DNA from: Diplonema japonicum
Taxonomy: Eukaryota; Protista; Euglenozoa: Diplonemea
Reading direction: 5' to 3'
Length of the DNA stretch: 64,000 nt
Assembly (NCBI GenBank): GCA_964019335.1
Contig: OZ025685.1
Location: forward strand, 248,001 to 312,000
Part shown: positions 1 through 64,000 of the stretch, piece after piece
Position numbering within the stretch: the stretch's first letter is position 1
Layout of the letters: the number at the start of each line of letters is the position of its first letter
Made by a program: the position numbers and the translations under genes
Notes under the pieces: model-generated
What the model saw: only the letters and a program-made list of their open reading frames with translations
What the model was told of the DNA's origin: nothing
Database searches by the model: none

Positions 1-1457
1 GTATCGTCTGGGTGGCGTCCTGGGTCGTGCTCCCCGTTGTTTGATGGGCATCGGACAGTGGCCTATTTCAAGTCGTTGGCTTCGGGGAGTTCTGAAGCTC
101 ACACTCTATCTACTCCGGCTAACTTTCTCTTTGTTGTGTCGAAGCCCGCCGTTCTTTCCGACAATGAATGGTGCCGAGAACCCTCCTTCCGCCCCCGAGG
201 CCCGCATATCGTCACAGACAGGTCTTGTGCGGTGTGTCCTTAAGAGAGCTTAGTTTTTTTTTTTTTTTTTTTTTTTTTCTTTTTTTTTTTGTTGGCCGCT
301 GAGTGTACTCACAGCTTTTTTTTTTCTCCCCTTCCCAGCTACCACCCCGCAGGGATACACTGGCGGAAATGGAAATGAAATGAAATAAAAAATAAATAAA
401 ATAATAAAAAAAAGAAAAGAAAAGGTTCTACATTTCCTGCCCTCTGCTCAGTGTTCTCCTGGTTAAACACTTTATTTTACACTTCTAAAAAGCTAAAAAA
501 AGAAAAAGAAGAAGAAGAAAAAAAAAAAAAAAAAAAAAAAAAAAGGAAAAAACAGAAAGAAGGACAATGTCCTTGCGTTCGCAACTTTTTTTATATTTAA
601 AGTTAAGGCTTACCGGTCGTACGATCCCTTTCTTAGTTTTTTTTTTTTTTTTTTTTATATTTTCTATTCTTTTTTTTAAAGTGAGAGGGGACCATGTGGT
701 TTGCCTTCTCACGGATACGGGGGGAAGGCAAGTGGGCGCACTGTGGTGTCTAGTATTACTAACTACCCAATCTCATGTGTTTTAACCGGGGGGGGGGGGG
801 GGGGGGGGGGGGGGTCATAAGGGGGTCGTTATTTGCCCTTTTTCAGGCTCTTCGCCAAGGGCATTTTGGGCCCTTAAAAAAACTGTAACCACCCCAAAAG
901 TGCCCACAAATCACCCAAACCCCCGTTTCCCGATGGTTTCCGGCCCCAGAAGTGCCCAGAATCATGTTCTAATTTTGGGGCCCCCGTTTGGTACTTCCCT
1001 ATGTAATCCTAGGGGCCCCTATTTATGTTCCCTAGGATTACATAGGGAACATAAAATAGGGGTAACAAAGATCTTCTTCCCCCCCCCCCCCCCTTCTATT
1101 TACACGTATTTTGTCCCCCCCCCTTTCCCTTGTGTAACATGGGGGAGTGGCCTTTTGAAACTCGAAAAGAAAAAAATGAAACAATAAGAAACCCCCCCTT
1201 TTTTTCTCGTCCGCTTGCGGTGACCGGAGCAGGACCCCCCCCCCTCCCCCTCAATAAACAGGGAAGGAGCCATCACGAAGCGCTGCTCAACTTTACAACT
1301 AAAGTAGACAGAATCGTAGAGGGGAAGACGCGAAGCTTATTGTCTTTGGGTTTTTATTTGCCCTGGTGAGCTTTACCCTATTGGAGACCTCCTTGTCGTA
1401 ATAGGCAATCAGCGAGATTCGAGAGGTGATGGTTCCTACCCCCCCCCCCCCCCCCCC

Positions 1458-1542
1458 TAGGGCTACGTTGTCGGCGTACGGCCGAACGTACGCCGTACGC
1501 ACTTTTTCAGATTTTGCTGCGTACGCGTACGCCGTAGCCCTA
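1458..1542. mobile_element. MITE with TAGGGCTACG terminal inverted repeats (hAT-like)
   Basis: Begins TAGGGCTACG and ends CGTAGCCCTA (perfect 10-bp TIR). Several subterminal CGTACG palindromes. Flanked both sides by C8, compatible with but not proof of an 8-bp TSD. Confidence 0.65.
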
Positions 1543-1695
1543 CCCCCCCCGCCCCCTCTTTTAGCCAGCTTACGAATCGAGCATTATTATTGTTTTTTTT
1601 TTTTTTTTTTTCTTTACCTGGTGGCTAAACTGATCTTAAAAACCTTCTTTTTTTTCTTTCTTTTTTTTTTCCTCACCTTATGTTCGAAACCACGA

Positions 1696-1726
<31 letters not shown>

Positions 1727-1864
1727 AAATGATAAAAGAGTCACTTCCCCCCCCCCCCTTCAAATTTACACCACCCCTCTCTTTTTCTGTTTACCTGTTT
1801 TTTTTTTTTTTTTAAACATAATTTTTCAATATCCTGGGGAGGGAGGGTAGGGGGGACAAAAAAA

Positions 1865-4800
1865 ATGCATCAGCTGTCGTCACCTGCAATTATGTCCCCT
1901 ACACTCTCAGGTAAAGAATGGGCGCTCAAACCAACATTCACCGCGGAAGGGAAAACACTGATGGTTTGGGAGACGGAGGGCGTCGAAAAAGAAGACATAA
2001 TTCCAGCCGAAGAAGACATAATTCCAGCCGAAGAAGACGTGCTCGAGACAAGAGACGAAGGAGACATTGTAGCAATAATTGATGCTGGAGAACACTGGGT
2101 GTGCTTGATGGGAAAGGAAAGCGGGCAGTTCAAACTTGAAAACCGCATCTACACAATCGAGAGAAACAGATTCAGAATAATAGGCGGATTGTCACCGGAC
2201 AAAGAATACTCGATATCCGAACCCTCCGGGACGGCCGTTCCATTCCAAACATCCTCTGTAGTGACAATCCACCGTCTCTGCAGTATTGGGCAAACCTTCG
2301 TCCGTTTAAACTGGGTGCACACCGCGGTGTCCAAGTACAGTGCTATCGAAGTTGTTTTGAAAAAGATTACACCGCATGGTGACTCATGGAAATTCTCAAC
2401 AGCAGGAAACCACAGACTGTTCGCTAAGGAAACACCGGTTGTTATTCCAAATCTTGCTATATCCACGGAATACGCTTTAAGGATACGGGCTGTCGTCAGG
2501 CTGCCGACTCAAGTCCATGACGACACCGGTGTCCGCTCGCTTCGGGGTATTTGGACACCTTGGGTGTCTTTTCGAACCCGGTCACCGCCGGTTCTCAAGG
2601 TTATAAAAAAAACAGGGGTTTCAGTGTCAGTGGGATGGTCATGCGCTGCGGAATATCTCATGGCCACACCTGCATCATGGCACGCGATGATCCCCGACGA
2701 CTGCGGGGCCACCTCGTACTCTGTGGATGTCACCGCATCGTGGTCGGACAATCCGGTTACAAAACAACGAAAAGAAGCGGTGCTGAAGGAATTGGTGGAC
2801 GTAGATATGTCAGTAAGCCCTGATGCATCAGACGACGATTTTCACGAAAAGATGAACAAGGACAGAAAGAGACAGGCGGGGCAGGAACGACAGGAGAAGA
2901 TCGACGCACTGGAAACACTCCTCAGCGTTGAATACGGAACCGATATTTTTTATAGAGACCGGCAATCCGTGCCCTGCACGAAATCCATTGCAACGTTCAA
3001 CGGGCTGGAACCCAATCTTACATACGAAGCACTGCTTAAGATAGTCAACGACACACAAGGTTCCGACGTAGCTCGCGTCTCCTTCAAGACCACTGGTGGA
3101 CGGAACATCCATCCCGACTCAAGGGACATTAAAGAATTATTCGAGGCTGCGTTCAAGACAAAGACAGAAAAGCGAGACGATTCAGAGTTAGACGCCCTTG
3201 ACGAAAAGGCTTCAAATGAGGACCTCGACGACAGCCGCGTGCTTGGCGTTGAAGGTCATGACAGCCAGGACCTCACCTCCCATCTGAACCCCGCCCGGTA
3301 CATCACCATCACACGCTTGACAGAGACGTCAGTTTCATTCGAATGGACGAACTACGACACGGAGCGTGAAATAGAACTTCGCAATCTACTCGAACCCACA
3401 CTTGACTATGCGATAATTCAATCTGATTCTTCATCAGTATCTGACTTTTCATGTGAGAATGATGGATCTCATGATGAAGTCAATGACCAGTGTACTCTCC
3501 CCAACCTCATCTCCCTGCCCGCCATCAAGAGGGAGGGTATTGACGACACCCATATGAGCAGTGGGTGCATGCAGGAGCTTAACGCGATCGAAGCTGAAAA
3601 ACAGAAGCTGAACGCGCTTCAACAACGAGAGATGAAGATCACCTACACGATACAGCTTCTCCAGCTTGAACCTCACGAAGAGCTTGCTCCCCACGATTGG
3701 GTCACAGAGGTCGTGGCAGAACCAACGAACCCTGACGAGAACGGTGGCCTCGCCCAGACCGCAGATGCAACCAATGCAACCGAGCTGATCACAACTGATT
3801 TCAACTCCATGCTGAATGGGCTGCAAGGGGGGGTACGGTACGCCATTAAAATCGCGTGTCAGCTGCCCGAAGGCTGGTCAGCCTTCTCAAAGATAACATA
3901 CTTTACCACTGCAGCGCCGCCTGTGTGCGTCGTCAAGACTCTTCAAGACTCGCCTCACCACCTGAACCAGGTGTACGTTTACCCGAAACCGACAAACCTT
4001 GAGCGGTATGAGAAGGCGGCCACCAGAATGCTCGAGCGACACAACTTCACATGCTACCATGACCCCGCGTACATGGTCAGGCTCACTAACATCGCAGGCG
4101 AGAATGTGTACCATCGGTTTTTCGCGTCGAGCACGCACTTTGCAGTTACTAGCACCGGTACTAAGACCAACGTAGGCTTCCCTGTGACCCTCTTCGAGCC
4201 AGGGAGCTATACGCGGATATCAATCCGCATGAGCCTCCCCGGCAAGCACAGCAAGAGTCTGTCTGACGACGAGTGGACCGGGTGGTCGAAGCCGCTGTAC
4301 GTTGCGCAGCGGTTCATCCCCATCACTGTGGTGGACATCGGAATGGGGTGGGTTTCGCTGAGCTGGAAGACACAAGCTGTGAGGAACCAAAACACAACAA
4401 CAACGCTATCGAACGTGGTGTTGCAGGTGAGGTCTGCCTTAAACACCACGACGATAGCAATTTGGTGCCCAGAAGCGGAAGAGGGGAAGGAAGACGGTGT
4501 CGCAACGATAAATGATCTGGGGTATGAACGATACAGAATATACCTGGTTGGGACCGAGTATTGCGACGAGGACAAGGCGGCCGCGATGTCCGTGGTGGGC
4601 TCCTCATGGGACGAGAAGTTCTCTGCGGTGGCGTTGGTGCGGAGGTTCGACCCGCTGCTGTCGAAGATCGGCGAAGACTTCATCGAGCTGTACTGCGTCC
4701 AGAGCGACGCCGACAACTTCATAACAGACGATGACGGGGTGGCCGTCCCACAGGACATAGGTGAACTAGACCGCGGACAAGTTGCCGAGATGTGCCACCT

Positions 4801-7800
4801 TCTTCGGCTCCTCGAAGACGGCCAAAAGAAGCCCGACCACTGCCAGAACGCGCGTGACATCAACCTCTTTGAGGTCAGCATCTGCGACAAATTCAGCGGC
4901 CTAGAACCCATTAACGTCACATTCTCCCCCACCGCGCTTCTCTCCGGCAACATCAGTGACCTCCAGTCTGCAACCGTGTACACCATCACCCTTCGCCCCC
5001 AGCTCATCAGTGGCGGCAGATTCCATTGGGGCCAGTGGAGCCAGCCTGTACAGTTCTGCACGATGAGCCCGATCGAGCTGAATCTGCGACACGTTGGTGA
5101 AGATTTCATCGAGGTGTGGTGGGACAGACCGTTCCCTTACCAGATAGGCAAGAAAGTGCTGACAAGGGAAGACCATCAGAGACGCCTCATGATGCGATCC
5201 GAGGCCCCGCCTGTCTCGCCTGTGCCAGACTCCTCGAAGACGAAGCGCGTTTCGATAAACCCGTTGAACCTGATGGAACAAACGGAGCACGCATACATAG
5301 ATAAGGTGTACGACTTCCATTTAGGGTACGAGCTGTCGGTGTTCCATGAGAAGCCTCGCGAAGAGCGGGAGGAAGCCCCTGCGAAGGAAGTGGCACCGCC
5401 GCCAGTGCCAAAGCCCGAAACGATTAAGCTGAAGAATACCGAGGTGTTCCATGTGTTGCGTGACCTGAAACCGGGGACAAAATATAAGCTCAAGATCCGT
5501 CAGGAGGCATCAAAGTCGGATGGCACGGTGCAGCAGTTCAGTGCGGCATCCAACTGTCTTGCAGTGTGGACGGCACCGATACCGACAGCTTCGGTTAATG
5601 AGGTGGGGGAAACAAGCTGCAGGGTTGTCATATCGAAGTCGACGGAAAGTGTTGCGAGATTGGAACAGCTGGACCCCACAGACACAACGGAGTGCCCTAC
5701 CGTGCAGCAGCTGGACGAAGTGTCAATAACAGCTTTCCAGATCCGTGTGATTCCCCACTTTTCCGTGTTCAGAAAGTACATCTTTCACCAACCACTGGTT
5801 CCCCCTCTTTGTGCGAACCACACCCACCCATGCCAAGAGGAACGATACAAGTCTAAAATCGAGAGGTTCAACGAAAATTGCACCGATATTGTCCCAAAAG
5901 CAGACGAGGACCTCTACCGTTCAGACGACACGTGGCCGTTGATATACAAGTATGCGTGTGACCTGTCGAACCTTCCATATGAAGGTGCAGGCGGGTTTGA
6001 CGGGTGCTACGTTGCGAACATGCTGCCCAACCCTGACGGTGTGTACCGGTTGATGTCGCTGATGCCTGACTCAAGGTACGCGGTGATGGTGCGGAGGATC
6101 ATCTCCGATAGGCTGTGCGGCAAGTGGTCTGTCGTCACCACCTTTGTGACACAGGCACTCATCGTTACCACTCCAGAGGCTGTCGCTGAGACATATGCGG
6201 GCATCAACTGGAGCAGAATGGAGAGCACCGAAGGCGCGGAACATGAAGATAATGCGCTCGATGCCCCTCAGTACTGTTCGTCGAGCAGGGTTACTGGCTG
6301 GCAGATATTTATATCAGGGATGCTTCCCGTCGATGCCGACGACCCTGCCCCTACCGGAATGAAAGATCAGCAACAGTTGATTTCCGTGCCTGCTAACTCA
6401 GACAGCTATGTCTTCCCGCACCTCCTACCCGAGTCGGTCTACGTTGTCAAGGTGCGTGCGTTTTACAAACAGCGAGAGGACCCTTGGTCCGTGTGGAGTA
6501 CTGAGATAATCATCCACACTAAACCGCCATTGCTCCTTACCGTGCACGGTATGGGGACTACCTTTTGCAGCATCGAGTGCAAGAGAGACGGCAGTGAACG
6601 TGTGGACGAGATCTATGAGCTACGTGTGCTCGATACGCAGGACGAAGGGTGGAGCAGGTCCCTCACGACGAACGACCAGTCGTTGATCCCTGAAACGTCG
6701 ACGCCGCCTATCACTATCCACGAGACCAAAAAAGAAGGACATGTGTCGATAAGGGGCCTTGTTTATGGTAAACGGTACGTCGCCTTGGCGCGTGTCGCGG
6801 ACCAGGGGATGCTGAACAGGTGGAGCGTGATGCGCATGTTCGAGACGCAGCACCCTCCAGAGGTGCGCATCGTCTGTGTCAACGAAAACGACGTCCTTCT
6901 AGAAATACGGAACAACAGCAGCACCGTCTACCGTGTCTCCGCCAATGGAAGGATCCTCATAAAGGAGTTCAGACAAGTCGGTTCAGTAATGACACTGCTT
7001 CTGAAGGGCCTCACCCTAAACCAAGAGTACTGTTTGCGGACGGCAGAATTGATCAACAAGAACGGGGCCGAAGTAGAGTGGGCGAAGTGGGCGGATTTTG
7101 TGGAGATCAGGACGACTCCCCAGAGACCTTCGGTCCCTATGTTGTACGAGGCAAGGAAAGGAGTGGCAACGTTCTTTTGGAAGCTTGAGGACGTGCTGGA
7201 TATTGTGAACCAGACAAATCCTGCGGCCCCGACGTCCTCATATGCTGAGAACTCGCGTCGGCACTTGGCGTTTATTTACGACAACGAAGCAGAGGATGCA
7301 ACGGAGGAAACGAAGAAAGTAGTGGCAGATTTGGTGGCGGTGTATAACCCTGATGCGGAGTTGGTGGACAACTCGAGCGAGGCGTTGTCACTGTCTGGCT
7401 TTGGGGAGAAGAAGTTGGAGTTCTGTGTAGAAGCCGCACGACGTGTGGAAGGCCTAACTCAGCACGACCATTTGTTCACAACATGGACCAGAATCGGGTC
7501 GATCCCTGCGCCGTTCTGCAGGCTGAAGCTTGACGGCCCTCTTGAGAGTTATTGCTTCCGCCTCCGAACAGCGTATACCGACGGGGAGCAGCACCTAGTG
7601 TCGCGTCCGTCGCCTGTGTTTGGCTTCAGTCCCCCGCAAGTCCCGAAGGCTGTCACGTCGGTTACAGTCTGCGACATCCTGCACACATCTGCGCTGGTTC
7701 GGTGGGACGCACCGCCTGACATTCGCATTCACAACCAAGTTTATTACAGTGTGTTTGTTATGAGGACGGACGCAAGAGTGAAGGAAACTTGGAATGAGGC

Positions 7801-8413
7801 AGCAAGAGTGCGTGTTGAGGGGTACTTCCTGACAGACCTCGCAATGTGCACGTCATACAAGGTGAAGATACGGTGCAATTCGAGCTTCGGGAGTGGGTGT
7901 TGGAGCAACAGTGTGTCTTTTCACACGCAAAGCCGCGCATCTGGGGCCGGGCTAGAGGCTAGGTTCACAGGAGGTGTGGACCTTAACGATGTGCGGTCGG
8001 TATGGAGGCCCAACGACCAATGTTGGCCTTTCCCTAACAAATCTGAGTGCGATGCGACACCCTTCCCTTACGAGACGCCATTTCATATGTACCACAAAGG
8101 TGTCATCCGGCGGTGGGCAAGTAGTGAGGCAGACCAATGGGCTTTCACACTGAGCGTGCCTCAGCAAGGGGTGCCATATGTGTCAGAGGCCCGGCCCCAC
8201 CAGTCATTTTCACCCCCGTTGAACCTTCTGAGAAGGCATACTGCGACTCCTCAGCTGTTCCCAGTGACCCCTGCCGTCTTGATACCGAAGCGGCCTTCCT
8301 CTGCGGGGGCTGCGAGAAGATCAAGTCGGAATTACACTTCCCCTGTCAATGACGACACCAACGAACCCACCGAACTTGCGTTCCGGTTCAAAAGCACCCC
8401 GCCTTTAATGTAA
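1865..8413 (+). CDS. Large multi-fibronectin type III domain protein (2182 aa)
   Basis: Uninterrupted ORF with recurring FN3 signatures (e.g. LQGGVRYAIKI...WS, LKPGTKYKLKIR, LLPESVYVVKVRA...WS, LAMCTSYKVKIRC...G.WS). No signal peptide or TM seen. 21-nt tandem duplication (EDIIPAE x2) near 1991-2035. Confidence 0.8.
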   Translation: MHQLSSPAIMSPTLSGKEWALKPTFTAEGKTLMVWETEGVEKEDIIPAEEDIIPAEEDVLETRDEGDIVAIIDAGEHWVCLMGKESGQFKLENRIYTIERNRFRIIGGLSPDKEYSISEPSGTAVPFQTSSVVTIHRLCSIGQTFVRLNWVHTAVSKYSAIEVVLKKITPHGDSWKFSTAGNHRLFAKETPVVIPNLAISTEYALRIRAVVRLPTQVHDDTGVRSLRGIWTPWVSFRTRSPPVLKVIKKTGVSVSVGWSCAAEYLMATPASWHAMIPDDCGATSYSVDVTASWSDNPVTKQRKEAVLKELVDVDMSVSPDASDDDFHEKMNKDRKRQAGQERQEKIDALETLLSVEYGTDIFYRDRQSVPCTKSIATFNGLEPNLTYEALLKIVNDTQGSDVARVSFKTTGGRNIHPDSRDIKELFEAAFKTKTEKRDDSELDALDEKASNEDLDDSRVLGVEGHDSQDLTSHLNPARYITITRLTETSVSFEWTNYDTEREIELRNLLEPTLDYAIIQSDSSSVSDFSCENDGSHDEVNDQCTLPNLISLPAIKREGIDDTHMSSGCMQELNAIEAEKQKLNALQQREMKITYTIQLLQLEPHEELAPHDWVTEVVAEPTNPDENGGLAQTADATNATELITTDFNSMLNGLQGGVRYAIKIACQLPEGWSAFSKITYFTTAAPPVCVVKTLQDSPHHLNQVYVYPKPTNLERYEKAATRMLERHNFTCYHDPAYMVRLTNIAGENVYHRFFASSTHFAVTSTGTKTNVGFPVTLFEPGSYTRISIRMSLPGKHSKSLSDDEWTGWSKPLYVAQRFIPITVVDIGMGWVSLSWKTQAVRNQNTTTTLSNVVLQVRSALNTTTIAIWCPEAEEGKEDGVATINDLGYERYRIYLVGTEYCDEDKAAAMSVVGSSWDEKFSAVALVRRFDPLLSKIGEDFIELYCVQSDADNFITDDDGVAVPQDIGELDRGQVAEMCHLLRLLEDGQKKPDHCQNARDINLFEVSICDKFSGLEPINVTFSPTALLSGNISDLQSATVYTITLRPQLISGGRFHWGQWSQPVQFCTMSPIELNLRHVGEDFIEVWWDRPFPYQIGKKVLTREDHQRRLMMRSEAPPVSPVPDSSKTKRVSINPLNLMEQTEHAYIDKVYDFHLGYELSVFHEKPREEREEAPAKEVAPPPVPKPETIKLKNTEVFHVLRDLKPGTKYKLKIRQEASKSDGTVQQFSAASNCLAVWTAPIPTASVNEVGETSCRVVISKSTESVARLEQLDPTDTTECPTVQQLDEVSITAFQIRVIPHFSVFRKYIFHQPLVPPLCANHTHPCQEERYKSKIERFNENCTDIVPKADEDLYRSDDTWPLIYKYACDLSNLPYEGAGGFDGCYVANMLPNPDGVYRLMSLMPDSRYAVMVRRIISDRLCGKWSVVTTFVTQALIVTTPEAVAETYAGINWSRMESTEGAEHEDNALDAPQYCSSSRVTGWQIFISGMLPVDADDPAPTGMKDQQQLISVPANSDSYVFPHLLPESVYVVKVRAFYKQREDPWSVWSTEIIIHTKPPLLLTVHGMGTTFCSIECKRDGSERVDEIYELRVLDTQDEGWSRSLTTNDQSLIPETSTPPITIHETKKEGHVSIRGLVYGKRYVALARVADQGMLNRWSVMRMFETQHPPEVRIVCVNENDVLLEIRNNSSTVYRVSANGRILIKEFRQVGSVMTLLLKGLTLNQEYCLRTAELINKNGAEVEWAKWADFVEIRTTPQRPSVPMLYEARKGVATFFWKLEDVLDIVNQTNPAAPTSSYAENSRRHLAFIYDNEAEDATEETKKVVADLVAVYNPDAELVDNSSEALSLSGFGEKKLEFCVEAARRVEGLTQHDHLFTTWTRIGSIPAPFCRLKLDGPLESYCFRLRTAYTDGEQHLVSRPSPVFGFSPPQVPKAVTSVTVCDILHTSALVRWDAPPDIRIHNQVYYSVFVMRTDARVKETWNEAARVRVEGYFLTDLAMCTSYKVKIRCNSSFGSGCWSNSVSFHTQSRASGAGLEARFTGGVDLNDVRSVWRPNDQCWPFPNKSECDATPFPYETPFHMYHKGVIRRWASSEADQWAFTLSVPQQGVPYVSEARPHQSFSPPLNLLRRHTATPQLFPVTPAVLIPKRPSSAGAARRSSRNYTSPVNDDTNEPTELAFRFKSTPPLM

Positions 8414-8568
8414 GATGGAGAGGGGAAAGAAAAAAAAAGAAGGTTTTTTTACAGAAGCCACGTGAACTTAGATTTTTCTTAAGAGCCGCGCTTCGCAGCG
8501 GTACATTTTTTCCCCCCTTTATCTGCGTTGCAGCCCTAACCTACCCCCCCCTTCAGATTTTGAGAAAC

Positions 8569-10303
8569 ATGTCGCTGACGCAGATATTGCTGGATGCCCA
8601 AGATCAGGGTGTCGATGGTACGAAGAGGAACAGGGCCATGGTGATGATCCAGGATGCCGAGAAGGGTAATATCGAGAACTACATCGGGTCATTGATGCAG
8701 GAGTTGGGGGACGAGTCGAAGCCCGAGGGCAGCAGAGTGCTTGCGGGGACGCTGCTGAAAAACACAATGTCGAGCAATGACATGGCGAAGAGGGAAGAGC
8801 TCGCAAAGAGATGGCTGGGAGTCAGGACGGAGACCCGACAGGAAGTGAAGAACATGGTGCTCGCAACGTTGTCATCACCGAAGAAGCACGCAAGAGTAGT
8901 GGCAGCCACAGTAGCAGCTCACATCGCACGAGTAGAGCTCCCCGTGGGGCAGTGGCAGGACTTTGTCCCGCAGCTCTGCGGAGTAGCCGTTCAAACCGCG
9001 AACCCAAACCAACGAGAAGCCTCTCTCATGTGCATTGGATACCTGTGCGAGGAGTGCGACCATGAGTACCTCCTCAGGTTCTCAGGTAACGTCGTGCAAT
9101 CCGTCTACACCGCGATGAACGACACAACTCCGAGCATCCGTCTTGAAGGCACCAAGGCCCTCGCCAACTCCTTCGAGTTCATCGGCGGAGCCATGGACGA
9201 CGAGAAGCAGCGTGGACACCTCTTGCAGGTTATCTGCGAGACAGCATCGAGAACCCACGAGCCCGTTGCCAACAAGGAAACCCGTGAGGTCGCCATGGAG
9301 TGTCTTGTCAAGCTCGTTATGCTGTACTACGATAAGATCGGGCCCTACATGCAGGCGCTGTTCACGCTGACCTGCGAGGCTGTTCAACAGGACGAGGAAG
9401 AGGTTGCCCTCCAAGGCCTTGAGTTCTGGACGTCGATGTGCGAAGTGGAGCAGGAGCTTATAGACATTGCTGCCAACAACATCCCGTCAGAGGAAGACAT
9501 GAAGTGTGCGTACTACGTAAAGGGTGCAACGAAGTTCCTGATCCCCATCATCTGGGACTGCCTCTTGAAGCAAGACGAGCACGCCGGTGAAGACGACTGG
9601 AACATCTGCTTCGCAGGAGGCACTTGCCTCCAGGCAATCAGTGCCACCATCGGTGACCCGATCGTCGAGGCCGTCATGCCCCTCGTCCTGCAGAATTTCG
9701 AGAACCCCGATTGGCGCAGCATGGAGGCTGCAACCCTTGCCTTCGGGTCCATTCTGGAGGGCACCACGACAGCAGGCCCGCTCGGTACCCACCTCACCGC
9801 GAGCATTCAGTCCCTGTTGAGTCATATGGCGCATCCCAACCATCTTATCAAGGAATCAACTGCATGGTGCATCGGTAGAATGGCGGAATTCCACGTTGAA
9901 GCTATCAAAGCTCATTGCCTGCAGCCTGTCTTGGAATGCATGCTCGTCACATTGAAGGACCCCGAGCCCCGCATCGCCGCAAAGGGCTGCTACGCGATTC
10001 TTCACATCGCGCAGGGCTGCGGGGGGTGGGCCGACGAGGACGCCACCAACCACATGTCACCCTTTTTCACGAAGACAGCGGAGGACCTACTGGCGGTGGT
10101 CGACAGGCAGGACGGCACCCAAGCTGGGCTGAGGAGCTGTGCGTGGGAAGCTCTCGGCGCGCTGGTGGGCTGCTGCGCAAACGACTGCTTGCATGTCGTG
10201 GAGACCCTTCTCCCCGTGCTTATCGGGAGACTGGAACAAACGCTGACGTACCAACCCACTGACGAGAACATGAACAAGCAGGTGTGCATAGATACAAATG
10301 GGT

Positions 10304-10369
<66 letters not shown>

Positions 10370-10545
10370 AGGTGAACGACATGCAAGGGCTGCTGTGTGG
10401 GCTGCTGCACTTCGTGTGCAGGAAGCTGAAGGAGAACATCGCACCATTTGCCGACCGCTTGATGCACGCTATCATGGCACTGCTGTCGAAGGACAGCACG
10501 ACGGTATGGTGGTGGGGGTAACAGGGTTTTAAGAATCATTCACAA

Positions 10546-10580
<35 letters not shown>

Positions 10581-11137
10581 TGCAAGAAGAGGCGTTCATG
10601 GCTGTAGGGGCCGTTGCGAACGCTCTTGATAAAGATTTTGTGAAGTATCTGAAGCCATTCTTCCCCCTCTTGAAGTTGGGGTTGGAAAACGTCGAAGCGC
10701 CGTCCGTGTGCAGCATTGCCGTGGGCACTCTCAGCGACGTGCTGTCCGCAGTGACGGTAGACATCGCACTTTACTGCGATGACCTGATGATGGCCCTGCT
10801 GCAAGGCCTCAGCAACGGAAACATGGACAAGGACGTGAAGCCCGCCATCATCTCCACCTTCGGTGACGTGGCACTGAACATCGAGGAGAATTTCGAGAAG
10901 TACCTGCCCGTCGTTATGAATGTGATAGGGGTTGCGGGGAACAAGGTCCAGGAAGAGGTGGTCAAAGACCGTGAGTGCGAGGAGTGGGTATTAAAAAAAA
11001 AAAAATAATAAAATAAAAAAAAGAGAATGTACCAAGACGAAATGCGAGAACACATCTGTTCCGGGTACACCGGGATCTTGATGGGTCTTAAGAAGAAGAA
11101 GAGCCATGTGTTCAAGCAATACGTTGAGCAGGTATGG

Positions 11138-11175
<38 letters not shown>

Positions 11176-11396
11176 TGGTCGCCACCCTTAACCACATTGC
11201 TGCCGACCGAGAGAGTCTTCCCGCGGCCACGTACTGCAATGCGATTTCCTTGGTAGGCGATCTCATCAACGTTTACGGTCCTCCCGTCAAGGATATGTTT
11301 TCGCCAGCCATGGGCCAAATGATAAATGAGGGCGCTATGCATGAAGATGATAGTGTGAAAGAGGCGGCCCAGTGGGCGCTCTCTATGGCCAAGTGA
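8569..11396 (+). CDS. KPNB1: Importin subunit beta-1 (karyopherin beta), 5 exons
   Basis: IBN_N and HEAT motifs (LAGTLLKN, EEEVALQGLEFWTSMCEVE, EDDWN, EAATLAFGSILEG, VQEEAFMAVGAVANAL, VKPAIISTFGDVAL). Introns 10282-10371, 10504-10579, 10988-11023, 11132-11174 (all GT-AG) give one continuous frame ending TGA at 11396. Confidence 0.93.
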
Positions 11397-12012
11397 ATTC
11401 CCCCCCCCTCCCCACATTTTTACCCCCTTTTATTTATTTATTTTTTTTCATCAATCTATCACGTTCTTTTTTTTCACACCCCTCTCCCGTTCTCCTTGTT
11501 TATCAAAATGCTTCCCCACGTTCCCAATTTGTTTCGTTTCAAAGGAAATGAAGAGGGAAGTGGGGGGGGGGGGGGGAGGGGGATATTTAAGAATTTTAAT
11601 TAAAATTAGAAAGAGGTGGGGGGAAGGAAGAAGTAAGCTGTGCCCTACTTCGAGTGCCCTCCCCTCCCCCCCATGTAAATTAGCTTTCCTTTTTTTGGTG
11701 GGGTTGCTAATAACTTCACTTTTTTCTTCCCCCCTTGTTTTTTTTTTACAGTGTAACCCCCTGGTTAATTTCTTTTTTTATACCCCGCTACTAGAGGTTA
11801 TTTTAAGAATACTGAATCTTTTTAAAGAAGGGGGGGAGAAAAAAAAACAAAAACAACTGACCCTTTTGTACATTGCATCTGTACCCATTCTTTTTTTTTT
11901 TTCTATTTCCACCCAAAGGGATCCCGGTTCTTATATTTTTTTTTTTTCCCTTTTTTTTTGTACCCTTAGAGACATGGACAGGGAGGAAAAGTACAGGGGG
12001 AGCAGCAAGAGT

Positions 12013-12056
<44 letters not shown>

Positions 12057-12397
12057 ATCGAAATTATATTTTTTTTTGTGAGTCAGCATGCAACTGTCCC
12101 GCGCCTGGATGACGTGCACTTGCTTAGTTTAACACTCTTGCATCTCCCCTTTATCCCCCCTTTTTTTTCTTTCTTTGCCTCCCCCATTCTTCTTCCGTTT
12201 TCCACATTTCTTTTTTTTTTTGAGAAAGGGGGGTTGAAGAATGGGGAAAGAGCAAAAAAAAGGAACTAAAACCCCCCCCCCCCCCCCTGCTCCATGTCGG
12301 TTCTTTTTTTTTTTCTTCTTTTCTTTTCTCGCCGTCGTCCCCACCCTCCCACCCTCCCCACTGGTCTGGTTATATATTCTTATTGGTTTTTTTTTTC

Positions 12398-12432
<35 letters not shown>

Positions 12433-12471
12433 GAACAAAAAAAAAAAGGAGTGGGGAGGGGGAGAAAAAAA

Positions 12472-14562
12472 ATGGCGCGAATGGGGCTGAACATCGCTGC
12501 AATGGGGAGCCGAGACGATCCGCCTCTATCAGCTAGGCTGCACAATGCGATGTCGCCCAGGACGGCTAGAGGCCTGAACACAGCGAGGCTGGGGAATCAC
12601 ACACAAAGAGGAAACCTTTCCCATAGAGGCCCCAAGACTCCACTACGCTCGCCTTTAGCTCTGAGTGAGAGGTATTCCGCAGGGCTAGCATCGCCATCAT
12701 CAAGCTCGCTTCAAAAACGTTTAAGCAGCAACGCGTTAAAATCCCTGAGGAAGGAAGACAGCACAGGCACGGAAACAGAACCAAGCCCGAGTGCAACAGT
12801 ACTGTCGGTGGACATCCCGAAGCTCTCGTTAGGCGCCATCGAGACAAAGGGCAAGGCACAGGCGGAAACGAGAAAGAAAAAACGTATCTCAACAGATAAT
12901 GTCTTCTGCAATGTTGAAGCTGCGAAGAAAAAACTGGAAGCGGACGGGATCGACATCGATGCTCTTAAAGCCGCGTTCAGCAAAACGGATGTTAACGATT
13001 CTGGTCTTGACATAAACGAGTTCAGAAACCTTTGGAAAATGGTTTTCCCGCAACGGCCTTTGGACGAGTCAGCCTGGAGGTACATCGACAGAATCTTCAT
13101 AGAAATCGACAACGACGATTCTGATGAAATCTCGTGGGAGGAAATTCTGTCGTACCTCGACAAATCCCGAACGTTGGTCGAACGTGAGAAACCTCCCACT
13201 CAATGGAAGGAGATCATGTTTCGGTTTGTGGGTTACACTGAGGATGCCTATGATGATTCTGACTCCTTACAAGCCATCATGGTGGCTTTGTACAAATTCG
13301 TCTCGCAGATGGTCGTTGTTTTGTCTATCGTTGTTTTAATGATCGAATCGCTACCTTCGATGCAGAAGGAGGACCCAAATGAATCTCCTGGAAGCACCAC
13401 TACATTTGTTATTGAAACATGTTGTGTTGCGGTGTTCACGGTGGAGTTTTTCATGTGGATTATCTCGTACCCAACATCCGAACAATGGATCGATTCAGAA
13501 GGAAAAGCCCATGTCCTAGACAAGGACGAAGAAGTGTGGCCCCGACCGGACACGATGGAAACAATCAAATGGAGGCTGTTTTTCAAAGAACAGAACACAT
13601 ACATCGATTTTTTATCGATTGTCCCGTATTACATTCTGTTAATCGTGGACGGGCAGAATAACATTTCAGCGTTGGCATCTGTTCGTCTTTTACGGCTTTT
13701 AAGACTCCTGCGTATTACCAGAATTTTAAAATTGGGCCGATCTGGGTCGTATGGGAGAGCCCCGGAACTAGGCGCAGCATTGCAAAAATCTATCACATCG
13801 TTGTTGTTTCTGGTGATGCTCATTGTTATCGCAACGACGATGGCGTCATCGTGGATGTTCTACGCAGAATTAGAACAGGCTTCGTTCAACCCAGTTCTTG
13901 AGAAGTGGGTTCGAAATAACGATTCTGACTACGTCGATGCTGGGGAAGTACTTCAAATGCAATCTATCCCCGAAGCCCTCTGGTGGGGAATCGTCACATT
14001 GACCACTGTAGGGTACGGCGACCTCTACCCGATTACAATCGGCGGGAAGATAATCGCAAGCGTGACAATGTTGGGTGGCCTTATTGTAGTTGGATACCCC
14101 ATCACCATTCTAACCGGGACTTTTCAGATTATGGAGTACGAACGGTTCATGAAGGAGGAACAACTGGATCGTTGTAGGGAATTTTACCAGGGCATCAAAA
14201 CATGGGTCAATTCCCAAGACGGTATCGATGTGAAATTAGAGTCGGAAAACGGGGCAACAATGAAGGGGAACACCAGCAAACGATCTTCTCTGCTGCCGCA
14301 GCCGACCGCCATGGCGGCGAACCAGGATATTGTGGATTTGTTCAACGGGTTGGAGAACCGGATAGCGGAGAGGCTTGGGAGGATTAAGAGGAAGTTGAAC
14401 AAGCTGGAGTGCGACTCCGACGTCAGTGAGAGTGAAATCGACACTGATTCTTCAAGCAGTTGCAGCAGCAGCACTTCGTCCGCAACCTCGCTCACACCCG
14501 CTGCCGCTGCGAATGAACCTTACGCGAGAAACCTTGCCGTTCCAGTTCTACATATTAACTGA
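12472..14562 (+). CDS. Voltage-gated-type K+ channel (6TM) with N-terminal EF-hand pair
   Basis: Selectivity filter TLTTVGYGD, S4 VRLLRLLRLLRITRILKLGR, EF-hand-like loops DVNDSGLDINEF and DNDDSDEISWEE. The ORF-track extension upstream of 12472 is homopolymer UTR. Confidence 0.9.
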   Translation: MARMGLNIAAMGSRDDPPLSARLHNAMSPRTARGLNTARLGNHTQRGNLSHRGPKTPLRSPLALSERYSAGLASPSSSSLQKRLSSNALKSLRKEDSTGTETEPSPSATVLSVDIPKLSLGAIETKGKAQAETRKKKRISTDNVFCNVEAAKKKLEADGIDIDALKAAFSKTDVNDSGLDINEFRNLWKMVFPQRPLDESAWRYIDRIFIEIDNDDSDEISWEEILSYLDKSRTLVEREKPPTQWKEIMFRFVGYTEDAYDDSDSLQAIMVALYKFVSQMVVVLSIVVLMIESLPSMQKEDPNESPGSTTTFVIETCCVAVFTVEFFMWIISYPTSEQWIDSEGKAHVLDKDEEVWPRPDTMETIKWRLFFKEQNTYIDFLSIVPYYILLIVDGQNNISALASVRLLRLLRLLRITRILKLGRSGSYGRAPELGAALQKSITSLLFLVMLIVIATTMASSWMFYAELEQASFNPVLEKWVRNNDSDYVDAGEVLQMQSIPEALWWGIVTLTTVGYGDLYPITIGGKIIASVTMLGGLIVVGYPITILTGTFQIMEYERFMKEEQLDRCREFYQGIKTWVNSQDGIDVKLESENGATMKGNTSKRSSLLPQPTAMAANQDIVDLFNGLENRIAERLGRIKRKLNKLECDSDVSESEIDTDSSSSCSSSTSSATSLTPAAAANEPYARNLAVPVLHIN

Positions 14563-14626
14563 TAAAAAAAAGATTTTTTTTGGGGGGTATTTTTTTTTTT
14601 TTTTTTTCCGGTAAGTGAAAACGTGG

Positions 14627-14660
<34 letters not shown>

Positions 14661-14674
14661 GGATGGGAATACCA

Positions 14675-14802
14675 GGTGGTGGGGATAACATGGAAATGTA
14701 AACAGATGTGTTGTTCGCTGTTGATACCTCCCCGTCGGTCATCACCGGTAGCGCCCGAGTGGAAGAACGTAACGCAGATGCTCTGGGTGGCGAACAGGCA
14801 GC
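14675..14802 (+). ncRNA. HDV-like self-cleaving ribozyme (copy 1)
   Basis: P1 GGTGGTG(14675-81)/CATCACC(14740-46); P2 GCTGTTG/CAGGCAGC; P3 ACC/GGT; L3 TCCCCGTC; P1.1 GG(14747-48); P4 CGCCCGAGT/GCTCTGGGTG; J4/2 G-C(14791)-GAA. There is a 2-nt insertion between P2 and P3. Confidence 0.75.
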
Positions 14803-14976
14803 AAACTACACGGGCTACCCGGGGCGCCCCGGCTGGGGTTGAGCTGCACACCGCACGCATTAAGGACACGACGCGGAACGCAGAAGGAGCTACAGCTAGG
14901 CCGAGGTGCGCCCCCTGTAGTCAAGTAAATGGTGCTTGTGCAGGGTGCCCCCACCGGCTTCCTTTAAATCATCGAG
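14675..14976 (+). mobile_element. Ribozyme-headed non-autonomous retroposon (SINE/SIDE-like), copy 1
   Basis: Aligns over ~300 nt with 19203-19515. Lies between oligo(T) runs. Ends CCTTTAAATCATCGAG-T(n), similar to the 3' ends of the LINE-like fragments. Confidence 0.75.
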
Positions 14977-15075
14977 TTTTTTTTTTTTTTTTTTTTCCCA
15001 TTCCCCACTTCCTCTTTACGTTCATACTGATATGTAATTAGTACCAGGATCTCCTGAGCTGGAGCCCACTTGGTG

Positions 15076-15116
<41 letters not shown>

Positions 15117-15957
15117 GTCACGGAAGGCAAAAAAATACGAATTTCTTTTTTTTTTTGTACGCTTTTAGTTTTTTCTTTTTCTTTTTTTTTTTTCAGTAGA
15201 ACAAAAAAAACAAGGAAATAATTTAAAAAAAAAGGAGAGATTCTGCACACCAAGAAAGGAAACAGGAGCAGGAGGGGGCAGTGTACACAAACTTGACTGT
15301 TATCAATTTGCTGGTTTTGAAGCCAAATGGGGGGGGGGGGGGGGGGGGGCAAAGGATCGTCCAATTAGCCTGTTTCTTCTTCTTCCTTCTCTCTCCTATC
15401 CTTACCCCCCCCCCCCCCCCCCTCCCTCTCTCTCTCTCTCTCTCTCCATAACTCCACATGACCCCCTTTTTTATGATTTTTCTTTTCCTTCATAAAAGAC
15501 AAGAATTTTCTTCTTCTTTTTTTATTTGAAAAAAAAAAATTGCTCGCTTTATTTTTTTTTTCTCTTTTTCTTTTGTTAGATGGGGAACCAACAACACAAC
15601 GAGAAAAAAAAAAAAAAAAACAAGAAAAATAAAGAGGGTGTGGAAAAGAAGGAATCTAAAAAAAAAAAAAAAAAAGGCAGCACCTTGCGTGTATTTTATA
15701 GAAAATCCCCCTCCCCCCCATCTCCATCCTCCAATATTGTACCAGTCAGAGGGAAAAAAAAAAAAAAAAAAAAAAAAAGAAGAAGAACCCCCTGCGTGAA
15801 TACCCGTTCAAGCCGTATCATCTTCCCTGCTGTATTATTTCCTCCCACTCCCCCCCTTTTTTTTTCCAAAAAAAAAAATCTTTAAAAAAAAAAAGGAGGG
15901 CAGGGCACACAAACACACACACACAAAAAAAAAAAAAAAGTCCCTCCCTCCCCCTCT

Positions 15958-17238
15958 ATGCGAGCGAAACTATTATATACCACAATTCTGTTGATAAATG
16001 TGTTGACATGCTCGACTATCAGCACCATTGCCGACTACCAAAGTGGATCGCACTATGAGGTGAGCATGTTAAAAGTAAACCAAACAACACTGACGGGCCT
16101 TGAAAAGCGGAGCGGCAGCCAGCTCACATGGGTTCTAGAAGACCTGGGACACGGCCTGGACATAGGAGTTCAAGTAGACACTATATCGGTTTCCATAGGA
16201 AGCGAAAACGAAATATCCGGCTTGGTACCGTCCTACAAGTTACAAATGGTCGTCACGTGCATATGCATCTCGTGCAATTCGCAACCTTTTGGACAAGAAT
16301 GTTCCACCACACAACCGCTTGAGACGGAGCTCAGATCCGGAAATCAGATCAGCGTTTCCCACCCTGACGAGGGAACAACGGTTACCTACAAATACCAGCT
16401 TTTAATAGAAATAACCGGCGTGCTGGCGATCCGGAACCTGGACTCGGTTTCGATCTCGATTTCCGGAACAAAAAGCGAACGCAAAACGTGTAAAACTACG
16501 TCAGGTGAAAAATGCCATTTCCCGTTTGCACTAAACGGCCAGGTCTTCACCCAATGCACAACGGGTTCTGTTCCTTTGTGTTTTGTGTTTGATGCGAGCG
16601 AACCGGGGAAGACAGGACAATGTACTTCTTGCGGTGAACCATCTGTATCCAATGCCCCTCTCACCATTTCTCCAACTGACGTCCCGACACAAGCTCCTGG
16701 AACACCAGCCCCGAAGGACCTTAATACTGTGTCCCTTGCCATGCGTATAGTAGGTGGATTAAGTATTATATTCTTAGGGTGTTGCATTGGGTGTGGAACG
16801 TTGTTATGGCTCGACAGCGGTCGGAACCCGCCCCCCGAATCAGAAGGGGAAACTGAAGATCATATGCCCAATCATGGTGATGTTGGTGTGTATAGGCAGG
16901 CTAATCTCGCGAACTCTCCTTTCGACCCATCGGAGTTTCAGATTACAGTTGCCTCGTTGCTGGATCACGTGAAAGAGACGGCAGAGGTACCTCCAAACAC
17001 GTCTTGCTGTGTTTGTTTGGAATCTGCTGAGGATGATGGCAACGCTGCTGAAAAACACACTCCTTACGGTGGGGATATAGAGGCGCAAACTATACCTGAT
17101 GACGGTACCGAGCCGAAATCGTGGGCGGTGCTTCCTTGTGGGCATGACATGCATTATTCATGTCTCCGTCTGTGGCTTCTTCAAAGAGCTGGGAAAAAAT
17201 TGGTTATGACATGTCCTGTGTGCAGGGCTCCGGTATGA
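15958..17238 (+). CDS. Signal peptide + fibronectin type II-like domain + TM + RING-H2 E3 ligase
   Basis: Hydrophobic N-terminus; GEKCHFPFALNGQVFTQCT..LC..GQC; TM IVGGLSIIFLGCCIGCGTLLWL; C-terminal CCVC...LPCGHDMHYSCLRLWL...CPVCR. Confidence 0.85.
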   Translation: MRAKLLYTTILLINVLTCSTISTIADYQSGSHYEVSMLKVNQTTLTGLEKRSGSQLTWVLEDLGHGLDIGVQVDTISVSIGSENEISGLVPSYKLQMVVTCICISCNSQPFGQECSTTQPLETELRSGNQISVSHPDEGTTVTYKYQLLIEITGVLAIRNLDSVSISISGTKSERKTCKTTSGEKCHFPFALNGQVFTQCTTGSVPLCFVFDASEPGKTGQCTSCGEPSVSNAPLTISPTDVPTQAPGTPAPKDLNTVSLAMRIVGGLSIIFLGCCIGCGTLLWLDSGRNPPPESEGETEDHMPNHGDVGVYRQANLANSPFDPSEFQITVASLLDHVKETAEVPPNTSCCVCLESAEDDGNAAEKHTPYGGDIEAQTIPDDGTEPKSWAVLPCGHDMHYSCLRLWLLQRAGKKLVMTCPVCRAPV

Positions 17239-17798
17239 TTATGCGGGTGGAATAAATGTACTTTTTTTTTTTTTTTAAAAAATTATAGTTATCTGAAGCG
17301 ATAAGCAGTCAGATGGCGAAGGAAGGTGATGAAGGGGGAGAGGCTTAATCTTTTTTTTGGGGGGGGGGTAAAATCTGTCATTCTCTTCTAACCTTCATAT
17401 TTTTTTTTTTTATTCTGTTCAGTTTTTTCTTTTTCTTTCTCTTTCTGGTGTTTAAAAAAAAAAAAAGAGGGTTGAAGGGGAGAAAAAAAAAAAGAAATAT
17501 TCTCCCATATGTATGCTCTTTTCTTATTTGTTCCCGAGGAAAGGGGGAAGAGGGAGGAAAAAGAAAAATGCGGTGATTTGAAGGGAGGTAAAAAAAAAAA
17601 AAAAAAAAAGGGGTGAAGTGTTTTCTTGGTTTACAGAAAGATCGCAATCTCACAGAAATTATTGTTACTGAGTTGTAGCATAATATTTACACTCCCCCTC
17701 CTCCCCCCTACCCCGCAACTTTCTTGGTGCAATGGCTGCTTTTGGGGTCCCTCCCCCCAGTCATCATTTTAAAACGACTTTCTGCAATGCTAAGTTTG

Positions 17799-17843
<45 letters not shown>

Positions 17844-19202
17844 TTTTTTGCTTTTTAGCCACACTCCCTCCTTTTTTTTTCCCCCCTCTTTTTTTTTTGT
17901 TTGAAATATTAAATTCGAGAATAAACAAATGCCTCCTGTCTTTAGGCTTATTTCATGTATTGAAGGGGGGGGATAATAATAATTAAAAAAAATTGGAGAG
18001 AAAAAACCGCCCCGATAACCCTTATGAGATTATTCCATTGACGAAAGCTATTTTGTTTTTCACCTTTGGGGGGGGGGGTTTTTCTTTTTTTCTTTTTTTT
18101 TATACCCCTGAATGCTACCAGATATATGATGATACGTTAGTTAAGCTAATTGTTATTTCCTTCCTTTCACCTCCTTTTATTTTTTTTCTACAAAAAAAAA
18201 AGTAAGAATTGTTTTAAAACTCAGTCGATTCCCTTCTTTTTTTCTTCCCCCCTTTTTTTTTTTCTTTTTTTTTCTTTTTTTTTTCTTTTCTTTTGCGTTG
18301 CATATCTCTAAAACATGTGGAGAAACTTTTTGCCATTGTCCTTTTTTTTTTTTCTTTACTGGGGGTTTTTTGTCCCCCCCCCCCCCAACCAAATAGCAAT
18401 TCTCTGATTCTCATCCCAACACAGGTTTAAGAGATACGTAACGTTTGAAAGAAGAAAGTTTTTCTTTTTAAGGCGATCCTGTCACATACTGCAGGTTCCC
18501 TTCAAAGACATCTTTTTTTTTCCCTACATGCGAAAACCGGAAGTACATAAAGCTCACTAAAAAGAAGATCCTTCTGCCCCGCTGTGCTATGCAAGCTAAG
18601 AAGAGAGAGAGAGAAAAAAAAAAAAAAAAGGGGTAGGAAAGAAAAGGGGGGGAAGAAATGAGTATAAAGTAACTTTTTTTTTTTCCCCCCCATTTCTCCC
18701 ACCCAGGGATTGATTCCTTGGTGTTAAGCAGTTTTCTTTTCTTGAGACGGCTGGAATAAAAAAAAAAAAAAGAAAGCTGTGGGACCTTCAAGGCCCCCTT
18801 CTTTTATTCTTTCATTTTTTTTTTGTTTCACATTGAATACTGCTGCTTGGGCTTATACACATCAGGGAGGAGGAAAAGAAAGCCTCTTCCTTTTTTTGAT
18901 ATCTGACTTTGTTTCCGTCTTCCTCCGCACTTTTTTTTTTCCCTCTTTTTTTTTTTCATTCTGGGAAAAAAAACCCTCCCCCCCAAAAAAAACAAGAACA
19001 AAAGTAGACTACTGTGGGACCTCTTAATTATTTCATGGGAAAAAAGAGAAGAAGAAGAAGAAGAAGGGGAAAAAAAAGAGGAAATCCCCGCAAGGGAAAC
19101 CAAAAAAACCACAGGGTACGGCGTAAGGGTTTTGCCTTTTAAGGCGAGGCCCTGTCATGTACAGCAGGCTTTTCCCTTCAATTTTTTTTTCTTTTTTTCA
19201 AA

Positions 19203-19336
19203 GGTGTTGGGGATAGCATGAAAATATAAGGAAAACATCAGATGTGTTGTTCGCTGTTGACCTCCTCGTCGGTCATCACCGGTAGCACCCGAGTGGAAGA
19301 ACGTAACGCAGATGCTCAGGGTGACGAACAGGCAGC
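19203..19336 (+). ncRNA. HDV-like self-cleaving ribozyme (copy 2)
   Basis: P1 GGTGTTG(19203-09)/CATCACC(19274-80) with one U.U mismatch; P2 GCTGTTG/CAGGCAGC; P3 ACC/GGT; L3 TCCTCGTC; P1.1 GG; P4 CACCCGAGT/GCTCAGGGTG; J4/2 A-C(19325)-GAA. Confidence 0.78.
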
Positions 19337-19515
19337 AAACTGCACGAGCGCAGAATCTTGGTTACCCGGGACGCCCCGGCTGGGGTTGAGCTGTACACCG
19401 CACGCATTAAGGACACGACGCAGAAGAAGCTACAACTCGGCCGCGGCGCGCCCCCTGTAATCAAGTAGACAGTTCTTGTGCAGGGCGCCGCCAACACCGG
19501 CCTCCTTTAACTCAT
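19203..19515 (+). mobile_element. Ribozyme-headed non-autonomous retroposon (SINE/SIDE-like), copy 2
   Basis: Diverged copy of 14675-14976. Starts just after a T-tract and ends CCTCCTTTAACTCAT-(AT)n-T(n). Confidence 0.75.
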
Positions 19516-20000
19516 ATATATATATATATTTTTTTTTTTTTTGTTCTTTCTTCTTTTCTTTCCAGATAGCGATAGGTGACGCACGGCACAGAAATTGCCT
19601 CGCTTTTTTCTTTCTTTCTTTCTTTTTTTGCATTATTCCCGAGCTACCTTTACTTTCGGAACAAGTATTAAAAAAAAAAAGATTGAAGGGGTGGTTTTTT
19701 TTTTTTTTATTCACAGTGAAAAGAAGGAAAAGGTGTACAAAAAAATGCGACGCACCACCACTACCTCCCGGTTTTGGTTTCTGATACCTTGTTGCCCCCC
19801 CCCCCCCCCCCCCCCCTATTCATTGACAAGCGCAGTTTGCAACGTAGCACTGTGTAAGCGAGCCCACAAGCAAAATGCTTTTTGTTGAATAGCTCCTCTC
19901 CCCCCTTCTTATTATCTTCATTCAGGCTCTCTATTTTATTTTATTTATTATTATTATTATTTTTTTTTTTTCATTTCGTCAGTCCGTCCTGTTTTTTTTA

Positions 20001-20121
20001 CTGTAAAACGAATAATGTCGGACGGAAAAAATTATCGGACAGAAAAACTCCCGGACGGAAAAATTCCCGGACGCCAAAAAAACTCGGACATTTTTCCGTC
20101 CGGGAGTTTTTCGTTTTATAG
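20001..20121. mobile_element. MITE, Tc1/mariner-pogo-like, TA target duplication
   Basis: TA|CTGTAAAACGAA ... TTCGTTTTATAG|TA (11/12 TIR match). Internal direct and inverted CGGACGGAAAAA repeats. Confidence 0.7.
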
Positions 20122-20180
20122 TATTTCTTTTTTTTTTTTTTTTTTCCAGCCCTCATTTTTCCTCCATCACAGGGAAGGGG

Positions 20181-20214
<34 letters not shown>

Positions 20215-20217
<3 letters not shown>

Positions 20218-20910
20218 CCAATCCTTCCCATTCTGGCAGGAATAGCCTTGGCCAGCACATTTCCCATAAACACGACTCGGGGTATGACCCTGCTTTCAGT
20301 GACGCTTGGAGGAGGTCTGCCACACAGCAAAAGTATAGGATACTTGGATACCGTGCTCATAGAAAAGGTAGAAAACTGCACAGGACTCGCTGGGGTGGTG
20401 AGGGGGTCCGAAAAAGGCCCGTTTCGCCTACGCAACGGGACAACAGTACAAGAAAGCGGTGTGTGGACCTTGTACGTTCTGAAGGGCTCCCCGAATGAGT
20501 GTAAAGTAACATACTGGTACCCTATTGTAAGCAAAGGTTTCTTAATATCAATCCCCCAAAACGTCGTTTGGGCCGGTATCGCTGCACTTGGTGCTCTCTG
20601 GGTAGGTTTTCTTCTGAACCTCTTCAGGCGGCTTGCAAGTACAATGTCTGCAAGGCAGCAGCATCTCGTCACATGTTTAGACTCTTTACACACCCTTCCT
20701 CAAGGCCGTAGTACTCTTGCGTATCACTGCACCATTTGTCTTTGCACCGACCACACCTCCTCTCCAACAGCTTCGACTTGGTGCCATCTTCAGTGTGGGC
20801 ACTACTTCCACTTTTCTTGCCTTAAGACCTGGCTCACCGGGATCTCTGTACACACTATGAAGCTTACTTGCCCTATATGCCGCCAGATGCTTTCCCCCGT
20901 TTCTGTTTGA
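20215..20910 (+). CDS. Signal peptide + TM + RING-H2 E3 ligase
   Basis: MPILPILAGIALAS leader; TM VVWAGIAALGALWVGFLL; CTIC...LQCGHYFHFSCLKTWL...CPICR. Confidence 0.85.
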
Positions 20911-20980
20911 AGGAAAAAGAAAGAATTGAAAAGAAGTACTTGAGGTGACGCTTTCCAGCTTCTCCTTGCCCTGCTCTTCC

Positions 20981-21045
20981 TTCCCCTTTCCCCTTTCCCC
21001 TTTCCCCTTTCCCCTTTCCCCTTTCCCCTTTCCCCCTTCCCCTTT
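20981..21045 (+). repeat. (TTTCCCC)n tandem repeat, probable polypyrimidine tract
   Basis: About 9 units of TTTCCCC, followed by CAG (21058-60) 10 nt before ATG 21071. Confidence 0.75.
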
Positions 21046-21070
21046 CGAACACCGTGACAGGAACGATCAA

Positions 21071-21910
21071 ATGGGCTGTGTGCATACCAAACATGCTCCG
21101 CAGGAGGAGATCCCTTCGAAGCAGAGACCCGTCGAGAAGGTAGAGGAGAAGGTTGAGAAGAAGGCTGAGGAGGAGCCTAAACAGCACGATGCTCTGAAGA
21201 TGCTCGCAGAGGCCAGCGGGACAGACAAGGTGTTCGTTGCTGCGCTGAACGAGATGGCAGAGGAGAAGAAGGGGGCGGAAGACAACAAGGAGACAAAGAG
21301 GGAGGCACAGGAGGACAGCGACCATGGGCTGAGCGATGTGGGCCCGTCGCCTGCTGCAGGTGACGAAAATGACGCCAAGCAGGAAAAACCCGAAGAAGAG
21401 AAGCCTACCGAAGAAGAGGAAAAACCTGTTGAGGCTGAGGAGGAGGCCAAGACCGAGGAGGTGGTTGTTGAAGAAGAGGCCAAGACCGAGGAGGTGGCTG
21501 TTGAGGAGGAGGCCAAGACCGAGGAGGTGGCTGTTGAAGAAGAAGCCAAGACCGAGGATGTGGCTGTTGAAGAAGAAGCCAAGACCGAGGAGGTGGCTGT
21601 TGAGGAGGAGGCCAAGACCGAGGAGGTGGCTGTTGAGGAAGAAAAGCCTGTTGAGGCTGAGGCCAAGGACGGGATGGTGGATGTTTCTTTGAGCGAGATC
21701 CCCAGGGAGAAGGAGGTCGAGAAGACTGAGGTGCCCACCGACGTTGAGGTTGTGGAAACCGAAGTCACTGAGGAGGCCACCAAGGTTGAAGAGGCCAATG
21801 ATGAGGAAGAGAATGTGGCAGAACCCGATCAGGCGGAGGAACCCACCTCCCCCTCTTCCCCTGGGCAGAAGAAGAAGAACAAGAAGAACAAGAGGAAGAA
21901 CAAGAACTAA
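21071..21910 (+). CDS. Acidic repeat protein with predicted N-myristoylation/palmitoylation
   Basis: MGCVHTK start; six 33-nt/11-aa repeats EEEAKTEEVAV (21437-21634); polybasic C-terminus KKKNKKNKRKNKN. Confidence 0.85.
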   Translation: MGCVHTKHAPQEEIPSKQRPVEKVEEKVEKKAEEEPKQHDALKMLAEASGTDKVFVAALNEMAEEKKGAEDNKETKREAQEDSDHGLSDVGPSPAAGDENDAKQEKPEEEKPTEEEEKPVEAEEEAKTEEVVVEEEAKTEEVAVEEEAKTEEVAVEEEAKTEDVAVEEEAKTEEVAVEEEAKTEEVAVEEEKPVEAEAKDGMVDVSLSEIPREKEVEKTEVPTDVEVVETEVTEEATKVEEANDEEENVAEPDQAEEPTSPSSPGQKKKNKKNKRKNKN

Positions 21911-21924
21911 GATGAAGGTGATCA

Positions 21925-21989
<65 letters not shown>

Positions 21990-22524
21990 GTAGTTGAAAC
22001 TACGCGTGGCTTGTGAGTGCTGTATCGAGGAAAGGGAAATTTCAAAAATGAAAAATATAAATAAAAAAACGAGGGGAAAAAAAAAAAGAAAGCGCGGCAA
22101 AAAGTAATCGCTGATTCCCCCTTCCCTCCCTCCCTCTGTGAGGACAAACGTCAGGCTTTTTTTTTTCTTTCCCCCCCCATCCCCAGTACCCCACTCCCGT
22201 TTTCCATTTCTTCTTTTTATGAATTTGCTCCCACAATCAGTTTACCCTTCCTTTTTTTTCTTTTTGTGCTTTTTCTTTTTGAAAAATTTTGTTTCTTAGA
22301 AAATGGGAACAGTAGTGCCACTCCAAGAAAAAAGAAAGGGGGATGGGATTCTAGTTCGATGTTTAAGGTATGTGTATCTTTTTTTTGATTTTTAAAGAAA
22401 AAAGATTTTTATTGAGTAGAAAAATGGTGAGGGTGGTTCAGAGTTCCAAGGCACAAACGCCAGCCTGGAACCTTTCCCCTTTCTTTTTTTTTCCCACCCC
22501 CTATTTTACCTTGCTTTTTTTTTT

Positions 22525-22562
22525 ACAGTGAGCACCCCCATGCACACTGAAATTTTATCGAG
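22525..22562 (+). repeat. Isolated retroposon 3'-end stem-loop
   Basis: ACAGTGAGCACCCCCATGCACACTGAAATTTTATCGAG is identical to 51382-51419 and follows a T-run. Confidence 0.75.
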
Positions 22563-23276
22563 TTTGTGCTTTTATTGAACGTGTGACTTCAGGCAAATTT
22601 GTATCTTAGTTTTCTTTTTTTTTTTCTTCTCCTTTTTTTCTTTTTCTTTTTTTTGGCTCCCCCCCCCCTTTTTTTTACTTTACCGCTCATCAAGAGAAAA
22701 AAAAAGAAGAAAAGGAAGAAAATAATGCCTTGCGTACACAGACAGAAAAGTCCCTTTTTTTTTTTCTTACCCTGTTTTTTCTTTTTTTTTTTCTTTTTTT
22801 TTTTTTTTTAGTTTCTTCAAAAGAAATGACTTTATTTTATTACCTTGTGCAACTTTGTGCCGAGCAAAAAAAAAAAAAAAAAAAAAAAAAACACTTTAAA
22901 AAAATCCCTTTTTTTTTTTAATACTCGTGCTAACAACAAAGACATAAGCCAATAATAATCCCCCTGCCCCTGCAAGTACAGAGTGGATCCGCTTCCCAGA
23001 CGTTTTGAATGACTCCTTCTTTTCTTTTATTATTATTTATTTTTTTAAAAAAGTCCAGGCCGACTCATTGTTTGCAGCCTGTCAGATACAAGTTAGATTG
23101 TATACCATTAACAAGAATACGCCTTCCCCCCCATCCCCTCGTCTTCCCCCTTTCCCCCACCATTTCGTACCTCACACCCTGATTATTATTTTCTTCTTCT
23201 TCTCTGCGTTTTCCCAACGTCACTTTTTCACGTCAAAACAACAAAAAAAAAGGGGGGGGAAGGAGAGGAGAGTGAG

Positions 23277-26200
23277 ATGGGATGCCGGAGTAGTAAAGAA
23301 ACGGAAGATGAAGTCTGTTCGAGAAGAAGCATTATCCAAGAGGAGAACACAAGCAGAAGAGCCAGCAGACTGCTGATTGTACCGGACACGCCACTGCAAA
23401 GCGAACGGAGCGAAGCGGTTTTCGAGGAGAAGAAGGAAGAGCGGCGGCAACAGCTCCTGGAAACGGCAAGGCTCTTCAGAGAACAAGTGGCGTCGGGCCC
23501 ACCAACAACCCCCAGCTCACCAGGACGAGGCAGCAAGGAAGCCGAACTCGAAAAAGAAGAAGAACTGCAACGATCGCACATCATCGAAGAACTACAAAAA
23601 CACACCGACGACCTCACCCACCTCATCATTCAAGACCGGTACACCATCAAGCAAGAGGAACAACGCAAAGAAGAAGCCTCGTTGCTAGCAGCCCTCGACA
23701 CTTTAAGAGAGCAGCGCAAACAGCGTGAGACGGAGCTTATCACAGAATACATACGAGAGGAGACTACCTGCCGAGCAACGATTGACCACCAGGAATCTAC
23801 GCACAGAGCAGCGGTGATGCTAGCACTGTCGCAGGCAACCATGTTCGACATGCTGTACAACCGTTCGCTGTCCTCGTTGGAGGCGGATGAGGTCTCGTCG
23901 CGGGATTTGCTGCATGCTGCGCATCGTGACACGCTAGTTGGTACTTCCTCTGCGTTGCTTTCTGTCTTGGAGTCCGACGAGTCATCCCCACGCGCTGCCA
24001 TCGCGCACGAGGAATGCATTGCGTTCGAATCCCTGCTCCACGACACGCGTGATACGTCTGAACGAAGACAACGCCGTGAAGAAGAATTAGAAATGTTCGT
24101 CAAACAAACCGATCTTCTCACCGGACGCGAGGAGCACGAACGCCGCATGCTCAGCTACAAGGAAACCGAGGAAGCGCAGGACCTTGAGATCGAGTCGCAA
24201 CGCAGCATGCGGCACCTGCAACACCTAGAGCTCGAGGCCAAGCTTCAGATGCAACGGGAACATGAAGAGCGGGAGCTGCACGAGCAGCAGCTTGCCTTCC
24301 ATTCCCAAAAGGAATACAGGGAGCGGTCCGTTATCACCGCAGCCGAGGACGCGCAGACTGAGGTGCTAGCAACGTACCACTCTTACATCCTTAGCATGCT
24401 CTCGCATGCCGATAGGGCCGCTGCTTACATCGTTGAAGAGTCCGCTGCTCGAGATGCACTTGTTGAGAATGAATGTGCTGCGGGGCTCCTCCTGGCGCAC
24501 ACCTTGGAGCTTCTCGCCACCATGCACGATGCGGACGTAGCTGACGCGCAGATCCGTTCTTGTGAACTGGCCGACAGGACAACCACCGCAGTTGCCATGC
24601 TAGTTGAGGCGCAAAGCTTGCAGCGGGCTTCCATAGCCTCCCTCGAGAAGGTGTCCCGCAGTGATATCGGTAACGCCTTCGACAGTGTGCTGGAGCACAC
24701 CGAGGCCACCATCAAGAAGGTCGTCCTGCTTGAAGAAGAAGAACGGCATATGAGGACTTTGACCGACGCAAAAGAGTCGGAAGCCCGCATGCTGGCCTTC
24801 ATCGAGCACACCGACTCTCTTGCACTGCACCACCAGGCACGCGAAGAAAAGAAGCTCTTTGAGAAAAGGCTGGCACTCTGCACGGAAGAAGAAGCCCACC
24901 AGCGCTTCACCGTCATCAGCACGGAAGAAGAAGAACACCAATCACATACCAAGGAAGCTGGGCGTGCTCTGGAAGCGCTGAAGCTACAGGAAGAAGAAAA
25001 TGTTAAATTGCAAGCGAAGCTAATGGCACAATGCGAGGAAGACGAAGCTCACGAGAGGCAGCTCATCTCACGAGAGGAGGCGGAGGGGAGCGTCTCTCTT
25101 AACACCGAAGCCAAGCGAGAGCTAGTTATGCTTGAACAAGAACAGCTAGAGGCTGAGATGCGAAGGCAGCGTGAGGAAGAGGAGGTCAAGCTGCTGGCGA
25201 AGAGAATCGCCATGCACACAGAAGATGAGACATACAACAGGCACATCGCAATGCGAGAGGAAGAAGAAGAGCGCCTCACCCTCTCCACAAGTGCAAGGCA
25301 CGCACTGGCTAACATCCTTCAAGAGCAGATGGAACTCGAAATGCAAAAACAGCGTGAAGAAGAGGAGGCCAAGCTGCTAGCTAAACGCATCACTCTGTAC
25401 ACAGAAGATGAGGCACACGAGAGGCAGGTGACCCTCCGTGAGGAGGAAGAGGAACACATTTCACTCACCACATCTGCCAGGCGCGGGCTAGCGAGGCTTG
25501 AACAGGAGCGGCTGGAATTGGAAATACAACAGCAACGCGACGAGGAGGAAGCCAAATTGTTAGCAAAGCGCATCGCCCTGCACACCGAAGACGAGACCCA
25601 CAAGAGGCAGCTCCTCCAGAGGGAAGAGGAGGAGGAGCGCCTTGCACACACCTCCAGCTCAAAGTTGCAACTAGCAAGGCTTCAACAGGAGGAACTCGAA
25701 CTTGAGATGCAGAAGCAACATGAAGAAGAAGCGGCCAAGTTGTTCGCGAAGAGGGTTGCTATGTATGCAGAAGACGAAACACATGGAAGGCATCTGATCG
25801 AAAGGGAAGAAGAAGAGCAATACGTTGTACATAACAGAGAAGCGAAGCAAACCATCGCGAGGCTCGAACAGGAAGAGCTGGAAAGAGAGATGCAGGAAAA
25901 GCGCGAGGAAGAAGAAGCTAGGCTGCTTGCAAGGAGGTCTGCACTATGCGCTGAGGAAGAGGAACACGATCGACAGCGGATAGCCAGAGAAGAAGGGGAA
26001 AACCGGTTGATGTACAAAACAGATGCGAGACAAACCGTCCTCAGACTCGAAGAAGAAAGGCTGATGCAAGAAGAACGCGAGGCAGAAGAAACCATGCTTT
26101 GGTTGAAGAGAACCACTCAATGCGCCGAAGAAGAAGAGCATGCCCGACAGCGTGTTGCAAGGGAGGAAGAAGAACAACGTCTTTTGCACAACAGGAACGC

Positions 26201-27227
26201 CGTTCAGACGTTAGCTGTGATACAACAGAAAAAGCTTGAGCTGCAGCAGCGCAAGGAAAGCGAAGAAGAAAACACCAGACAGGTACTGGTGTTCGTAGAA
26301 AACGAAAGATGCGAGAGAAACCTGTTAGCCAACAAAGAGGAGGAAGGCGTAGCATGCTTGAGGGCAGAGCTCGTGAATGAGACACAACGCATGGAAGCGA
26401 AGGAGGAAAAACTGGAGCTGGAAAGGGAACGCTTAGAACAGCAGTTGATTATGCAACAGGAACGGGAAGACAGGGAACAAGAGATGAAGTACCAACGTGA
26501 GGTGGAAGAGAAGGAAGCACAGCTGTTAAAAGAGGAACAGATCAAGCTTCAACAGCAAAAAGAACAGTTTGAAGCTCACCTCGTGCTGCAGCAAGAGAGG
26601 GAACGGTACGAAAAAGAGCTCAAAGCACAATACGAAAAAGAAGAAAAGGAGCAGTCACAACGGGAAGCTCGACTCGCTATGGACAGAGCAGAGTTCGAGC
26701 AACAAGTGAAGCTTCAGGAAGAGAAAAGCGCGCATGAAAAAGAAATCGAAAATCTGCAGAAAAAACACAAAAAGGAAATTGCAGCTGTTAAGAAAGGAAC
26801 AAAGGCATCACCAAGAACGAGTAAAACTTCTGCGGGATCACCGAAGAGTGTCACCTCCACCAGTTCTTACAAAGCGCCGGTTAAGCCAAACTCGAAGAAA
26901 AGTATGGCGCCCCCCTCCTCAGTCCGGAAGGCTTCCTTAACCGCTTCAACTTCTTCTCTGGGTTCTGTAGCCAGCAGTGCTGGGTTGTCCGCCAGAAGTA
27001 CTGCTACATCTAGTCGTAAGCCCGTGGTTTCTGGGGGCTCGCTCGGGGGATCTTCCACAAATGTGAAACGTCCCTCGGCTTCTCTTCTTGGAACATCTTC
27101 AAGCACGTTCCCCCGCACCCCAACAGTGCGACCCGCCACTGACGGTGCCCCCCCCGTCGCTCCACTCAAAAAAAAAATCGTCAAAAAAATCGTGAAGAAA
27201 AAACCTGTGTCAACAGCTGCCGAGTGA
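23277..27227 (+). CDS. Large coiled-coil protein with MGC acylation motif and ~60-aa repeats
   Basis: MGCRSSK start; repeats of EEEAKLLAKRI.L.TEDE.H.R....REEEEE (~24850-26250); Ser/Lys-rich basic tail. Confidence 0.85.
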   Translation: MGCRSSKETEDEVCSRRSIIQEENTSRRASRLLIVPDTPLQSERSEAVFEEKKEERRQQLLETARLFREQVASGPPTTPSSPGRGSKEAELEKEEELQRSHIIEELQKHTDDLTHLIIQDRYTIKQEEQRKEEASLLAALDTLREQRKQRETELITEYIREETTCRATIDHQESTHRAAVMLALSQATMFDMLYNRSLSSLEADEVSSRDLLHAAHRDTLVGTSSALLSVLESDESSPRAAIAHEECIAFESLLHDTRDTSERRQRREEELEMFVKQTDLLTGREEHERRMLSYKETEEAQDLEIESQRSMRHLQHLELEAKLQMQREHEERELHEQQLAFHSQKEYRERSVITAAEDAQTEVLATYHSYILSMLSHADRAAAYIVEESAARDALVENECAAGLLLAHTLELLATMHDADVADAQIRSCELADRTTTAVAMLVEAQSLQRASIASLEKVSRSDIGNAFDSVLEHTEATIKKVVLLEEEERHMRTLTDAKESEARMLAFIEHTDSLALHHQAREEKKLFEKRLALCTEEEAHQRFTVISTEEEEHQSHTKEAGRALEALKLQEEENVKLQAKLMAQCEEDEAHERQLISREEAEGSVSLNTEAKRELVMLEQEQLEAEMRRQREEEEVKLLAKRIAMHTEDETYNRHIAMREEEEERLTLSTSARHALANILQEQMELEMQKQREEEEAKLLAKRITLYTEDEAHERQVTLREEEEEHISLTTSARRGLARLEQERLELEIQQQRDEEEAKLLAKRIALHTEDETHKRQLLQREEEEERLAHTSSSKLQLARLQQEELELEMQKQHEEEAAKLFAKRVAMYAEDETHGRHLIEREEEEQYVVHNREAKQTIARLEQEELEREMQEKREEEEARLLARRSALCAEEEEHDRQRIAREEGENRLMYKTDARQTVLRLEEERLMQEEREAEETMLWLKRTTQCAEEEEHARQRVAREEEEQRLLHNRNAVQTLAVIQQKKLELQQRKESEEENTRQVLVFVENERCERNLLANKEEEGVACLRAELVNETQRMEAKEEKLELERERLEQQLIMQQEREDREQEMKYQREVEEKEAQLLKEEQIKLQQQKEQFEAHLVLQQERERYEKELKAQYEKEEKEQSQREARLAMDRAEFEQQVKLQEEKSAHEKEIENLQKKHKKEIAAVKKGTKASPRTSKTSAGSPKSVTSTSSYKAPVKPNSKKSMAPPSSVRKASLTASTSSLGSVASSAGLSARSTATSSRKPVVSGGSLGGSSTNVKRPSASLLGTSSSTFPRTPTVRPATDGAPPVAPLKKKIVKKIVKKKPVSTAAE

Positions 27228-27294
27228 CAATAATTCCCCCCCCCCCCTTTTTTTTCCCCCTTTCGGCAGCTTATATCCCAAAGGAAAGCCACCT

Positions 27295-27370
27295 GGGTAT
27301 CAAAACCCCCCCTAAAAACCCATGCATGGGAAACTGAAAAAACCACCTTTGCATGGTGCTTTTGATACCC
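27295..27370. mobile_element. Short TIR element (MITE-like)
   Basis: GGGTATCAAAA ... TTTTGATACCC perfect 11-bp inverted termini with internal palindrome CCCATGCATGGG. No clear TSD. Confidence 0.5.
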
Positions 27371-27472
27371 TAGGGCTATGTTAGCAAGGAAACGCGTTTC
27401 CAAGCTTTTTTTTTTTGAAAATAGGAAAACGGATACGGAAACAGTTCCCCGCTTCTTGCCAACATAGCCCTA
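27371..27472. mobile_element. MITE with TAGGGCT termini (hAT-like)
   Basis: TAGGGCTATGTTAGCAAG ... CTTGCCAACATAGCCCTA (17/18 TIR match). Same terminal 8 nt as the 1458-1542 element. Confidence 0.7.
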
Positions 27473-27990
27473 ATGGGGGGGGGGGGGGTCTAAAGGAGAA
27501 AGAAAAGGGAGAAAATAGACAGAGAGAAAAAAGACTACTTCCGATGTGAAGTGTTCCGAAATAAAAGTTTATTCCTGCCCCTTGGCTCAATATTTTTTTT
27601 ATTTTTTTATTTTACCGACTCACCGACATGTTTGCCCCCCCCCCCCCCCCCCCAACCCAACCCAACCCCCCCTGTCTTCCATATAAAACTCTATTGTCAC
27701 TGGACGGAACGGTCGTTCTTTTTTATTTTTTTAATTTTTTTTCTCTTCACTTTGCTATGTGTGTGATCTTTGATCAAACAGGACAAAAAAAAAACAAAAC
27801 AAAACAAAAGAAAACAAAAAAAAAAACAACAACAACAACAACAACAACAACAAACACAAAAGCCACCTCCACCACCCCCACCCCCAATCTTTCCTTTTCT
27901 ACATTTTTTCTTCTTTGCCGACAAAAACAAGAGAAATCCGGGGGGGAAAAAAAGGAAACAAAAAAAAAGGGGGGGGGGAGGGAAAGAAAC

Positions 27991-28458
27991 ATGATACGAA
28001 TAGGGTGTCTCCGCTGCTCGAGAAGTGCAATAAGGCAGGCAAGGTCAGCACATGAGAAACGAGTGCCAGATGGAGAATTTAAAATACCACTTGAATTGGA
28101 CGATTTTGGGGCTTCTGAGTTTTTGAAGGTTCTGAAGCGGCCGAAGAACACAGAGGTGGACGCGGTACGGAAGGCGAGGGCAAGGCTCAGCAAGACAGCT
28201 GTGTCGATCTCTTCTTTGGCCGCCTGCTTTTCGCTTGCAGGCCTGCCCACCCCCGCTTTGTGCCTTACAGCAGCAGCTCCTCTCGTACTGGACCTAGTGT
28301 CCAGAACATCCCAACCACCCACCCCAAACTTCTACCTTCAAATGTTGATCCCTCTGGGTGCAGGTTTCGGGCTGTATGTGCTCCTTGGTGGCGATCCGCT
28401 GCTGACCATATTCATCCAATTCTTGTTGTGCTTGGCTGCAATACACTTGCAGGCGTGA
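27991..28458 (+). CDS. Hypothetical small membrane protein, possibly mitochondrial
   Basis: Arg/Ser-rich leader MIRIGCLRCSRSAIRQARS and several hydrophobic segments. Normal-complexity island between homopolymer spacers. The 3' end could be extended by splicing. Confidence 0.55.
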   Translation: MIRIGCLRCSRSAIRQARSAHEKRVPDGEFKIPLELDDFGASEFLKVLKRPKNTEVDAVRKARARLSKTAVSISSLAACFSLAGLPTPALCLTAAAPLVLDLVSRTSQPPTPNFYLQMLIPLGAGFGLYVLLGGDPLLTIFIQFLLCLAAIHLQA

Positions 28459-28684
28459 GTGCATGGTAATGTAGATAGTTGAGTGTGTTTTTCTTCTTCT
28501 TTTTTTCTATAACCCTTATGCGCCCTTATTATTATTATTTTTTGGTTCCGAAGTATGCATTTAGGTGCTAAGGGTGCTTGGGGTTGTTGCCTCATCTACA
28601 GGAAGAGAATCACAGAAAGTGGACCCGTCCTGTCTGTCAGACCAAGCAAAGGGTAGCATTGTTTCTGAGTATTGGGCGCATAAG

Positions 28685-28736
<52 letters not shown>

Positions 28737-29128
28737 CCTTTCTTTTCTTTTACCTATCTGCCCTTTTTTTTAAAAAAAGAAAAAAGCTTTTTTGGAAGAA
28801 GGCAAGTCTTTTGACTTGCAGAGAAAAAAAGGGGGGTTTTTTTTTTTGGCAAGTTTACGGGGTTATAAACTTCAACGGATTTTACCACCCGGCAGCGTTC
28901 ATGCTACGGCCAATTCCCCCCCCCCCCCCCTTTTTTTCCCATTGATTGTTTCAAGCTATGGTCTGGGTTATAAACTTCTACTGATTTTTTACCGCCCACC
29001 TCCCCCGTGTTAAACGAAGGTAAATGAACGATTTTGTTTCTCTCTTTTTTTTTTTTTTTTTTTTTATCTGGTGAATTGAAAAAAATAAAAAATAAAAAAC
29101 GTGAGTTTATGAAAACGAAGTAAAAAAG

Positions 29129-29185
<57 letters not shown>

Positions 29186-30812
29186 TTTCTATTGAAGGTC
29201 TCAGTACCCACAGCTAGCCTTATTGCTTATCGAGACAAAAACAAAACCTTAGTATAAGAAGGATGAGAAACAAGGAAGAAAAAAAAAAAAAACGAGAAGA
29301 AGAAGAGAAGAAAAAAAAAAAAGAGAGAACATAATTCGTATCTGCAAAACAAATCGTTCGTACCATTATCCTTGAAAGAGAACTACGAAACGTTTTTTTT
29401 TTTTCTCCCCCCTCCTCCCCAATTTTCTGCGGCTTAGGCAATGAAAAAAAAAAAAAAATTACCTAAAGCCCCTGGGGTATTTGAAAGGCAAGGAACAAAG
29501 GAAACTATTACCCCCCCCCCCCCCCCCAACAGGGGTTGAAGGTCACTGTGCAGATGTGATGCTCTATCCCCCCCCTTGGGCTTTAAAAAAAAAAAAAAAG
29601 AACAAGTTTTTTTGTTTTGGTTTGCAAAATTTCTCGTTTTTTACGGTAAAGCTGTATAGGTGTGGGAATGGGAGGGGCGGGGGAGGAGAAAATTCTCAAA
29701 TAAAGAAAAAATCAAACGAGAGACCCGAACAGCTAGTTGTCCCTCTGGTGTGATGTTTTCTCCGTCTTCTTTTTTTACCTCGCTCGCCCCATCCCGTGCT
29801 TTTTTTTTTTTTTTTTATTTTTTCCTTTCTTCCCCACGTCCTTTCGTGCCTTCCCCCTCTAAACACTTTTGCTACCTGAGGAAGTAAGACAAATCTATCC
29901 TTTCCCCCACCCCCTTTTTTTGTGTAAAATCTTTGCCGGACCTAAGTTCTGTACCCCCCCCCACCCCCAAACTGACTTTTTGTACCAATAAAAAAATAAG
30001 TGGTATGGAAAAAGAACAAGATATGTCACCCCCCTTTGTTCTCTCTCAGCGAGAGAGGGAAAAAAAAAAAAAAAAGAAAAAAAAAAAGACATTTTGTTTG
30101 TATGCAATTGCACACACAAAGTAGCTTTTGTTTTTATGGGTTTCGAAAAAGTTTTTTTTTTTTAAAAAAAAGAAAGAAAACAAAACAAAACAAAAAAAAA
30201 TGCCCTTCTTTTTTATGGGAGGGGGCGGTAAAAGCCTTGTAGCCGTCAGTAGCAGGTTAGAAGTCCACATCTCCTAATATCCTGTTTTACTACCTCCACT
30301 TCCCTCCCTACCCCGAAGACAGGCCACCTTTGTTAGCCACAAAAAGTGACTCTGGGCCCCTTTATTTATGTTTCTCTTTTATTTTACACACTAAAACACC
30401 CCATTCCCCTTTCTGGTCACCCTACTCTTTCACCATCGGTTAAAAGAACTTTTTTTTTGGGGGGGGGGGGGGGGGGGGGCAATTCAGTTAATACCAAGAA
30501 AAAAAGAGAAAAAAAACCTTTGGAAATTCAAAACCCCCCTCAGAAAAATGAATTTCTGACTTTTTTTTGTGGTATCGGAGAAAGTGCCCCCCCCCCCCCC
30601 CTCCTCTATTTTTTTTTTAAACCTCTTTTTATTTATTTTATAACCCTTTTTTTTATTCACCAATCCCCTCGTCCCCACACAAAGAAGAAGATTCTACTTT
30701 TTTTTCCCCCCTTTTTTTTCTTTTTGGTTTTTTTTTTTTGTTTTCTTATTTTTATTTCTTCTCCGTAACACCCCCACGCCATGTCAAAAACAAGGGTGAG
30801 GAAAAAAAAAAA

Positions 30813-30907
30813 ATGGACGAATCTGAGCTGCTGACGGCTTTACAGGCAATTGTAGAATTGATTAAGGAGAGCAGAGCAACGACATTTCAGGTAACGAATA
30901 AGGGGAG

Positions 30908-30939
<32 letters not shown>

Positions 30940-31814
30940 ACACAGGAACTTGAGGATGAAGTCAAAAGCGTAAAGGGCCACGACGAGGCGGGAAGCCTGC
31001 ACTCTCTGGCGGTGGGGTCCGCCTGCGAAATCTTCCGGCAATTCATCACCCGGTTGACCGACCAGCAACTGGCGATGGACTTCAAAGCGCTAAAGGAAAT
31101 CCTTTACAAACGAGCAGTGGCCTTCTTAGAAACCTCGAAAAAAGCAAGACAAGTGGTATACCTCCCCCTTTATATATTTTTCATCCCCCCCTCCCCCCAA
31201 AGATCGCGGAACAGCTAGCACCCTTCCTCCGAGAAAACTCATGTCTACTTGTTCACGGCTTCTCCAGAACGGTCTTCACCGCGGTTGCCCACGCAGCAAA
31301 AACGAGAAGGCTTCGTATTTACGTAGCAGAGGCACGCCCTACATGTGAAGGGTACAAGTTTTTAAAAGCACTCCAAGATCTAAAGGACGCTGGGCAGCCT
31401 TGTGCAGTAGCTGCAGAGCTGATACCGGATACAGCAGTAGCCAGTCTGATGACTAAAGTGGACGCTGTGCTCTTGGGAGCTGGTGTCGTTACGGAAAATG
31501 GAGGAATAGTCAACACGGTGGGGACCTACCAGGTGGCGGTTCTCGCGAAGACTTTGAGCAAACCTGTCTATGTGTGCACGGAAACGTTGAAGCTCACTAA
31601 GATGTACCCTCTTGACCAGTCGGAGCTGCCGCCAGCAAGGTCTCCTCATTTTCACCTCATCGAGCAAAACTCGCCACCTAAAACTGGCGACTTCAAACTT
31701 TGCGATACCAGTGTTGATTACACCCCACCTCAGTACATTACCCAGATTTATACCGATCTTGGGATCATGACTCCTGCCGCGATGTCGGATGAGCTGCTCA
31801 AGCTGTACACATGA
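30813..31814 (+). CDS. EIF2B1: Translation initiation factor eIF2B subunit alpha, 3 exons
   Basis: Motifs LVHGFSRTV, IYVAEARP, VDAVLLGAGVVTENGGIVNTVGTYQVA, VDYTPPQYITQIYTDLGIMTPAAMSDELLKLY. Introns 30891-30945 and 31156-31202 (alternative donor 31153). Confidence 0.92.
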
Positions 31815-31951
31815 AGAAGAAAAAAAAAGAGTGCGGGAATTTTTTTTTTTTTTTTTTTTTAGTGTGTTTTCTTATTTGAAAAAAAGAAAATCAGATGAGA
31901 GTGAGGGGGAAAAAAAAAAGAAGTCGAGGTGCCGCTTTTCGTCTGGCGTTT

Positions 31952-31983
<32 letters not shown>

Positions 31984-32080
31984 CCTGATTTTGGAAAAAA
32001 AAAAAGAATACAAAAAAGGGAGCCCCTACACCTTGGGTGGAAAAAAAAGAAAAAAAAGCGGAAAAAAAGAGAGAGCATAG

Positions 32081-32286
32081 ATGTCGGAGACGGAGCAACC
32101 AAAGGGGGAACAGGAGGCGGAGAGGAAGATAAAGGTGATTCTTTGCGGCGACTCGGCCGTGGGAAAGAGCAAGGTAAATTTCATATTTTTCTAATTTTTA
32201 TTACACACCAGTTGGTTGAGCGGTTTTTGATGGGACATTTTTGCCCAATGGTCCAGTCGACCCACGCTCTGACTTGGTTTACGTAT

Positions 32287-32338
<52 letters not shown>

Positions 32339-32821
32339 TACTCCGCTGAAAGGGATGGTGAAAAGATAAAAGTGGATTTTTGGGACACGGCTGGGCAAGA
32401 GCGGTTTAATGAAATGCACCCCAGCTACTACCACGGGGCGCACTCCGCCATTTTAGTTTTTGATGTCGAACGAAAGCCGACTTACAAGAATTTGGAAAAA
32501 TGGCTCACCGAGCTTCGGCAGCAACGGCCCGAGATCCCCGTGCTGGTCGCGGCGAATAAGATAGACCTTGATATGGATGTTGTGAAGAAAGAGTTCAATT
32601 TTTCCAGAAAGCACGGCCTCAAGCAACATTACGTCTCAGCAGCCACCGGTATGAACGTCGTCGCTATGTTCGAAGCAGCAATCGACGCCGCCATCAGCTA
32701 CGTGAAAGATACAAATAAAACTGATATTACAGAGCTTGCTCTTGAGCTCCTTGGGGAGTCTGCTTTCAAAGACGCGCCTGAGGAAGAGGTGAAAAAAGAG
32801 GAAGACGAGCTGGAGAAATAA
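32081..32821 (+). CDS. RABL2: Rab-like 2 GTPase, 3 exons
   Basis: KVILCGDSAVGKSKLVERFL, VDFWDTAGQERF..MHPSYYH, ELRQQRPEIP..VAANKID, VSAA; no prenylation motif. Introns 32174-32211 and 32283-32337. Confidence 0.92.
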
Positions 32822-33099
32822 TTTAAACCCCCCCCCCCCCGCATGTGAAAAAAAAGGAAAAAAACTTTTCCCTTGCCCCCCCCCCTTCTAAAAAAAGAAA
32901 AGATTTTTTTTTAAGCACTCTTTTATGGTTTTTTTTTTTGGTGGTGGGGGGAGGTGTCCTTCTCCCCCATCATATTCTTTTACTTTTAAAAAAAATGGTT
33001 TTTTTTTTTTTCTTTTCTTTTTTTTTTTTTAATATTGAATATTCCCAACTGCAACACAGTTTTACAATTCAAAAAAAAACCCCCCTTCGCTACGAAACC

Positions 33100-35388
33100 A
33101 TGGGACGGACACTGTTGACAGCAACCCTCATCTTGGGGCTGCTTTCGGGGTGCGCGGAGGCGCATTTGAACGTAGTGTGCACCGCCACATCGAAGCAGCA
33201 GCCCAACACCTTCGCCTTCTGGTTCATGACCTACTACCATTCAGGCGAGGATGTCCCTCCCGGCCAGGTCCACATCCAAGACCCCAGCGCCCGTGTGATC
33301 TCGGCCTCGTTCTCGAACGTTTGCAAGCCGAATGCCGACAACCTTCCTTATGCAGGGTCGCCCGTGCAGGCCTTTGAGGATGTGCTGAAGACCCACTGCC
33401 TGGATTCAAGGGACCCCAACGGGAGGGTGCCTATCTTCCCGGACAGTGCGGTGGAGTGCTACAACGCGGACACCAACACGGGGCTCTCGAACTACGCGGT
33501 GGGGCTTCGGGGCAATCAGGAGGTGCTGACCGACCCTTACTTCGCGCGCAGAACCATGGTGGACTACTACTTCGTTGTTGTGGACAACCAGTTCGTCGAG
33601 ACGGGGAGCTACAAGACGCACTTCACGGACACGGACGAAAACCTCGACCCCTGCCACGACGGCTACCCCTGTTCTTTGAGGAGGCACGCGTGGACCTTTG
33701 AGATCTCGGTCATCACCGGGCCCCCCCGCTGCACCACCCCGCCGCCTCCCTCCGCCACGACTAACGTCGTTTCCGGGTCGCTAGCGTCGTGCGACGGGAG
33801 CTCCCGTGTGATCGAGGCGGGGTCGCTGTGCCACGCGCAGTGCAACCCCGGGTACGAAAAGATTGGGGTCCTGGAGTGCATGGAGCAGCAGGACGGGACG
33901 GCGGCCTGGAACCCCGGGTTCAGCTGCACCAGCAGCACGGTCTGCCAGCTCCCCTCTTCCGGCAACAACGGGGGCATCGATGCCGGGATTGTCGGGGTTG
34001 CGTCCCCCTGCTCCACTTTGAACGCTGTTGGGACGACGTGTTTCTACACCTGCACCGGGTTCGACCACCAGCAGAGCGTGGGGAAGATCCTGTGCTCGAC
34101 AACCGCGACGGGAGCGGCGGTCTGGGTCACCGACCCGGCTACCGCCTCCGACTACGACGGCTGCAGCTGGACGGTGGCTCCCACGCCGCAGCCCACCCCG
34201 GTGCCCGCTCCGTTCTGGGTGACCGGCTGCTTCTCCGACTCGATCTCAAACAGGTTGCTGCCGCACCTCGCCTACAGGGGCGACGAGAACACGGTCGAGT
34301 TGTGCGCCGAGAAGTGCCATGCCGGGGGATACACCTTCTCGGGGGTGCAGTATGGGACGGAGTGCTGGTGCGGCGACGACGTGTCGAGAGGGGTGCGCCA
34401 GAGCGACGAGGACTGCGAGGAGCTGGCGTGCACGGGAGACTCGAAAACGAAATGCGGCGGGGGGTACAGGATGAAGGTGCACCAGTACACGCTGCCGTCG
34501 CCGCCAATCAGCCACCCCCTTGTCTGGGAAGGGTGCTACGAGGACAGCGCCTCCTCCAGAAGGCTCACCTTTCTCTACACCGACATCGAGGAGCTCACCA
34601 GGGAGGAGTGCACGACCCTTTGCAGGCTGAGGGGGTACAAGTTCTGCGGGCTGCAAGCGGGGAGGGAGTGCTGGGGTGGGAACGACCTCTCCACGTCGAC
34701 CCGGACCGACCCTGAGAGGTGCGACGTGCGGTGCAAGAAGGACGGCCTCATTTGCGGCGGGTCCCATGTCAACACCATCTGCAGCCTGTCTCCCATTCAG
34801 CCCGCTCCCGTGAGCCCTGTTCTGGAGGGTTGTTTCAAGGACAGCTCTGCGAGAAGGCTCCCCCACCTCGCCTTTTCCTCGTCGGGGGTGACGGTCGAGG
34901 AGTGCTCGAAGACCTGCCAGCACAACGGGTACACCTATGCAGGGGTGCAGTGGAGCGACGAGTGCTGGTGCGGGAACGACTTGACCACCTCGAAGAGAAC
35001 GACCATCTCGGAGTGCTCCGAGCCCTGCCAGGGGGACAGATCCGTGGCCTGCGGCGGGAGTTACAGGAACAGGGTGTACGCGGTGCAAGCTGTCCCTGCA
35101 AAGGACCCTGTGACCTACCTCGGCTGCTTCCGGGACTACTCCTCCAACAGACAGCTCGACACACGGGCGTACAAAGACGGGACCGGGAACACCATCGAGG
35201 AATGCACCAAAACCTGCCAGCACAACAGGTACCTGTACGCGGGGCTCCAGTACAGCAGCGAATGTTGGTGTGGGAACACCCATCCTACAACCCCCGCATC
35301 TGAGGGAAGGTGCAACAAGCGCTGCTCCGGGGACAGCACCTCGTATTGTGGTGGGGGTTGGCACATGGGCCTTTACCTTGTTAAATAG
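33100..35388 (+). CDS. Secreted protein with two sushi-like and four WSC domains
   Basis: Signal peptide MGRTLLTATLILGLLSGCAEA; four GC[FY].D...R.L...T.E.C...C...Y...G[VL]Q...ECW.G...CGG units; Cys-rich CCP-like modules upstream. Confidence 0.88.
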   Translation: MGRTLLTATLILGLLSGCAEAHLNVVCTATSKQQPNTFAFWFMTYYHSGEDVPPGQVHIQDPSARVISASFSNVCKPNADNLPYAGSPVQAFEDVLKTHCLDSRDPNGRVPIFPDSAVECYNADTNTGLSNYAVGLRGNQEVLTDPYFARRTMVDYYFVVVDNQFVETGSYKTHFTDTDENLDPCHDGYPCSLRRHAWTFEISVITGPPRCTTPPPPSATTNVVSGSLASCDGSSRVIEAGSLCHAQCNPGYEKIGVLECMEQQDGTAAWNPGFSCTSSTVCQLPSSGNNGGIDAGIVGVASPCSTLNAVGTTCFYTCTGFDHQQSVGKILCSTTATGAAVWVTDPATASDYDGCSWTVAPTPQPTPVPAPFWVTGCFSDSISNRLLPHLAYRGDENTVELCAEKCHAGGYTFSGVQYGTECWCGDDVSRGVRQSDEDCEELACTGDSKTKCGGGYRMKVHQYTLPSPPISHPLVWEGCYEDSASSRRLTFLYTDIEELTREECTTLCRLRGYKFCGLQAGRECWGGNDLSTSTRTDPERCDVRCKKDGLICGGSHVNTICSLSPIQPAPVSPVLEGCFKDSSARRLPHLAFSSSGVTVEECSKTCQHNGYTYAGVQWSDECWCGNDLTTSKRTTISECSEPCQGDRSVACGGSYRNRVYAVQAVPAKDPVTYLGCFRDYSSNRQLDTRAYKDGTGNTIEECTKTCQHNRYLYAGLQYSSECWCGNTHPTTPASEGRCNKRCSGDSTSYCGGGWHMGLYLVK

Positions 35389-36092
35389 GCTCCTTGATGC
35401 AGGGGAAAAAAAGAGAAAAAAATGAAAACTGCGTTTTAATGAACAACGACAACAACTGTTTGTTGTTCAGAAGCGCATTATAGCAGTATAGTGGCTGTTT
35501 CTTTCCCCCTTTCCCCCCTTTTTTTTTTTGAGAATCCTCGCGTACTTCGGTAAGTTTCGGAGATAATCTTGGATTATCCAAAAAGAAAAAAGAAAAAAGA
35601 ATTACTCTCCTACCCCGTGTTCACAAAGCCACTATATTTTTGCTTCATCTATTTTCCTTTTTTTTTTTTATACCCCCACTTTTTTTTTTTAATCCTTAGT
35701 TTCGAAAAAGCAACTTCTATTCAAAAAAAAAGAAGAGGGAAAGAAAAAAAAAATGTAAAAACGATTTTCCTCATTCACTCTCCCCGTGTCCACAAAGCTA
35801 GCTTGTCTTTGGTGCAGAAATGCATACCTTAAAATGAATAAATTTGATTTTTTTTTATTTCCTTTGTTGGTTGCATAAGACAAGCCTGACTGTTTTGTGA
35901 ATACGGTTTCTCTTATCTATAGCATCTGGTTATTATTTGGTCCCTTTATGGAGCACATGATTGCTGGAGTGTAAAAAAAAAAAAAACTCAGCCTCCACCC
36001 TGTCCCTGCGCGACGAAACGAATGTTTGACCAGAGTTTCCTTTTCGCCAGCTCCCCTCTCCGGATAAAGGTGAGTTAACTGTTTTTTTTTTT

Positions 36093-36493
36093 ACACCAAG
36101 AGGGCCAACCGATTGGCAAAAATAATTGAAAGACTGATGGGCGCAGCCGAGGCACACGCACCAAAGCCGTTCATGCCCAAGGAAATAACTGAATCCGTGG
36201 CATTACGATCGATAGGTGCACCCAAGCGACTGAAGGGGTACACCGGAAGGCCGAAATTCGCAACCAGCAGAACGTGCGAAATTCTGGAAAGACAATGCGC
36301 AGTACCGACTGCACAGAGAAAAGAGTGGTCCGACCCCTTCGTGCCCGACTACAGAGCACAACAACCTACCAGAACGCAGTCCACCCTTCCCGCAGCCATG
36401 CATCCTTCAGCACAGAAGGGTAGCAACATCCGCTAGCGCGGTTAAGAAGTTGCTCGTACGCCAGGCGGTTTATGAAGCAACCAAAGTCATTCT

Positions 36494-36495
<2 letters not shown>
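36093..36495 (+). mobile_element. 5'-truncated LINE-like retroposon fragment
   Basis: Peptide ALRSIGAPKRLKGYTGRPKFATSRT matches ALRTIGAKKSLGWNRRPVFASEKT (59281) and TLRHLGGPTAHGYDRRPLFSSSQT (51178). Bounded by oligo(T) on both sides. Confidence 0.65.
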
Positions 36496-36527
<32 letters not shown>

Positions 36528-37150
36528 CGTCATTGCTATGGCCAATTCCTCTTCTTTTTTTTTTTTTTTTAATCTTCATCCCTCTCTCTTTCCCTCCTTT
36601 GTCGGGGCACACTCGGTGCCATCAGCTATTTTCTTTTTTTCCGTCTGCTTTTTTTTTTTTTAATGGATTTAATAAAGACTGTACTGATATTCTTTGCCGT
36701 GCATGCCCTGACAGGAAGCGTTTTCTTTCTTTCTTTTAAGTTCTAGAGGGCACGCAAAGACCTTTGGCCGGGTCTAGGTGAGTAACCTCCCCTTACGCGA
36801 GTCTGTGTCAGAGGGTGATCCTCACCCAGGCACAGACAGACCTCTCAAAAGGCTTCGCAAAAGAAAAAGATGCCCCCCCACCCCTACCGCGAGGAAACGG
36901 GGACCAGGCAGAGGTGGCGCCACACACGTTAAGAAGCTCACTCCGAAATGTGTCGTTGACCGGCACCCTTGGAGCCGACTGTGGTGGTCGTACTGGGCGC
37001 CGTTTGGCTTGTGTCACCTTGACGTTAAACGATCGAATTCTTTTCTATTTTTTTCTTCTTTTTTTTTTCTAGCACCCCTCTGCACAGTAAAACCTTGTCG
37101 AATTTCTGGTTTCTGTCATTCTCCCTCTTTTCCCCCCTTTTTTTCTCTTT

Positions 37151-37190
37151 ACAGTGAGCACTCCCCCTGCACACTGATACTTTATTGAAC
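37151..37190 (+). repeat. Isolated retroposon 3'-end stem-loop (variant)
   Basis: ACAGTGAGCA-CTCCCCC-TGCACACTGA keeps the stem of 22525/51382 with a changed loop and shares downstream TTTATTGAAC with the 22525 copy. Confidence 0.65.
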
Positions 37191-37489
37191 TTTTTATTTC
37201 TTGTATTTGCTATTTACCTCCTGGTCCGCGCGCGTAACGACGCTTTCCCACAAGCGGGTCGTTTCAAGTCAGTGCTCGGGGGGGAGACAAGAATTAGGGC
37301 AAAAAAAACCCTTGGCAGGCTGTTATTGCACTACCACAGGCGGACCTTTCAAAACAGGGGAAAACGTGGGGTCGCATTCACAGCAGGATGGGAACGGTAC
37401 CTTTTTTAATCTACTGGAACGCTAATAGGGAGGAAAAAAAAAAAAAAAAAAACTCCCCCACAGCCACTTTTCTTCCATAACATGCAACA

Positions 37490-40400
37490 ATGATGGGTGC
37501 GAATAGAGAAACGGAACGTCGCGGTCCGGAGGTGACGAACGAGCACGGGACGGAGAAGTGGTGCTTCAGCCAGCCGAATGTAACAATATACCTGCGCGCG
37601 GGCACCAAGAAGGAGCACGAAGAGGTCGCCGCCAACATTGTCAACATCCTCCAAAAAACCGACGGCTTCGGCGAGTTCGCAATCGGCCGCAACGACAGCG
37701 AAAAACCAACGTACTCCCACCAAGCCCTCAACCCGAGAAGAATGGTTCCGTACCAAAAAAGGCTGGGCCACGTTTTCCTAAGCCTACTGGGCCGGGAAGA
37801 GGAAATAAAAGAATGCCTCCCTCTAGTCCCACAAGTAGAACTAAAACGAAGCCTATTAGACCGCACCGACAAGGACACAATCGTGACGATAAACCACAAG
37901 GTGATCGACAAAATATGTAGAGAGAGCATGGACAAAGGAATCAACGTAGATGAGACCTGGGTTGAATACGTCAAGGAATATTCCGACCCTTCCGTCCAAG
38001 ATGAGCTTCGCATCACGTCTAGCAAGTACGGGCCTGCTGCAAAGGAGATCTACGGAAGCGGAGAATTCTCAATCACCGTTAAAGAGCTCCAGCAGTTAGA
38101 ACGCGGGATACGCCTCGCGACGTCCCTGGCCCTCCCGAGGAAATTCTACGCGAAGCTGGTCCAGTTTGCAACAGGGTCTGTTAACACACAACGTTTCTTC
38201 GATCTGCGGCGATCGATTCCCCTTGAACACCTCGCCAACATCGAACTCCAAGACGGTCAACGTCAGGAACTCCTCAAAACATGGAGCTATCGCGAGGCAA
38301 ACGCAATTCAAAACCACGACGAGCTCCTCCGTCTCAAGGCAGCTCTCATGAAATCGACAACGAAGCTTTCAAAAGACGAGGTCACAAAGATATGCACTTA
38401 CAACTACGATCTCGACAATTTCAGGATTGTCGCGAGGAACGCCCGTATAAAGATCGAACAGATGCAAGACCCCGTTGTGATCCAACGAGACAACGAGATC
38501 GTAATGACCCTCCACGATTTTGTAAACGAGGTGCGGAGCGCACCGTCGTCCTTCGGGTTCACAGACGGAGCAGAGCACTCCGCGTTGCGAAAATCCCTCA
38601 CCGAACTCTGTACTGATGTATGCGTGTCTCAAAAAGGATATTTTTTCGTCGATGGGAAACCCGGTGCTCCGAACCAGCTCACAAAAAAGACCCCGCAGCC
38701 CGTTGTGTTCCTGTCCTCCCCTGGGCTCGACTTCTGCGACCCGTCTACCACGATCCTTGAAGCGAAGAAGTATTTCAAAAAACTGGACACCAAAGACGGG
38801 CAGCCAAAGTGGCGAGGGTTCTTATCCGGCGCGCACGACGATCTTCTGCAGCGTGTCACAAGGTTGTACCGCGTTATTTTCAGGTCCTGCCAAGGCCATG
38901 GCGTGTGCAATCCTTCAATGCTTGCCATGGGTCTGGGCGTCTTTCTCCAGAACATCCACGAAGATGACAGGGACAAGGTAGCGGAGGCGTATTTTACCGC
39001 TCAGTTCCAACTCCTTTGCGAACAGGACTGGGGGTTCCACAACTACTTCGTGAACCCCGTGCGGTACAAGGACGTCGGGATGCGCGCCCTCGAAGCCGAG
39101 CTTAAAAAGGGCAAACAGCTCTGCTGCAACGTTGTAATGCACGGCAAGGACGTCAAATTCCTCGCAACCGAAATGGCGAAGGGCGACCCATCCCGTCCTG
39201 GATCGTTTCAAAGCCCTGCGATGCTGAACCCGTCGGACTGCGCGTCTATCTTTCTGGGCCTCATGGGGTACTTCTGGGAATGGGGACGCCAGGAATGCTA
39301 TGTTGGAGAGGAAGATTTCTGCTGCACTGGAACCGGCACGCTTGCATTGTCCACCATCACAAATGTATATGGCGACTCCTCCCGGCATTTACAAGATGAG
39401 ACAAGCACCGCAAAGCCTACACTTCCGCGTACCAAGGTCCGCACTGAACCCAACCCGAAATCCCTTGCTCAGCTTGTTCAGTTATGCAGAAAATTGTCAG
39501 CACACGACAGCCGTCCCGAAGAACGGCCAAGACTGCGGAAGTCTATCATCACTGGCCTCGAAACGGGGTCAATCGAACTCACCGATCAGCTTGAAGGCAT
39601 CCGAATCGTGACCACCCTGTCAGGAGGCCCCGAGGACGACGCTAAACTACTGGAAGCCATCATCACAAAGCTCCAGATCAACGTCAAAGCAGTCGAGTCT
39701 GTGTGCGGTACGCTTGGAACTACACCCCTCCACCTCGCCGCCTACTTTGGTCACATGGACACCATCGTGTGCCTCGTGCAAGAAGGCCATCCTTTAACCC
39801 TAGGCGACGAACGTTGCGAGACTGTCTATGATAAGGCAATCAACACCACTGTGAAGCCTCTCATCAGGGCGGCTGCCTGTTCTAAGCTACTCCGTGCAAT
39901 CGACGGAAAGACCCTCCACCCTAAGATGTTGAACGAGGAGCTCCTTGGAAACAGGGACAAGATAAAATCAAACTCCACGAAACAAGCAACCGGGTGGTCC
40001 TTCATGCACTGGGGCGCCGCACTGTGCAACGAAAAACTCCTTGCGAAGGCTAGAAAAAGCCCTCAAAGCGACAGAAACCACGTCGATGACGATGGGTGGA
40101 CGCCTCTGTACTGGATCATCGCAAGGCAGAGCAGTGCTCTGCTGCAGACGTTCTTAGCACACGAATCACCGACAGAACCAGAAGTCAGCTTGAAGCTGTG
40201 CTTCAACGATACAACTTTAATCGGCAGGTTCACGCTATGCGGACGGTGGGTGGATACAGGAACCGATGGCACAGAACTTCTGATAGAACAGCGTGGTGAG
40301 CTTTGCGAGAGGATCGGACGGGAATACCTAGGCACGCTGCGAGACAAGCAAGGGAGAACGGTTGAATTGGATATTGAAATGTCAGCGAGGCTGACACCGC

Positions 40401-43400
40401 AGCAACACGTGAAGAGGAGTATCACGGCAACGGTGACGAAAAGCAGCACAGACAGAGGGGTGTGGCAGGTTTTGTGGAATGAAACGAAGATGTTACTCAC
40501 AATAGACGCAGGCGACCGCACCTATTCCTTCGCCAAAGAAAAACCCGACAGCAAACGTCTCTTGTACGAGGACTACACCACAGTCGTCCACGTTTGCTGC
40601 AACCTCGGCCTCGACGCCATGGCTGCCAAGCTCATCGCGCACGACGCTACGCTGCTTGACGTGCGGTGCAAAGAAACGCACGAAAAGCCCTTCATCACCG
40701 CCCTCCTCAACCACGGAAGGGAGCACCATGGTTACACAAAGCCGGACGCCGAGAACATTGATCTGATATCGGAACTGCTCACACCGCCCGACGACCAAGA
40801 TTTAAAAGACACACGAAAGGAAATCCGGAATAGATGCGTGCAGGCACTTCGCGAATCACTGCGACACCCGCTTGTCACCACCGAGAAAGGATGGTTCTTG
40901 CAGGTGATGGGTCGCAGCGAAAGCACTGTGACGAGCATCATAAAACAATTGTGTCAATACGAAGACACGAGACAGGTCGCGCGTTCTGTTTTGCTGTACG
41001 CACTGCAAAACGCCTGTGCCTGCCTTGGGCCTAAAGATGATGTGGGGGACCCTAGGAAGGGCGACCCATCGCTGGTGACAAGGGTAGTGTCGTTTTTGAT
41101 GTCCTTGCGCGACACGGTGCCCGATCTGTCGTGGGAGTTGAACACGATGGAAGCGTTGATCACAGCGGACTGCCCGACGGAGGCAGACATTACTGTTGCA
41201 GAGGGAACTCTTGACACGGTATTCTGGACATCGCGGTACCTCGTTGGGAAGACCTTCTCAAGGCTGATAAATGCTATCTCGAGCATTACACAGCTGTACC
41301 ACGACGGGTTCAACAAGAAGCAGTTCACCATCGAAGAGCTCAGCGAGGTTCTCGACACCAATGAAATACCCACCTATCCCTCCCACGAAGGCGCGCGCGT
41401 CATCGACCACACCATCTCACTATACCAAACCTACAAGGACCAGAACAGGGGTTCCGACGCCGACCAGCTCGCATACGCGCTGTTGCTGTTGCTGCAACTA
41501 CACTGCAACGGCAAGCAGTCCGCACTCGCCGTAGCCGTCATGCACGAACGCACAAGCATCATCGATATGCTGTTGAAGCAGACGGAAGGGAAGCTCGTCG
41601 GCACGTACAAAAACCTGTTAAGAGAAGCCATCGGGACAAGGCGGTGGGCTGCAGTCGACATCTTGCTGCCGTATGCAAAGAGGTACCAGCCTGATGGAGT
41701 CTATCTGTTTGACTACCTTCCATCTGCAAGGCTCGAAAAAGGTCGAGATCCGTCCTACCCTGAAGCCCCATCACAACGAGAGTTAGAACTGTGTTCAGAT
41801 CATGATCTGGTGCACCCGAGGAACTACGCTGCGGTGCTGGCATGCCACGGGCAGTGGTTGCGGAGCAGACAAACAACCCCCAAAACGATTGAGATTTCAT
41901 GGGCCGACACGTCGAAGAAGTTCACGATACAAAAGTCTTCCGCGCTTGAGGAGAACTCCAAAATGGTGTACAGCTGGCTGTTGGGGCTACCCGACAGCAA
42001 AGGGACAGGCCCGAACATTGTCTTGAATGACAAGTACGGCGACGCCGTTCAGAACCTGCAGCTGCTTTACGACGATGTCAGTGATGGTGCGACGTACACC
42101 GCATTCTGTGTGTCCTTCGACATCCCCAGCAAGCAAATAGATGTGGTGGGCCCCAAGGAAACCAAAACCGTGAGCATCTTCAAGAATGAAAACGCGCGCA
42201 GCATTACCGAGCTCGTCCGTCGTCGCTTCATGCTGCCCTGCAGCATCGATAACATCACCTTTCAAGACAAGAACGGTGAGGACATCTCGCTCTCATTCGC
42301 CAATGTGATCGACGGAGAGAAGTACACAATGACATCCGGTCCCGAACGGCCTACCTGGACGGAAGTGCTCAAAGGAAGCCTCCAAGCCGGGAAGGAAAAG
42401 GTCGCCGTCGTTCAGTACCTTCTCGGGACGAGCTCTGTCAATTTGAACGATTTTTTTACAGACTCCGAGAACAGGAAGTGCTTCCCGTTCTTCGACTTCG
42501 GGTTTGAAAACCCCCGCGCTGCTGAGGTGTTCCTAGTGATCTGCAGGCTGCTACACATGGACACGGGGAACGAAAGGCTATTGAATGACGGGTTCGTGAT
42601 CAACGGTATTGCGTTCACTCCCGATGACACAGAGCCGTTGAGGTACCCACTGCATGCGTTGCTGCTGAAAGCACACGACGCCACTGGGGGAACGACACCC
42701 ACACAACTGAAAGACGGCAAGGTAAGGAAGCGCGTGACAGACTTGATCATCGAAGTCGTTACCTTCATCAACCAGGTCCTGGCAGGGAAAGAAGGCCCCG
42801 GCATGTCCAACATCGTACGCGACTATGTCCTCAGCCTCCCTTGCTCGACCTACTCCAGCAGCACTTCTATCATCATCCCAAGCGGTGGCGGGGGCCTTGC
42901 TTCGGACCTCGCTGACTACAAAGACCTGTACCCCATTGAGCTTGCCATCAAACTGCACAACGCCGAGGTCCTCAAAGCCATCTTCGGCAAGATAAGCACC
43001 GCACAGCGGTACACAGGCCTTGAAGAAGTGGTTCTGAAGTACACCCCCAGCGACCCCAGCGACAACAATGACACGCTGCTCATCTCCTGCTTCAAGGACA
43101 GTTGGTTCCCCGACAACGACGAGTGGCACAGCAGGGACGGTGTGGGTGTCATCAAGGCTTGCACGAAGACAAAGCGACCTCTGCTCCATCAAGCCTTAGA
43201 CCTCCTGACGTTCCCAAAGCCTTGCAGGTACATGGCAGAGCAAGCATACCTTCTTGAAACCTTTCTAACTAGATACCCGCACGTCGCGAAGCAGGCCCGG
43301 AGCTACGTGAATGTTGAAAAGAAAACCCTCCAAGAGGAGGTGGGTGTACCGTGGTTCCCGCCCGGCCATCAGCACCTTGAGAAGTGGTCCTCCGACGTCG

Positions 43401-46400
43401 GGCTGTCGAACGAAGAGATGCACAGAAGGGAGATAGTAGATGTGCTGTTGGACTCCGCAGAGCAGCGGCAGACCTTCAGATTCAGAGCAAAGCGAAGCAC
43501 ATGTGACAGAGTGGAGCTCGCCATCGACGACGCCGTGAGCGTTGTGTTCTCAAAGGAGTTTGATAGGTGCGGGTTGTTCAAGACGGTGAGCTTAAACTCA
43601 GCTTCTTCGGGTGTTATGGTGAGGGTGTGTGGAGAAGACGGAAAGGTGGCAACATTCAAAGGCCTCTCTACTGAGACCACCGTAAGGCAGATCAAACAGC
43701 TGCTTCCACCCACTGTCACACAGTCGCAGCGGACATTCGTCATGAAGGACGGCACTGTGGTGTCCGACCAATCGTCCATTGGGAACGAGAAATGTGTCAC
43801 GTACTACAGCATTTCGCACAGTGGACAGTGGCGCGACGCTCTTCTGAAGGAGTACTGCAATGTGTACAACGAGAACCCCAACGAAAAGCCTTGTCTGCAT
43901 GATGAGTTCTTCATTGAAGCGGACCACTGGTCGTGCTGCGGGTCACGATTGTACGGCTCACCCTGCGGGGGGGACTGGTTCAGGAACCGTGTTGTGGAGC
44001 AGCCGAGCAACATGCCCGACGAAGAAGACGAAGATGACAACTGGAAGACTCAACTCAACGAATTCGGTCTGGGCAAGTTATTCCAGCGTGCCCCATGGGT
44101 GCTGCAGCTCAGCGGCACCCGTAAGTCAGTTTTGCGGTCACTGCTGAACCACCCTATGCGGGACGCACATAAGCTCAACCAAGCTCTAACATCATCTTTT
44201 TCTCCTATCTTAATAGAAAGGCGGCATCAATGGGGGAGGAGCTTCAGAGCGAGGAAGTGGAGGCACAACAACGTCACCGACATCGAAGAGGAAGAGGCAC
44301 CCCCTGTACACGCACGCCCGCAACCGTCCATCGTGAAGCAAGAGCCCCCTGGGGAACATGAGTTGTTGATCGACTCAGGGCTTTCCCTTGCACATTGGTT
44401 TTGCCTGCTGTCGGACGCCGAGCTAGTGAAGATCACTGTGAACACTCTTGAACTGCCCCTCTCGGACTCCTCCAGAAACATGGAACCTGCCCTCACTTCC
44501 TGCCTTAAATACACGTGTCTTCACTATGCTGCGTATGCTTCAGCCACTGACGCCATCGACACTGTGTGTGAGTGGAAGACATCGACTGATATCCAAGGGT
44601 CGGATCTGCTGAACTATCAAGTCCCATGTGCGTGCCACCCGTGCGATGGGTGGCATCACGACAGGCTTCGGGTTTACGACAAAAATCACCGTATGCGAGA
44701 TCTGGTGAAGGGTGCGAAGGAAGAGCTGTCTGCACAGTACTGCACATGGTGCCTCATAAAGCTCGGAGCATCAAAGGGCGACCCCAACGAACAAGAAGTA
44801 TCCGCGTGCGAGCGATGCACAAACCTAAGCAGGGCCATTCACAATGTGAAACAGATGAACTTCGAACGACCCACGTCACTGACAGCCGTTCAACCATTGT
44901 TGGAAAACTGGAAGAACAATGTGGCTGAAGTTGTGAATCTGGGGAACTGTGAAGGAGGAGGCGGCTTGGTGCACAAACGTGCCATGAACCCACCTACAGC
45001 CGGCGACACCCCGTTGATGGTCGCGTGTCAGTTCAGTCATGTTGCCGCGTGTCGAAGAATGGTCAGAACACATAAAGCAAACGCTGGGCTTCGAAACCAT
45101 GAAGGGTATGATGCGCATGACATAGCAGTGGTGCTGCAGCACAGGCATGAGATGCAGCCGCAAAGAGCGCACGCGGAAGGCGACGACGATGATTATGGTG
45201 CGGCGCAGCGTGCTGCTGAACACGAAGAGAACTCCAGCCTGTTACTGGAGAGGAACATCGAAATGCTTAACACCACGAAGCCTGTCAAGAAGAAACTCTT
45301 CAACTTCGCGCTGTCGTTCTTCGTGAAGTCTCTTTTCCACATTTTCTCGTTCGCGTTGGTGATGACGGTGCTGTCGTGGCTCACCGTGCAGGACGGGAAG
45401 AAATTCTTCACGACGTCCTCACTCTCCACCGTCATCAACACCGAGGAATGGACCACCGCAGAGCTCAACTCACAACGGTTCCGCGCCTTTCGAGAAGACT
45501 TATCAGCAACACTTGAACTCGAGGATTTTTCAGCGTGGTTCAGCGAACCGTTTCAATCAAAGGTTTTGGGAGAGCGGCCGTACGGTATGTTCCAGCTTGT
45601 TGGCACGGTTCGGGTCAGCAAGCAAGACGTTATTTACCAGAACTGCACGAACCAGTCCGCGACGAAGCAAGATACGTATAAAACCTATTTGGACTTGCAA
45701 TGCCCAGGGGTGTATCATCAAAACGACTTAGCAAACCCATTGGTGTGGGGGAACTGGGATGTCCCCCGTCCAGTGTTTTTGTCGAGGTACTCATGGACGT
45801 CTTACGATCTCGGTGTTGGGGATTATGTGGAACTGCACCCTGACGACAAGACCGCGATAGCCCGCATCGCGTTTGTCGATGAACTGGGAAGCGAGGGAGC
45901 GTTTTTAAACAACAGCACGAGGTTCGTCAGCACGCAGTTCACATTCTACAACGCTTACATCGATGTGTTCGTTGTGTGTCAGATTTTCTTCGAGATCTTC
46001 GCGCAAGGCGCCATCCAGCAAACCTCACGGTACCGCTCTGTTCGTATTAACACGTATCAAACCAACGCGGACGTCTTCCGGCTGGTTTTGGAAATCGTGT
46101 TTTTAATATTCCTGATGATGCAGACGCTGACGCAGTCGATCAATCTCTTCGTAATGGCCAAGCGGATCTTCAAGGAGTGGACACGCGACCAGCACACCCA
46201 CGAAAGCTTCGGGACAAAACTAAAGAACGCCGCGGGGATCGTGAGGGAAAGCATCAGAGATTGGTACCTCCTCGATTTGATGCTAATCATTCTCCAATAC
46301 ATAGTAATGGTGCAGAACGTTCGTGTGCTGCGGTTGCAGAGAAGTCTAGCCTCGCAAGGCGACTTGCTTGACGTTCATAATAAGAATTTCTACGATGAGT

Positions 46401-47128
46401 TTATCCCATTGGCGTGGATCGTGCTCGACCAAGAAGGGACGCTCGGGTTGATTGTTCTGTTGTCGTGGATCAAGTGTCTTAAGTCTCTCGCACGTTTGCC
46501 AAGCTACGGCCCGATCGTGAATGCGTTGATCTCCACCATGACGGACAAGAACCTGTTCATCTTTTTGTTCGTGTTTATGTGGGTTATTCTTTCGTTCTAT
46601 CTTGCGATGCTGACAGCCTTCGGGACTTCGCTAACTGCTTTCAGACTCCCTGCACCCGCTGCCCTCACCATGTTCACCATGGTGCTCGGTGACACGGAAC
46701 ACCTCGGGGAGCTGGAAGAACACTCCTGGATGGGCCCTGTTTTCTTCGTTCTCGTCATTGTCTTCTGCCAGCTGGTCCTCCTTAACCTTATCGTCGCGGT
46801 TCTTCAAGAGATTTATGTTGGAGCCATCCAAAACGCGCATGCTGCCTGGTCCTCCGATATTGTCAGTATCTACAAGCACACGTTGACAAGCGTTGTGCAG
46901 CCTACGCATGTTGTGATGCATTTTCTTCGCAAGAAGGGTGTGCTCGACTTCAAAGAGAAGCATCTGAAGAGACCCCTCACACACAACCGCGAGGAAGAGG
47001 AGCCGCAATGGGTGGTTGTCCCGCATATGGACAACCCGGACAGGTTCGAAGAACACGAGGGCGACGAGCTCTTCCAGTTGAAGAGTATGGTCGAGGAGCT
47101 CGTCGAACAATTGCGAGATGCAAAATGA
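37490..47128 (+). CDS. 3212-aa polycystin/TRP-like cation channel with ankyrin repeats, putative macrodomain, ubiquitin-like and Btk-like Zn modules
   Basis: Ankyrins (GTTPLHLAAYFGH, GWTPLYW, GDTPLMVACQFSH); TOP-domain motifs LVGTVRVSKQ and FLNNSTRFVSTQFTFYNA; pore MFTMVLGD; S6 LLNLIVAVLQEIY. Intronless ORF. Confidence 0.85.
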   Translation: MMGANRETERRGPEVTNEHGTEKWCFSQPNVTIYLRAGTKKEHEEVAANIVNILQKTDGFGEFAIGRNDSEKPTYSHQALNPRRMVPYQKRLGHVFLSLLGREEEIKECLPLVPQVELKRSLLDRTDKDTIVTINHKVIDKICRESMDKGINVDETWVEYVKEYSDPSVQDELRITSSKYGPAAKEIYGSGEFSITVKELQQLERGIRLATSLALPRKFYAKLVQFATGSVNTQRFFDLRRSIPLEHLANIELQDGQRQELLKTWSYREANAIQNHDELLRLKAALMKSTTKLSKDEVTKICTYNYDLDNFRIVARNARIKIEQMQDPVVIQRDNEIVMTLHDFVNEVRSAPSSFGFTDGAEHSALRKSLTELCTDVCVSQKGYFFVDGKPGAPNQLTKKTPQPVVFLSSPGLDFCDPSTTILEAKKYFKKLDTKDGQPKWRGFLSGAHDDLLQRVTRLYRVIFRSCQGHGVCNPSMLAMGLGVFLQNIHEDDRDKVAEAYFTAQFQLLCEQDWGFHNYFVNPVRYKDVGMRALEAELKKGKQLCCNVVMHGKDVKFLATEMAKGDPSRPGSFQSPAMLNPSDCASIFLGLMGYFWEWGRQECYVGEEDFCCTGTGTLALSTITNVYGDSSRHLQDETSTAKPTLPRTKVRTEPNPKSLAQLVQLCRKLSAHDSRPEERPRLRKSIITGLETGSIELTDQLEGIRIVTTLSGGPEDDAKLLEAIITKLQINVKAVESVCGTLGTTPLHLAAYFGHMDTIVCLVQEGHPLTLGDERCETVYDKAINTTVKPLIRAAACSKLLRAIDGKTLHPKMLNEELLGNRDKIKSNSTKQATGWSFMHWGAALCNEKLLAKARKSPQSDRNHVDDDGWTPLYWIIARQSSALLQTFLAHESPTEPEVSLKLCFNDTTLIGRFTLCGRWVDTGTDGTELLIEQRGELCERIGREYLGTLRDKQGRTVELDIEMSARLTPQQHVKRSITATVTKSSTDRGVWQVLWNETKMLLTIDAGDRTYSFAKEKPDSKRLLYEDYTTVVHVCCNLGLDAMAAKLIAHDATLLDVRCKETHEKPFITALLNHGREHHGYTKPDAENIDLISELLTPPDDQDLKDTRKEIRNRCVQALRESLRHPLVTTEKGWFLQVMGRSESTVTSIIKQLCQYEDTRQVARSVLLYALQNACACLGPKDDVGDPRKGDPSLVTRVVSFLMSLRDTVPDLSWELNTMEALITADCPTEADITVAEGTLDTVFWTSRYLVGKTFSRLINAISSITQLYHDGFNKKQFTIEELSEVLDTNEIPTYPSHEGARVIDHTISLYQTYKDQNRGSDADQLAYALLLLLQLHCNGKQSALAVAVMHERTSIIDMLLKQTEGKLVGTYKNLLREAIGTRRWAAVDILLPYAKRYQPDGVYLFDYLPSARLEKGRDPSYPEAPSQRELELCSDHDLVHPRNYAAVLACHGQWLRSRQTTPKTIEISWADTSKKFTIQKSSALEENSKMVYSWLLGLPDSKGTGPNIVLNDKYGDAVQNLQLLYDDVSDGATYTAFCVSFDIPSKQIDVVGPKETKTVSIFKNENARSITELVRRRFMLPCSIDNITFQDKNGEDISLSFANVIDGEKYTMTSGPERPTWTEVLKGSLQAGKEKVAVVQYLLGTSSVNLNDFFTDSENRKCFPFFDFGFENPRAAEVFLVICRLLHMDTGNERLLNDGFVINGIAFTPDDTEPLRYPLHALLLKAHDATGGTTPTQLKDGKVRKRVTDLIIEVVTFINQVLAGKEGPGMSNIVRDYVLSLPCSTYSSSTSIIIPSGGGGLASDLADYKDLYPIELAIKLHNAEVLKAIFGKISTAQRYTGLEEVVLKYTPSDPSDNNDTLLISCFKDSWFPDNDEWHSRDGVGVIKACTKTKRPLLHQALDLLTFPKPCRYMAEQAYLLETFLTRYPHVAKQARSYVNVEKKTLQEEVGVPWFPPGHQHLEKWSSDVGLSNEEMHRREIVDVLLDSAEQRQTFRFRAKRSTCDRVELAIDDAVSVVFSKEFDRCGLFKTVSLNSASSGVMVRVCGEDGKVATFKGLSTETTVRQIKQLLPPTVTQSQRTFVMKDGTVVSDQSSIGNEKCVTYYSISHSGQWRDALLKEYCNVYNENPNEKPCLHDEFFIEADHWSCCGSRLYGSPCGGDWFRNRVVEQPSNMPDEEDEDDNWKTQLNEFGLGKLFQRAPWVLQLSGTRKSVLRSLLNHPMRDAHKLNQALTSSFSPILIERRHQWGRSFRARKWRHNNVTDIEEEEAPPVHARPQPSIVKQEPPGEHELLIDSGLSLAHWFCLLSDAELVKITVNTLELPLSDSSRNMEPALTSCLKYTCLHYAAYASATDAIDTVCEWKTSTDIQGSDLLNYQVPCACHPCDGWHHDRLRVYDKNHRMRDLVKGAKEELSAQYCTWCLIKLGASKGDPNEQEVSACERCTNLSRAIHNVKQMNFERPTSLTAVQPLLENWKNNVAEVVNLGNCEGGGGLVHKRAMNPPTAGDTPLMVACQFSHVAACRRMVRTHKANAGLRNHEGYDAHDIAVVLQHRHEMQPQRAHAEGDDDDYGAAQRAAEHEENSSLLLERNIEMLNTTKPVKKKLFNFALSFFVKSLFHIFSFALVMTVLSWLTVQDGKKFFTTSSLSTVINTEEWTTAELNSQRFRAFREDLSATLELEDFSAWFSEPFQSKVLGERPYGMFQLVGTVRVSKQDVIYQNCTNQSATKQDTYKTYLDLQCPGVYHQNDLANPLVWGNWDVPRPVFLSRYSWTSYDLGVGDYVELHPDDKTAIARIAFVDELGSEGAFLNNSTRFVSTQFTFYNAYIDVFVVCQIFFEIFAQGAIQQTSRYRSVRINTYQTNADVFRLVLEIVFLIFLMMQTLTQSINLFVMAKRIFKEWTRDQHTHESFGTKLKNAAGIVRESIRDWYLLDLMLIILQYIVMVQNVRVLRLQRSLASQGDLLDVHNKNFYDEFIPLAWIVLDQEGTLGLIVLLSWIKCLKSLARLPSYGPIVNALISTMTDKNLFIFLFVFMWVILSFYLAMLTAFGTSLTAFRLPAPAALTMFTMVLGDTEHLGELEEHSWMGPVFFVLVIVFCQLVLLNLIVAVLQEIYVGAIQNAHAAWSSDIVSIYKHTLTSVVQPTHVVMHFLRKKGVLDFKEKHLKRPLTHNREEEEPQWVVVPHMDNPDRFEEHEGDELFQLKSMVEELVEQLRDAK

Positions 47129-47259
47129 TAGAATTTCTTTTTCTTTCTTCTCCTCCCCATGGCCCTTTTCCAAAGAAAAAAAAAAAAAAAAAAAAGACCA
47201 ACTCCCAAGAAGAAAAGGGGAAGATCCTCCCTTGTACAAAATAAGAAGAAAAAAAAAAA

Positions 47260-48252
47260 ATGGATCTTCGTATAGCAGGTAGGTACCGTATTGGTGTGAA
47301 GCTCGGCGGAGGAAGTTTTGGGGATATCTACCAAGGCACGGACTTGAAAACGCAAGAAGGCGTTGCGATCAAGCTTGAAAACACGCAATGCAAGTACCCG
47401 CAACTGATCTACGAGAGCAAGGTCTACAAGCTCCTGAACCAGGGCAAGTGCCAAGGCGTTCCTACTGTAAAACACGTCGGCGTAGAAGGCGATTTCAACG
47501 TACTGGTGATAGACCTTTTGGGGCCGAGCTTGGAAGAATTATTCACATACTGTAACAGGACACTGTCGCTGAAGACCACATTACTGCTAGCAGACCAGCT
47601 TATCGACCGTATTGAGTACATGCACTCGAAGAGTATAATCCACAGAGATATTAAACCTGACAATTTCTTGATGGGGAATAACTTGCAGCCCCATACTGTT
47701 TATGTTATTGATTTTGGGTTGTCAAAGAGGTACTGTGACTCACATACTGGACACCATATCCCATATCGTGACAAGAAATCAATGACGGGGACTGCCAGGT
47801 ACGCATCGATCAACACACATCAGGGGATCGAACAGTCTCGGCGGGATGACTTGGAATCGATTGCTTATGTGATTTTGTATTTTTACAATGGGTCTCTTCC
47901 TTGGCAAGGGTTGAAGCCGGTTCCCAAGAAGGACAAGTTCGACCAGATTGCGGAGGTCAAGAACAAGGTAACCCCCGAAGAGCTTTGCAAAGGCTGCCCC
48001 AAAGCCATGGAAACATTCTTGAAGTACACGAGATCCCTTCAGTTCGAAGAGGCACCAGACTACAAAAAATGCAAAAACTGGTTTGCTGAACTAGCGGCAC
48101 AAGAAGACATCAAGAAAGACAATAATTTCGATTGGTGTATAAAGTATGTGTGGTTTTTTTTTTTTTTTTTCCCGCCCCCCTCCAAAAAAAAATCGTAAAG
48201 ACGTCAGCAAGAACGTGACAATGAAGCGGGAGGTCGTGTCAAGTCAAATTAA
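47260..48252 (+). CDS. CK1: Casein kinase 1, 2 exons
   Basis: LGGGSFGDIY, LLGPSLEELF, HRDIKPDNFL, TGTARYASINTH, EQSRRDDLES. Intron 48144-48200 gives C-terminus ..IKRQQERDNEAGGRVKSN*. Confidence 0.95.
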
Positions 48253-48554
48253 AAAAAAGTTTTGTTTTCTTTCTTTTTCCTTGGTCTCCTTTTTATTTTA
48301 TTTTACATTGTACCTATAAAAAAAAATTAATTTACTTCCCCTACCCGTCCCCACCCCCCCTTTCTAGGGGGGAGAAGGCTAAGGTTATAGACCATTTGGC
48401 CGGGTCAAGGTGCCTTACGTCCTCTTGAGCGAGTCATTTCGCAGTTTTGTGATAGGACTTTTCTTTTTTCTTTTCTTTTTTCGTTCTTCCCTTATTTTTT
48501 TTCCAACTTTTTTTTTTATGTCATTAACACCCGTCAGAAAGGGGAAAGAAAAAA

Positions 48555-50717
48555 ATGGACGAACCAGGTTCATTCGAACAACTCGCCGCGGTGTTGGAAA
48601 CTCTTGCCAAACTACAGTCCCAGGAGACAGACCGCGAGGAGACCTTGAAGGCATACAAAGAAACACACAGCGACAGCATGGCGGAAAAGGTACGGTCCCT
48701 CATATGGCCTGAACAATGGAGAGAAAAAGAACCCGATGGGTTCGCAAAAAGACTGGAAAAAGCGGAGAGACAACTAGGAATGGAGAACAACACAGTTCTA
48801 TCCAACATATGCAAGACAAAGGCAGGCTTGACCATCCATCAGGGCGACGAACTCATGCAAGCTTTTCGCAAGGAAGTCGAAGCCGGAACATCAACAGGAC
48901 TCGCTTCCGTTATCGGCAAGATAATACGAAAATGCACACATAAAGAAGCATGGGTGATGCTGTTGTACACCAAGGGTGTCTTTCACAACTGTATCTCAAG
49001 GAAACGAGCTCTCGTTGAAACCAACGACCTGCCTCAGCAAAAGAAACAGAGAAAGGATTTCACGTTCGGTTTGCCTTTCGATCCTGTTCACCCCAAACGC
49101 CCACCGCACTGGGCTGCAGTAACGAACCCTTCTCTCGGAAAATTATATGTCGATTTAAAATACGACGGGGAACGGCTTTTGATACATCGGTTAGGACACA
49201 GCGACTACCATTTCTTCAGTAGGAACAGAATACCCGTCCCGGAGAGAAAGCTCCCGGAATGCATCACCGCAATGCTCGACAAGTCTTTGGAAGGAATGCA
49301 AACCTGTGTACTAGACTCGGAGATTTTATCGAAGTACACCTTCGGGGGACTAAACCCCGTCTCGAAGGACCAGATTGAACAAAACCCGCGCATTTTTATC
49401 TTCGATATCTTATATCTCAATGGTGGTGTTACTGTCGACTCCGTTCTCGAGGAACGAAGAAAAATTCTTATCGAAACCGTGAAACCTGTTAAAAACCAGG
49501 TCGAGCTGGCATCGCATATCACGATTGACAGCTTAGACCCGACGGAAAGACAGAAGAAGCTTGAGGAACACCTCGAATCTGTTTTTTCAAAACAGCTTGA
49601 GGGTGTTGTGGTCAAGCCTGCAAAATCAACGTACTCCTTCGGCGATAAACACACGTGGCTGAAGGTGAAGCGAGGCTACCTGAACTTTCCCAACACCAAC
49701 AGAATTGAAAGGCTGGGGAACCTTCCGGACACGCTGGACCTGGCGGTCTTGGGTTATTTTACAGGCGTCAAAGGCGGTATTGAAGAAGCTATCCTGGGAA
49801 CATGGAATGAAAAAAAACAAAAATTCGTGACCGTTGCAAGATGTCCGGTAACGGGGAGGAACCTGGACCTCCCGGTGAACATGGAACCAATACACAGGAA
49901 AAAATCGAAGATCCCGAAGCATATCGCTATGCACGCTTCGATGGTGCCCGATTACTGCCTCGCCGACGGGTCTTCCTGTACCGTTCTTGAGATCGACGGT
50001 GAACGTTTGGCAGAGTCTTGGGATTACACTTGCGACTACATCCAAGTTGTGCGACCAATTTTGATCAAACCGAGGCCTGACAAATCTGTAGAGTCCTTGA
50101 CAAGCTTCGGTGATATTATACAAATGTACCTTGAGACGAACCAGGACAACAATACAGCTAATGCTCAATGCGATGATTTGGAAGGTGTCGATCCGACCTC
50201 AGAGCAGATCGAAATGTACCTTAAAACAGGAACCGCAAAATTCCTATCCGGGTTGAAATCGCCCTCCGAGAGAAATAGGATCTACGCGTATTGTTGCGCG
50301 CACGGGGGAGCATGGTGCAAGAAAGGATCGATGCAGGTTGCCACCGACCTTTTCGGTGCTCAGCCGCGTGCAGACTTTTCCAAAAAAACACACTCTCTCA
50401 GCGATATTGTCATTTCCGACATTCGTTCAAACTTAACTGTCTGTGGGTTGTTTGCGCAATTTTATCCACCCGGGTCCACCCATTCTACCACCCCTACCTT
50501 TGATCTGGATGCATGGGAGGTGTGCCTTCGAAAGGTTTCCAGATACCTTCACAAGTCTGCACCGTTCGCGTCCCCTCCAGAGGTGCACCTTGCCCTGCCT
50601 TCCCCCGCAGTACCCGGTTATGACAGGGACGCCATGACCTCTGTGATTCTGAACTATTTCGTGTCGAAAAACATCGTAGTGTTCCTCTATGATCCGACCG
50701 ATCTTCGCGTACTTTAG
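48555..50717 (+). CDS. ATP-dependent DNA ligase (ligase III-like) with C-terminal ALC1-type macrodomain
   Basis: Motif I KYDGER, III LDSEIL, IIIa FIFDILYLNG, IV EGVVVK, V WLKVKRGYL, then DTLDLAVLG. The C-terminal ~160 aa follows the ALC1/CHD1L macrodomain pattern. Confidence 0.85.
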   Translation: MDEPGSFEQLAAVLETLAKLQSQETDREETLKAYKETHSDSMAEKVRSLIWPEQWREKEPDGFAKRLEKAERQLGMENNTVLSNICKTKAGLTIHQGDELMQAFRKEVEAGTSTGLASVIGKIIRKCTHKEAWVMLLYTKGVFHNCISRKRALVETNDLPQQKKQRKDFTFGLPFDPVHPKRPPHWAAVTNPSLGKLYVDLKYDGERLLIHRLGHSDYHFFSRNRIPVPERKLPECITAMLDKSLEGMQTCVLDSEILSKYTFGGLNPVSKDQIEQNPRIFIFDILYLNGGVTVDSVLEERRKILIETVKPVKNQVELASHITIDSLDPTERQKKLEEHLESVFSKQLEGVVVKPAKSTYSFGDKHTWLKVKRGYLNFPNTNRIERLGNLPDTLDLAVLGYFTGVKGGIEEAILGTWNEKKQKFVTVARCPVTGRNLDLPVNMEPIHRKKSKIPKHIAMHASMVPDYCLADGSSCTVLEIDGERLAESWDYTCDYIQVVRPILIKPRPDKSVESLTSFGDIIQMYLETNQDNNTANAQCDDLEGVDPTSEQIEMYLKTGTAKFLSGLKSPSERNRIYAYCCAHGGAWCKKGSMQVATDLFGAQPRADFSKKTHSLSDIVISDIRSNLTVCGLFAQFYPPGSTHSTTPTFDLDAWEVCLRKVSRYLHKSAPFASPPEVHLALPSPAVPGYDRDAMTSVILNYFVSKNIVVFLYDPTDLRVL

Positions 50718-50741
50718 AGCTTTTTTTTTTTTTTTTTTTTT

Positions 50742-51419
50742 CAGGATGGTGCAACAATACCTCCTGAAAGTAGTGACGGTCCGTGACGCCAGAGCAGCGG
50801 AAAAAAGCAAGAGAGTGCTCACCTCCAACCCTTGGGATGAGGTAACGACAGGGAGGCAACATGATGTTCCGACGGAAGCGTTGCTGAAGGCGAACGGGGC
50901 GTCAGGCGCGGTCCTGACCTTTCATTTGAAGAACGTCCTCAAGTGGCTAAGAGGCCTACGATGGTACGATGGTAAGAAGAAAACTTCCGTCACTACAATC
51001 GAACTCGCCATAGACTATGAGCAGACCACCCGCCGGTCACTCATAGGTCCCCTCGACGATCAAGACCTGCTCACGGAGAAGGCCGCAAGGATGCGATACA
51101 TCTTGGGTCGCATCCAGAAATGCTCAGCACGCTGTGGAAGGTCAGCCTTCCCCGCCAACGCCAAATCAAGGGTGCATACCCTTCGACATCTTGGGGGCCC
51201 GACGGCACACGGCTACGACAGGAGACCACTCTTCTCCTCGAGCCAAACCCCCCCCTACCTAACACGACTCCAAGCAATGTTTCTCGCCCAGATGCCGTCC
51301 ATCTCATCGCGACAAACAGCCACCGCAGGCACCAGACAGCAACCGCAGAACGGTGACCGATTAGTGTGAATTTCTACCTGAACAGTGAGCACCCCCATGC
51401 ACACTGAAATTTTATCGAG
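50742..51419 (+). mobile_element. 5'-truncated LINE-like retroposon fragment
   Basis: QYLLKVV, NPW and KWLRGLRWYDGKKKTSVTTIELAIDYE are collinear with 58154-59525. Preceded by T21; ends in a stem-loop + ATCGAG + T-run. Confidence 0.75.
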
Positions 51420-51619
51420 TTTTTTTTTTATCTCAGCCTTTAATATACGCCCCTCTCTCTTCTATTTTTCGCCTTTAAAAACAGGAATGGAAACAAAACA
51501 AAAAACAAAACAAAAAGAAAAGGCGGGGTGGGTGTGGGAGAAAAGGGTGAGTGATACACCAAAAAAAAAAAAAAAAAAAAAAAAGACAAAAAAAAAAACT
51601 TTTTTTTTAAAAAGCAACA

Positions 51620-52934
51620 ATGTCAAAAAGATGGTCTGAAGAGGACGTGGACCGCCTGAGGGCGGGGTTCAGGGAGATAGACAAGGATAAGTATGTCAAA
51701 CCCCCCCCCCCCCCCCCCCCAACAACAACAACAACAACAACAACAACAAAACTAGAAACGGATTGATAGACAAAAACGATTTGAAAGAACTACTAAAAAG
51801 ACACTTTGGTGAACACTGCGACGATGACGAAGTAGAGGAGTACATGCCCGTCCTGGGTGCCGACGACACAGTAGTTTTCGAGGACTACGTCCATTACCTA
51901 ACCACGGACACCTCGTTGAGGTTCGACGTGAAATTCATACGGTATATGAGGCAGAAGTGGGAGGACCACCTTGGCCTGCAAGTATACCTCCCCTTCTTGT
52001 GTTTTTTCGTGTTCTTCCTCCTACACGGTAAGGGGCTTGGGTCGGGGTACTGGGTGACCTTCTCCCTCAATGACAAGGTCATGGGTGAAGAGTTTGAACT
52101 GTCCGAAGACCTCCGATTCGAAAAATTTTACAAAGACATCGCGAACACAGAAGAATATTGGGAATGGGCAAAAGGGCCTTTGATGGGAGCATGGTGGCAA
52201 GGCGAGGATGCAGACGCGGCTAACGAATTCGTTCAATTTGCTAACATGCCTGTCGGGGCGATGAAAATACGGCAAATGAGAGTGGCGCCCAGTGCTTGTT
52301 CGTCGCGAGAGGATATTCTTAAAAATGCGTACAATTCCTTGAACCCGACGAAGGCCGCGTTGCGTCTGCAAGACTTCCCTTACGATTGTTACAGCGATTG
52401 GGGCCCCGCGACCCCAAGCGACAAACAACCGTACGCCATCACCGTCACAAATTCCACAACAGACATTTTCTCCGCCTCCACACAACGCACTTACCTTGAA
52501 AGCAGCATGATTGACCAGGAAGCACGCGATTTAGTATCGGAAGCGTTTTTCTGGAGGCCGTGCAGCGGTGTTAACGGGATCAACGCTTCCCTCACAATGG
52601 TCCTGGAGGGCAAAGCGGCCACATACGGATGCTCCGGGTACGCGCTGATCATACCCTTTTCATGGCCCGCTGAGAAAGTCTCAAAAGCATTGGGTTTCTT
52701 GGAATCCGGTGTGTCGGTTACGCATGACAACAATACCTTCAACCTTCCGTGGGTGGACAACCAAACAAGGGCTTTGTGTATGATTATCTTTGTGAAAACA
52801 AAAAAAAATTGTACAGCTGTCGAAATGTTCACGTTCAACCAGAATCTGCAGCTTTTCAGCAGGATTCAATACCTGGTGGAGGTGACGGCTGGCGGGTCGT
52901 ACATTCCCATTTACAGCAATATAAAGTATGGACG

Positions 52935-52974
<40 letters not shown>

Positions 52975-55383
52975 AGTTTCCGACTGTTCCAGTGGTCGAC
53001 CGATCCCTTTGTGATCCACTTTTTCATGTTTGTGTTTTTCACGTCGCTTGTTTTTTACTTTGCGTCGTGGTGTATGGAGCTGTGGAGGAACACGACCGAC
53101 TTCATGGTGGACAGGCGGAGGAGGGGGTTCTTCGCAAGGGTGACGTCGCTGTTCATCACGTTCTTCAGCTCGTTCTGGACCATCTTCGATTTTATGAACT
53201 ACGTGTTTTTCTTCACTGTGTGGGGGCTTCGGTTCGTGTCGCTCGGTTTCGGGAAAACCAACAACCCAGTCCTGCAAAACGACTGGTACCCAGATGAGTA
53301 CGAAACGGTGGCCCGCTCCACCCAAATCATATCCTACCTTGACAGCATAAACGGGTTGTTGTGCGTGGGCCGCATCTTCTACTTTTTAAGGCTGGACAAC
53401 CGTTTCAACGTGTTGACAAAAACCATAGAAGTCGCATTGTACGAACTTGCAGGGTTGTTGTTTATCTTTTTCGTCGTGTTTCTCGGCTTCTGTCTCATGG
53501 GTTTCACCGTGTTCGGGCACGTGGTAGAGGACTACCGTGACATCGGAAGCGTTATCGGGACGCTGCTTCGGTACCTCGTCGGTGATTTCGACTACGAGCA
53601 GATCCGTGAGGAGCGCAGGATATTCGCGCCGATATTCTTCGTGCTGTTCACCGCGTTGTGTTTCTTCCTTCTATTTAATATGTTCATTGCTGTTCTATCC
53701 GATGCGTTTGCAAAGGTTCAAGAGGAAAAGTACAAACCAGCTTTGTTGGACTCTCTTCTTAAAAATACCGACGACGACGCGTACGAGCCTCTCGAATCGC
53801 AAACCGGGAACTTCTTCACCGATCTCGCGATCGTTAGAGAAATCATGTATTGGATAAAAACACTATTACTTGCAGCCCAGAATTTAATACGCCGGGGCCC
53901 CGAGTGGGACGCGAGGTACAAGGAAACCCTGGAACGAACGCGAAGCGAAAACCCGCGGTTGTATTGGCAAACCCGCGAGAGGGAGATGGTCGATAGAAAA
54001 TCATGTACAGCATTCGTCGACAAGCTCAACCTCTGCCCCATCTCACTGGAAGGTTTCCTTATCGACGGCGACGACAATGCCGACGAGGATGACAATGCCT
54101 TCCAGGGCTTCGGGAACGACTTCAACACGGTGATGCAAACGCTAGTCGACGAACCCTCCGACAAAATGGAAAGAGAACGACAAGACACCTTATTAGAACT
54201 CCTTGAATCCCATTACTACTGGAACCAAGAGGTACGCGGTATCGCTCAAGTCGGACAAACCTTAGTCGATTACGATGACGATCCACGAGTTTACATTTTA
54301 CGCGAAATCGCCATTTCAAAAATGAACGATAGCGACAATGGAAGCATGACGGCTTCGAGCAGCCATACTGAGGAAGACGACAACGAGCAGGAATTGAAGG
54401 ACGAACAAGAGGTCGCAGCGCACGCTGTTATCAGAAAGGAAGAACAAAAACGGGTTATGAAGGATGTCATTGCAAGGGTTTCCTCAATAACCTCGAACAA
54501 GAAAAGCCTTGAACAGGTCATCAACAGAGCAGCGGCAACCGCGTTAAAATCCAGAATGGTTCGAAGAAAGGTTATCGCACGATTCGAACAAGGAACCCCC
54601 TGCAAGATCCGCGCACACCAGCTCATCGGTGCGAGATACGGAAGGTACATCACGGACGTCTTACAAATCCCTCAACAGTCCAAAAAAATCCTTCTTTCCA
54701 ATGGAAAAGATACGACAGAGTGGGTTACCATCACACAAGGAACGTCTGAGGAAGAATATCTAAGCGAACTACGGTTTAATTTCGACATTTCCGAGGGAAA
54801 GGAATGTATTGTAAAGCACAGCATTTCAGGTGAAATCGTCCATCTCTACTATGAGCTGGTGATCGAGAAGGAAACTTATATTGTGACAGAAGGCCCTGGT
54901 GAGGCACCTAACTGGCAAGACGGTGAATGGTCGCGAGCACCCGACGGTTCATTACTCCCGACACAAGGCCCCAAAACCGGAGTGTGGAACTGCACCGTTC
55001 CCGACCATATAGTATTTGCAAACATACAAAAAATCATGGACCAGCATAATGGGTTGTTGAAGCTTGCGTCTGTCGAGGACGCGATCATAGCAGGAGGAAG
55101 GGATATCGACAATGAGATGCTGTCGGAGCCTACTTGCTCTGAGAGTACTGTTCACGAATACCCTTTGGACCATATTGAAGAGGTGGGGTGTTACAACCAG
55201 CTGGAGCTGATTTACGAACCGACGACGATTTTCAGGGAGCACCTCGAGAGCAAGCTTATTCAGCTGATACGAAAAAGGCTCCCGACGTTGATGTTAGAAA
55301 CACTCAGCACGCAGCAACTGATGACGCTGCTCGAGGTAAAGGTGAGACGGGCCGAGGAACCCGTGAACGCACCCACTGAATAA
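51620..55383 (+). CDS. PKD2/polycystin-2-like channel with N-terminal EF-hand, 4 exons
   Basis: Spliced EF loop DKDKNGLIDKND; GAMKIRQMRV, WVDNQTRAL, LLRYLVGDFDY, LFNMFIAVLSDAF. Introns 51691-51755, 52778-52816, 52926-52976. Confidence 0.9.
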
Positions 55384-55429
55384 AAAAAATAAAATAAAAT
55401 AAAAAATCTTATAAAAGTATTATCATACT

Positions 55430-55464
<35 letters not shown>

Positions 55465-56070
55465 TACATATGAAACAAAAAAAAAAAACTTGTACATGCG
55501 GTACAAACGAAGGGGGGGGATTTTTTTTTTTTTTTTTGGTTTATCCGAAACACCCTCCCATTTTATTTTATTTTTCCCTTCAAAATATCTGTAGACCACC
55601 CCATGTATCAGGGGGTGCCTCGTGTATCTTTCTTTTTTTTTTTTTAAAGAAGAGAACTTGTCGTTGACCGCAAGTGACCTTTTTTTAACTTATTTTACCG
55701 ACACCCACTGTACTTATAAACAACATGAGAGGGGTTGAAGAAAAAGAGGAACAAAAAAGAAGAAGAAAAAAGGCGGCAGGCAGGGGGAGGAAGAGGGATC
55801 TAAGTTTCGAGAAAAAAAAAAGGATTTCTTTTTTTTTTTTTTTTTTTTTTTTTTGCGTCCTCTTTCCCCCCTTGAAATTTCTTCTTTTTATTGTTCCTCC
55901 CCCTCCTCCCCTTCGATCCCCTTTCTTCCCGCCACAACTCTTTTTTTTTTTTTTTTTTTCTTATACCATATCTCTCCCTTTCCCTTCAAACTAATCTGTG
56001 ACAACATCCATCATCCCCCACAAAAAAAAATTGAAACAAAGGAACAAAAAAAAAAAAAAAAAAAAAAAAA

Positions 56071-58131
56071 ATGGCGGACCTTGAAATTGGAGAGTATGCG
56101 GAAGGTTTTTGGTTTGGCAGATGGTACCCATGCAAAATTTTGAAAATCCGTGATGCTTATCTACCAGGCGTTGAGGGGGTGCAAGAGCAGTATGGAAAGG
56201 AGAGGGAAAAGGTGAACCAGCTCATGGACGTTCAATGGGCCGACGGGACCGAGACGAGAAAGGTACCGAGGCTACAGTTGAGAAAGGTGACCATGAGAGG
56301 GAGCAACGAACCGGTAGAAACCGACAGCCCTAAGGGACACCGTGAGATTCTAGTAGAGGACGTTCCCACCACCGCCGTCGTTGTCCTCCCAATGGGGCCG
56401 CCTACCTTACGAGTTGTCGCGCTGATGTTCGCATGGTGCAGTGGAATTGTTTACACGGCATTAATGTTCGTTACCCCACCTGACGAGAGTACAGTAGCGT
56501 TCTGGATCTCATGTGGGTCGATCCTGGTGTCGTGTGTTTTGTTCACACTGTCGGAGCTTGCGGCTAGAAAACTTGAAAAAAAACTGAAAAAAAATGCGTA
56601 CGAACACCCATCCTCACACCGTGTGAACAAGCTCCTTCTCACCAAAGAACGCACCCGTGCCAAGACCCGCCATGCTATGCAAGATATCGTCAACACCGTC
56701 AGAGAAGAAGCCTTCAACTTAATCCACAACAACCCCGCTCTTTCAAAAGTCGAAGCGTGTTTCAAATCATCGATGCATAATAATACAGCAGATATCCTAC
56801 TCGAAGGATCCGAGTCCAACGTGGAATGGTTGACTAGATGGAAACCTATCGGCGGAACAATGCACGACTCATACGGCGAACCGTTAAAAGTCTGCTTTGG
56901 TGTGAACATGCGAAAATTGTATTTCCACTTGAAAAGCGGGTATTTAAACGGATCCTCTTATGGAGCAACACCAAAACCGGTTTTGGAGGGGCAGCGGCAA
57001 TGGGCCACTCTGGTTCAGAAAAACCCGGCGGATTGGAGGTTCAAAGCGCTTCCTTTAAGAAAAAACCAAGCGGAGGCGAGAATCGCGGAATTCATAAACG
57101 CGGACCCCGACGACACAGCTTTAATGGTGAACGCCAACGAAGCAACAGCCACCATATTAAAATCCCTCCCATGGCAAGTAGGTGACCGGTTCATGATCTT
57201 CAGTTGCGATTATGACGCCACAAAGCTAGCCGGGGAATTTTTAGAACGACACCACGGAGTGGAACTGTACGTCATGGATGTAAAGCTCCCCATCAGCGAC
57301 ATCGAATTATGCGGGCAGCTGCACTCCGTCCTCAAAACCATGAAGGACAACCACGAACCCCTCCCGATCCTCGCAAACTTCTGCCACGTTACCTCGAAAA
57401 CAGCTTATATTTTCCCCGCTACAAAACTCACTCAAATCTTCCACGCGTTCGGTATCAGTGTAATGATAGACGGAGCACAGGCCACAGGGCATCTTAACGT
57501 AAATTGTTCAGAAATTAATGCAGATTGGTACTACGGGACTGTTCACAAGTGGATGTATTCGTGTCCTGGTGTTGCTTTTCTCATCACACAGCCGCACAAG
57601 CAACGGTGTACCTTCCCGTTGACGGTGAGTTATTTTGACGGTGAGGGTTATAACAGCGAGTTTGCGTACCAAGGCCTTCGTGATGTCAGTGCTTGGATGT
57701 CTGCCATTGACGGCTTTGATTTCGTGGAAACTGTTTGTGGTGGGTGGGATGCCGTAAGAGGGTACTGCCACGAACAGGCACGAAGATGCGTTGAAATTCT
57801 AGGAGAACTGTGGGGAACTAAACCCTTCCAACAAGACCAGGCTCACTACGGTTCCCTGCCCATAATGCCCCTTCCCAACGGGGAGAATCACGCGGATCAA
57901 CGCGATGCTGTAAAGACGATGGGGTACCTGTCCGTCAAGCATGGGATCACAGCATTCGCGGTTATTGTCAACATAAGCGGGACGCCAACGCTTTGCATAC
58001 GTTGCACCTGTCAGATCTACACGCAGGATTCGGACTGGATCAGCTTGGGGAACGCCGTTTTAAACCTCGAAGGGAACTATTCGAGCCTTAATGTAATTAA
58101 AGAGCTCAGTATTCCGGCGTTGCTTACATAA
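56071..58131 (+). CDS. Class V PLP-dependent lyase (cysteine desulfhydrase/Egt2/isopenicillin-N-epimerase-like) with N-terminal Tudor-like domain and 2 TM
   Basis: YLNGSSYGATP, HVTSKTA, IDGAQATG, DWYYGTVHKW (PLP lysine); N-terminal GEYAEGFWFGRWYPCKI..DVQWADG; two hydrophobic helices. Confidence 0.85.
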   Translation: MADLEIGEYAEGFWFGRWYPCKILKIRDAYLPGVEGVQEQYGKEREKVNQLMDVQWADGTETRKVPRLQLRKVTMRGSNEPVETDSPKGHREILVEDVPTTAVVVLPMGPPTLRVVALMFAWCSGIVYTALMFVTPPDESTVAFWISCGSILVSCVLFTLSELAARKLEKKLKKNAYEHPSSHRVNKLLLTKERTRAKTRHAMQDIVNTVREEAFNLIHNNPALSKVEACFKSSMHNNTADILLEGSESNVEWLTRWKPIGGTMHDSYGEPLKVCFGVNMRKLYFHLKSGYLNGSSYGATPKPVLEGQRQWATLVQKNPADWRFKALPLRKNQAEARIAEFINADPDDTALMVNANEATATILKSLPWQVGDRFMIFSCDYDATKLAGEFLERHHGVELYVMDVKLPISDIELCGQLHSVLKTMKDNHEPLPILANFCHVTSKTAYIFPATKLTQIFHAFGISVMIDGAQATGHLNVNCSEINADWYYGTVHKWMYSCPGVAFLITQPHKQRCTFPLTVSYFDGEGYNSEFAYQGLRDVSAWMSAIDGFDFVETVCGGWDAVRGYCHEQARRCVEILGELWGTKPFQQDQAHYGSLPIMPLPNGENHADQRDAVKTMGYLSVKHGITAFAVIVNISGTPTLCIRCTCQIYTQDSDWISLGNAVLNLEGNYSSLNVIKELSIPALLT

Positions 58132-58153
58132 GGGTTTTTTTTTTTTTTTTTTT

Positions 58154-59522
58154 ATATACAGAACGAGACGAAAATTGGGAGAGGTGTGGGAGCGGTGCCA
58201 GAGACTTGCCAAAGGGTACCAAGACCCGACAAGAACGACACCTTTGGGCCCGATAGGCAACGCGATGAAGCGGTGGCTCCCGAAGATCAGCACAAACTGG
58301 GGGCAGTTCACCGAAATGCTAGCTGAGAACAAGGACAAATTCGCACATGTAGTGCGAGAAAAGCTAAGGTCGGGACGTGCGGAACACATACAGGACAGAA
58401 GACGCTCGATGGAGGGGCTAGACCGGGGCGCAGACCCACGCACGAACGACCTGTGGCGAGAGCTGATGAAACTCGGACCACAAGGAGCAATGGCAGCGAG
58501 AGACCTCCGGAGGATCGTGGCGGGAGGGGTTTTCTACATCCACCCAAAGGCGTGGTACCAGGACAACATCACCAGACGGGTACCACCCCCAGAGGGCGAG
58601 CAGAGCGAAAGCGAGGACAGCTCGGAAGAGGAAGGGGACGAGACACACGAGCGTGTGAACAAGAGACCAACAACAGACGAGGTCACATGCGACGCGTGCG
58701 GTGCGGAGGAGGACGAGAGCAACAGAAGGAAGTACATGCAGAAGTAGTGGCCAACAAGACGGAAATGCCAATCTGCATGCAGCTACATGGAACGCTCCCG
58801 CGTGGTCACCGATCACACCAACACCGGCTGAGGAAGACGCAGGACTACCTGCTGGAAGTGGTGGCAAAACGAGACCAGCTTCTCCAGGACAAGAGAATGC
58901 TAGAAACGTACCCGACGCACCCCTGGAACAGATAACGGAAGGAAACGCTCATGCGCCACCTGAATGGAAGGAGCTGAGGAAGCATGTGAGGGAGCCTGAT
59001 GATGAAGCACGGAGAAGACATCGTCAAGTGGCTCAGAAAGCTGAAGTGGTACGATGGACCGAGGAAGACGACAGTCACCACAATGGAACTCGTACTAGAC
59101 TTCGAGAACACGCTGGGCGTCGAGCCGATCACGGGGAAGAAGGGTGATCTAGACATGATACAGAAGAAACGGAGTTTCCACGGCCTCCTGGAAAGAATCC
59201 AAGAAGGGTGGGACACAGCACGCATACAGAAGAAGGTCAGAGGCAAGCGGATCTTCCCAGCGGAGAGCCAGAAGAACCACGCGCTTAGAACCATAGGTGC
59301 GAAGAAGAGTCTGGGATGGAACAGAAGGCCAGTTTTTGCATCAGAGAAAACCAAGAAGGACCTTAAGAAACTGGGCAGAAAGTGGCAAGAAGAAAGAGAG
59401 GATACTTTGAGAAAGGCAACACAGCCAAAAAAGAAAGAAAGGCCGAGGCCCCAGAAGGGAGAAAGGGGTAGATAAGTAGAGACAAGGGGGACGTTCCAAA
59501 ACAGGAACCTCCTTTATCTCAT

Positions 59523-59525
<3 letters not shown>
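58154..59525 (+). mobile_element. 5'-truncated, frameshifted LINE-like retroposon (C-terminal region)
   Basis: Broken ORFs 58175-58747, ~58750-58935 and 58999-59475 with LRRIVAGG, a CxxC remnant (CDACG) and KWLRKLKWYDG..TMELVLDFE. T19 before; 3' hairpin + CCTCCTTTATCTCAT + long T-run after. No RT domain retained, so the LINE call is inference. Confidence 0.72.
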
Positions 59526-59555
<30 letters not shown>

Positions 59556-59681
59556 CCCGTTCATGTATTTGTTGCCAGATTAAATAGCATCTGGTCTCGA
59601 GTACAGTGAGTGACTCAAGAACGGGAACAAAAAAAAGAAAAAAGAAAGGGGGGGGGAATGACTTACCGCGAACCGTAGTTT

Positions 59682-59881
59682 NNNNNNNNNNNNNNNNNNN
59701 NNNNNNNNNNNNNNNNNNNNNNNNNNNNNNNNNNNNNNNNNNNNNNNNNNNNNNNNNNNNNNNNNNNNNNNNNNNNNNNNNNNNNNNNNNNNNNNNNNNN
59801 NNNNNNNNNNNNNNNNNNNNNNNNNNNNNNNNNNNNNNNNNNNNNNNNNNNNNNNNNNNNNNNNNNNNNNNNNNNNNNNNN
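59682..59881. other. Assembly gap (200 N)
   Basis: Run of N. Confidence 1.
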
Positions 59882-60056
59882 AAAAAAAAGAAAAAAATTG
59901 TAAATGTATACACCGGCCAGAAGAAAACAAACAAAATATAAATAGAGGTAGTAAGTACAGTTCTTGACTTTTTTTTTTTTTTTTTTCCAGAACGAAAACA
60001 AAAACAAAAACAAAAACAAAAAAACCAGGCGGTGGGTACTAAAAAGAAAGTTAATA

Positions 60057-60537
60057 ATGGCGAGAATTGTTTTACCAGACCACGAGGAGGATTACGATAG
60101 TGATAGAGAAACAAGAGGAGGCATGGGTGACAGGAGGCTGAGTAAGGTTGAGGACAAGAGGCTGCGAACTGCCCTCGACATCGTGCGGAATTCGAGCCAA
60201 AAAGAGCTCAAAGAAGAGTGCCTGAGGAACGAGTGGTACACCATTGACAACGAAAAAGAGAGGAATATCCTGAAGGACTGCGTCACGGACGAAAACTTCT
60301 GGGACGAAGTGAAAGAGCTCGCAAGAAAGGAACTGGAGTCCACGCCCGACGTGATGGGGGAGGAACAGTTCAGAGCCATGTTCAAGGAATTTGACGCCGA
60401 TGGGTCAGGCAGCATCGACTCTGAAGAGCTGAGAAAACTCCTCTCAGTTGCAATGGGGATGGACTGCAGCAAAGCAGAGGTCGAGGATCTCATGAACCTT
60501 GTCGACACTGATGGTAACGCGGAAATCGATGAGGTAA

Positions 60538-60573
<36 letters not shown>

Positions 60574-61475
60574 CAGTCCGAGTTCCTTGAAATCATGAAC
60601 GCGGCGAAGGACCAGCAACAAAAGACTGCTGGTGCCTTGGTCGACAAGCCTTTGGTATATTATTATAAGAGAATTACAATAAAAAAAAAATAAAGGTTGT
60701 AGTTAACGGGCCCTCGCAGATCCCCAAGGATGTGGCGGCCAGGGTGAGGTCATCCTCCCAGTTTATTGCTGACGGTAATGAGGGTGGTGTTGGTGTCCCG
60801 CCCCCCAGGCGGGTGATGAGGTCGCCCGAGCCGGCTGAGAGGAGGCGATCGTCACCATCCCCGACCCCAGAGCCGTCTGTGAACGTCCAGGAACTGACGA
60901 GAAAAGCTTCCCTAACCATGGACAAGGGCGAGAGCAAAAGAATGCTGGGGAAGGCTACTGTCGAAGAGTACAAGGTAATTTTTTTTTTTTTTTTTTTTTT
61001 TAAACCCCCACCCCAGGACATGCTGAAGAGAAAGGCACAGCAGACACGGGCGGCCTTTGACGAACCGAAATTCACAGAACCGTATGAAACCGAAAAGGCT
61101 TCGTCTCCCGCACCTGAACCTGAGCCAGCTAGGGATCAGCCGGAATCTGAGGCAGCTCGCGCTGCGTCGCCTTCTTCCTCAAATGCATCGCCCACCCGGC
61201 TGATGCCCAGTGGGAGGCCTTGGGCGAGGTCTGCAGCGGCTGCTGTACCAGCAAAGGAGCCGGAGAACGAGTATGAGCTCAAGGAAACACGGGTTGAAGG
61301 TACGTGTGCGCCCCCTCCTATTAAGAAGCCCAGGGCATATTCATCAGTATGCGAACAAAAAAAAAAAAAAAAAAAAAATCACGCACAGACTAGCGCAAGC
61401 GGCGGAAGAGGTGTTCCCAGTTACATGAGAACCACTCAGTCCAGTAAACCTGGCAGAGGGGGTAAGAAGAAGTAG
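60057..61475 (+). CDS. EF-hand (calmodulin/centrin-like pair) protein with disordered Pro/Ser-rich tail, 5 exons
   Basis: DADGSGSIDSEE and DTDGNAEIDESE loops. Introns 60534-60576, 60655-60695, 60975-61016, 61347-61388 give a continuous frame. Confidence 0.85.
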
Positions 61476-62385
61476 ATGTTCCTTTTTTTTTTTTTTTATG
61501 GGAGGGTAGTAAGGTTGAAGGAGGGGAAGAGAAAAGGGGAAAGGAAGGTGGGAGAAAAGAAAAAAAAAAGAAGGAAAAAAAAAAAGACTTTTTTTTTGTA
61601 ATTTGTGGGGATGTAAAAAAAAAAAAAAAGAAAATAACAGGGTTTTTTTTTTATATTCCTTTTGTTCTTCCGCCCTCGTTTTCGATTAGCTGTGTTAATA
61701 CTACAGTCCATGAGCTCCAGGTTTCTCAACAAGTTTTTTTTTTCTTCTTCCTTTTGAATTCCTCTTTTTTTGAAAAATCCCCCCCTTTTTTTTTTCATAT
61801 TTTGCGATTTTTCTAATTTTCTTTTTTTTTACTCAAAAAAAAAAGCCCTCTCCGTCCTTCCTCACCCTTTTCTTCCGGCCTTTTTTTTTTCCAGCCTTTC
61901 TCCCCTCCCCCTTGGCTTTCTTTCTTTTTCTTGAGTGTTCCCCCCCTCCTCCTCTTCCCCTTTTTGTTTTGCTTAGCTGCTTGGCAGCAGGACTAAGTAA
62001 TATGGTAACAAGAAGAGAGAGAAAACATAGGCAGATTTGTGCTATTTTTTATCCCCCCCCACAGAAGAAAGACTAAAGAAGAAAAAAAATGAAAATTTTT
62101 TGTATTGTTGTTTTCCCCCCTCCCCTCTTTCTCTCTCCCCCCCCACTGCCACACTTCAAAAAGGAGAGAAAGCCCGCTATATTTTTATATGCCCACCCAC
62201 CACCACTGTACCTTTTCAATAAGGATTTTTTTTTTTTTTTATATAAGACAGAAAGTCCCCCACCCATTTGCTTTATTTTTGCTTTTTTTTTTCTCTCTCC
62301 TCCTCCCCCCTTCTTCATTGCACTCGTGGTTGCAGCGAAACCTTTTTTTTTTTTTTCGAAGGAGTTTATTTATATTAAAAGAAAA

Positions 62386-62790
62386 ATGGAAGAATTGTTC
62401 ACAGCCCAAGTGAGGCTGTGCAGCGGAAAGCGGATGGAGTTGTCAAGAAAGGAATGTCAGATACGAGGTGACGAAGGCCCTTTGCAAGGCCTGCTGGAGT
62501 ACCAAGAAGCTAGGCTTGGCAGGATCTCGTCCGAGTTCAGGAGGGTGAACAATTCTGCTCTGCTGGCTGCCGTTGAAGAACTAAGCGAGGCTGCTGCAGC
62601 AACAATGCAAGAAGCCATGGAACAAGCCGATCGCGAGAGGAGCGCAATTTTCAAGGAATTCCTATCAGTCTTGGGGACTATTCTACAACGAGATTCATAC
62701 CAAGTAAAACCCCGACAAACAAGAAACACCCCTTCCACAAGCACGCCTATACAAGTCGACACTGTTTACTTCCTACAACAATTGACATAA
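62386..62790 (+). CDS. Small hypothetical coiled-coil protein
   Basis: A-rich leader then ATG; 134-aa helical sequence of normal complexity. Confidence 0.55.
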   Translation: MEELFTAQVRLCSGKRMELSRKECQIRGDEGPLQGLLEYQEARLGRISSEFRRVNNSALLAAVEELSEAAAATMQEAMEQADRERSAIFKEFLSVLGTILQRDSYQVKPRQTRNTPSTSTPIQVDTVYFLQQLT

Positions 62791-62987
62791 AAAATAAAAA
62801 AAAAATTTTTTTTTTGTATTTGAAAAAAAAAAACCCCCCCTGAAGTAGTCAGGGTTCCCCTTTTTTTTTTTTATAGATTTTTTTTTTTTCTTTCTTTTTT
62901 TTTTTTTTTTTTCTTATGAATCAAAAAAAAAAAAAAATAGAACCCCTCAAAAAAAAAAAAAAAAAAGAAAATTATGGACACACTCCT

Positions 62988-64000
62988 ATGGCACGTCAGG
63001 TTTATTTTCTGATACTACTGTGTGTGGGAGCTGTAGGCCATGAAGGGGGTCCTGACGCCTATGGGTACCGCCCTGATAGGGGCTCGTTGGGGAATGTACA
63101 CAGAGTCGAAAGCCCAGACGGGGTGTTTCCCACTCTGTATGAGGGCGATGTGTTACGCCTCCCCGTCGAACCTTTTTGGCTCGGAAGAGAAGTTAAAATA
63201 CGGTTCGTGGGGTGGGGCTTCTGGCCAGGAATGAGATTCACCCTACAACCAGCCAACGAGACCCAGTGCTCAGAGCTTTACAACATCAACAGAAACTACA
63301 CATGGGAGGACCCTGGATACATAAACCAAACAAATCCAAAGGGGACACCCTGGATTCTCGAGACAGTCACCCCTTATACGGACAATACAAGCGTTACTGT
63401 AAGCCCCAACTACACAACGCCCACCGAGACAACATCAGTAACAGAGACCCTGAGCGAAACAGGTACTATTACCGTTACGGAGACAGGGACAGCGACGATC
63501 AGCCTGACAGAAAATCTTCCTTTGAAGGAACCGTATTTTCACGATTACTTCCCGTTCAATTTCGGTGGGATACGAAGACCGTTTGGAACTGTGGACGTTT
63601 CTGAAGACGGGACCACTGCTGTGTTCTGGGTCCCGCTTGACCCGTACTTCTTGAAGGTTGTGGATGGGTTTGTGTTTTGCTTGGAGTCGCGACAAGCAAC
63701 TTCAACTCCCGTGTTTAATACTTCAAGGGGGAATGTGACAGAAACGATGACAGAGACTGTTGATGGTGGGTTCGTGGATTTCACAATCGATTCAAAGGTC
63801 ACCCTTCAAACGTATCAGATTTTCGACGTATCTGGACCAGGTGGGGCGACAACAATTCGAAACGCAACAACATTTCAAAACAGGCAGCCTTTCACTGTTC
63901 CATTCGGCACCACTGCTGTATACGGCCTAACAGGACATATTCCTATAAACGCTTTGGATGGCGCATTCTCGAACTCTCCAAAATGCGGAAACCTGACCAC
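62988..64000 (+). CDS. Secreted/surface glycoprotein, 5' part (runs off window)
   Basis: Frame open from ATG 62988 to the window end (absent from the ORF track). Signal peptide MARQVYFLILLCVGAVG, Thr-rich segment, many N-x-S/T sites. Confidence 0.75.
   Translation, partial: MARQVYFLILLCVGAVGHEGGPDAYGYRPDRGSLGNVHRVESPDGVFPTLYEGDVLRLPVEPFWLGREVKIRFVGWGFWPGMRFTLQPANETQCSELYNINRNYTWEDPGYINQTNPKGTPWILETVTPYTDNTSVTVSPNYTTPTETTSVTETLSETGTITVTETGTATISLTENLPLKEPYFHDYFPFNFGGIRRPFGTVDVSEDGTTAVFWVPLDPYFLKVVDGFVFCLESRQATSTPVFNTSRGNVTETMTETVDGGFVDFTIDSKVTLQTYQIFDVSGPGGATTIRNATTFQNRQPFTVPFGTTAVYGLTGHIPINALDGAFSNSPKCGNLT

What the first reader, a model, noticed from the sequence alone, without database searches (positions are those of the whole stretch)
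14675..14976. Short retroposon that starts at the cleavage site of an HDV-like ribozyme (copy 1)
Seen: a ~300-nt repeat (second copy at 19203) whose first ~130 nt fold into every element of the HDV/R2 double pseudoknot: 7-bp P1 GGUGGUG/CAUCACC, a hairpin in J1/2, P2, P3 ACC/GGU, 8-nt L3 UCCCCGUC (U..G reverse-wobble spacing), GG for P1.1, P4, and J4/2 with C followed by GAA. Homology between the copies begins essentially at G1 of P1, the predicted scissile site. Known: HDV-like ribozymes define the 5' ends of R2 and trypanosomatid ingi/L1Tc retroposons, and ribozyme-headed internally deleted R2 derivatives exist. Inference: a promoterless, non-autonomous element cut out of the host polycistronic read-through RNA and mobilised by the LINE family in this window. 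This copy sits ~110 nt after the K+ channel stop, so it could also cut that pre-mRNA.
Basis: partly seen in the sequence, partly recalled or inferred. Interest (0 to 1): 0.92.

Follow-up and report, generated by a model that had tools for sequence, protein, structure and literature searches.

The report
SINE headed by HDV-like ribozyme
A very abundant 316-base mobile element of a diplonemid protist starts exactly at the predicted cut site of an HDV-type self-cleaving RNA; this extends a processing trick known from trypanosome and insect retrotransposons to a new lineage.

Summary
Window 14675-14976 is one copy of a 316-nt dispersed repeat: 717 exact heads and 529 exact 27-nt cores in the 62.5-Mb genome. 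Its first ~130 nt contain every HDV-like ribozyme element at the coordinates given (catalytic C at 14791).

The host is a diplonemid-like euglenozoan, not a trypanosomatid, and the motif is unrelated to Pr77.

Decisive comparative evidence: four autonomous LINE groups (A1, A2, B1, B2) also start, at nucleotide +1, with the same architecture. Their P1, P2 and P4 sequences differ but stay complementary (90 of 92 pair cells; 12 positions with double changes).

The SINE shares its last ~17 nt with these LINEs, and 5'-truncated remnants of two of them lie in this window.

A fossil record supports an RNA 5' end at G1. This copy carries, directly before G1, the 18 nt A59-A76 of mature, CCA-tailed tRNA-Val. 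Other SINE and LINE copies carry tRNA-Val or tRNA-Leu 3' ends or a whole 5S rRNA there, best read as reverse-transcriptase template switching.

Cleavage itself is untested and no RNA runs were available. This copy has a 2-nt insertion between P2 and P3, and copy 2 has a U-U mismatch in P1.

First-stage notes elsewhere in this genome record the same kind of element.

Verdict: new member of a known kind.

The parts
14628..14656 (+). 29-nt T run upstream of the insertion. It is the likely target or target-site duplication partner of the 20-nt T run at 14977-14996.
   Evidence: Read directly. T-rich flanks on both sides are seen in nearly all 30 copies.
14657..14674 (+). 18 nt identical to positions A59-A73 of tRNA-Val(AAC) plus the post-transcriptional CCA. 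This is a chimeric 5' junction, read as a template switch from the element RNA's 5' end onto a mature tRNA, stopping next to position 58.
   Evidence: The 15-mer is the 3' end of the tRNA-Val(AAC) genes L073 and L075:1442-1515, which are followed by TTTTT and encode no CCA. The same 18-mer precedes G1 of a LINE-A1 copy.
14675..14804 (+). HDV-like ribozyme motif. P1 14675-14681 / 14740-14746; J1/2 14682-14713; P2 14714-14723 / 14795-14804; 2-nt insertion 14724-14725; P3 14726-14728 / 14737-14739; L3 14729-14736; P1.1 G 14747-14748 with C 14730-14731; P4 14752-14789; J4/2 CGAA 14791-14794 (putative catalytic C at 14791). The predicted scissile bond is 14674|14675.
14805..14955 (+). SINE body. 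It is non-coding and its origin was not identified.
   Evidence: No significant blastn or blastx similarity to the LINE sequences held. No tRNA or Rfam match.
14956..14976 (+). 3' terminal motif GGCTTCCTTTAAATCATCGAG, shared in part with LINE 3' termini. It is the presumed recognition site for the LINE reverse transcriptase.
   Evidence: LINE-B1 ends ...GACTTCCTTTAACTCATATA(T)n and LINE-A1 ends ...TTTTATCGAG(T)n.
14977..14996 (+). 20-nt T run after the element (target or target-site duplication). There is no poly(A) tail.
19203..19529 (+). Second copy, from an older subfamily. It has a U-U mismatch at P1 position 5, G to A just before the catalytic C, a CGTAAC insertion in the P4 loop, and a LINE-B1-type tail CCTCCTTTAACTCATATAT with (TA)n.
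50752..51419 (+). 5'-truncated remnant of LINE-A1, 98-99% identical in protein to many genomic copies. It ends ...GAAATTTTATCGAG followed by a T run.
58169..59525 (+). 5'-truncated, degenerate remnant of LINE-B2. It ends ...CCTCCTTTATCTCATCTC followed by a 30-nt T run.

Best explanation
The element is a SINE-like, non-coding retroposon of a diplonemid-type euglenozoan. Its first ~130 nt encode an HDV-like self-cleaving ribozyme.

Inferred mechanism: the element is transcribed as part of a longer RNA, most likely the host's polycistronic transcript, because copies are mostly sense-oriented in gene arrays. The ribozyme folds and cuts immediately 5' of G1. That frees an element RNA with a defined 5'-OH end and no upstream host sequence.

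The RNA's 3' terminal motif (...CTTCCTTTAA-TCAT-CGAG/ATA) is the one carried by autonomous APE-type LINEs of the same genome (groups A and B). These LINEs start with ribozymes of the same architecture. Their reverse transcriptase copies the SINE RNA by target-primed reverse transcription at T-rich sites, without a poly(A) tail.

On reaching the RNA's 5' end at G1, the enzyme often jumps to another RNA. That leaves CA, CCA, 18 nt of a mature tRNA, or a whole 5S rRNA at the 5' junction.

Shown here: the anatomy, the copy number, the boundaries, the shared tails, covariation between families, the junction chimeras and the strand bias.

Inferred only: catalysis, the polymerase that makes the precursor, and which LINE mobilises which SINE subfamily.
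For: 1. Complete motif at +1 of the repeat. The same 31 pairs hold in 98.4% of cells across six SINE variants, against 28-57% when partners are slid by 1-3 columns.

2. Chance rate of the descriptor is about 2 hits per 3.84 Mb of random sequence. In real loci it hit only SINE copies and LINE 5' ends.

3. LINE-A1, A2, B1 and B2 begin exactly at G1 of the same architecture. Boundaries were defined from 2-4 copies each. The core is conserved: P3 ACC/GGU or GCC/GGC, L3 UCCNNG.., GG for P1.1, and a G-C-N-R-A junction. P1, P2 and P4 differ but pair: 90 of 92 cells, with 12 helix positions showing changes on both sides. A sixth candidate sits at L039:1427.

4. The start codon of the first LINE ORF lies in J1/2 in A1, A2, B1 and B2, read directly.

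5. 3' tails are shared between the SINE and the LINEs.

6. Junction fossils sit exactly at G1. tRNA-Val 18-mer plus CCA precedes this SINE copy and a LINE-A1 copy. tRNA-Leu 18-mer plus CCA precedes two SINE copies, and 16 nt of it precede a LINE-A1 copy. A complete 5S rRNA precedes a SINE in L005.

7. [quoted passage not shown]

8. Many copies differ by 0-5 of 316 nt, so the family was recently active. A LINE-B1 protein is 100% identical to a transcriptome-derived ORF.

9. Active natural HDV-like ribozymes need not start with a G-U pair: L1TcRz starts at C1 in a G-C-rich P1 (PMC3185411). R2 ribozymes have 6-7 bp P1 stems, P2 stems of at least 5 bp and long J1/2 loops (PMC3774820).
Against: - No cleavage assay and no RNA data. 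The only sequencing runs that hold the locus behave like DNA.
- No Rfam HDV-type model matches the SINE or the LINE heads even at E <= 10.
- A covariance model trained on the SINE finds the LINE heads only at E about 1.
- There is no covariation within the SINE family; copies are too similar.
- My between-family helix table was built by looking for complementarity at anchored positions, so it leans towards pairing.
- The SINE has G1-C79 where the LINEs and HDV have a G-U wobble, and its P2 has a bulge.
- Eleven copies keep a spliced leader fused at the junction, and four of the six inspected have an intact core. Cleavage is therefore not complete.
- The extra A or CA before G1 in most copies is explained only by inference.
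- Window copy 1 has a 2-nt insertion at the P2/P3 junction.
Confidence: 0.78

Rival explanations
1. The fold is real but vestigial or secondary. The RNA 5' end at G1 is set by transcription initiation from an internal promoter in the first ~130 nt, as proposed for Pr77 of L1Tc, and not by self-cleavage.
For: In T. cruzi the same 77 nt act as both promoter and ribozyme (PMC3383444, listed). Junction chimeras prove only a discrete RNA 5' end, not how it was made. Spliced-leader-fused copies with intact cores show that uncleaved RNAs exist.
Against: Helices P1, P2 and P4 covary across five element families while the catalytic core stays fixed. That is the signature of selection on RNA structure, not on a DNA promoter. 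No extra G, as a cap would give, is seen at the chimeric junctions. The sense-strand bias fits read-through transcription.
Confidence: 0.1
2. The precursor is made by RNA polymerase III from an upstream 5S rRNA or tRNA gene. This would be a master cassette: promoter-bearing small RNA gene, then ribozyme, then SINE, then a T-run terminator. The ribozyme cuts the promoter-bearing RNA off. Polycistronic read-through would not be the source.
For: L005 has a complete 5S rRNA (86.9 bits), 8 nt of linker, then the SINE. There is no run of four or more T until the T run after the SINE's last base. An earlier first-stage note proposes this reading (s1-862095).
Against: The tRNA pieces at other junctions are only the last 18 nt and include the non-encoded CCA. 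They therefore come from mature tRNA and carry no promoter boxes. By analogy the 5S unit is a retro-copied RNA. That 5S unit is itself directly preceded by a 30-nt T run, like ordinary insertion junctions. Only one 5S-type junction appeared among the CCA-type junctions listed. The SINE in L005 is not identical to the majority sequence of the 30 aligned copies.
Confidence: 0.12
3. The resemblance to HDV-like ribozymes is coincidental. The 5' region is a protein-binding or packaging structure of the LINE/SINE RNA with no catalytic activity.
For: No Rfam HDV model matches. Nothing was tested biochemically.
Against: The full set of family-specific features recurs at +1 of five families: 3-bp P3, L3 with U at position 1 and G at position 6, CC/GG for P1.1, and an unpaired G followed by C-N-R-A abutting P2. 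The random hit rate of the descriptor is about 0.5 per Mb.
Confidence: 0.04

Closest known systems
L1Tc / NARTc with the L1TcRz HDV-like ribozyme (Pr77) of Trypanosoma cruzi, and Pr77-bearing ingi/SIDER elements of other trypanosomatids (PMC3185411, PMC4035085)
   Same: A LINE and its short non-autonomous partner in a euglenozoan with polycistronic transcription. An HDV-like ribozyme occupies the first nucleotides, and cleavage at +1 is proposed to release the element from co-transcripts.
   Different: No sequence similarity to Pr77 (positions 27-77 rebuilt from the primers). The motif here is 112-132 nt long with a 41-59 nt J1/2, against 77 nt for Pr77. P1 starts with G (G-U in the LINEs, G-C in the SINE), not C1. 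The host is a diplonemid-like organism. The SINE is not a deletion copy of the LINE.
R2 retrotransposon ribozyme and its SIDE non-autonomous derivatives (PMC3774820, PMC3414825)
   Same: HDV-like double pseudoknot with a long J1/2. The P1.1/P3/L3 core is conserved, while P1 and P4 covary between lineages. Short non-autonomous elements keep the ribozyme head and the 3' end needed for the reverse transcriptase.
   Different: The LINEs here carry an APE-type endonuclease, insert at dispersed T-rich sites and cleave (as predicted) at their own +1. SIDEs are internal deletions of R2, which this SINE is not.
Genomic HDV ribozyme
   Different: Longer J1/2 and P4, a different context, and no Rfam HDV_ribozyme hit.
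Chimeric retrocopies made by LINE reverse-transcriptase template switching (human U6/L1 chimeras), and the 18-nt tRNA stop used by retroviral primer-binding sites. Both are from my own knowledge, not checked in papers here.
   Same: A second cellular RNA is copied onto the 5' end of a retro-copy. The 18-nt length corresponds to the distance from the tRNA 3' end to position 58.
   Different: Here the acceptor RNAs are mature CCA-tailed tRNAs and 5S rRNA. The donor end is the predicted ribozyme cut site of both LINE and SINE RNAs.

Membership tests
HDV-like self-cleaving ribozymes | Nested double pseudoknot: P1 of 6-7 bp starting at the cleavage site, P2 of at least 5 bp, 3-bp P3, P1.1 of 1-2 bp, optional P4 | tested here: met
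   All helices can be drawn for the SINE and for LINE-A1, A2, B1 and B2. In six SINE variants 98.4% of cells pair.
HDV-like self-cleaving ribozymes | Conserved core nucleotides: L3 with U at position 1, CC at 2-3 and G at 6; GG after P1; a cytosine in J4/2 followed by N-R-A and then P2 | tested here: met
   L3 is UCCYCGUC, UCCACGAG, UCCACGAC, UCCACGU or UCCAAGC. J4/2 is CGAA, CAAA or CAGA.
HDV-like self-cleaving ribozymes | Helices supported by compensatory changes among related sequences | tested here: met
   Twelve positions of P1, P2 and P3 change on both sides across five element families. None do within the SINE family itself. The alignment was made by hand at anchored positions.
HDV-like self-cleaving ribozymes | Mg2+-dependent self-cleavage 5' of P1, giving a 5'-OH and a 2',3'-cyclic phosphate | not testable with these tools
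   No wet-lab assay. No RNA runs hold the locus.
HDV-like self-cleaving ribozymes | Match to a curated Rfam model of the clan (HDV_ribozyme, CPEB3, drz families) | tested here: not met
   No hit at gathering score or at E <= 10 for the window, the SINE or the LINE heads. This weighs little.
LINE-dependent non-autonomous retroposon (SINE-like; NARTc/RIME/SIDE type) | Short, non-coding, dispersed, high copy number, sharp ends | tested here: met
   316 nt. 717 exact heads, 529 exact cores and 1330 candidates. Sharp ends in 30 aligned copies.
LINE-dependent non-autonomous retroposon (SINE-like; NARTc/RIME/SIDE type) | 3' end shared with an autonomous LINE of the same genome | tested here: met
   Copy 2 is 17/17 identical to the LINE-B1 terminus, and the main family is 14/15. 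The ATCGAG and ATCAAA endings mirror LINE-A1 and A2.
LINE-dependent non-autonomous retroposon (SINE-like; NARTc/RIME/SIDE type) | Target-site duplications | tested here: inconclusive
   Clear in single copies (for example L020 TTTTCTAT, L006 TTTAGT, L014 T10CCA). Overall they cannot be separated from the T-rich background: mean 9.3 nt against 8.2 nt in mismatched flank pairs.
LINE-dependent non-autonomous retroposon (SINE-like; NARTc/RIME/SIDE type) | Body derived from the LINE by internal deletion (defines RIME, NARTc and SIDE) | tested here: not met
   Only the ribozyme core and the last ~17 nt resemble the LINEs held. blastn and blastx of the body found nothing significant. Not every LINE family of the genome was examined.
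Pr77 hallmark elements of trypanosomatids | Sequence homology to the 77-79 nt Pr77 signature | tested here: not met
   Pr77 positions 27-77, rebuilt from the published primers, show no similarity. The element starts with G, not CCCTGG.

The most novel reading that the evidence does not exclude
Each insertion may deliver a ready-made RNA-processing module into the host's polycistronic units. A sense-strand T tract plus the junction CA and G1 forms a (T)n-CAG trans-splice acceptor, which the 11 spliced-leader-fused retro-copies suggest is used. It is followed at once by a self-cleaving ribozyme. With hundreds of intact, sense-oriented copies between genes, the family could set or modulate mRNA 3' and 5' ends genome-wide, including the K+ channel transcript 112 nt upstream of this copy. 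Cleavage and trans-splicing would compete for the same junction.
Probability: 0.2. Interest if true: 0.75.

Novelty: new member of a known kind. Interest (0 to 1): 0.62.

Why it matters
HDV-like ribozymes at the 5' ends of non-LTR retrotransposons are known from insects (R2 and others) and trypanosomatids (L1Tc/ingi, SIDER).

This result would place the same solution in the sister lineage of the kinetoplastids, with an unrelated sequence and several covarying variants in one genome. My two library searches turned up no paper describing ribozymes in diplonemid nuclear retroelements.

It also gives a set of natural, diverged ribozyme variants for structure-function work.

It provides a concrete LINE/SINE system that uses T-rich targets and no poly(A) tail.

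The tRNA and 5S chimeras that abut the predicted cut site are a genomic record of the RNA's 5' end.

For the host, hundreds of potentially self-cleaving sites in sense orientation inside gene arrays are candidates for post-transcriptional regulation.

Tried and rejected
1. T. cruzi SIRE/NARTc identity and Pr77 homology. Rejected: the spliced leader is ACCAACGATTCTAAAGCTACAGTTTCTGTACTTTATTG, which differs at two positions from 'Euglenozoa 14' in PMC3795323 (I recall that entry as Diplonema). The best named LINE relatives are from Diplonema papillatum. There is no similarity to Pr77.

2. The idea that the element lies on the minus strand with a poly(A) tail, because T runs flank both ends. Rejected: the LINE ORFs and their identical tails are in the plus orientation, and the spliced-leader-fused copies are too.

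3. A tRNA-derived SINE head. ARAGORN finds nothing in the element.

4. L048 as a different element carrying the same ribozyme head. It is a SINE split by a 1.08-kb insertion.

5. RNA evidence. The look-up of sequencing runs listed no RNA holder. The four runs laid are contigs that behave like DNA and show only repeat-collapsed pieces.

6. Rfam at gathering score and at E <= 10: no ribozyme family.

7. A covariance model trained on SINE variants. The LINE heads come out only at E about 1.

8. Statistical proof of target-site duplications. Not possible in homopolymer flanks.

9. Protein-level trace of coding origin in the SINE body. Nothing significant.

11. A long gapped pattern to count fully intact ribozymes genome-wide.

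A majority sequence of 30 SINE copies was computed in a script, only as a BLAST query and coordinate frame. It equals the natural copies L002 and L003:1501-1816.
Full report
**What is at the coordinates.** Window 14675-14976 (+) and 19203-~19529 (+) are two copies of one repeat, 85% identical over the aligned stretch.

- Searching the window's own 62.5-Mb assembly gave 1330 first-look candidates. The 40 that were scored are 84-90% identical to copy 1.
- Exact-pattern counts are 717 for the 15-nt head GGTGGTGGGGATAAC. They are 529 for the 27-nt core ACCTCCNCGTCGGTCATCACCGGTAGC.
- Thirty copies aligned with 120-nt flanks share a sharp 5' edge at GGTGGTGGGG and a sharp 3' edge at ...TTTAAATCATCGAG. 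Both flanks are T-rich.
- Many copies differ from one another by 0-5 of 316 nt. The natural copies L002 and L003:1501-1816 equal the majority sequence that I used for numbering. The family therefore expanded recently.
- In four DNA-like public runs, the summed word depth over the element is several thousand times that of the single-copy flank. This is only a rough indicator.

**The organism.** That is wrong.

- A spliced-leader 3' part occurs 217 times in the genome.
- The full leader seen fused to some copies is ACCAACGATTCTAAAGCTACAGTTTCTGTACTTTATTG. It differs at two positions from 'Euglenozoa 14' in PMC3795323. I recall that entry as the Diplonema leader.
- The best named relatives of a LINE protein from this genome are Diplonema papillatum proteins, at 33-49% identity.
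- The host is therefore a diplonemid-type euglenozoan other than D. papillatum.
- All large ORFs in the window lie on the + strand, which fits polycistronic gene arrays.

**The fold.** Numbering follows L003:1501-1816.

- P1: 1-7 GGUGGUG with 73-79 CAUCACC.
- J1/2: 8-48.
- P2: 49-58 with 122-131, with one bulge.
- P3: 59-61 ACC with 70-72 GGU.
- L3: 62-69 UCCYCGUC.
- P1.1: C63 C64 with G80 G81.
- P4: 85-94 with 106-116.
- An unpaired G117, then J4/2 C118-G-A-A, which abuts P2.
- As I recall the genomic HDV ribozyme, it has L3 UCCUCGCU and J4/2 CGAA.

A descriptor was written for this architecture. It required:

- P1 of 6-7 bp starting with G;
- a 3-bp Watson-Crick P3;
- L3 of the form YCCNNGN(1-2);
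- GG after P1;
- CNRA in J4/2;
- P2 of at least 6 bp next to P3.

In about 250 kb of real sequence it hit only copies of this repeat and LINE 5' ends. In 3.84 Mb (both strands) of second-order Markov random sequence it hit 2 times.

Across six SINE variants, 98.4% of the 186 pair cells are standard pairs. When the 3' partners are slid by 1-3 columns the figure is 28-57%. There is no covariation inside the family because the copies are too alike.

Differences between SINE subfamilies fall in places that do not break a helix:

- L3 position 4;
- the P4 loop;
- P4 pairs that stay paired;
- the G before the catalytic C;
- J1/2.

**The decisive comparison: the LINEs.** tblastn with LINE proteins showed two 5'-truncated LINE remnants in the window, at 50752-51282 and 58169-59385. 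Their families are large: 1180 and 1039 first-look candidates, with many copies 98-99% identical.

I fetched 5' regions of full-length copies. The boundaries were defined from independent copies with unrelated flanks:

- LINE-A1: L064 and L065.
- LINE-A2: L066 and L067.
- LINE-B1: L042, L049, L050 and L051.
- LINE-B2: L071 and L072.

Each family begins at its nucleotide +1 with the same architecture:

| Family | P1 | P2 | P3 | L3 | J4/2 |
|---|---|---|---|---|---|
| A1 and A2 | GGGAAC / GUUCCU | GGUGGA / UCCACC | GCC / GGC | UCCACGAG (A1), UCCACGAC (A2) | CGAA |
| B1 | GGGGCU / GGCCCU | CUGGGGA / UCCCCAG | ACC / GGU | UCCACGU | CAAA |
| B2 | GGGGGC / GCCCCU | CCCGGCGC / GCGCCGGG | ACC / GGU | UCCAAGC | CAGA |

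- Each family has its own P4 hairpin.
- Laid side by side with the SINE, 90 of 92 pair cells are standard pairs. Twelve positions of P1, P2 and P3 change on both sides.
- A1 and A2 also differ by compensatory changes in P4.
- A covariance model trained on SINE variants scored the LINE heads only at E about 1. It did point to a further candidate at L039:1427-1551, just upstream of the first ORF of a third LINE group. The boundary there is not verified.
- In all four verified families the first ATG of the first ORF lies in J1/2.
- LINE-B1 encodes an APE-type endonuclease and a reverse transcriptase. The first ORF of LINE-A has an OTU-like protease domain.
- No Rfam ribozyme model matches any of these heads.

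**Link between SINE and LINEs.** The 3' ends compare as follows:

- LINE-B1: ...GACTTCCTTTAACTCATATA followed by a T run.
- LINE-B2 (window remnant): ...CCTCCTTTATCTCATCTC followed by a T run.
- LINE-A1: ...GAAATTTTATCGAG followed by a T run.
- LINE-A2: ...GAAATTTATCAAA followed by a T run.
- The SINE's main family: ...GGCTTCCTTTAAATCATCGAG. Some copies end ...CATCAAA.
- Copy 2: ...CCTCCTTTAACTCATATAT.

Copy 2's terminal 17 nt are identical to the LINE-B1 terminus. Other SINE subfamilies keep the same first ~270 nt but carry other terminal ~50 nt. This suggests that tails were exchanged to match different LINEs; that is an inference. Outside the ribozyme core and the tail I found no similarity between the SINE and the LINEs, in DNA or in protein. 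The SINE is therefore not a simple internal-deletion derivative of the LINEs examined.

**The 5' junction as a fossil of the RNA end.** Most copies have extra bases between the upstream T run and G1: A in 20 of 30 and CA in 17 of 30. The LINE copies show the same habit.

- In window copy 1 the extra piece is 18 nt, ACCCGGATGGGAATACCA (14657-14674).
  - Its first 15 nt are the 3' end of the tRNA-Val(AAC) genes L073 and L075:1442-1515. Those genes are followed by TTTTT and encode no CCA.
  - The piece is therefore A59 to A76 of the mature, CCA-tailed tRNA.
- The identical 18-mer sits before G1 of a LINE-A1 copy.
- The corresponding 18-mer of tRNA-Leu(AAG) sits before G1 of two other SINE copies, and 16 nt of it precede LINE-A1 in L065. 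The tRNA-Leu genes are confirmed in L077-L080.
- In L005 a complete 5S rRNA (RF00001, 86.9 bits) plus CCAAACCA precedes G1. That 5S unit is itself preceded by a 30-nt T run.

My reading rests on general knowledge of end-to-end template jumping by non-LTR reverse transcriptases, and of the block at methylated A58 that sets the 18-nt retroviral primer-binding site. [quoted passage not shown] That is the predicted scissile site. No extra G of the kind a cap would leave is present.

**Spliced-leader-fused copies.** Eleven copies read ...CTGTACTTTATTG|GTGGTGGGG. The six inspected carry full or 5'-truncated leaders at unrelated sites.

- The junction is what trans-splicing at CAG|G would give, the AG being the junction A plus G1.
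- This shows that + strand SINE RNA exists and that the acceptor made by an insertion can be used.
- It also shows that some RNAs escape cleavage. Four of the six have intact cores, and one has lost P3', P1' and P1.1 by a 23-nt deletion.
- They make up fewer than 2% of heads.

**Orientation.** Among the first 100 listed copies, neighbours on a contig switch strand only 10 times in 79 adjacent pairs (binomial p = 5.5e-12). The SINE lies on the same strand as the longest flanking ORF in 21 of 26 loci (p = 0.0025). This fits co-transcription with host gene arrays. It would also follow from insertion into sense-strand pyrimidine tracts.

**This copy in particular.**

- Copy 1 has perfect P1, P3, L3, P1.1 and J4/2.
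- It lacks 9 nt of J1/2.
- It has the CGTAAC insertion in the P4 loop.
- It carries AT (14724-14725) between P2 and P3, which most family members lack.
- Whether it still cleaves is open.
- Copy 2 has a U-U mismatch in P1. [quoted passage not shown]
- The K+ channel ORF ends at 14562. Whether its mRNA 3' end lies before or after 14675 is unknown.

**What could not be done.**

- No RNA run holds the locus.
- Target-site duplications cannot be proven statistically in T-rich flanks.

**Earlier notes.** First-stage notes on other pieces of this genome describe the following:

- HDV-like ribozymes at the 5' ends of a dispersed repeat and of an OTU-bearing LINE;
- insertion in sense-strand poly(T) tracts without poly(A) tails;
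- a 5S-ribozyme cassette;
- a tRNA-like module before a ribozyme.

They agree with what I found independently. The 5S note led me to re-read L005. I read the 5S and tRNA pieces as retro-copied RNAs rather than promoters.

- It is a new member of a known kind: an HDV-like ribozyme heading LINEs and a SINE.
- It occurs in a lineage for which my two library searches found no such report.
- It comes with an unusually clear internal set of covarying variants.
- It also comes with an unexpected junction record of tRNA and 5S chimeras.

Noticed in passing
window 14657-14674; L074 (C13:176485-176514, minus); C95:257857 and C95:283761; L065:1900-1914: The last 18 nt (A59-A76, including the non-encoded CCA) of mature tRNA-Val(AAC) or tRNA-Leu(AAG) sit directly before nucleotide +1 of SINE and LINE-A1 copies. 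The length equals the retroviral primer-binding-site length. The reading is a reverse-transcriptase jump onto mature tRNA that stops next to position 58.
   Followed up: yes
L005:1377-1500 (C86:158144-158267): A complete 5S rRNA (Rfam 86.9 bits) plus the linker CCAAACCA abuts G1 of a SINE copy and is itself preceded by a 30-nt T run. It is either a chimeric retro-copy or a Pol III-driven source locus.
   Followed up: partly
G000, 217 sites, for example C5:515, C6:1908, C21:1582, C36:2084, C38:2204, C49:1992: The 3' part of the spliced leader is dispersed over the genome. Strikingly often it lies within a few kb of contig ends, which suggests leader-bearing retro-copies or subtelomeric repeats.
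   Followed up: no
L043-L048 (for example C1:890281, C2:842506, C13:292877): Eleven SINE copies carry the spliced leader fused exactly at CAG|G. These are retro-copies of trans-spliced SINE RNA, with several different 3' tails. One (L043) has a 23-nt deletion that removes P3', P1' and P1.1.
   Followed up: partly
L048:1645-2723 (C60): A 1.08-kb insertion inside a SINE, flanked by a duplication of about 18 nt of SINE sequence (GTGACGAACAGGCAGCAA). It contains an internal ~110-nt direct repeat. Its identity is unknown.
   Followed up: no
L064:1867-2499 (LINE-A1 first ORF); L068:~800-1100 (LINE-B2): An OTU-like cysteine protease domain (Pfam PF02338, E = 1.2e-7) lies in the first ORF of LINE-A. 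A DGNCQF-type motif sits at the start of the second ORF of LINE-B2. Precomputed Pfam hits show the same domain in related proteins.
   Followed up: partly
L039:1427-1551 (C52): A further HDV-like candidate (P1 GGUGGG/CCCACU, P3 ACC/GGU, L3 UCCACGA, J4/2 CGAA) lies just upstream of the first ORF of a third LINE group. Here it is preceded by an A-rich, not T-rich, flank. The boundary was not verified with a second copy.
   Followed up: partly
L002:1768-1897: A partial, inverted SINE head lies next to the full copy and forms a long hairpin. That hairpin produces spurious sub-threshold matches to plant microRNA models in Rfam.
   Followed up: no
window 59683-59880: A run of N (withheld or masked sequence) about 160 nt downstream of the LINE-B2 remnant's T run.
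   Followed up: no
P0001: A transcriptome-derived ORF (EukProt, Trinity contig) is 100% identical to LINE-B1 over residues 600-1560. This LINE is therefore present in RNA of this or a near-identical strain.
   Followed up: no

What the first reader, a model, noticed from the sequence alone, without database searches (positions are those of the whole stretch)
19203..19515. Second ribozyme-headed copy: structure-preserving divergence and a formerly coding 3' half
Seen: the core ACC-UCCUCGUC-GGU-CAUCACC-GG-UAG-P4-AC-GAA-P2' follows the layout of R2 ribozymes. Differences from copy 1 fall mostly in loops or swap G-U and A-U pairs (P4, J1/2 helix). In the 3' half, 19421-19468 vs 14881-14928 read QKKLQLGRGAPPVIK* vs QKELQLGRGAPPVVK*, with 5 of 7 differences silent (including TAG/TAA). 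Inference: the element is a fusion of a LINE 5' ribozyme to the last codons and 3' UTR of a LINE ORF, i.e. a short internally deleted element.
Basis: partly seen in the sequence, partly recalled or inferred. Interest (0 to 1): 0.85.

Follow-up and report, generated by a model that had tools for sequence, protein, structure and literature searches.

The report
Ribozyme-headed SINE with fossil LINE tail
This stretch is one decayed copy of a ~320-base jumping element, present over a thousand times in a marine protist (diplonemid) genome. It begins with a hepatitis-delta-type self-cutting RNA fold and ends in what looks like the last 16 codons and tail of a LINE that is no longer in the genome, so it is a new example of a known strategy, not a new kind of element.

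Summary
Both copies are real. Copy 2 (19203-19515) belongs to a ~320-nt subfamily "a", 96-97% identical to its relatives. Copy 1 (14675-14976) is an older member of a ~311-nt subfamily "b". The family gives 1,300-1,550 first-look matches in this 62.5-Mb diplonemid genome (probably Diplonema japonicum).

The HDV-like layout is exact, and G1 is the sharp 5' end of the copies. The two copies alone do not show structure-preserving divergence: copy 2 has a private P1 mismatch, and covariation within the family is negligible. The real support is cross-family. Three LINE heads found here have the same architecture with unrelated P1, P2 and P4 sequences, and 168 of 170 pair cells stay paired.

All 5 fixed a/b differences in the last 16 codons plus stop are synonymous third-position changes, against 2 of 8 private mutations at third positions.

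No autonomous element carries this head or an ORF ending GAPPV[IV]K*. The young APE+RT LINEs share only the last 17 nt and the (AT)n tail. Head-to-foreign-RNA chimeras point to template switching.

Cleavage is untested. The scan has already reported this family on other DNA of this genome.

The parts
19203..19515 (+). Copy 2: body of a subfamily-a SINE-like retroposon (313 nt here; typical copies are 320 nt because this copy has a private 7-nt deletion after 19417)
   Evidence: 96-97% identical to 40 scored copies out of 1,551 first-look candidates. The boundaries come from an alignment of 32 copies with flanks.
19203..19336 (+). Predicted HDV-like ribozyme of copy 2. P1 19203-19209 pairs with 19274-19280. 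J1/2 is 19210-19252. P2 19253-19259 pairs with 19329-19336. P3 19260-19262 pairs with 19271-19273. L3 is 19263-19270. P1.1 joins 19264-19265 to 19281-19282. P4 is 19286-19323. The candidate catalytic C is 19325.
   Evidence: Pair table and family pair counts. U19207 is a private change that leaves a U.U mismatch in P1.
19337..19420 (+). Middle region with no recognised origin; it differs least between subfamilies
   Evidence: Only 5 fixed a/b differences fall in element positions 135-225.
19421..19468 (+). Fossil ORF end: 15 codons plus a TAG stop (QKKLQLGRGAPPVIK*). In typical copies the frame reads TRRGTQKK... upstream.
   Evidence: All 5 fixed a/b differences here are synonymous third-position changes. 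Private mutations show no such bias, with 2 of 8 at third positions.
19469..19515 (+). 47-nt 3'-UTR-like end. The last 17 nt (19499-19515) form the terminal motif shared with LINE-A and LINE-B.
   Evidence: Only the last 17 nt are significantly similar to the LINE 3' ends (z 5.5-6.6); the rest is not (p 0.08-0.46).
19516..19543 (+). (AT)7 microsatellite tail followed by a T-run (tail plus target T-tract)
   Evidence: An (AT)n tail of variable length followed by T-rich flank is seen in all subfamily-a copies.
14675..14976 (+). Copy 1: an old, diverged subfamily-b copy. Its ribozyme is 14675-14802 with candidate catalytic C at 14791. Its fossil ORF end is 14881-14928 with a TAA stop. Its tail ends ...ATCAT-CGAG, followed by a T-run.
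   Evidence: Only 89-90% identical to its nearest relatives. It has a b-type tail, a 9-nt and a 13-nt deletion, and a 2-nt insertion between P2 and P3.

Best explanation
The stretch is a decayed copy of an abundant SINE-like, non-autonomous non-LTR retroposon of a diplonemid.

Shown:
- More than 1,300 candidate copies.
- A sharp 5' end at G1 and 5'-truncated copies.
- Insertion into T-rich intergenic tracts in the orientation of the host genes.
- An HDV-like nested double-pseudoknot layout in the first 134 nt. Three LINE heads in the same genome have the same layout with unrelated helix sequences.
- A 3' end whose last 17 nt and (AT)n tail match young APE+RT LINEs.

Inferred mechanism:
1. A copy is transcribed passively as part of a polycistronic precursor.
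2. The head folds and cuts itself 5' of G1, setting the RNA's exact 5' end.
3. The 3' stem-loop domain, the terminal UCCUUUAACUCAU motif and the AU/U-rich tail are recognised in trans by the reverse transcriptase of a T-tract-targeting LINE (LINE-A/B type).
4. The U-rich tail pairs with the nicked A-run of the bottom strand, and target-primed reverse transcription makes a new copy, which fixes its orientation.

Inferred origin: the element is a hybrid. A ribozyme head and middle part are joined to the last ~16 codons and ~47-nt 3' UTR of a LINE ORF. The join arose by internal deletion or, more likely, by template switching of the reverse transcriptase. The donor LINE lineage(s) are not in this assembly.

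The two window copies are themselves probably inactive. Copy 2 has a P1 mismatch and a 7-nt deletion. Copy 1 has a P2/P3 insertion and two deletions.
For: Copy number and identity.

Boundaries: the 5' boundary is exact at G1 in 31 of 32 aligned copies, and the 3' end is CTCAT plus (AT)n.

5'-truncated copies: L018, a 40-nt fragment in L002, and many more.

Fold: 98.6% of cells are paired in 20 family members, against 55% or less in slid controls. SINE a/b, LINE-A, LINE-B and the OTU-bearing LINE-E share the same order of P1, J1/2, P2, P3, L3, P1.1 and P4, with C followed by (G/A)AA. P1, P2 and P4 differ in sequence, yet 168 of 170 cells pair. The L3 U...G and the CC/GG of P1.1 are conserved, and P1 starts at the first base of each element. 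The SINE head is not similar in primary sequence to those LINE heads, so it is an independent instance of the fold.

Genomic setting: 26 of 29 copies are co-oriented with the longest flanking ORF, and the 30 nt upstream are 63% T against a 24% background.

LINE partners: LINE-A is 2,034 aa with APE and RT. It is young, and an identical ORF is present in a transcriptome. It ends in the same 17 nt plus (AT)n tail.

Coding fossil: 5 of 5 fixed a/b differences in the last 16 codons plus stop are synonymous third-position changes, against 1 of 12 at third positions upstream and 2 of 8 among private mutations. By my arithmetic (1/3)^5 = 0.004, and Fisher's test gives 0.016. Further subfamilies read bring the count to 8 of 9 changes that are synonymous third-position ones.

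Template switching: head 1-146 is fused at a 6-nt microhomology to an internal part of a tyrosine-recombinase element mRNA. Another copy of the head is fused to the 5' end of 18S rRNA.
Against: No cleavage or RNA-end data: the public runs available are contigs only and show no molecule ends.

No Rfam family matches, even at E <= 10.

Nested MFE folding is no more stable than shuffled sequence (z -0.3 to +1.6), and only P4 is robustly recovered.

The SINE's P1 closes with G1-C rather than the G.U usual in HDV.

I drew the helix assignments in the LINE heads by hand.

Covariation within the family is negligible.

Subfamily b carries an A.C mismatch in P4.

The donor LINE was not found. The 5 variable 'silent' sites also lie at unpaired or wobble-tolerant positions of a predicted 3' stem-loop, so an RNA-structure constraint explains part of the pattern.

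The b-type tail has no LINE counterpart.
Confidence: 0.7

Rival explanations
1. One reading: the element is a SIDE in the R2 sense, a direct internal deletion of one autonomous LINE that has this same ribozyme at its 5' end and an RT ORF ending GAPPV[IV]K* at its 3' end.
For: An ATG lies just 5' of P2, as in the LINE heads. One open frame of 75-77 codons runs from that ATG to the fossil stop in both subfamilies, and the 6-nt indel between them is in frame. The stop lies 47 nt (a) or 44 nt (b) from the end, against 46 nt in LINE-A/B/C.
Against: No such parent is in the assembly. The complementary 'not-SINE' pattern filters returned 134 hits, of which 130 were listed, and all of those are SINE indel variants or 5'-truncated copies. 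A head-anchored search with about 56% design coverage gave 36 hits, all SINE variants or chimeras. None of 218 related LINE proteins ends that way. A phmmer search of 1.84 billion proteins found nothing. An open frame of 77 codons in GC-rich DNA is not unlikely by chance.
Confidence: 0.15
2. The synonymous-looking pattern in the last 16 codons is not a coding fossil. It reflects RNA-structure constraint (stems conserved, unpaired bases free to change) plus chance, and the 3' half was never coding.
For: The 3' 110 nt fold into a long imperfect hairpin in which the 'GAPPVIK' codons form the 5' arm and the 3' UTR the 3' arm. Four of the five variable sites are unpaired and the fifth sits at a wobble-tolerant pair. 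No donor ORF exists. Only 5 to 9 substitutions are involved, and the frame and window were chosen after the fact.
Against: When only unpaired positions of the 48 nt are counted, 6 of 7 subfamily-level changes fall on third codon positions, where about 32% is expected (my count; p about 0.006). All are synonymous, including TAG/TAA. Private mutations in the same 48 nt are spread evenly. The predicted 3' hairpin is not more stable than shuffles (z -0.3 to -0.5).
Confidence: 0.3
3. The exact 5' end is set by an internal promoter that starts transcription at G1 (as proposed for Pr77 in trypanosomatids). The HDV-like fold is inactive or incidental.
For: No cleavage evidence. There is no Rfam hit and no thermodynamic signal. 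In L1Tc the same 77 nt act as both promoter and ribozyme (PMC3383444).
Against: Four sequence-unrelated heads keep every helix and core base of the fold, with P1 always starting at base 1 of the element. A promoter does not require this. Copies lie co-oriented inside transcription units, where release by cleavage makes sense.
Confidence: 0.1
4. The copies are domesticated intergenic regulatory modules of the host (SIDER-like), kept for mRNA processing rather than as parasites.
For: They are strictly intergenic, sense-oriented and sit next to T-tracts. HDV-like elements in Leishmania 3' UTRs have been linked to mRNA down-regulation (PMC4035085).
Against: Copies are young (95-97% identical) and decay freely: both window copies carry damaging private changes, and there are many truncated and internally deleted copies. 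Nothing indicates conservation at orthologous sites.
Confidence: 0.05

Closest known systems
R2 SIDEs and R2/R1 hybrid SIDEs of Drosophila (Eickbush & Eickbush 2012, PMC3414825)
   Same: Short non-autonomous elements made of a 5' HDV-like ribozyme joined to the 3' end of a non-LTR element. The hybrid class joins a ribozyme from one lineage to the 3' end of another and uses the machinery of the second. Template jumps onto other RNAs are seen at 5' ends.
   Different: SIDEs are rare, sit at rDNA-specific sites, and their parents are identifiable. Here there are over 1,300 copies dispersed in intergenic T-tracts of polycistronic units, no parent for either end is in the genome, and the tail is (AT)n/T-rich.
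L1Tc/NARTc, ingi/RIME and SIDER of trypanosomatids, with the Pr77 HDV-like ribozyme (PMC3185411, PMC3383444, PMC4035085)
   Same: Both hosts are euglenozoans with polycistronic transcription. In both, a LINE and a short non-autonomous partner each begin with an HDV-like ribozyme that releases the element RNA from co-transcripts.
   Different: Pr77 is one conserved 77-nt hallmark shared in sequence by LINE and SINE. Here the SINE and LINE heads share only the fold, and the ribozyme is 109-134 nt with a 35-60-nt J1/2. The LINE relatives found are all diplonemid, with no trypanosomatid hits. Tails are not poly(A). Cleavage is untested.
HDV/HDV-like self-cleaving ribozymes, including R2 ribozymes (PMC3774820)
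   Same: Nested double pseudoknot. P1 is formed by the first ~7 nt and the ~7 nt immediately 3' of P3/L3. L3 has a U and a G plus the CC that forms P1.1. The catalytic C lies in J4/2. J1/2 is long and variable. L3 of the SINE (UCCUCGUC) differs from genomic HDV L3 at two of its last three positions (own knowledge).
   Different: The SINE closes P1 with G1-C instead of G.U. P2 has a one-base bulge. No Rfam HDV-clan model scores it. Activity is unknown.
Stringent-type LINE/SINE pairs that share a 3' tail (for example eel UnaL2/UnaSINE1; own knowledge, not checked here)
   Same: The SINE is mobilised because its 3' end copies the LINE's 3' recognition sequence, followed by a short repeat tail.
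   Different: Here only 17 nt plus the repeat tail are shared. The predicted 3' hairpins of the LINE (compact, about 42 nt) and the SINE (about 100 nt) differ.

Membership tests
HDV-like self-cleaving ribozyme | P1 of ~7 bp between the nucleotides immediately 3' of the cleavage site and the ~7 nt immediately 3' of P3' | tested here: met
   Typical copies pair 7 of 7 (one G.U). The first base of P1 is the first base of the element as defined independently by the repeat boundary. Window copy 2 has one U.U mismatch.
HDV-like self-cleaving ribozyme | 3-bp P3 enclosing L3 with the conserved U...G, and two C's that pair with GG after P1' (P1.1) | tested here: met
   ACC/GGU, L3 UCCUCGUC, and CC with GG. 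These are invariant in 20 copies and present in all four head lineages.
HDV-like self-cleaving ribozyme | P2 closing the outer pseudoknot, and P4 between P1.1 and J4/2 | tested here: met
   P2 has 7 bp with a 1-nt bulge. P4 has 8 bp with a 1-nt bulge. MFE folding recovers P4.
HDV-like self-cleaving ribozyme | Unpaired catalytic C in J4/2, just before P2' | tested here: met
   C19325 (A-C-GAA) in copy 2. The equivalent C is followed by GAA or AAA in all heads. Only its presence was tested, not its chemistry.
HDV-like self-cleaving ribozyme | Helices supported by compensatory change | tested here: met
   Within the SINE family there is almost none. Across SINE, LINE-A/B and LINE-E, the P1, P2 and P4 sequences are different and 168 of 170 cells pair, while the SINE and LINE heads are not alignable by sequence. 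Caveat: helices were assigned by hand.
HDV-like self-cleaving ribozyme | Site-specific self-cleavage 5' of G1 | not testable with these tools
   Only contig-level public runs were available, and no molecule ends could be read.
HDV-like self-cleaving ribozyme | Match to a curated Rfam HDV-clan covariance model | tested here: not met
   No hit at gathering score on the window nor at E <= 10 on either copy. The long J1/2 may be the cause, and this is not a defining property of the fold.
SINE-like non-autonomous non-LTR retroposon | Short, non-coding for RT, dispersed high-copy, defined ends, with 5'-truncated copies | tested here: met
SINE-like non-autonomous non-LTR retroposon | 3' end shared with an autonomous LINE of the same genome | tested here: met
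   The last 17 nt plus the (AT)n tail are shared with LINE-A/B. The sharing does not extend further, and no LINE has the subfamily-b tail.
SINE-like non-autonomous non-LTR retroposon | Target-site duplications | tested here: inconclusive
   Flanks on both sides are T-runs, so duplications cannot be delimited.
tRNA-, 7SL- or 5S-derived SINE (internal Pol III promoter) | Head derived from a small Pol III RNA | tested here: not met
   No tRNA was detected in 14000-20000. No Rfam small-RNA match.
SIDE (short internally deleted element) in the strict sense | Both ends collinear with, and near-identical to, an identifiable full-length autonomous parent | tested here: not met
   No parent was found for the head (about 56% design coverage) or for the ORF end. 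The LINE heads are not sequence-similar.
L1Tc/ingi clade Pr77 elements | The conserved 77-nt Pr77 hallmark at the 5' end, and an RT of the ingi/L1Tc clade | tested here: inconclusive
   No Pr77 reference sequence was at hand. The relatives of LINE-A's APE-RT are all diplonemid (D. papillatum, EukProt transcriptomes), with no trypanosomatid protein among 93 hits. No phylogeny was made.

The most novel reading that the evidence does not exclude
The 16-codon tail is not a fossil but is still read. SINE RNAs would be translated from the ATG that sits just 5' of P2, through the 75-77-codon frame that both major subfamilies keep open, to the conserved stop 44-47 nt from the 3' end. Selection would then act on the C-terminal peptide, or on where the ribosome stops next to the 3' recognition hairpin, for instance to hand the RNA to LINE protein. 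That would explain why four SINE subfamilies differ there almost only by synonymous changes even though no coding donor exists.
Probability: 0.07. Interest if true: 0.75.

Novelty: new member of a known kind. Interest (0 to 1): 0.45.

Why it matters
HDV-like ribozymes heading LINEs and their short parasites are documented for R2, RTE and the trypanosomatid L1Tc/ingi group. I found no paper reporting them in diplonemids, which are among the most abundant marine protists.

In this genome at least four sequence-unrelated heads keep the same fold. That gives a ready-made natural covariation set for this ribozyme class. It also suggests that self-cleavage is the general way retroposons escape from polycistronic transcripts in Euglenozoa.

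The tail result adds a small evolutionary point. SINE subfamilies can preserve the codon-position footprint of LINE lineages that have vanished. Head-to-foreign-RNA chimeras show the template-switching route by which such hybrids arise.

None of this changes the known mechanism, and cleavage remains to be shown.

Tried and rejected
- **Rfam:** searched at gathering score and at E <= 10; no ribozyme family matched.
- **MFE folding:** z-scores for six heads and five 3' ends were uninformative, as expected for pseudoknots.
- **Bulk fetch:** After that I could only take small pieces, so the ends of most of the 8 or more RT families were never examined.
- **SINE peptide search in the genome:** the top 150 hits were all SINE copies. 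A 418-aa 'open frame' turned out to be poly-T read as Phe next to a host gene.
- **First 'not-SINE' pattern:** six excluded positions were too strict (only about 18% of unrelated sequences would pass), so I replaced it with single-position filters (then 75, 97-99).
- **Clusters of motif hits with 1.3-kb spacing:** this is a segmental tandem repeat holding an old SINE variant with 4-5 tandem copies of a ~49-nt internal unit, not a LINE.
- **Head followed by a 280-aa ORF (L068):** not an autonomous ribozyme-headed element but a chimera with a tyrosine-recombinase element. Intact copies of that element (L069, L070) lack the head.
- **Public reads:** contigs only. They confirm the locus and its high copy number and say nothing about RNA ends.
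- **Equal stop-to-end spacing as evidence of homology with LINE-A/B/C:** rejected, because the 3' UTR similarity outside the last 17 nt is not significant.
Full report
**What is at the coordinates**

The window is G000:C38:248001-312000 of a 62.5-Mb, 132-contig eukaryotic assembly. All long ORFs in the window lie on the + strand and are separated by long T-tracts.

A DNA search of the genome with copy 2 gave 1,551 first-look candidates. The 40 that were scored are full-length ~320-nt copies at 95-97% identity.

At the 3' end the body ends in CTCAT, followed by (AT)n and T-rich flank.

Copy 1 is different. Its nearest relatives, a 311-nt subfamily "b" with another tail (…ATCAT-CGAG, then a T-run), are only 89-90% identical to it.

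**Organism**

- A host DNA ligase in the window is 100% identical to an unnamed EukProt transcriptome ORF. Its best named relative is Diplonema papillatum at 30%.
- LINE proteins from this genome have their relatives in D. papillatum and in diplonemid transcriptomes.
- The window holds mini-introns of the form GTATG + poly(A) + AG, 43-53 nt long, all on the + strand. This fits the published description of Diplonema japonicum introns, with a median of 41 nt and A as the most abundant base in the tract before the 3' splice site (PMC12621601).

I therefore call it a diplonemid, probably D. japonicum. The species name is an inference and also a lead from earlier notes of this scan.

**The ribozyme**

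The first 134 nt can be drawn as an HDV-like nested double pseudoknot:

- P1 is bases 1-7, pairing with the 7 nt directly after P3'.
- J1/2 is a 43-nt A/U-rich junction.
- P2 has 7 bp with one bulge.
- P3 is ACC/GGU.
- L3 is UCCUCGUC. Its two C's pair with the GG after P1' to form P1.1.
- P4 has 8 bp with one bulge.
- An unpaired C (19325) is followed by GAA and then P2'.

These are the rules given for R2 and other HDV-like ribozymes: P1 anneals to the ~7 nt immediately downstream of L3/P3, there is a conserved L3 G, and J1/2 ranges from 23 to over 700 nt (PMC3774820).

On 20 family members, 98.6% of pair cells are standard pairs, against 25-55% when the 3' partners are slid. The family is too young to show covariation. 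Only one distal P4 pair has a double change, two pairs have one-sided changes, and subfamily b has an A.C mismatch in P4.

Two of about nine point differences lie in paired columns. One is an A-U/G.U swap. The other, U19207, breaks P1 in copy 2 and is private to that copy. Copy 1 has a 2-nt insertion between P2 and P3.

Rfam finds nothing, even at E <= 10. Nested MFE folding is no better than shuffled sequence.

**Cross-family support for the fold**

In the flanks of fetched copies I found 5'-truncated 3' ends of a LINE (L019, L028). A search with its C-terminal 167 residues gave three families:

- A very young family, LINE-A, with ORFs of about 2,036 aa and 98-99% identity.
- A 77% relative, LINE-B, of about 2,070 aa.
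- A 48% relative, LINE-C, of about 1,640 aa.

LINE-A encodes an APE endonuclease and an RT. An identical ORF is present in the EukProt transcriptome.

The 5' ends of LINE-A and LINE-B, and of a degenerate OTU-bearing LINE next to a SINE copy (LINE-E in L002), have the same order of elements as the SINE head. P1 starts at the first base of the element, there is a 41-60-nt J1/2, and then come P2, P3, a U-CC-N-N-G L3, P1.1, an 8-bp P4 and a C followed by GAA or AAA. Their P1, P2 and P4 sequences are different.

Over the seven heads tabulated, 168 of 170 pair cells are standard pairs. LINE-A and LINE-B differ in P4 by a C-G to U-A exchange. The SINE head is not significantly similar in primary sequence to any LINE head (z 1.6-1.9), whereas the LINE heads are related to each other (z 4.5-16). 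The SINE head is therefore an independent instance of the fold.

I assigned the LINE helices by hand, which is a caveat. Their positions are nevertheless fixed by the conserved P3/L3 core and by the element's first base.

**The 3' half**

Using 31 a-copies and 13 b-copies, I listed the differences fixed between the subfamilies.

- In the last 16 codons plus stop (element positions 226-273) there are five: CAA/CAG, CTC/CTA, CGC/CGA, GGC/GGT and TAG/TAA. All are third-position and synonymous.
- Upstream (positions 1-225), only 1 of 12 point differences is at a third position of that frame.
- As a neutral control, rare (post-insertion) variants in the same 48 nt fall 2 of 8 on third positions.

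By my arithmetic (1/3)^5 = 0.004, about 0.012 after allowing for three frames. Fisher's exact test against the private variants gives 0.016.

Further subfamilies visible in the pattern listings (CTG…CGA GGA, and CAA…CGG GGA) bring the count to 8 synonymous third-position changes and 1 second-position change. So the silent-site bias does not disappear with more copies. It sharpens.

There is a competing constraint. The 3' 110 nt fold into a long hairpin whose 5' arm is the "GAPPVIK" codons, and the variable sites are unpaired or wobble-tolerant. Conditioning on unpaired positions still leaves 6 of 7 changes on third positions, where about a third is expected.

**Search for the autonomous parent**

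No LINE ORF ends in this peptide.

- The LINE-A and LINE-B ORFs end …PLLKGDRCR* and LINE-C ends …QKGERGR*. In all three the stop lies 46 nt from a terminal …TCCTTTA(A/T)CTCAT.
- Only the last 17 nt of the SINE match them significantly (z 5.5-6.6). The rest of the 3' UTR and the preceding 46 nt do not.
- I searched for the amino-acid-level motif (G A P P V I/V K stop) preceded by something other than SINE sequence. Two complementary single-position filters together let through 15/16 of unrelated sequences. They returned 134 hits, of which 130 were listed, and all of those are SINE indel variants or 5'-truncated copies.
- None of 218 retrieved LINE proteins ends that way.
- A phmmer search with the 77-codon SINE frame against 1.84 billion representative proteins found nothing.
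- The b-type tail occurs only on SINE-b.
- A head-anchored search (design coverage about 56%, because two permissive filter positions were used) gave 36 hits, all SINE variants or chimeras.

One chimera joins head bases 1-146, at a 6-nt microhomology, to an internal part of the mRNA of a tyrosine-recombinase element. Intact copies of that element lack the head. Another chimera joins the head to the 5' end of 18S rRNA. These are what reverse-transcriptase template switching onto SINE RNA would leave behind. They show a route by which a head can acquire a foreign 3' module, as in the R2/R1 hybrid SIDEs (PMC3414825).

**Genomic behaviour**

- 26 of 29 copies point the same way as the longest flanking ORF. 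One of the three exceptions is the antisense frame of a LINE fragment.
- The 30 nt upstream are 63% T, against 24% in the window.
- CA precedes G1 in 13 of 31 copies (all).
- 5'-truncated copies exist.
- Public runs hold the locus, with unique flanks identical in two runs, but only as contigs. No RNA start or end could be read.

**Reading**

This is a SINE-like parasite of T-tract-targeting LINEs. It most likely frees itself from polycistronic transcripts by HDV-like self-cleavage and is copied through a short shared 3' motif.

Its tail is best read as a codon-position fossil of a LINE lineage no longer present. I put that sub-claim at about 0.5-0.6, against about 0.3 for structure plus chance. 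A hybrid made by template switching fits better.

Both window copies carry private damage and are probably dead.

**Comparison with what is known**

Compared with the literature (R2 SIDEs, PMC3414825; L1Tc/NARTc and Pr77, PMC3185411, PMC3383444, PMC4035085), this is the same strategy in a lineage where the papers I could search do not report it.

Earlier notes of this scan had already described the same family on other windows of this genome. I used them as leads and re-derived the points cited here.

Noticed in passing
L068:25-170 and onward (G000:C85:310444-); intact relatives L069 and L070: SINE head bases 1-146 are fused at a shared 6-nt CACGAG to an internal point of the mRNA of an element that encodes a cysteine-rich protein and a tyrosine recombinase (DIRS- or Crypton-like). 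This looks like a template-switch retro-chimera. Residues 170-266 of the chimeric frame belong to yet another abundant short repeat.
   Followed up: partly
G000:C93:159243-159318 (-), seen only in the listing: The SINE head, up to about base 142, is followed directly by the universal 5' end of 18S rRNA. This is another head-to-foreign-RNA chimera. An 18S-like fragment also lies upstream of the copy in L029.
   Followed up: no
L002:934-1064 (-): A degenerate LINE with an OTU-like protease region begins, right after a T-run, with a complete HDV-like fold (P1 GGGAAC/GUUCCU). About 75 nt upstream lies a 40-nt, heavily 5'-truncated SINE-a tail.
   Followed up: partly
L066:59-1816 and L066:28-6132 (LINE-A, G000:C23:513160-519300): An ATG inside J1/2 of the ribozyme opens a 585-codon frame that overlaps, in another frame, the 2,034-codon APE+RT frame. 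The first ATG of that main frame lies 21 nt after the ribozyme. An ATG just 5' of P2 is present in all four head lineages (SINE, LINE-A, LINE-B, LINE-E).
   Followed up: no
L065:1-1701 (G000:C2:55750-57450); similar clusters on C6, C17 and C19: A 1.33-kb segmental tandem repeat contains an old, CpG-decayed SINE variant in which a ~49-nt internal unit (from ATTAAGG to GGTG) is repeated 4-5 times in tandem.
   Followed up: partly
L005:1811-1881 (-): A tRNA-Lys(UUU) gene called by ARAGORN overlaps the first 10 nt of a SINE copy. The tRNA lacks its true 3' T-stem and acceptor strand, so the SINE abuts a 3'-truncated tRNA.
   Followed up: no
window 11132-11174, 52926-52976, 61347-61399 (+): Mini-introns of the form GTATG + a long poly(A) + AG. 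There are 3 matches against 0.05 expected by chance, consistent with the A-rich tract reported for D. japonicum introns.
   Followed up: partly
flanks of 31 SINE copies; LINE-A copy L048:17-20: The dinucleotide CA precedes G1 in 13 of 31 copies and in the LINE-A copy. Together with the upstream T-run this reads like a splice-acceptor-type context (Yn-CAG with G = G1). It is unexplained: it could be a target preference or a link to trans-splicing.
   Followed up: no
L046:147-188, L044:189-230, L045:186-227: The 46-nt 3' UTRs of LINE-A/B and LINE-C fold into the same compact hairpin, with compensatory differences (apical stem GUCU/AGAC versus GUUCC/GGAAC; outer stem AUGAG/CUCAU versus GAGA/UCUC). 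The terminal motif forms the 3' arm. For LINE-C the fold has z = -2.6.
   Followed up: partly
window 21403-21666 and 34295-35277: There is a 33-nt coding tandem repeat (six overlapping 99-nt copies detected, Glu/Lys-rich) and four ~300-nt spaced repeats that read like WSC-type cysteine domains.
   Followed up: no
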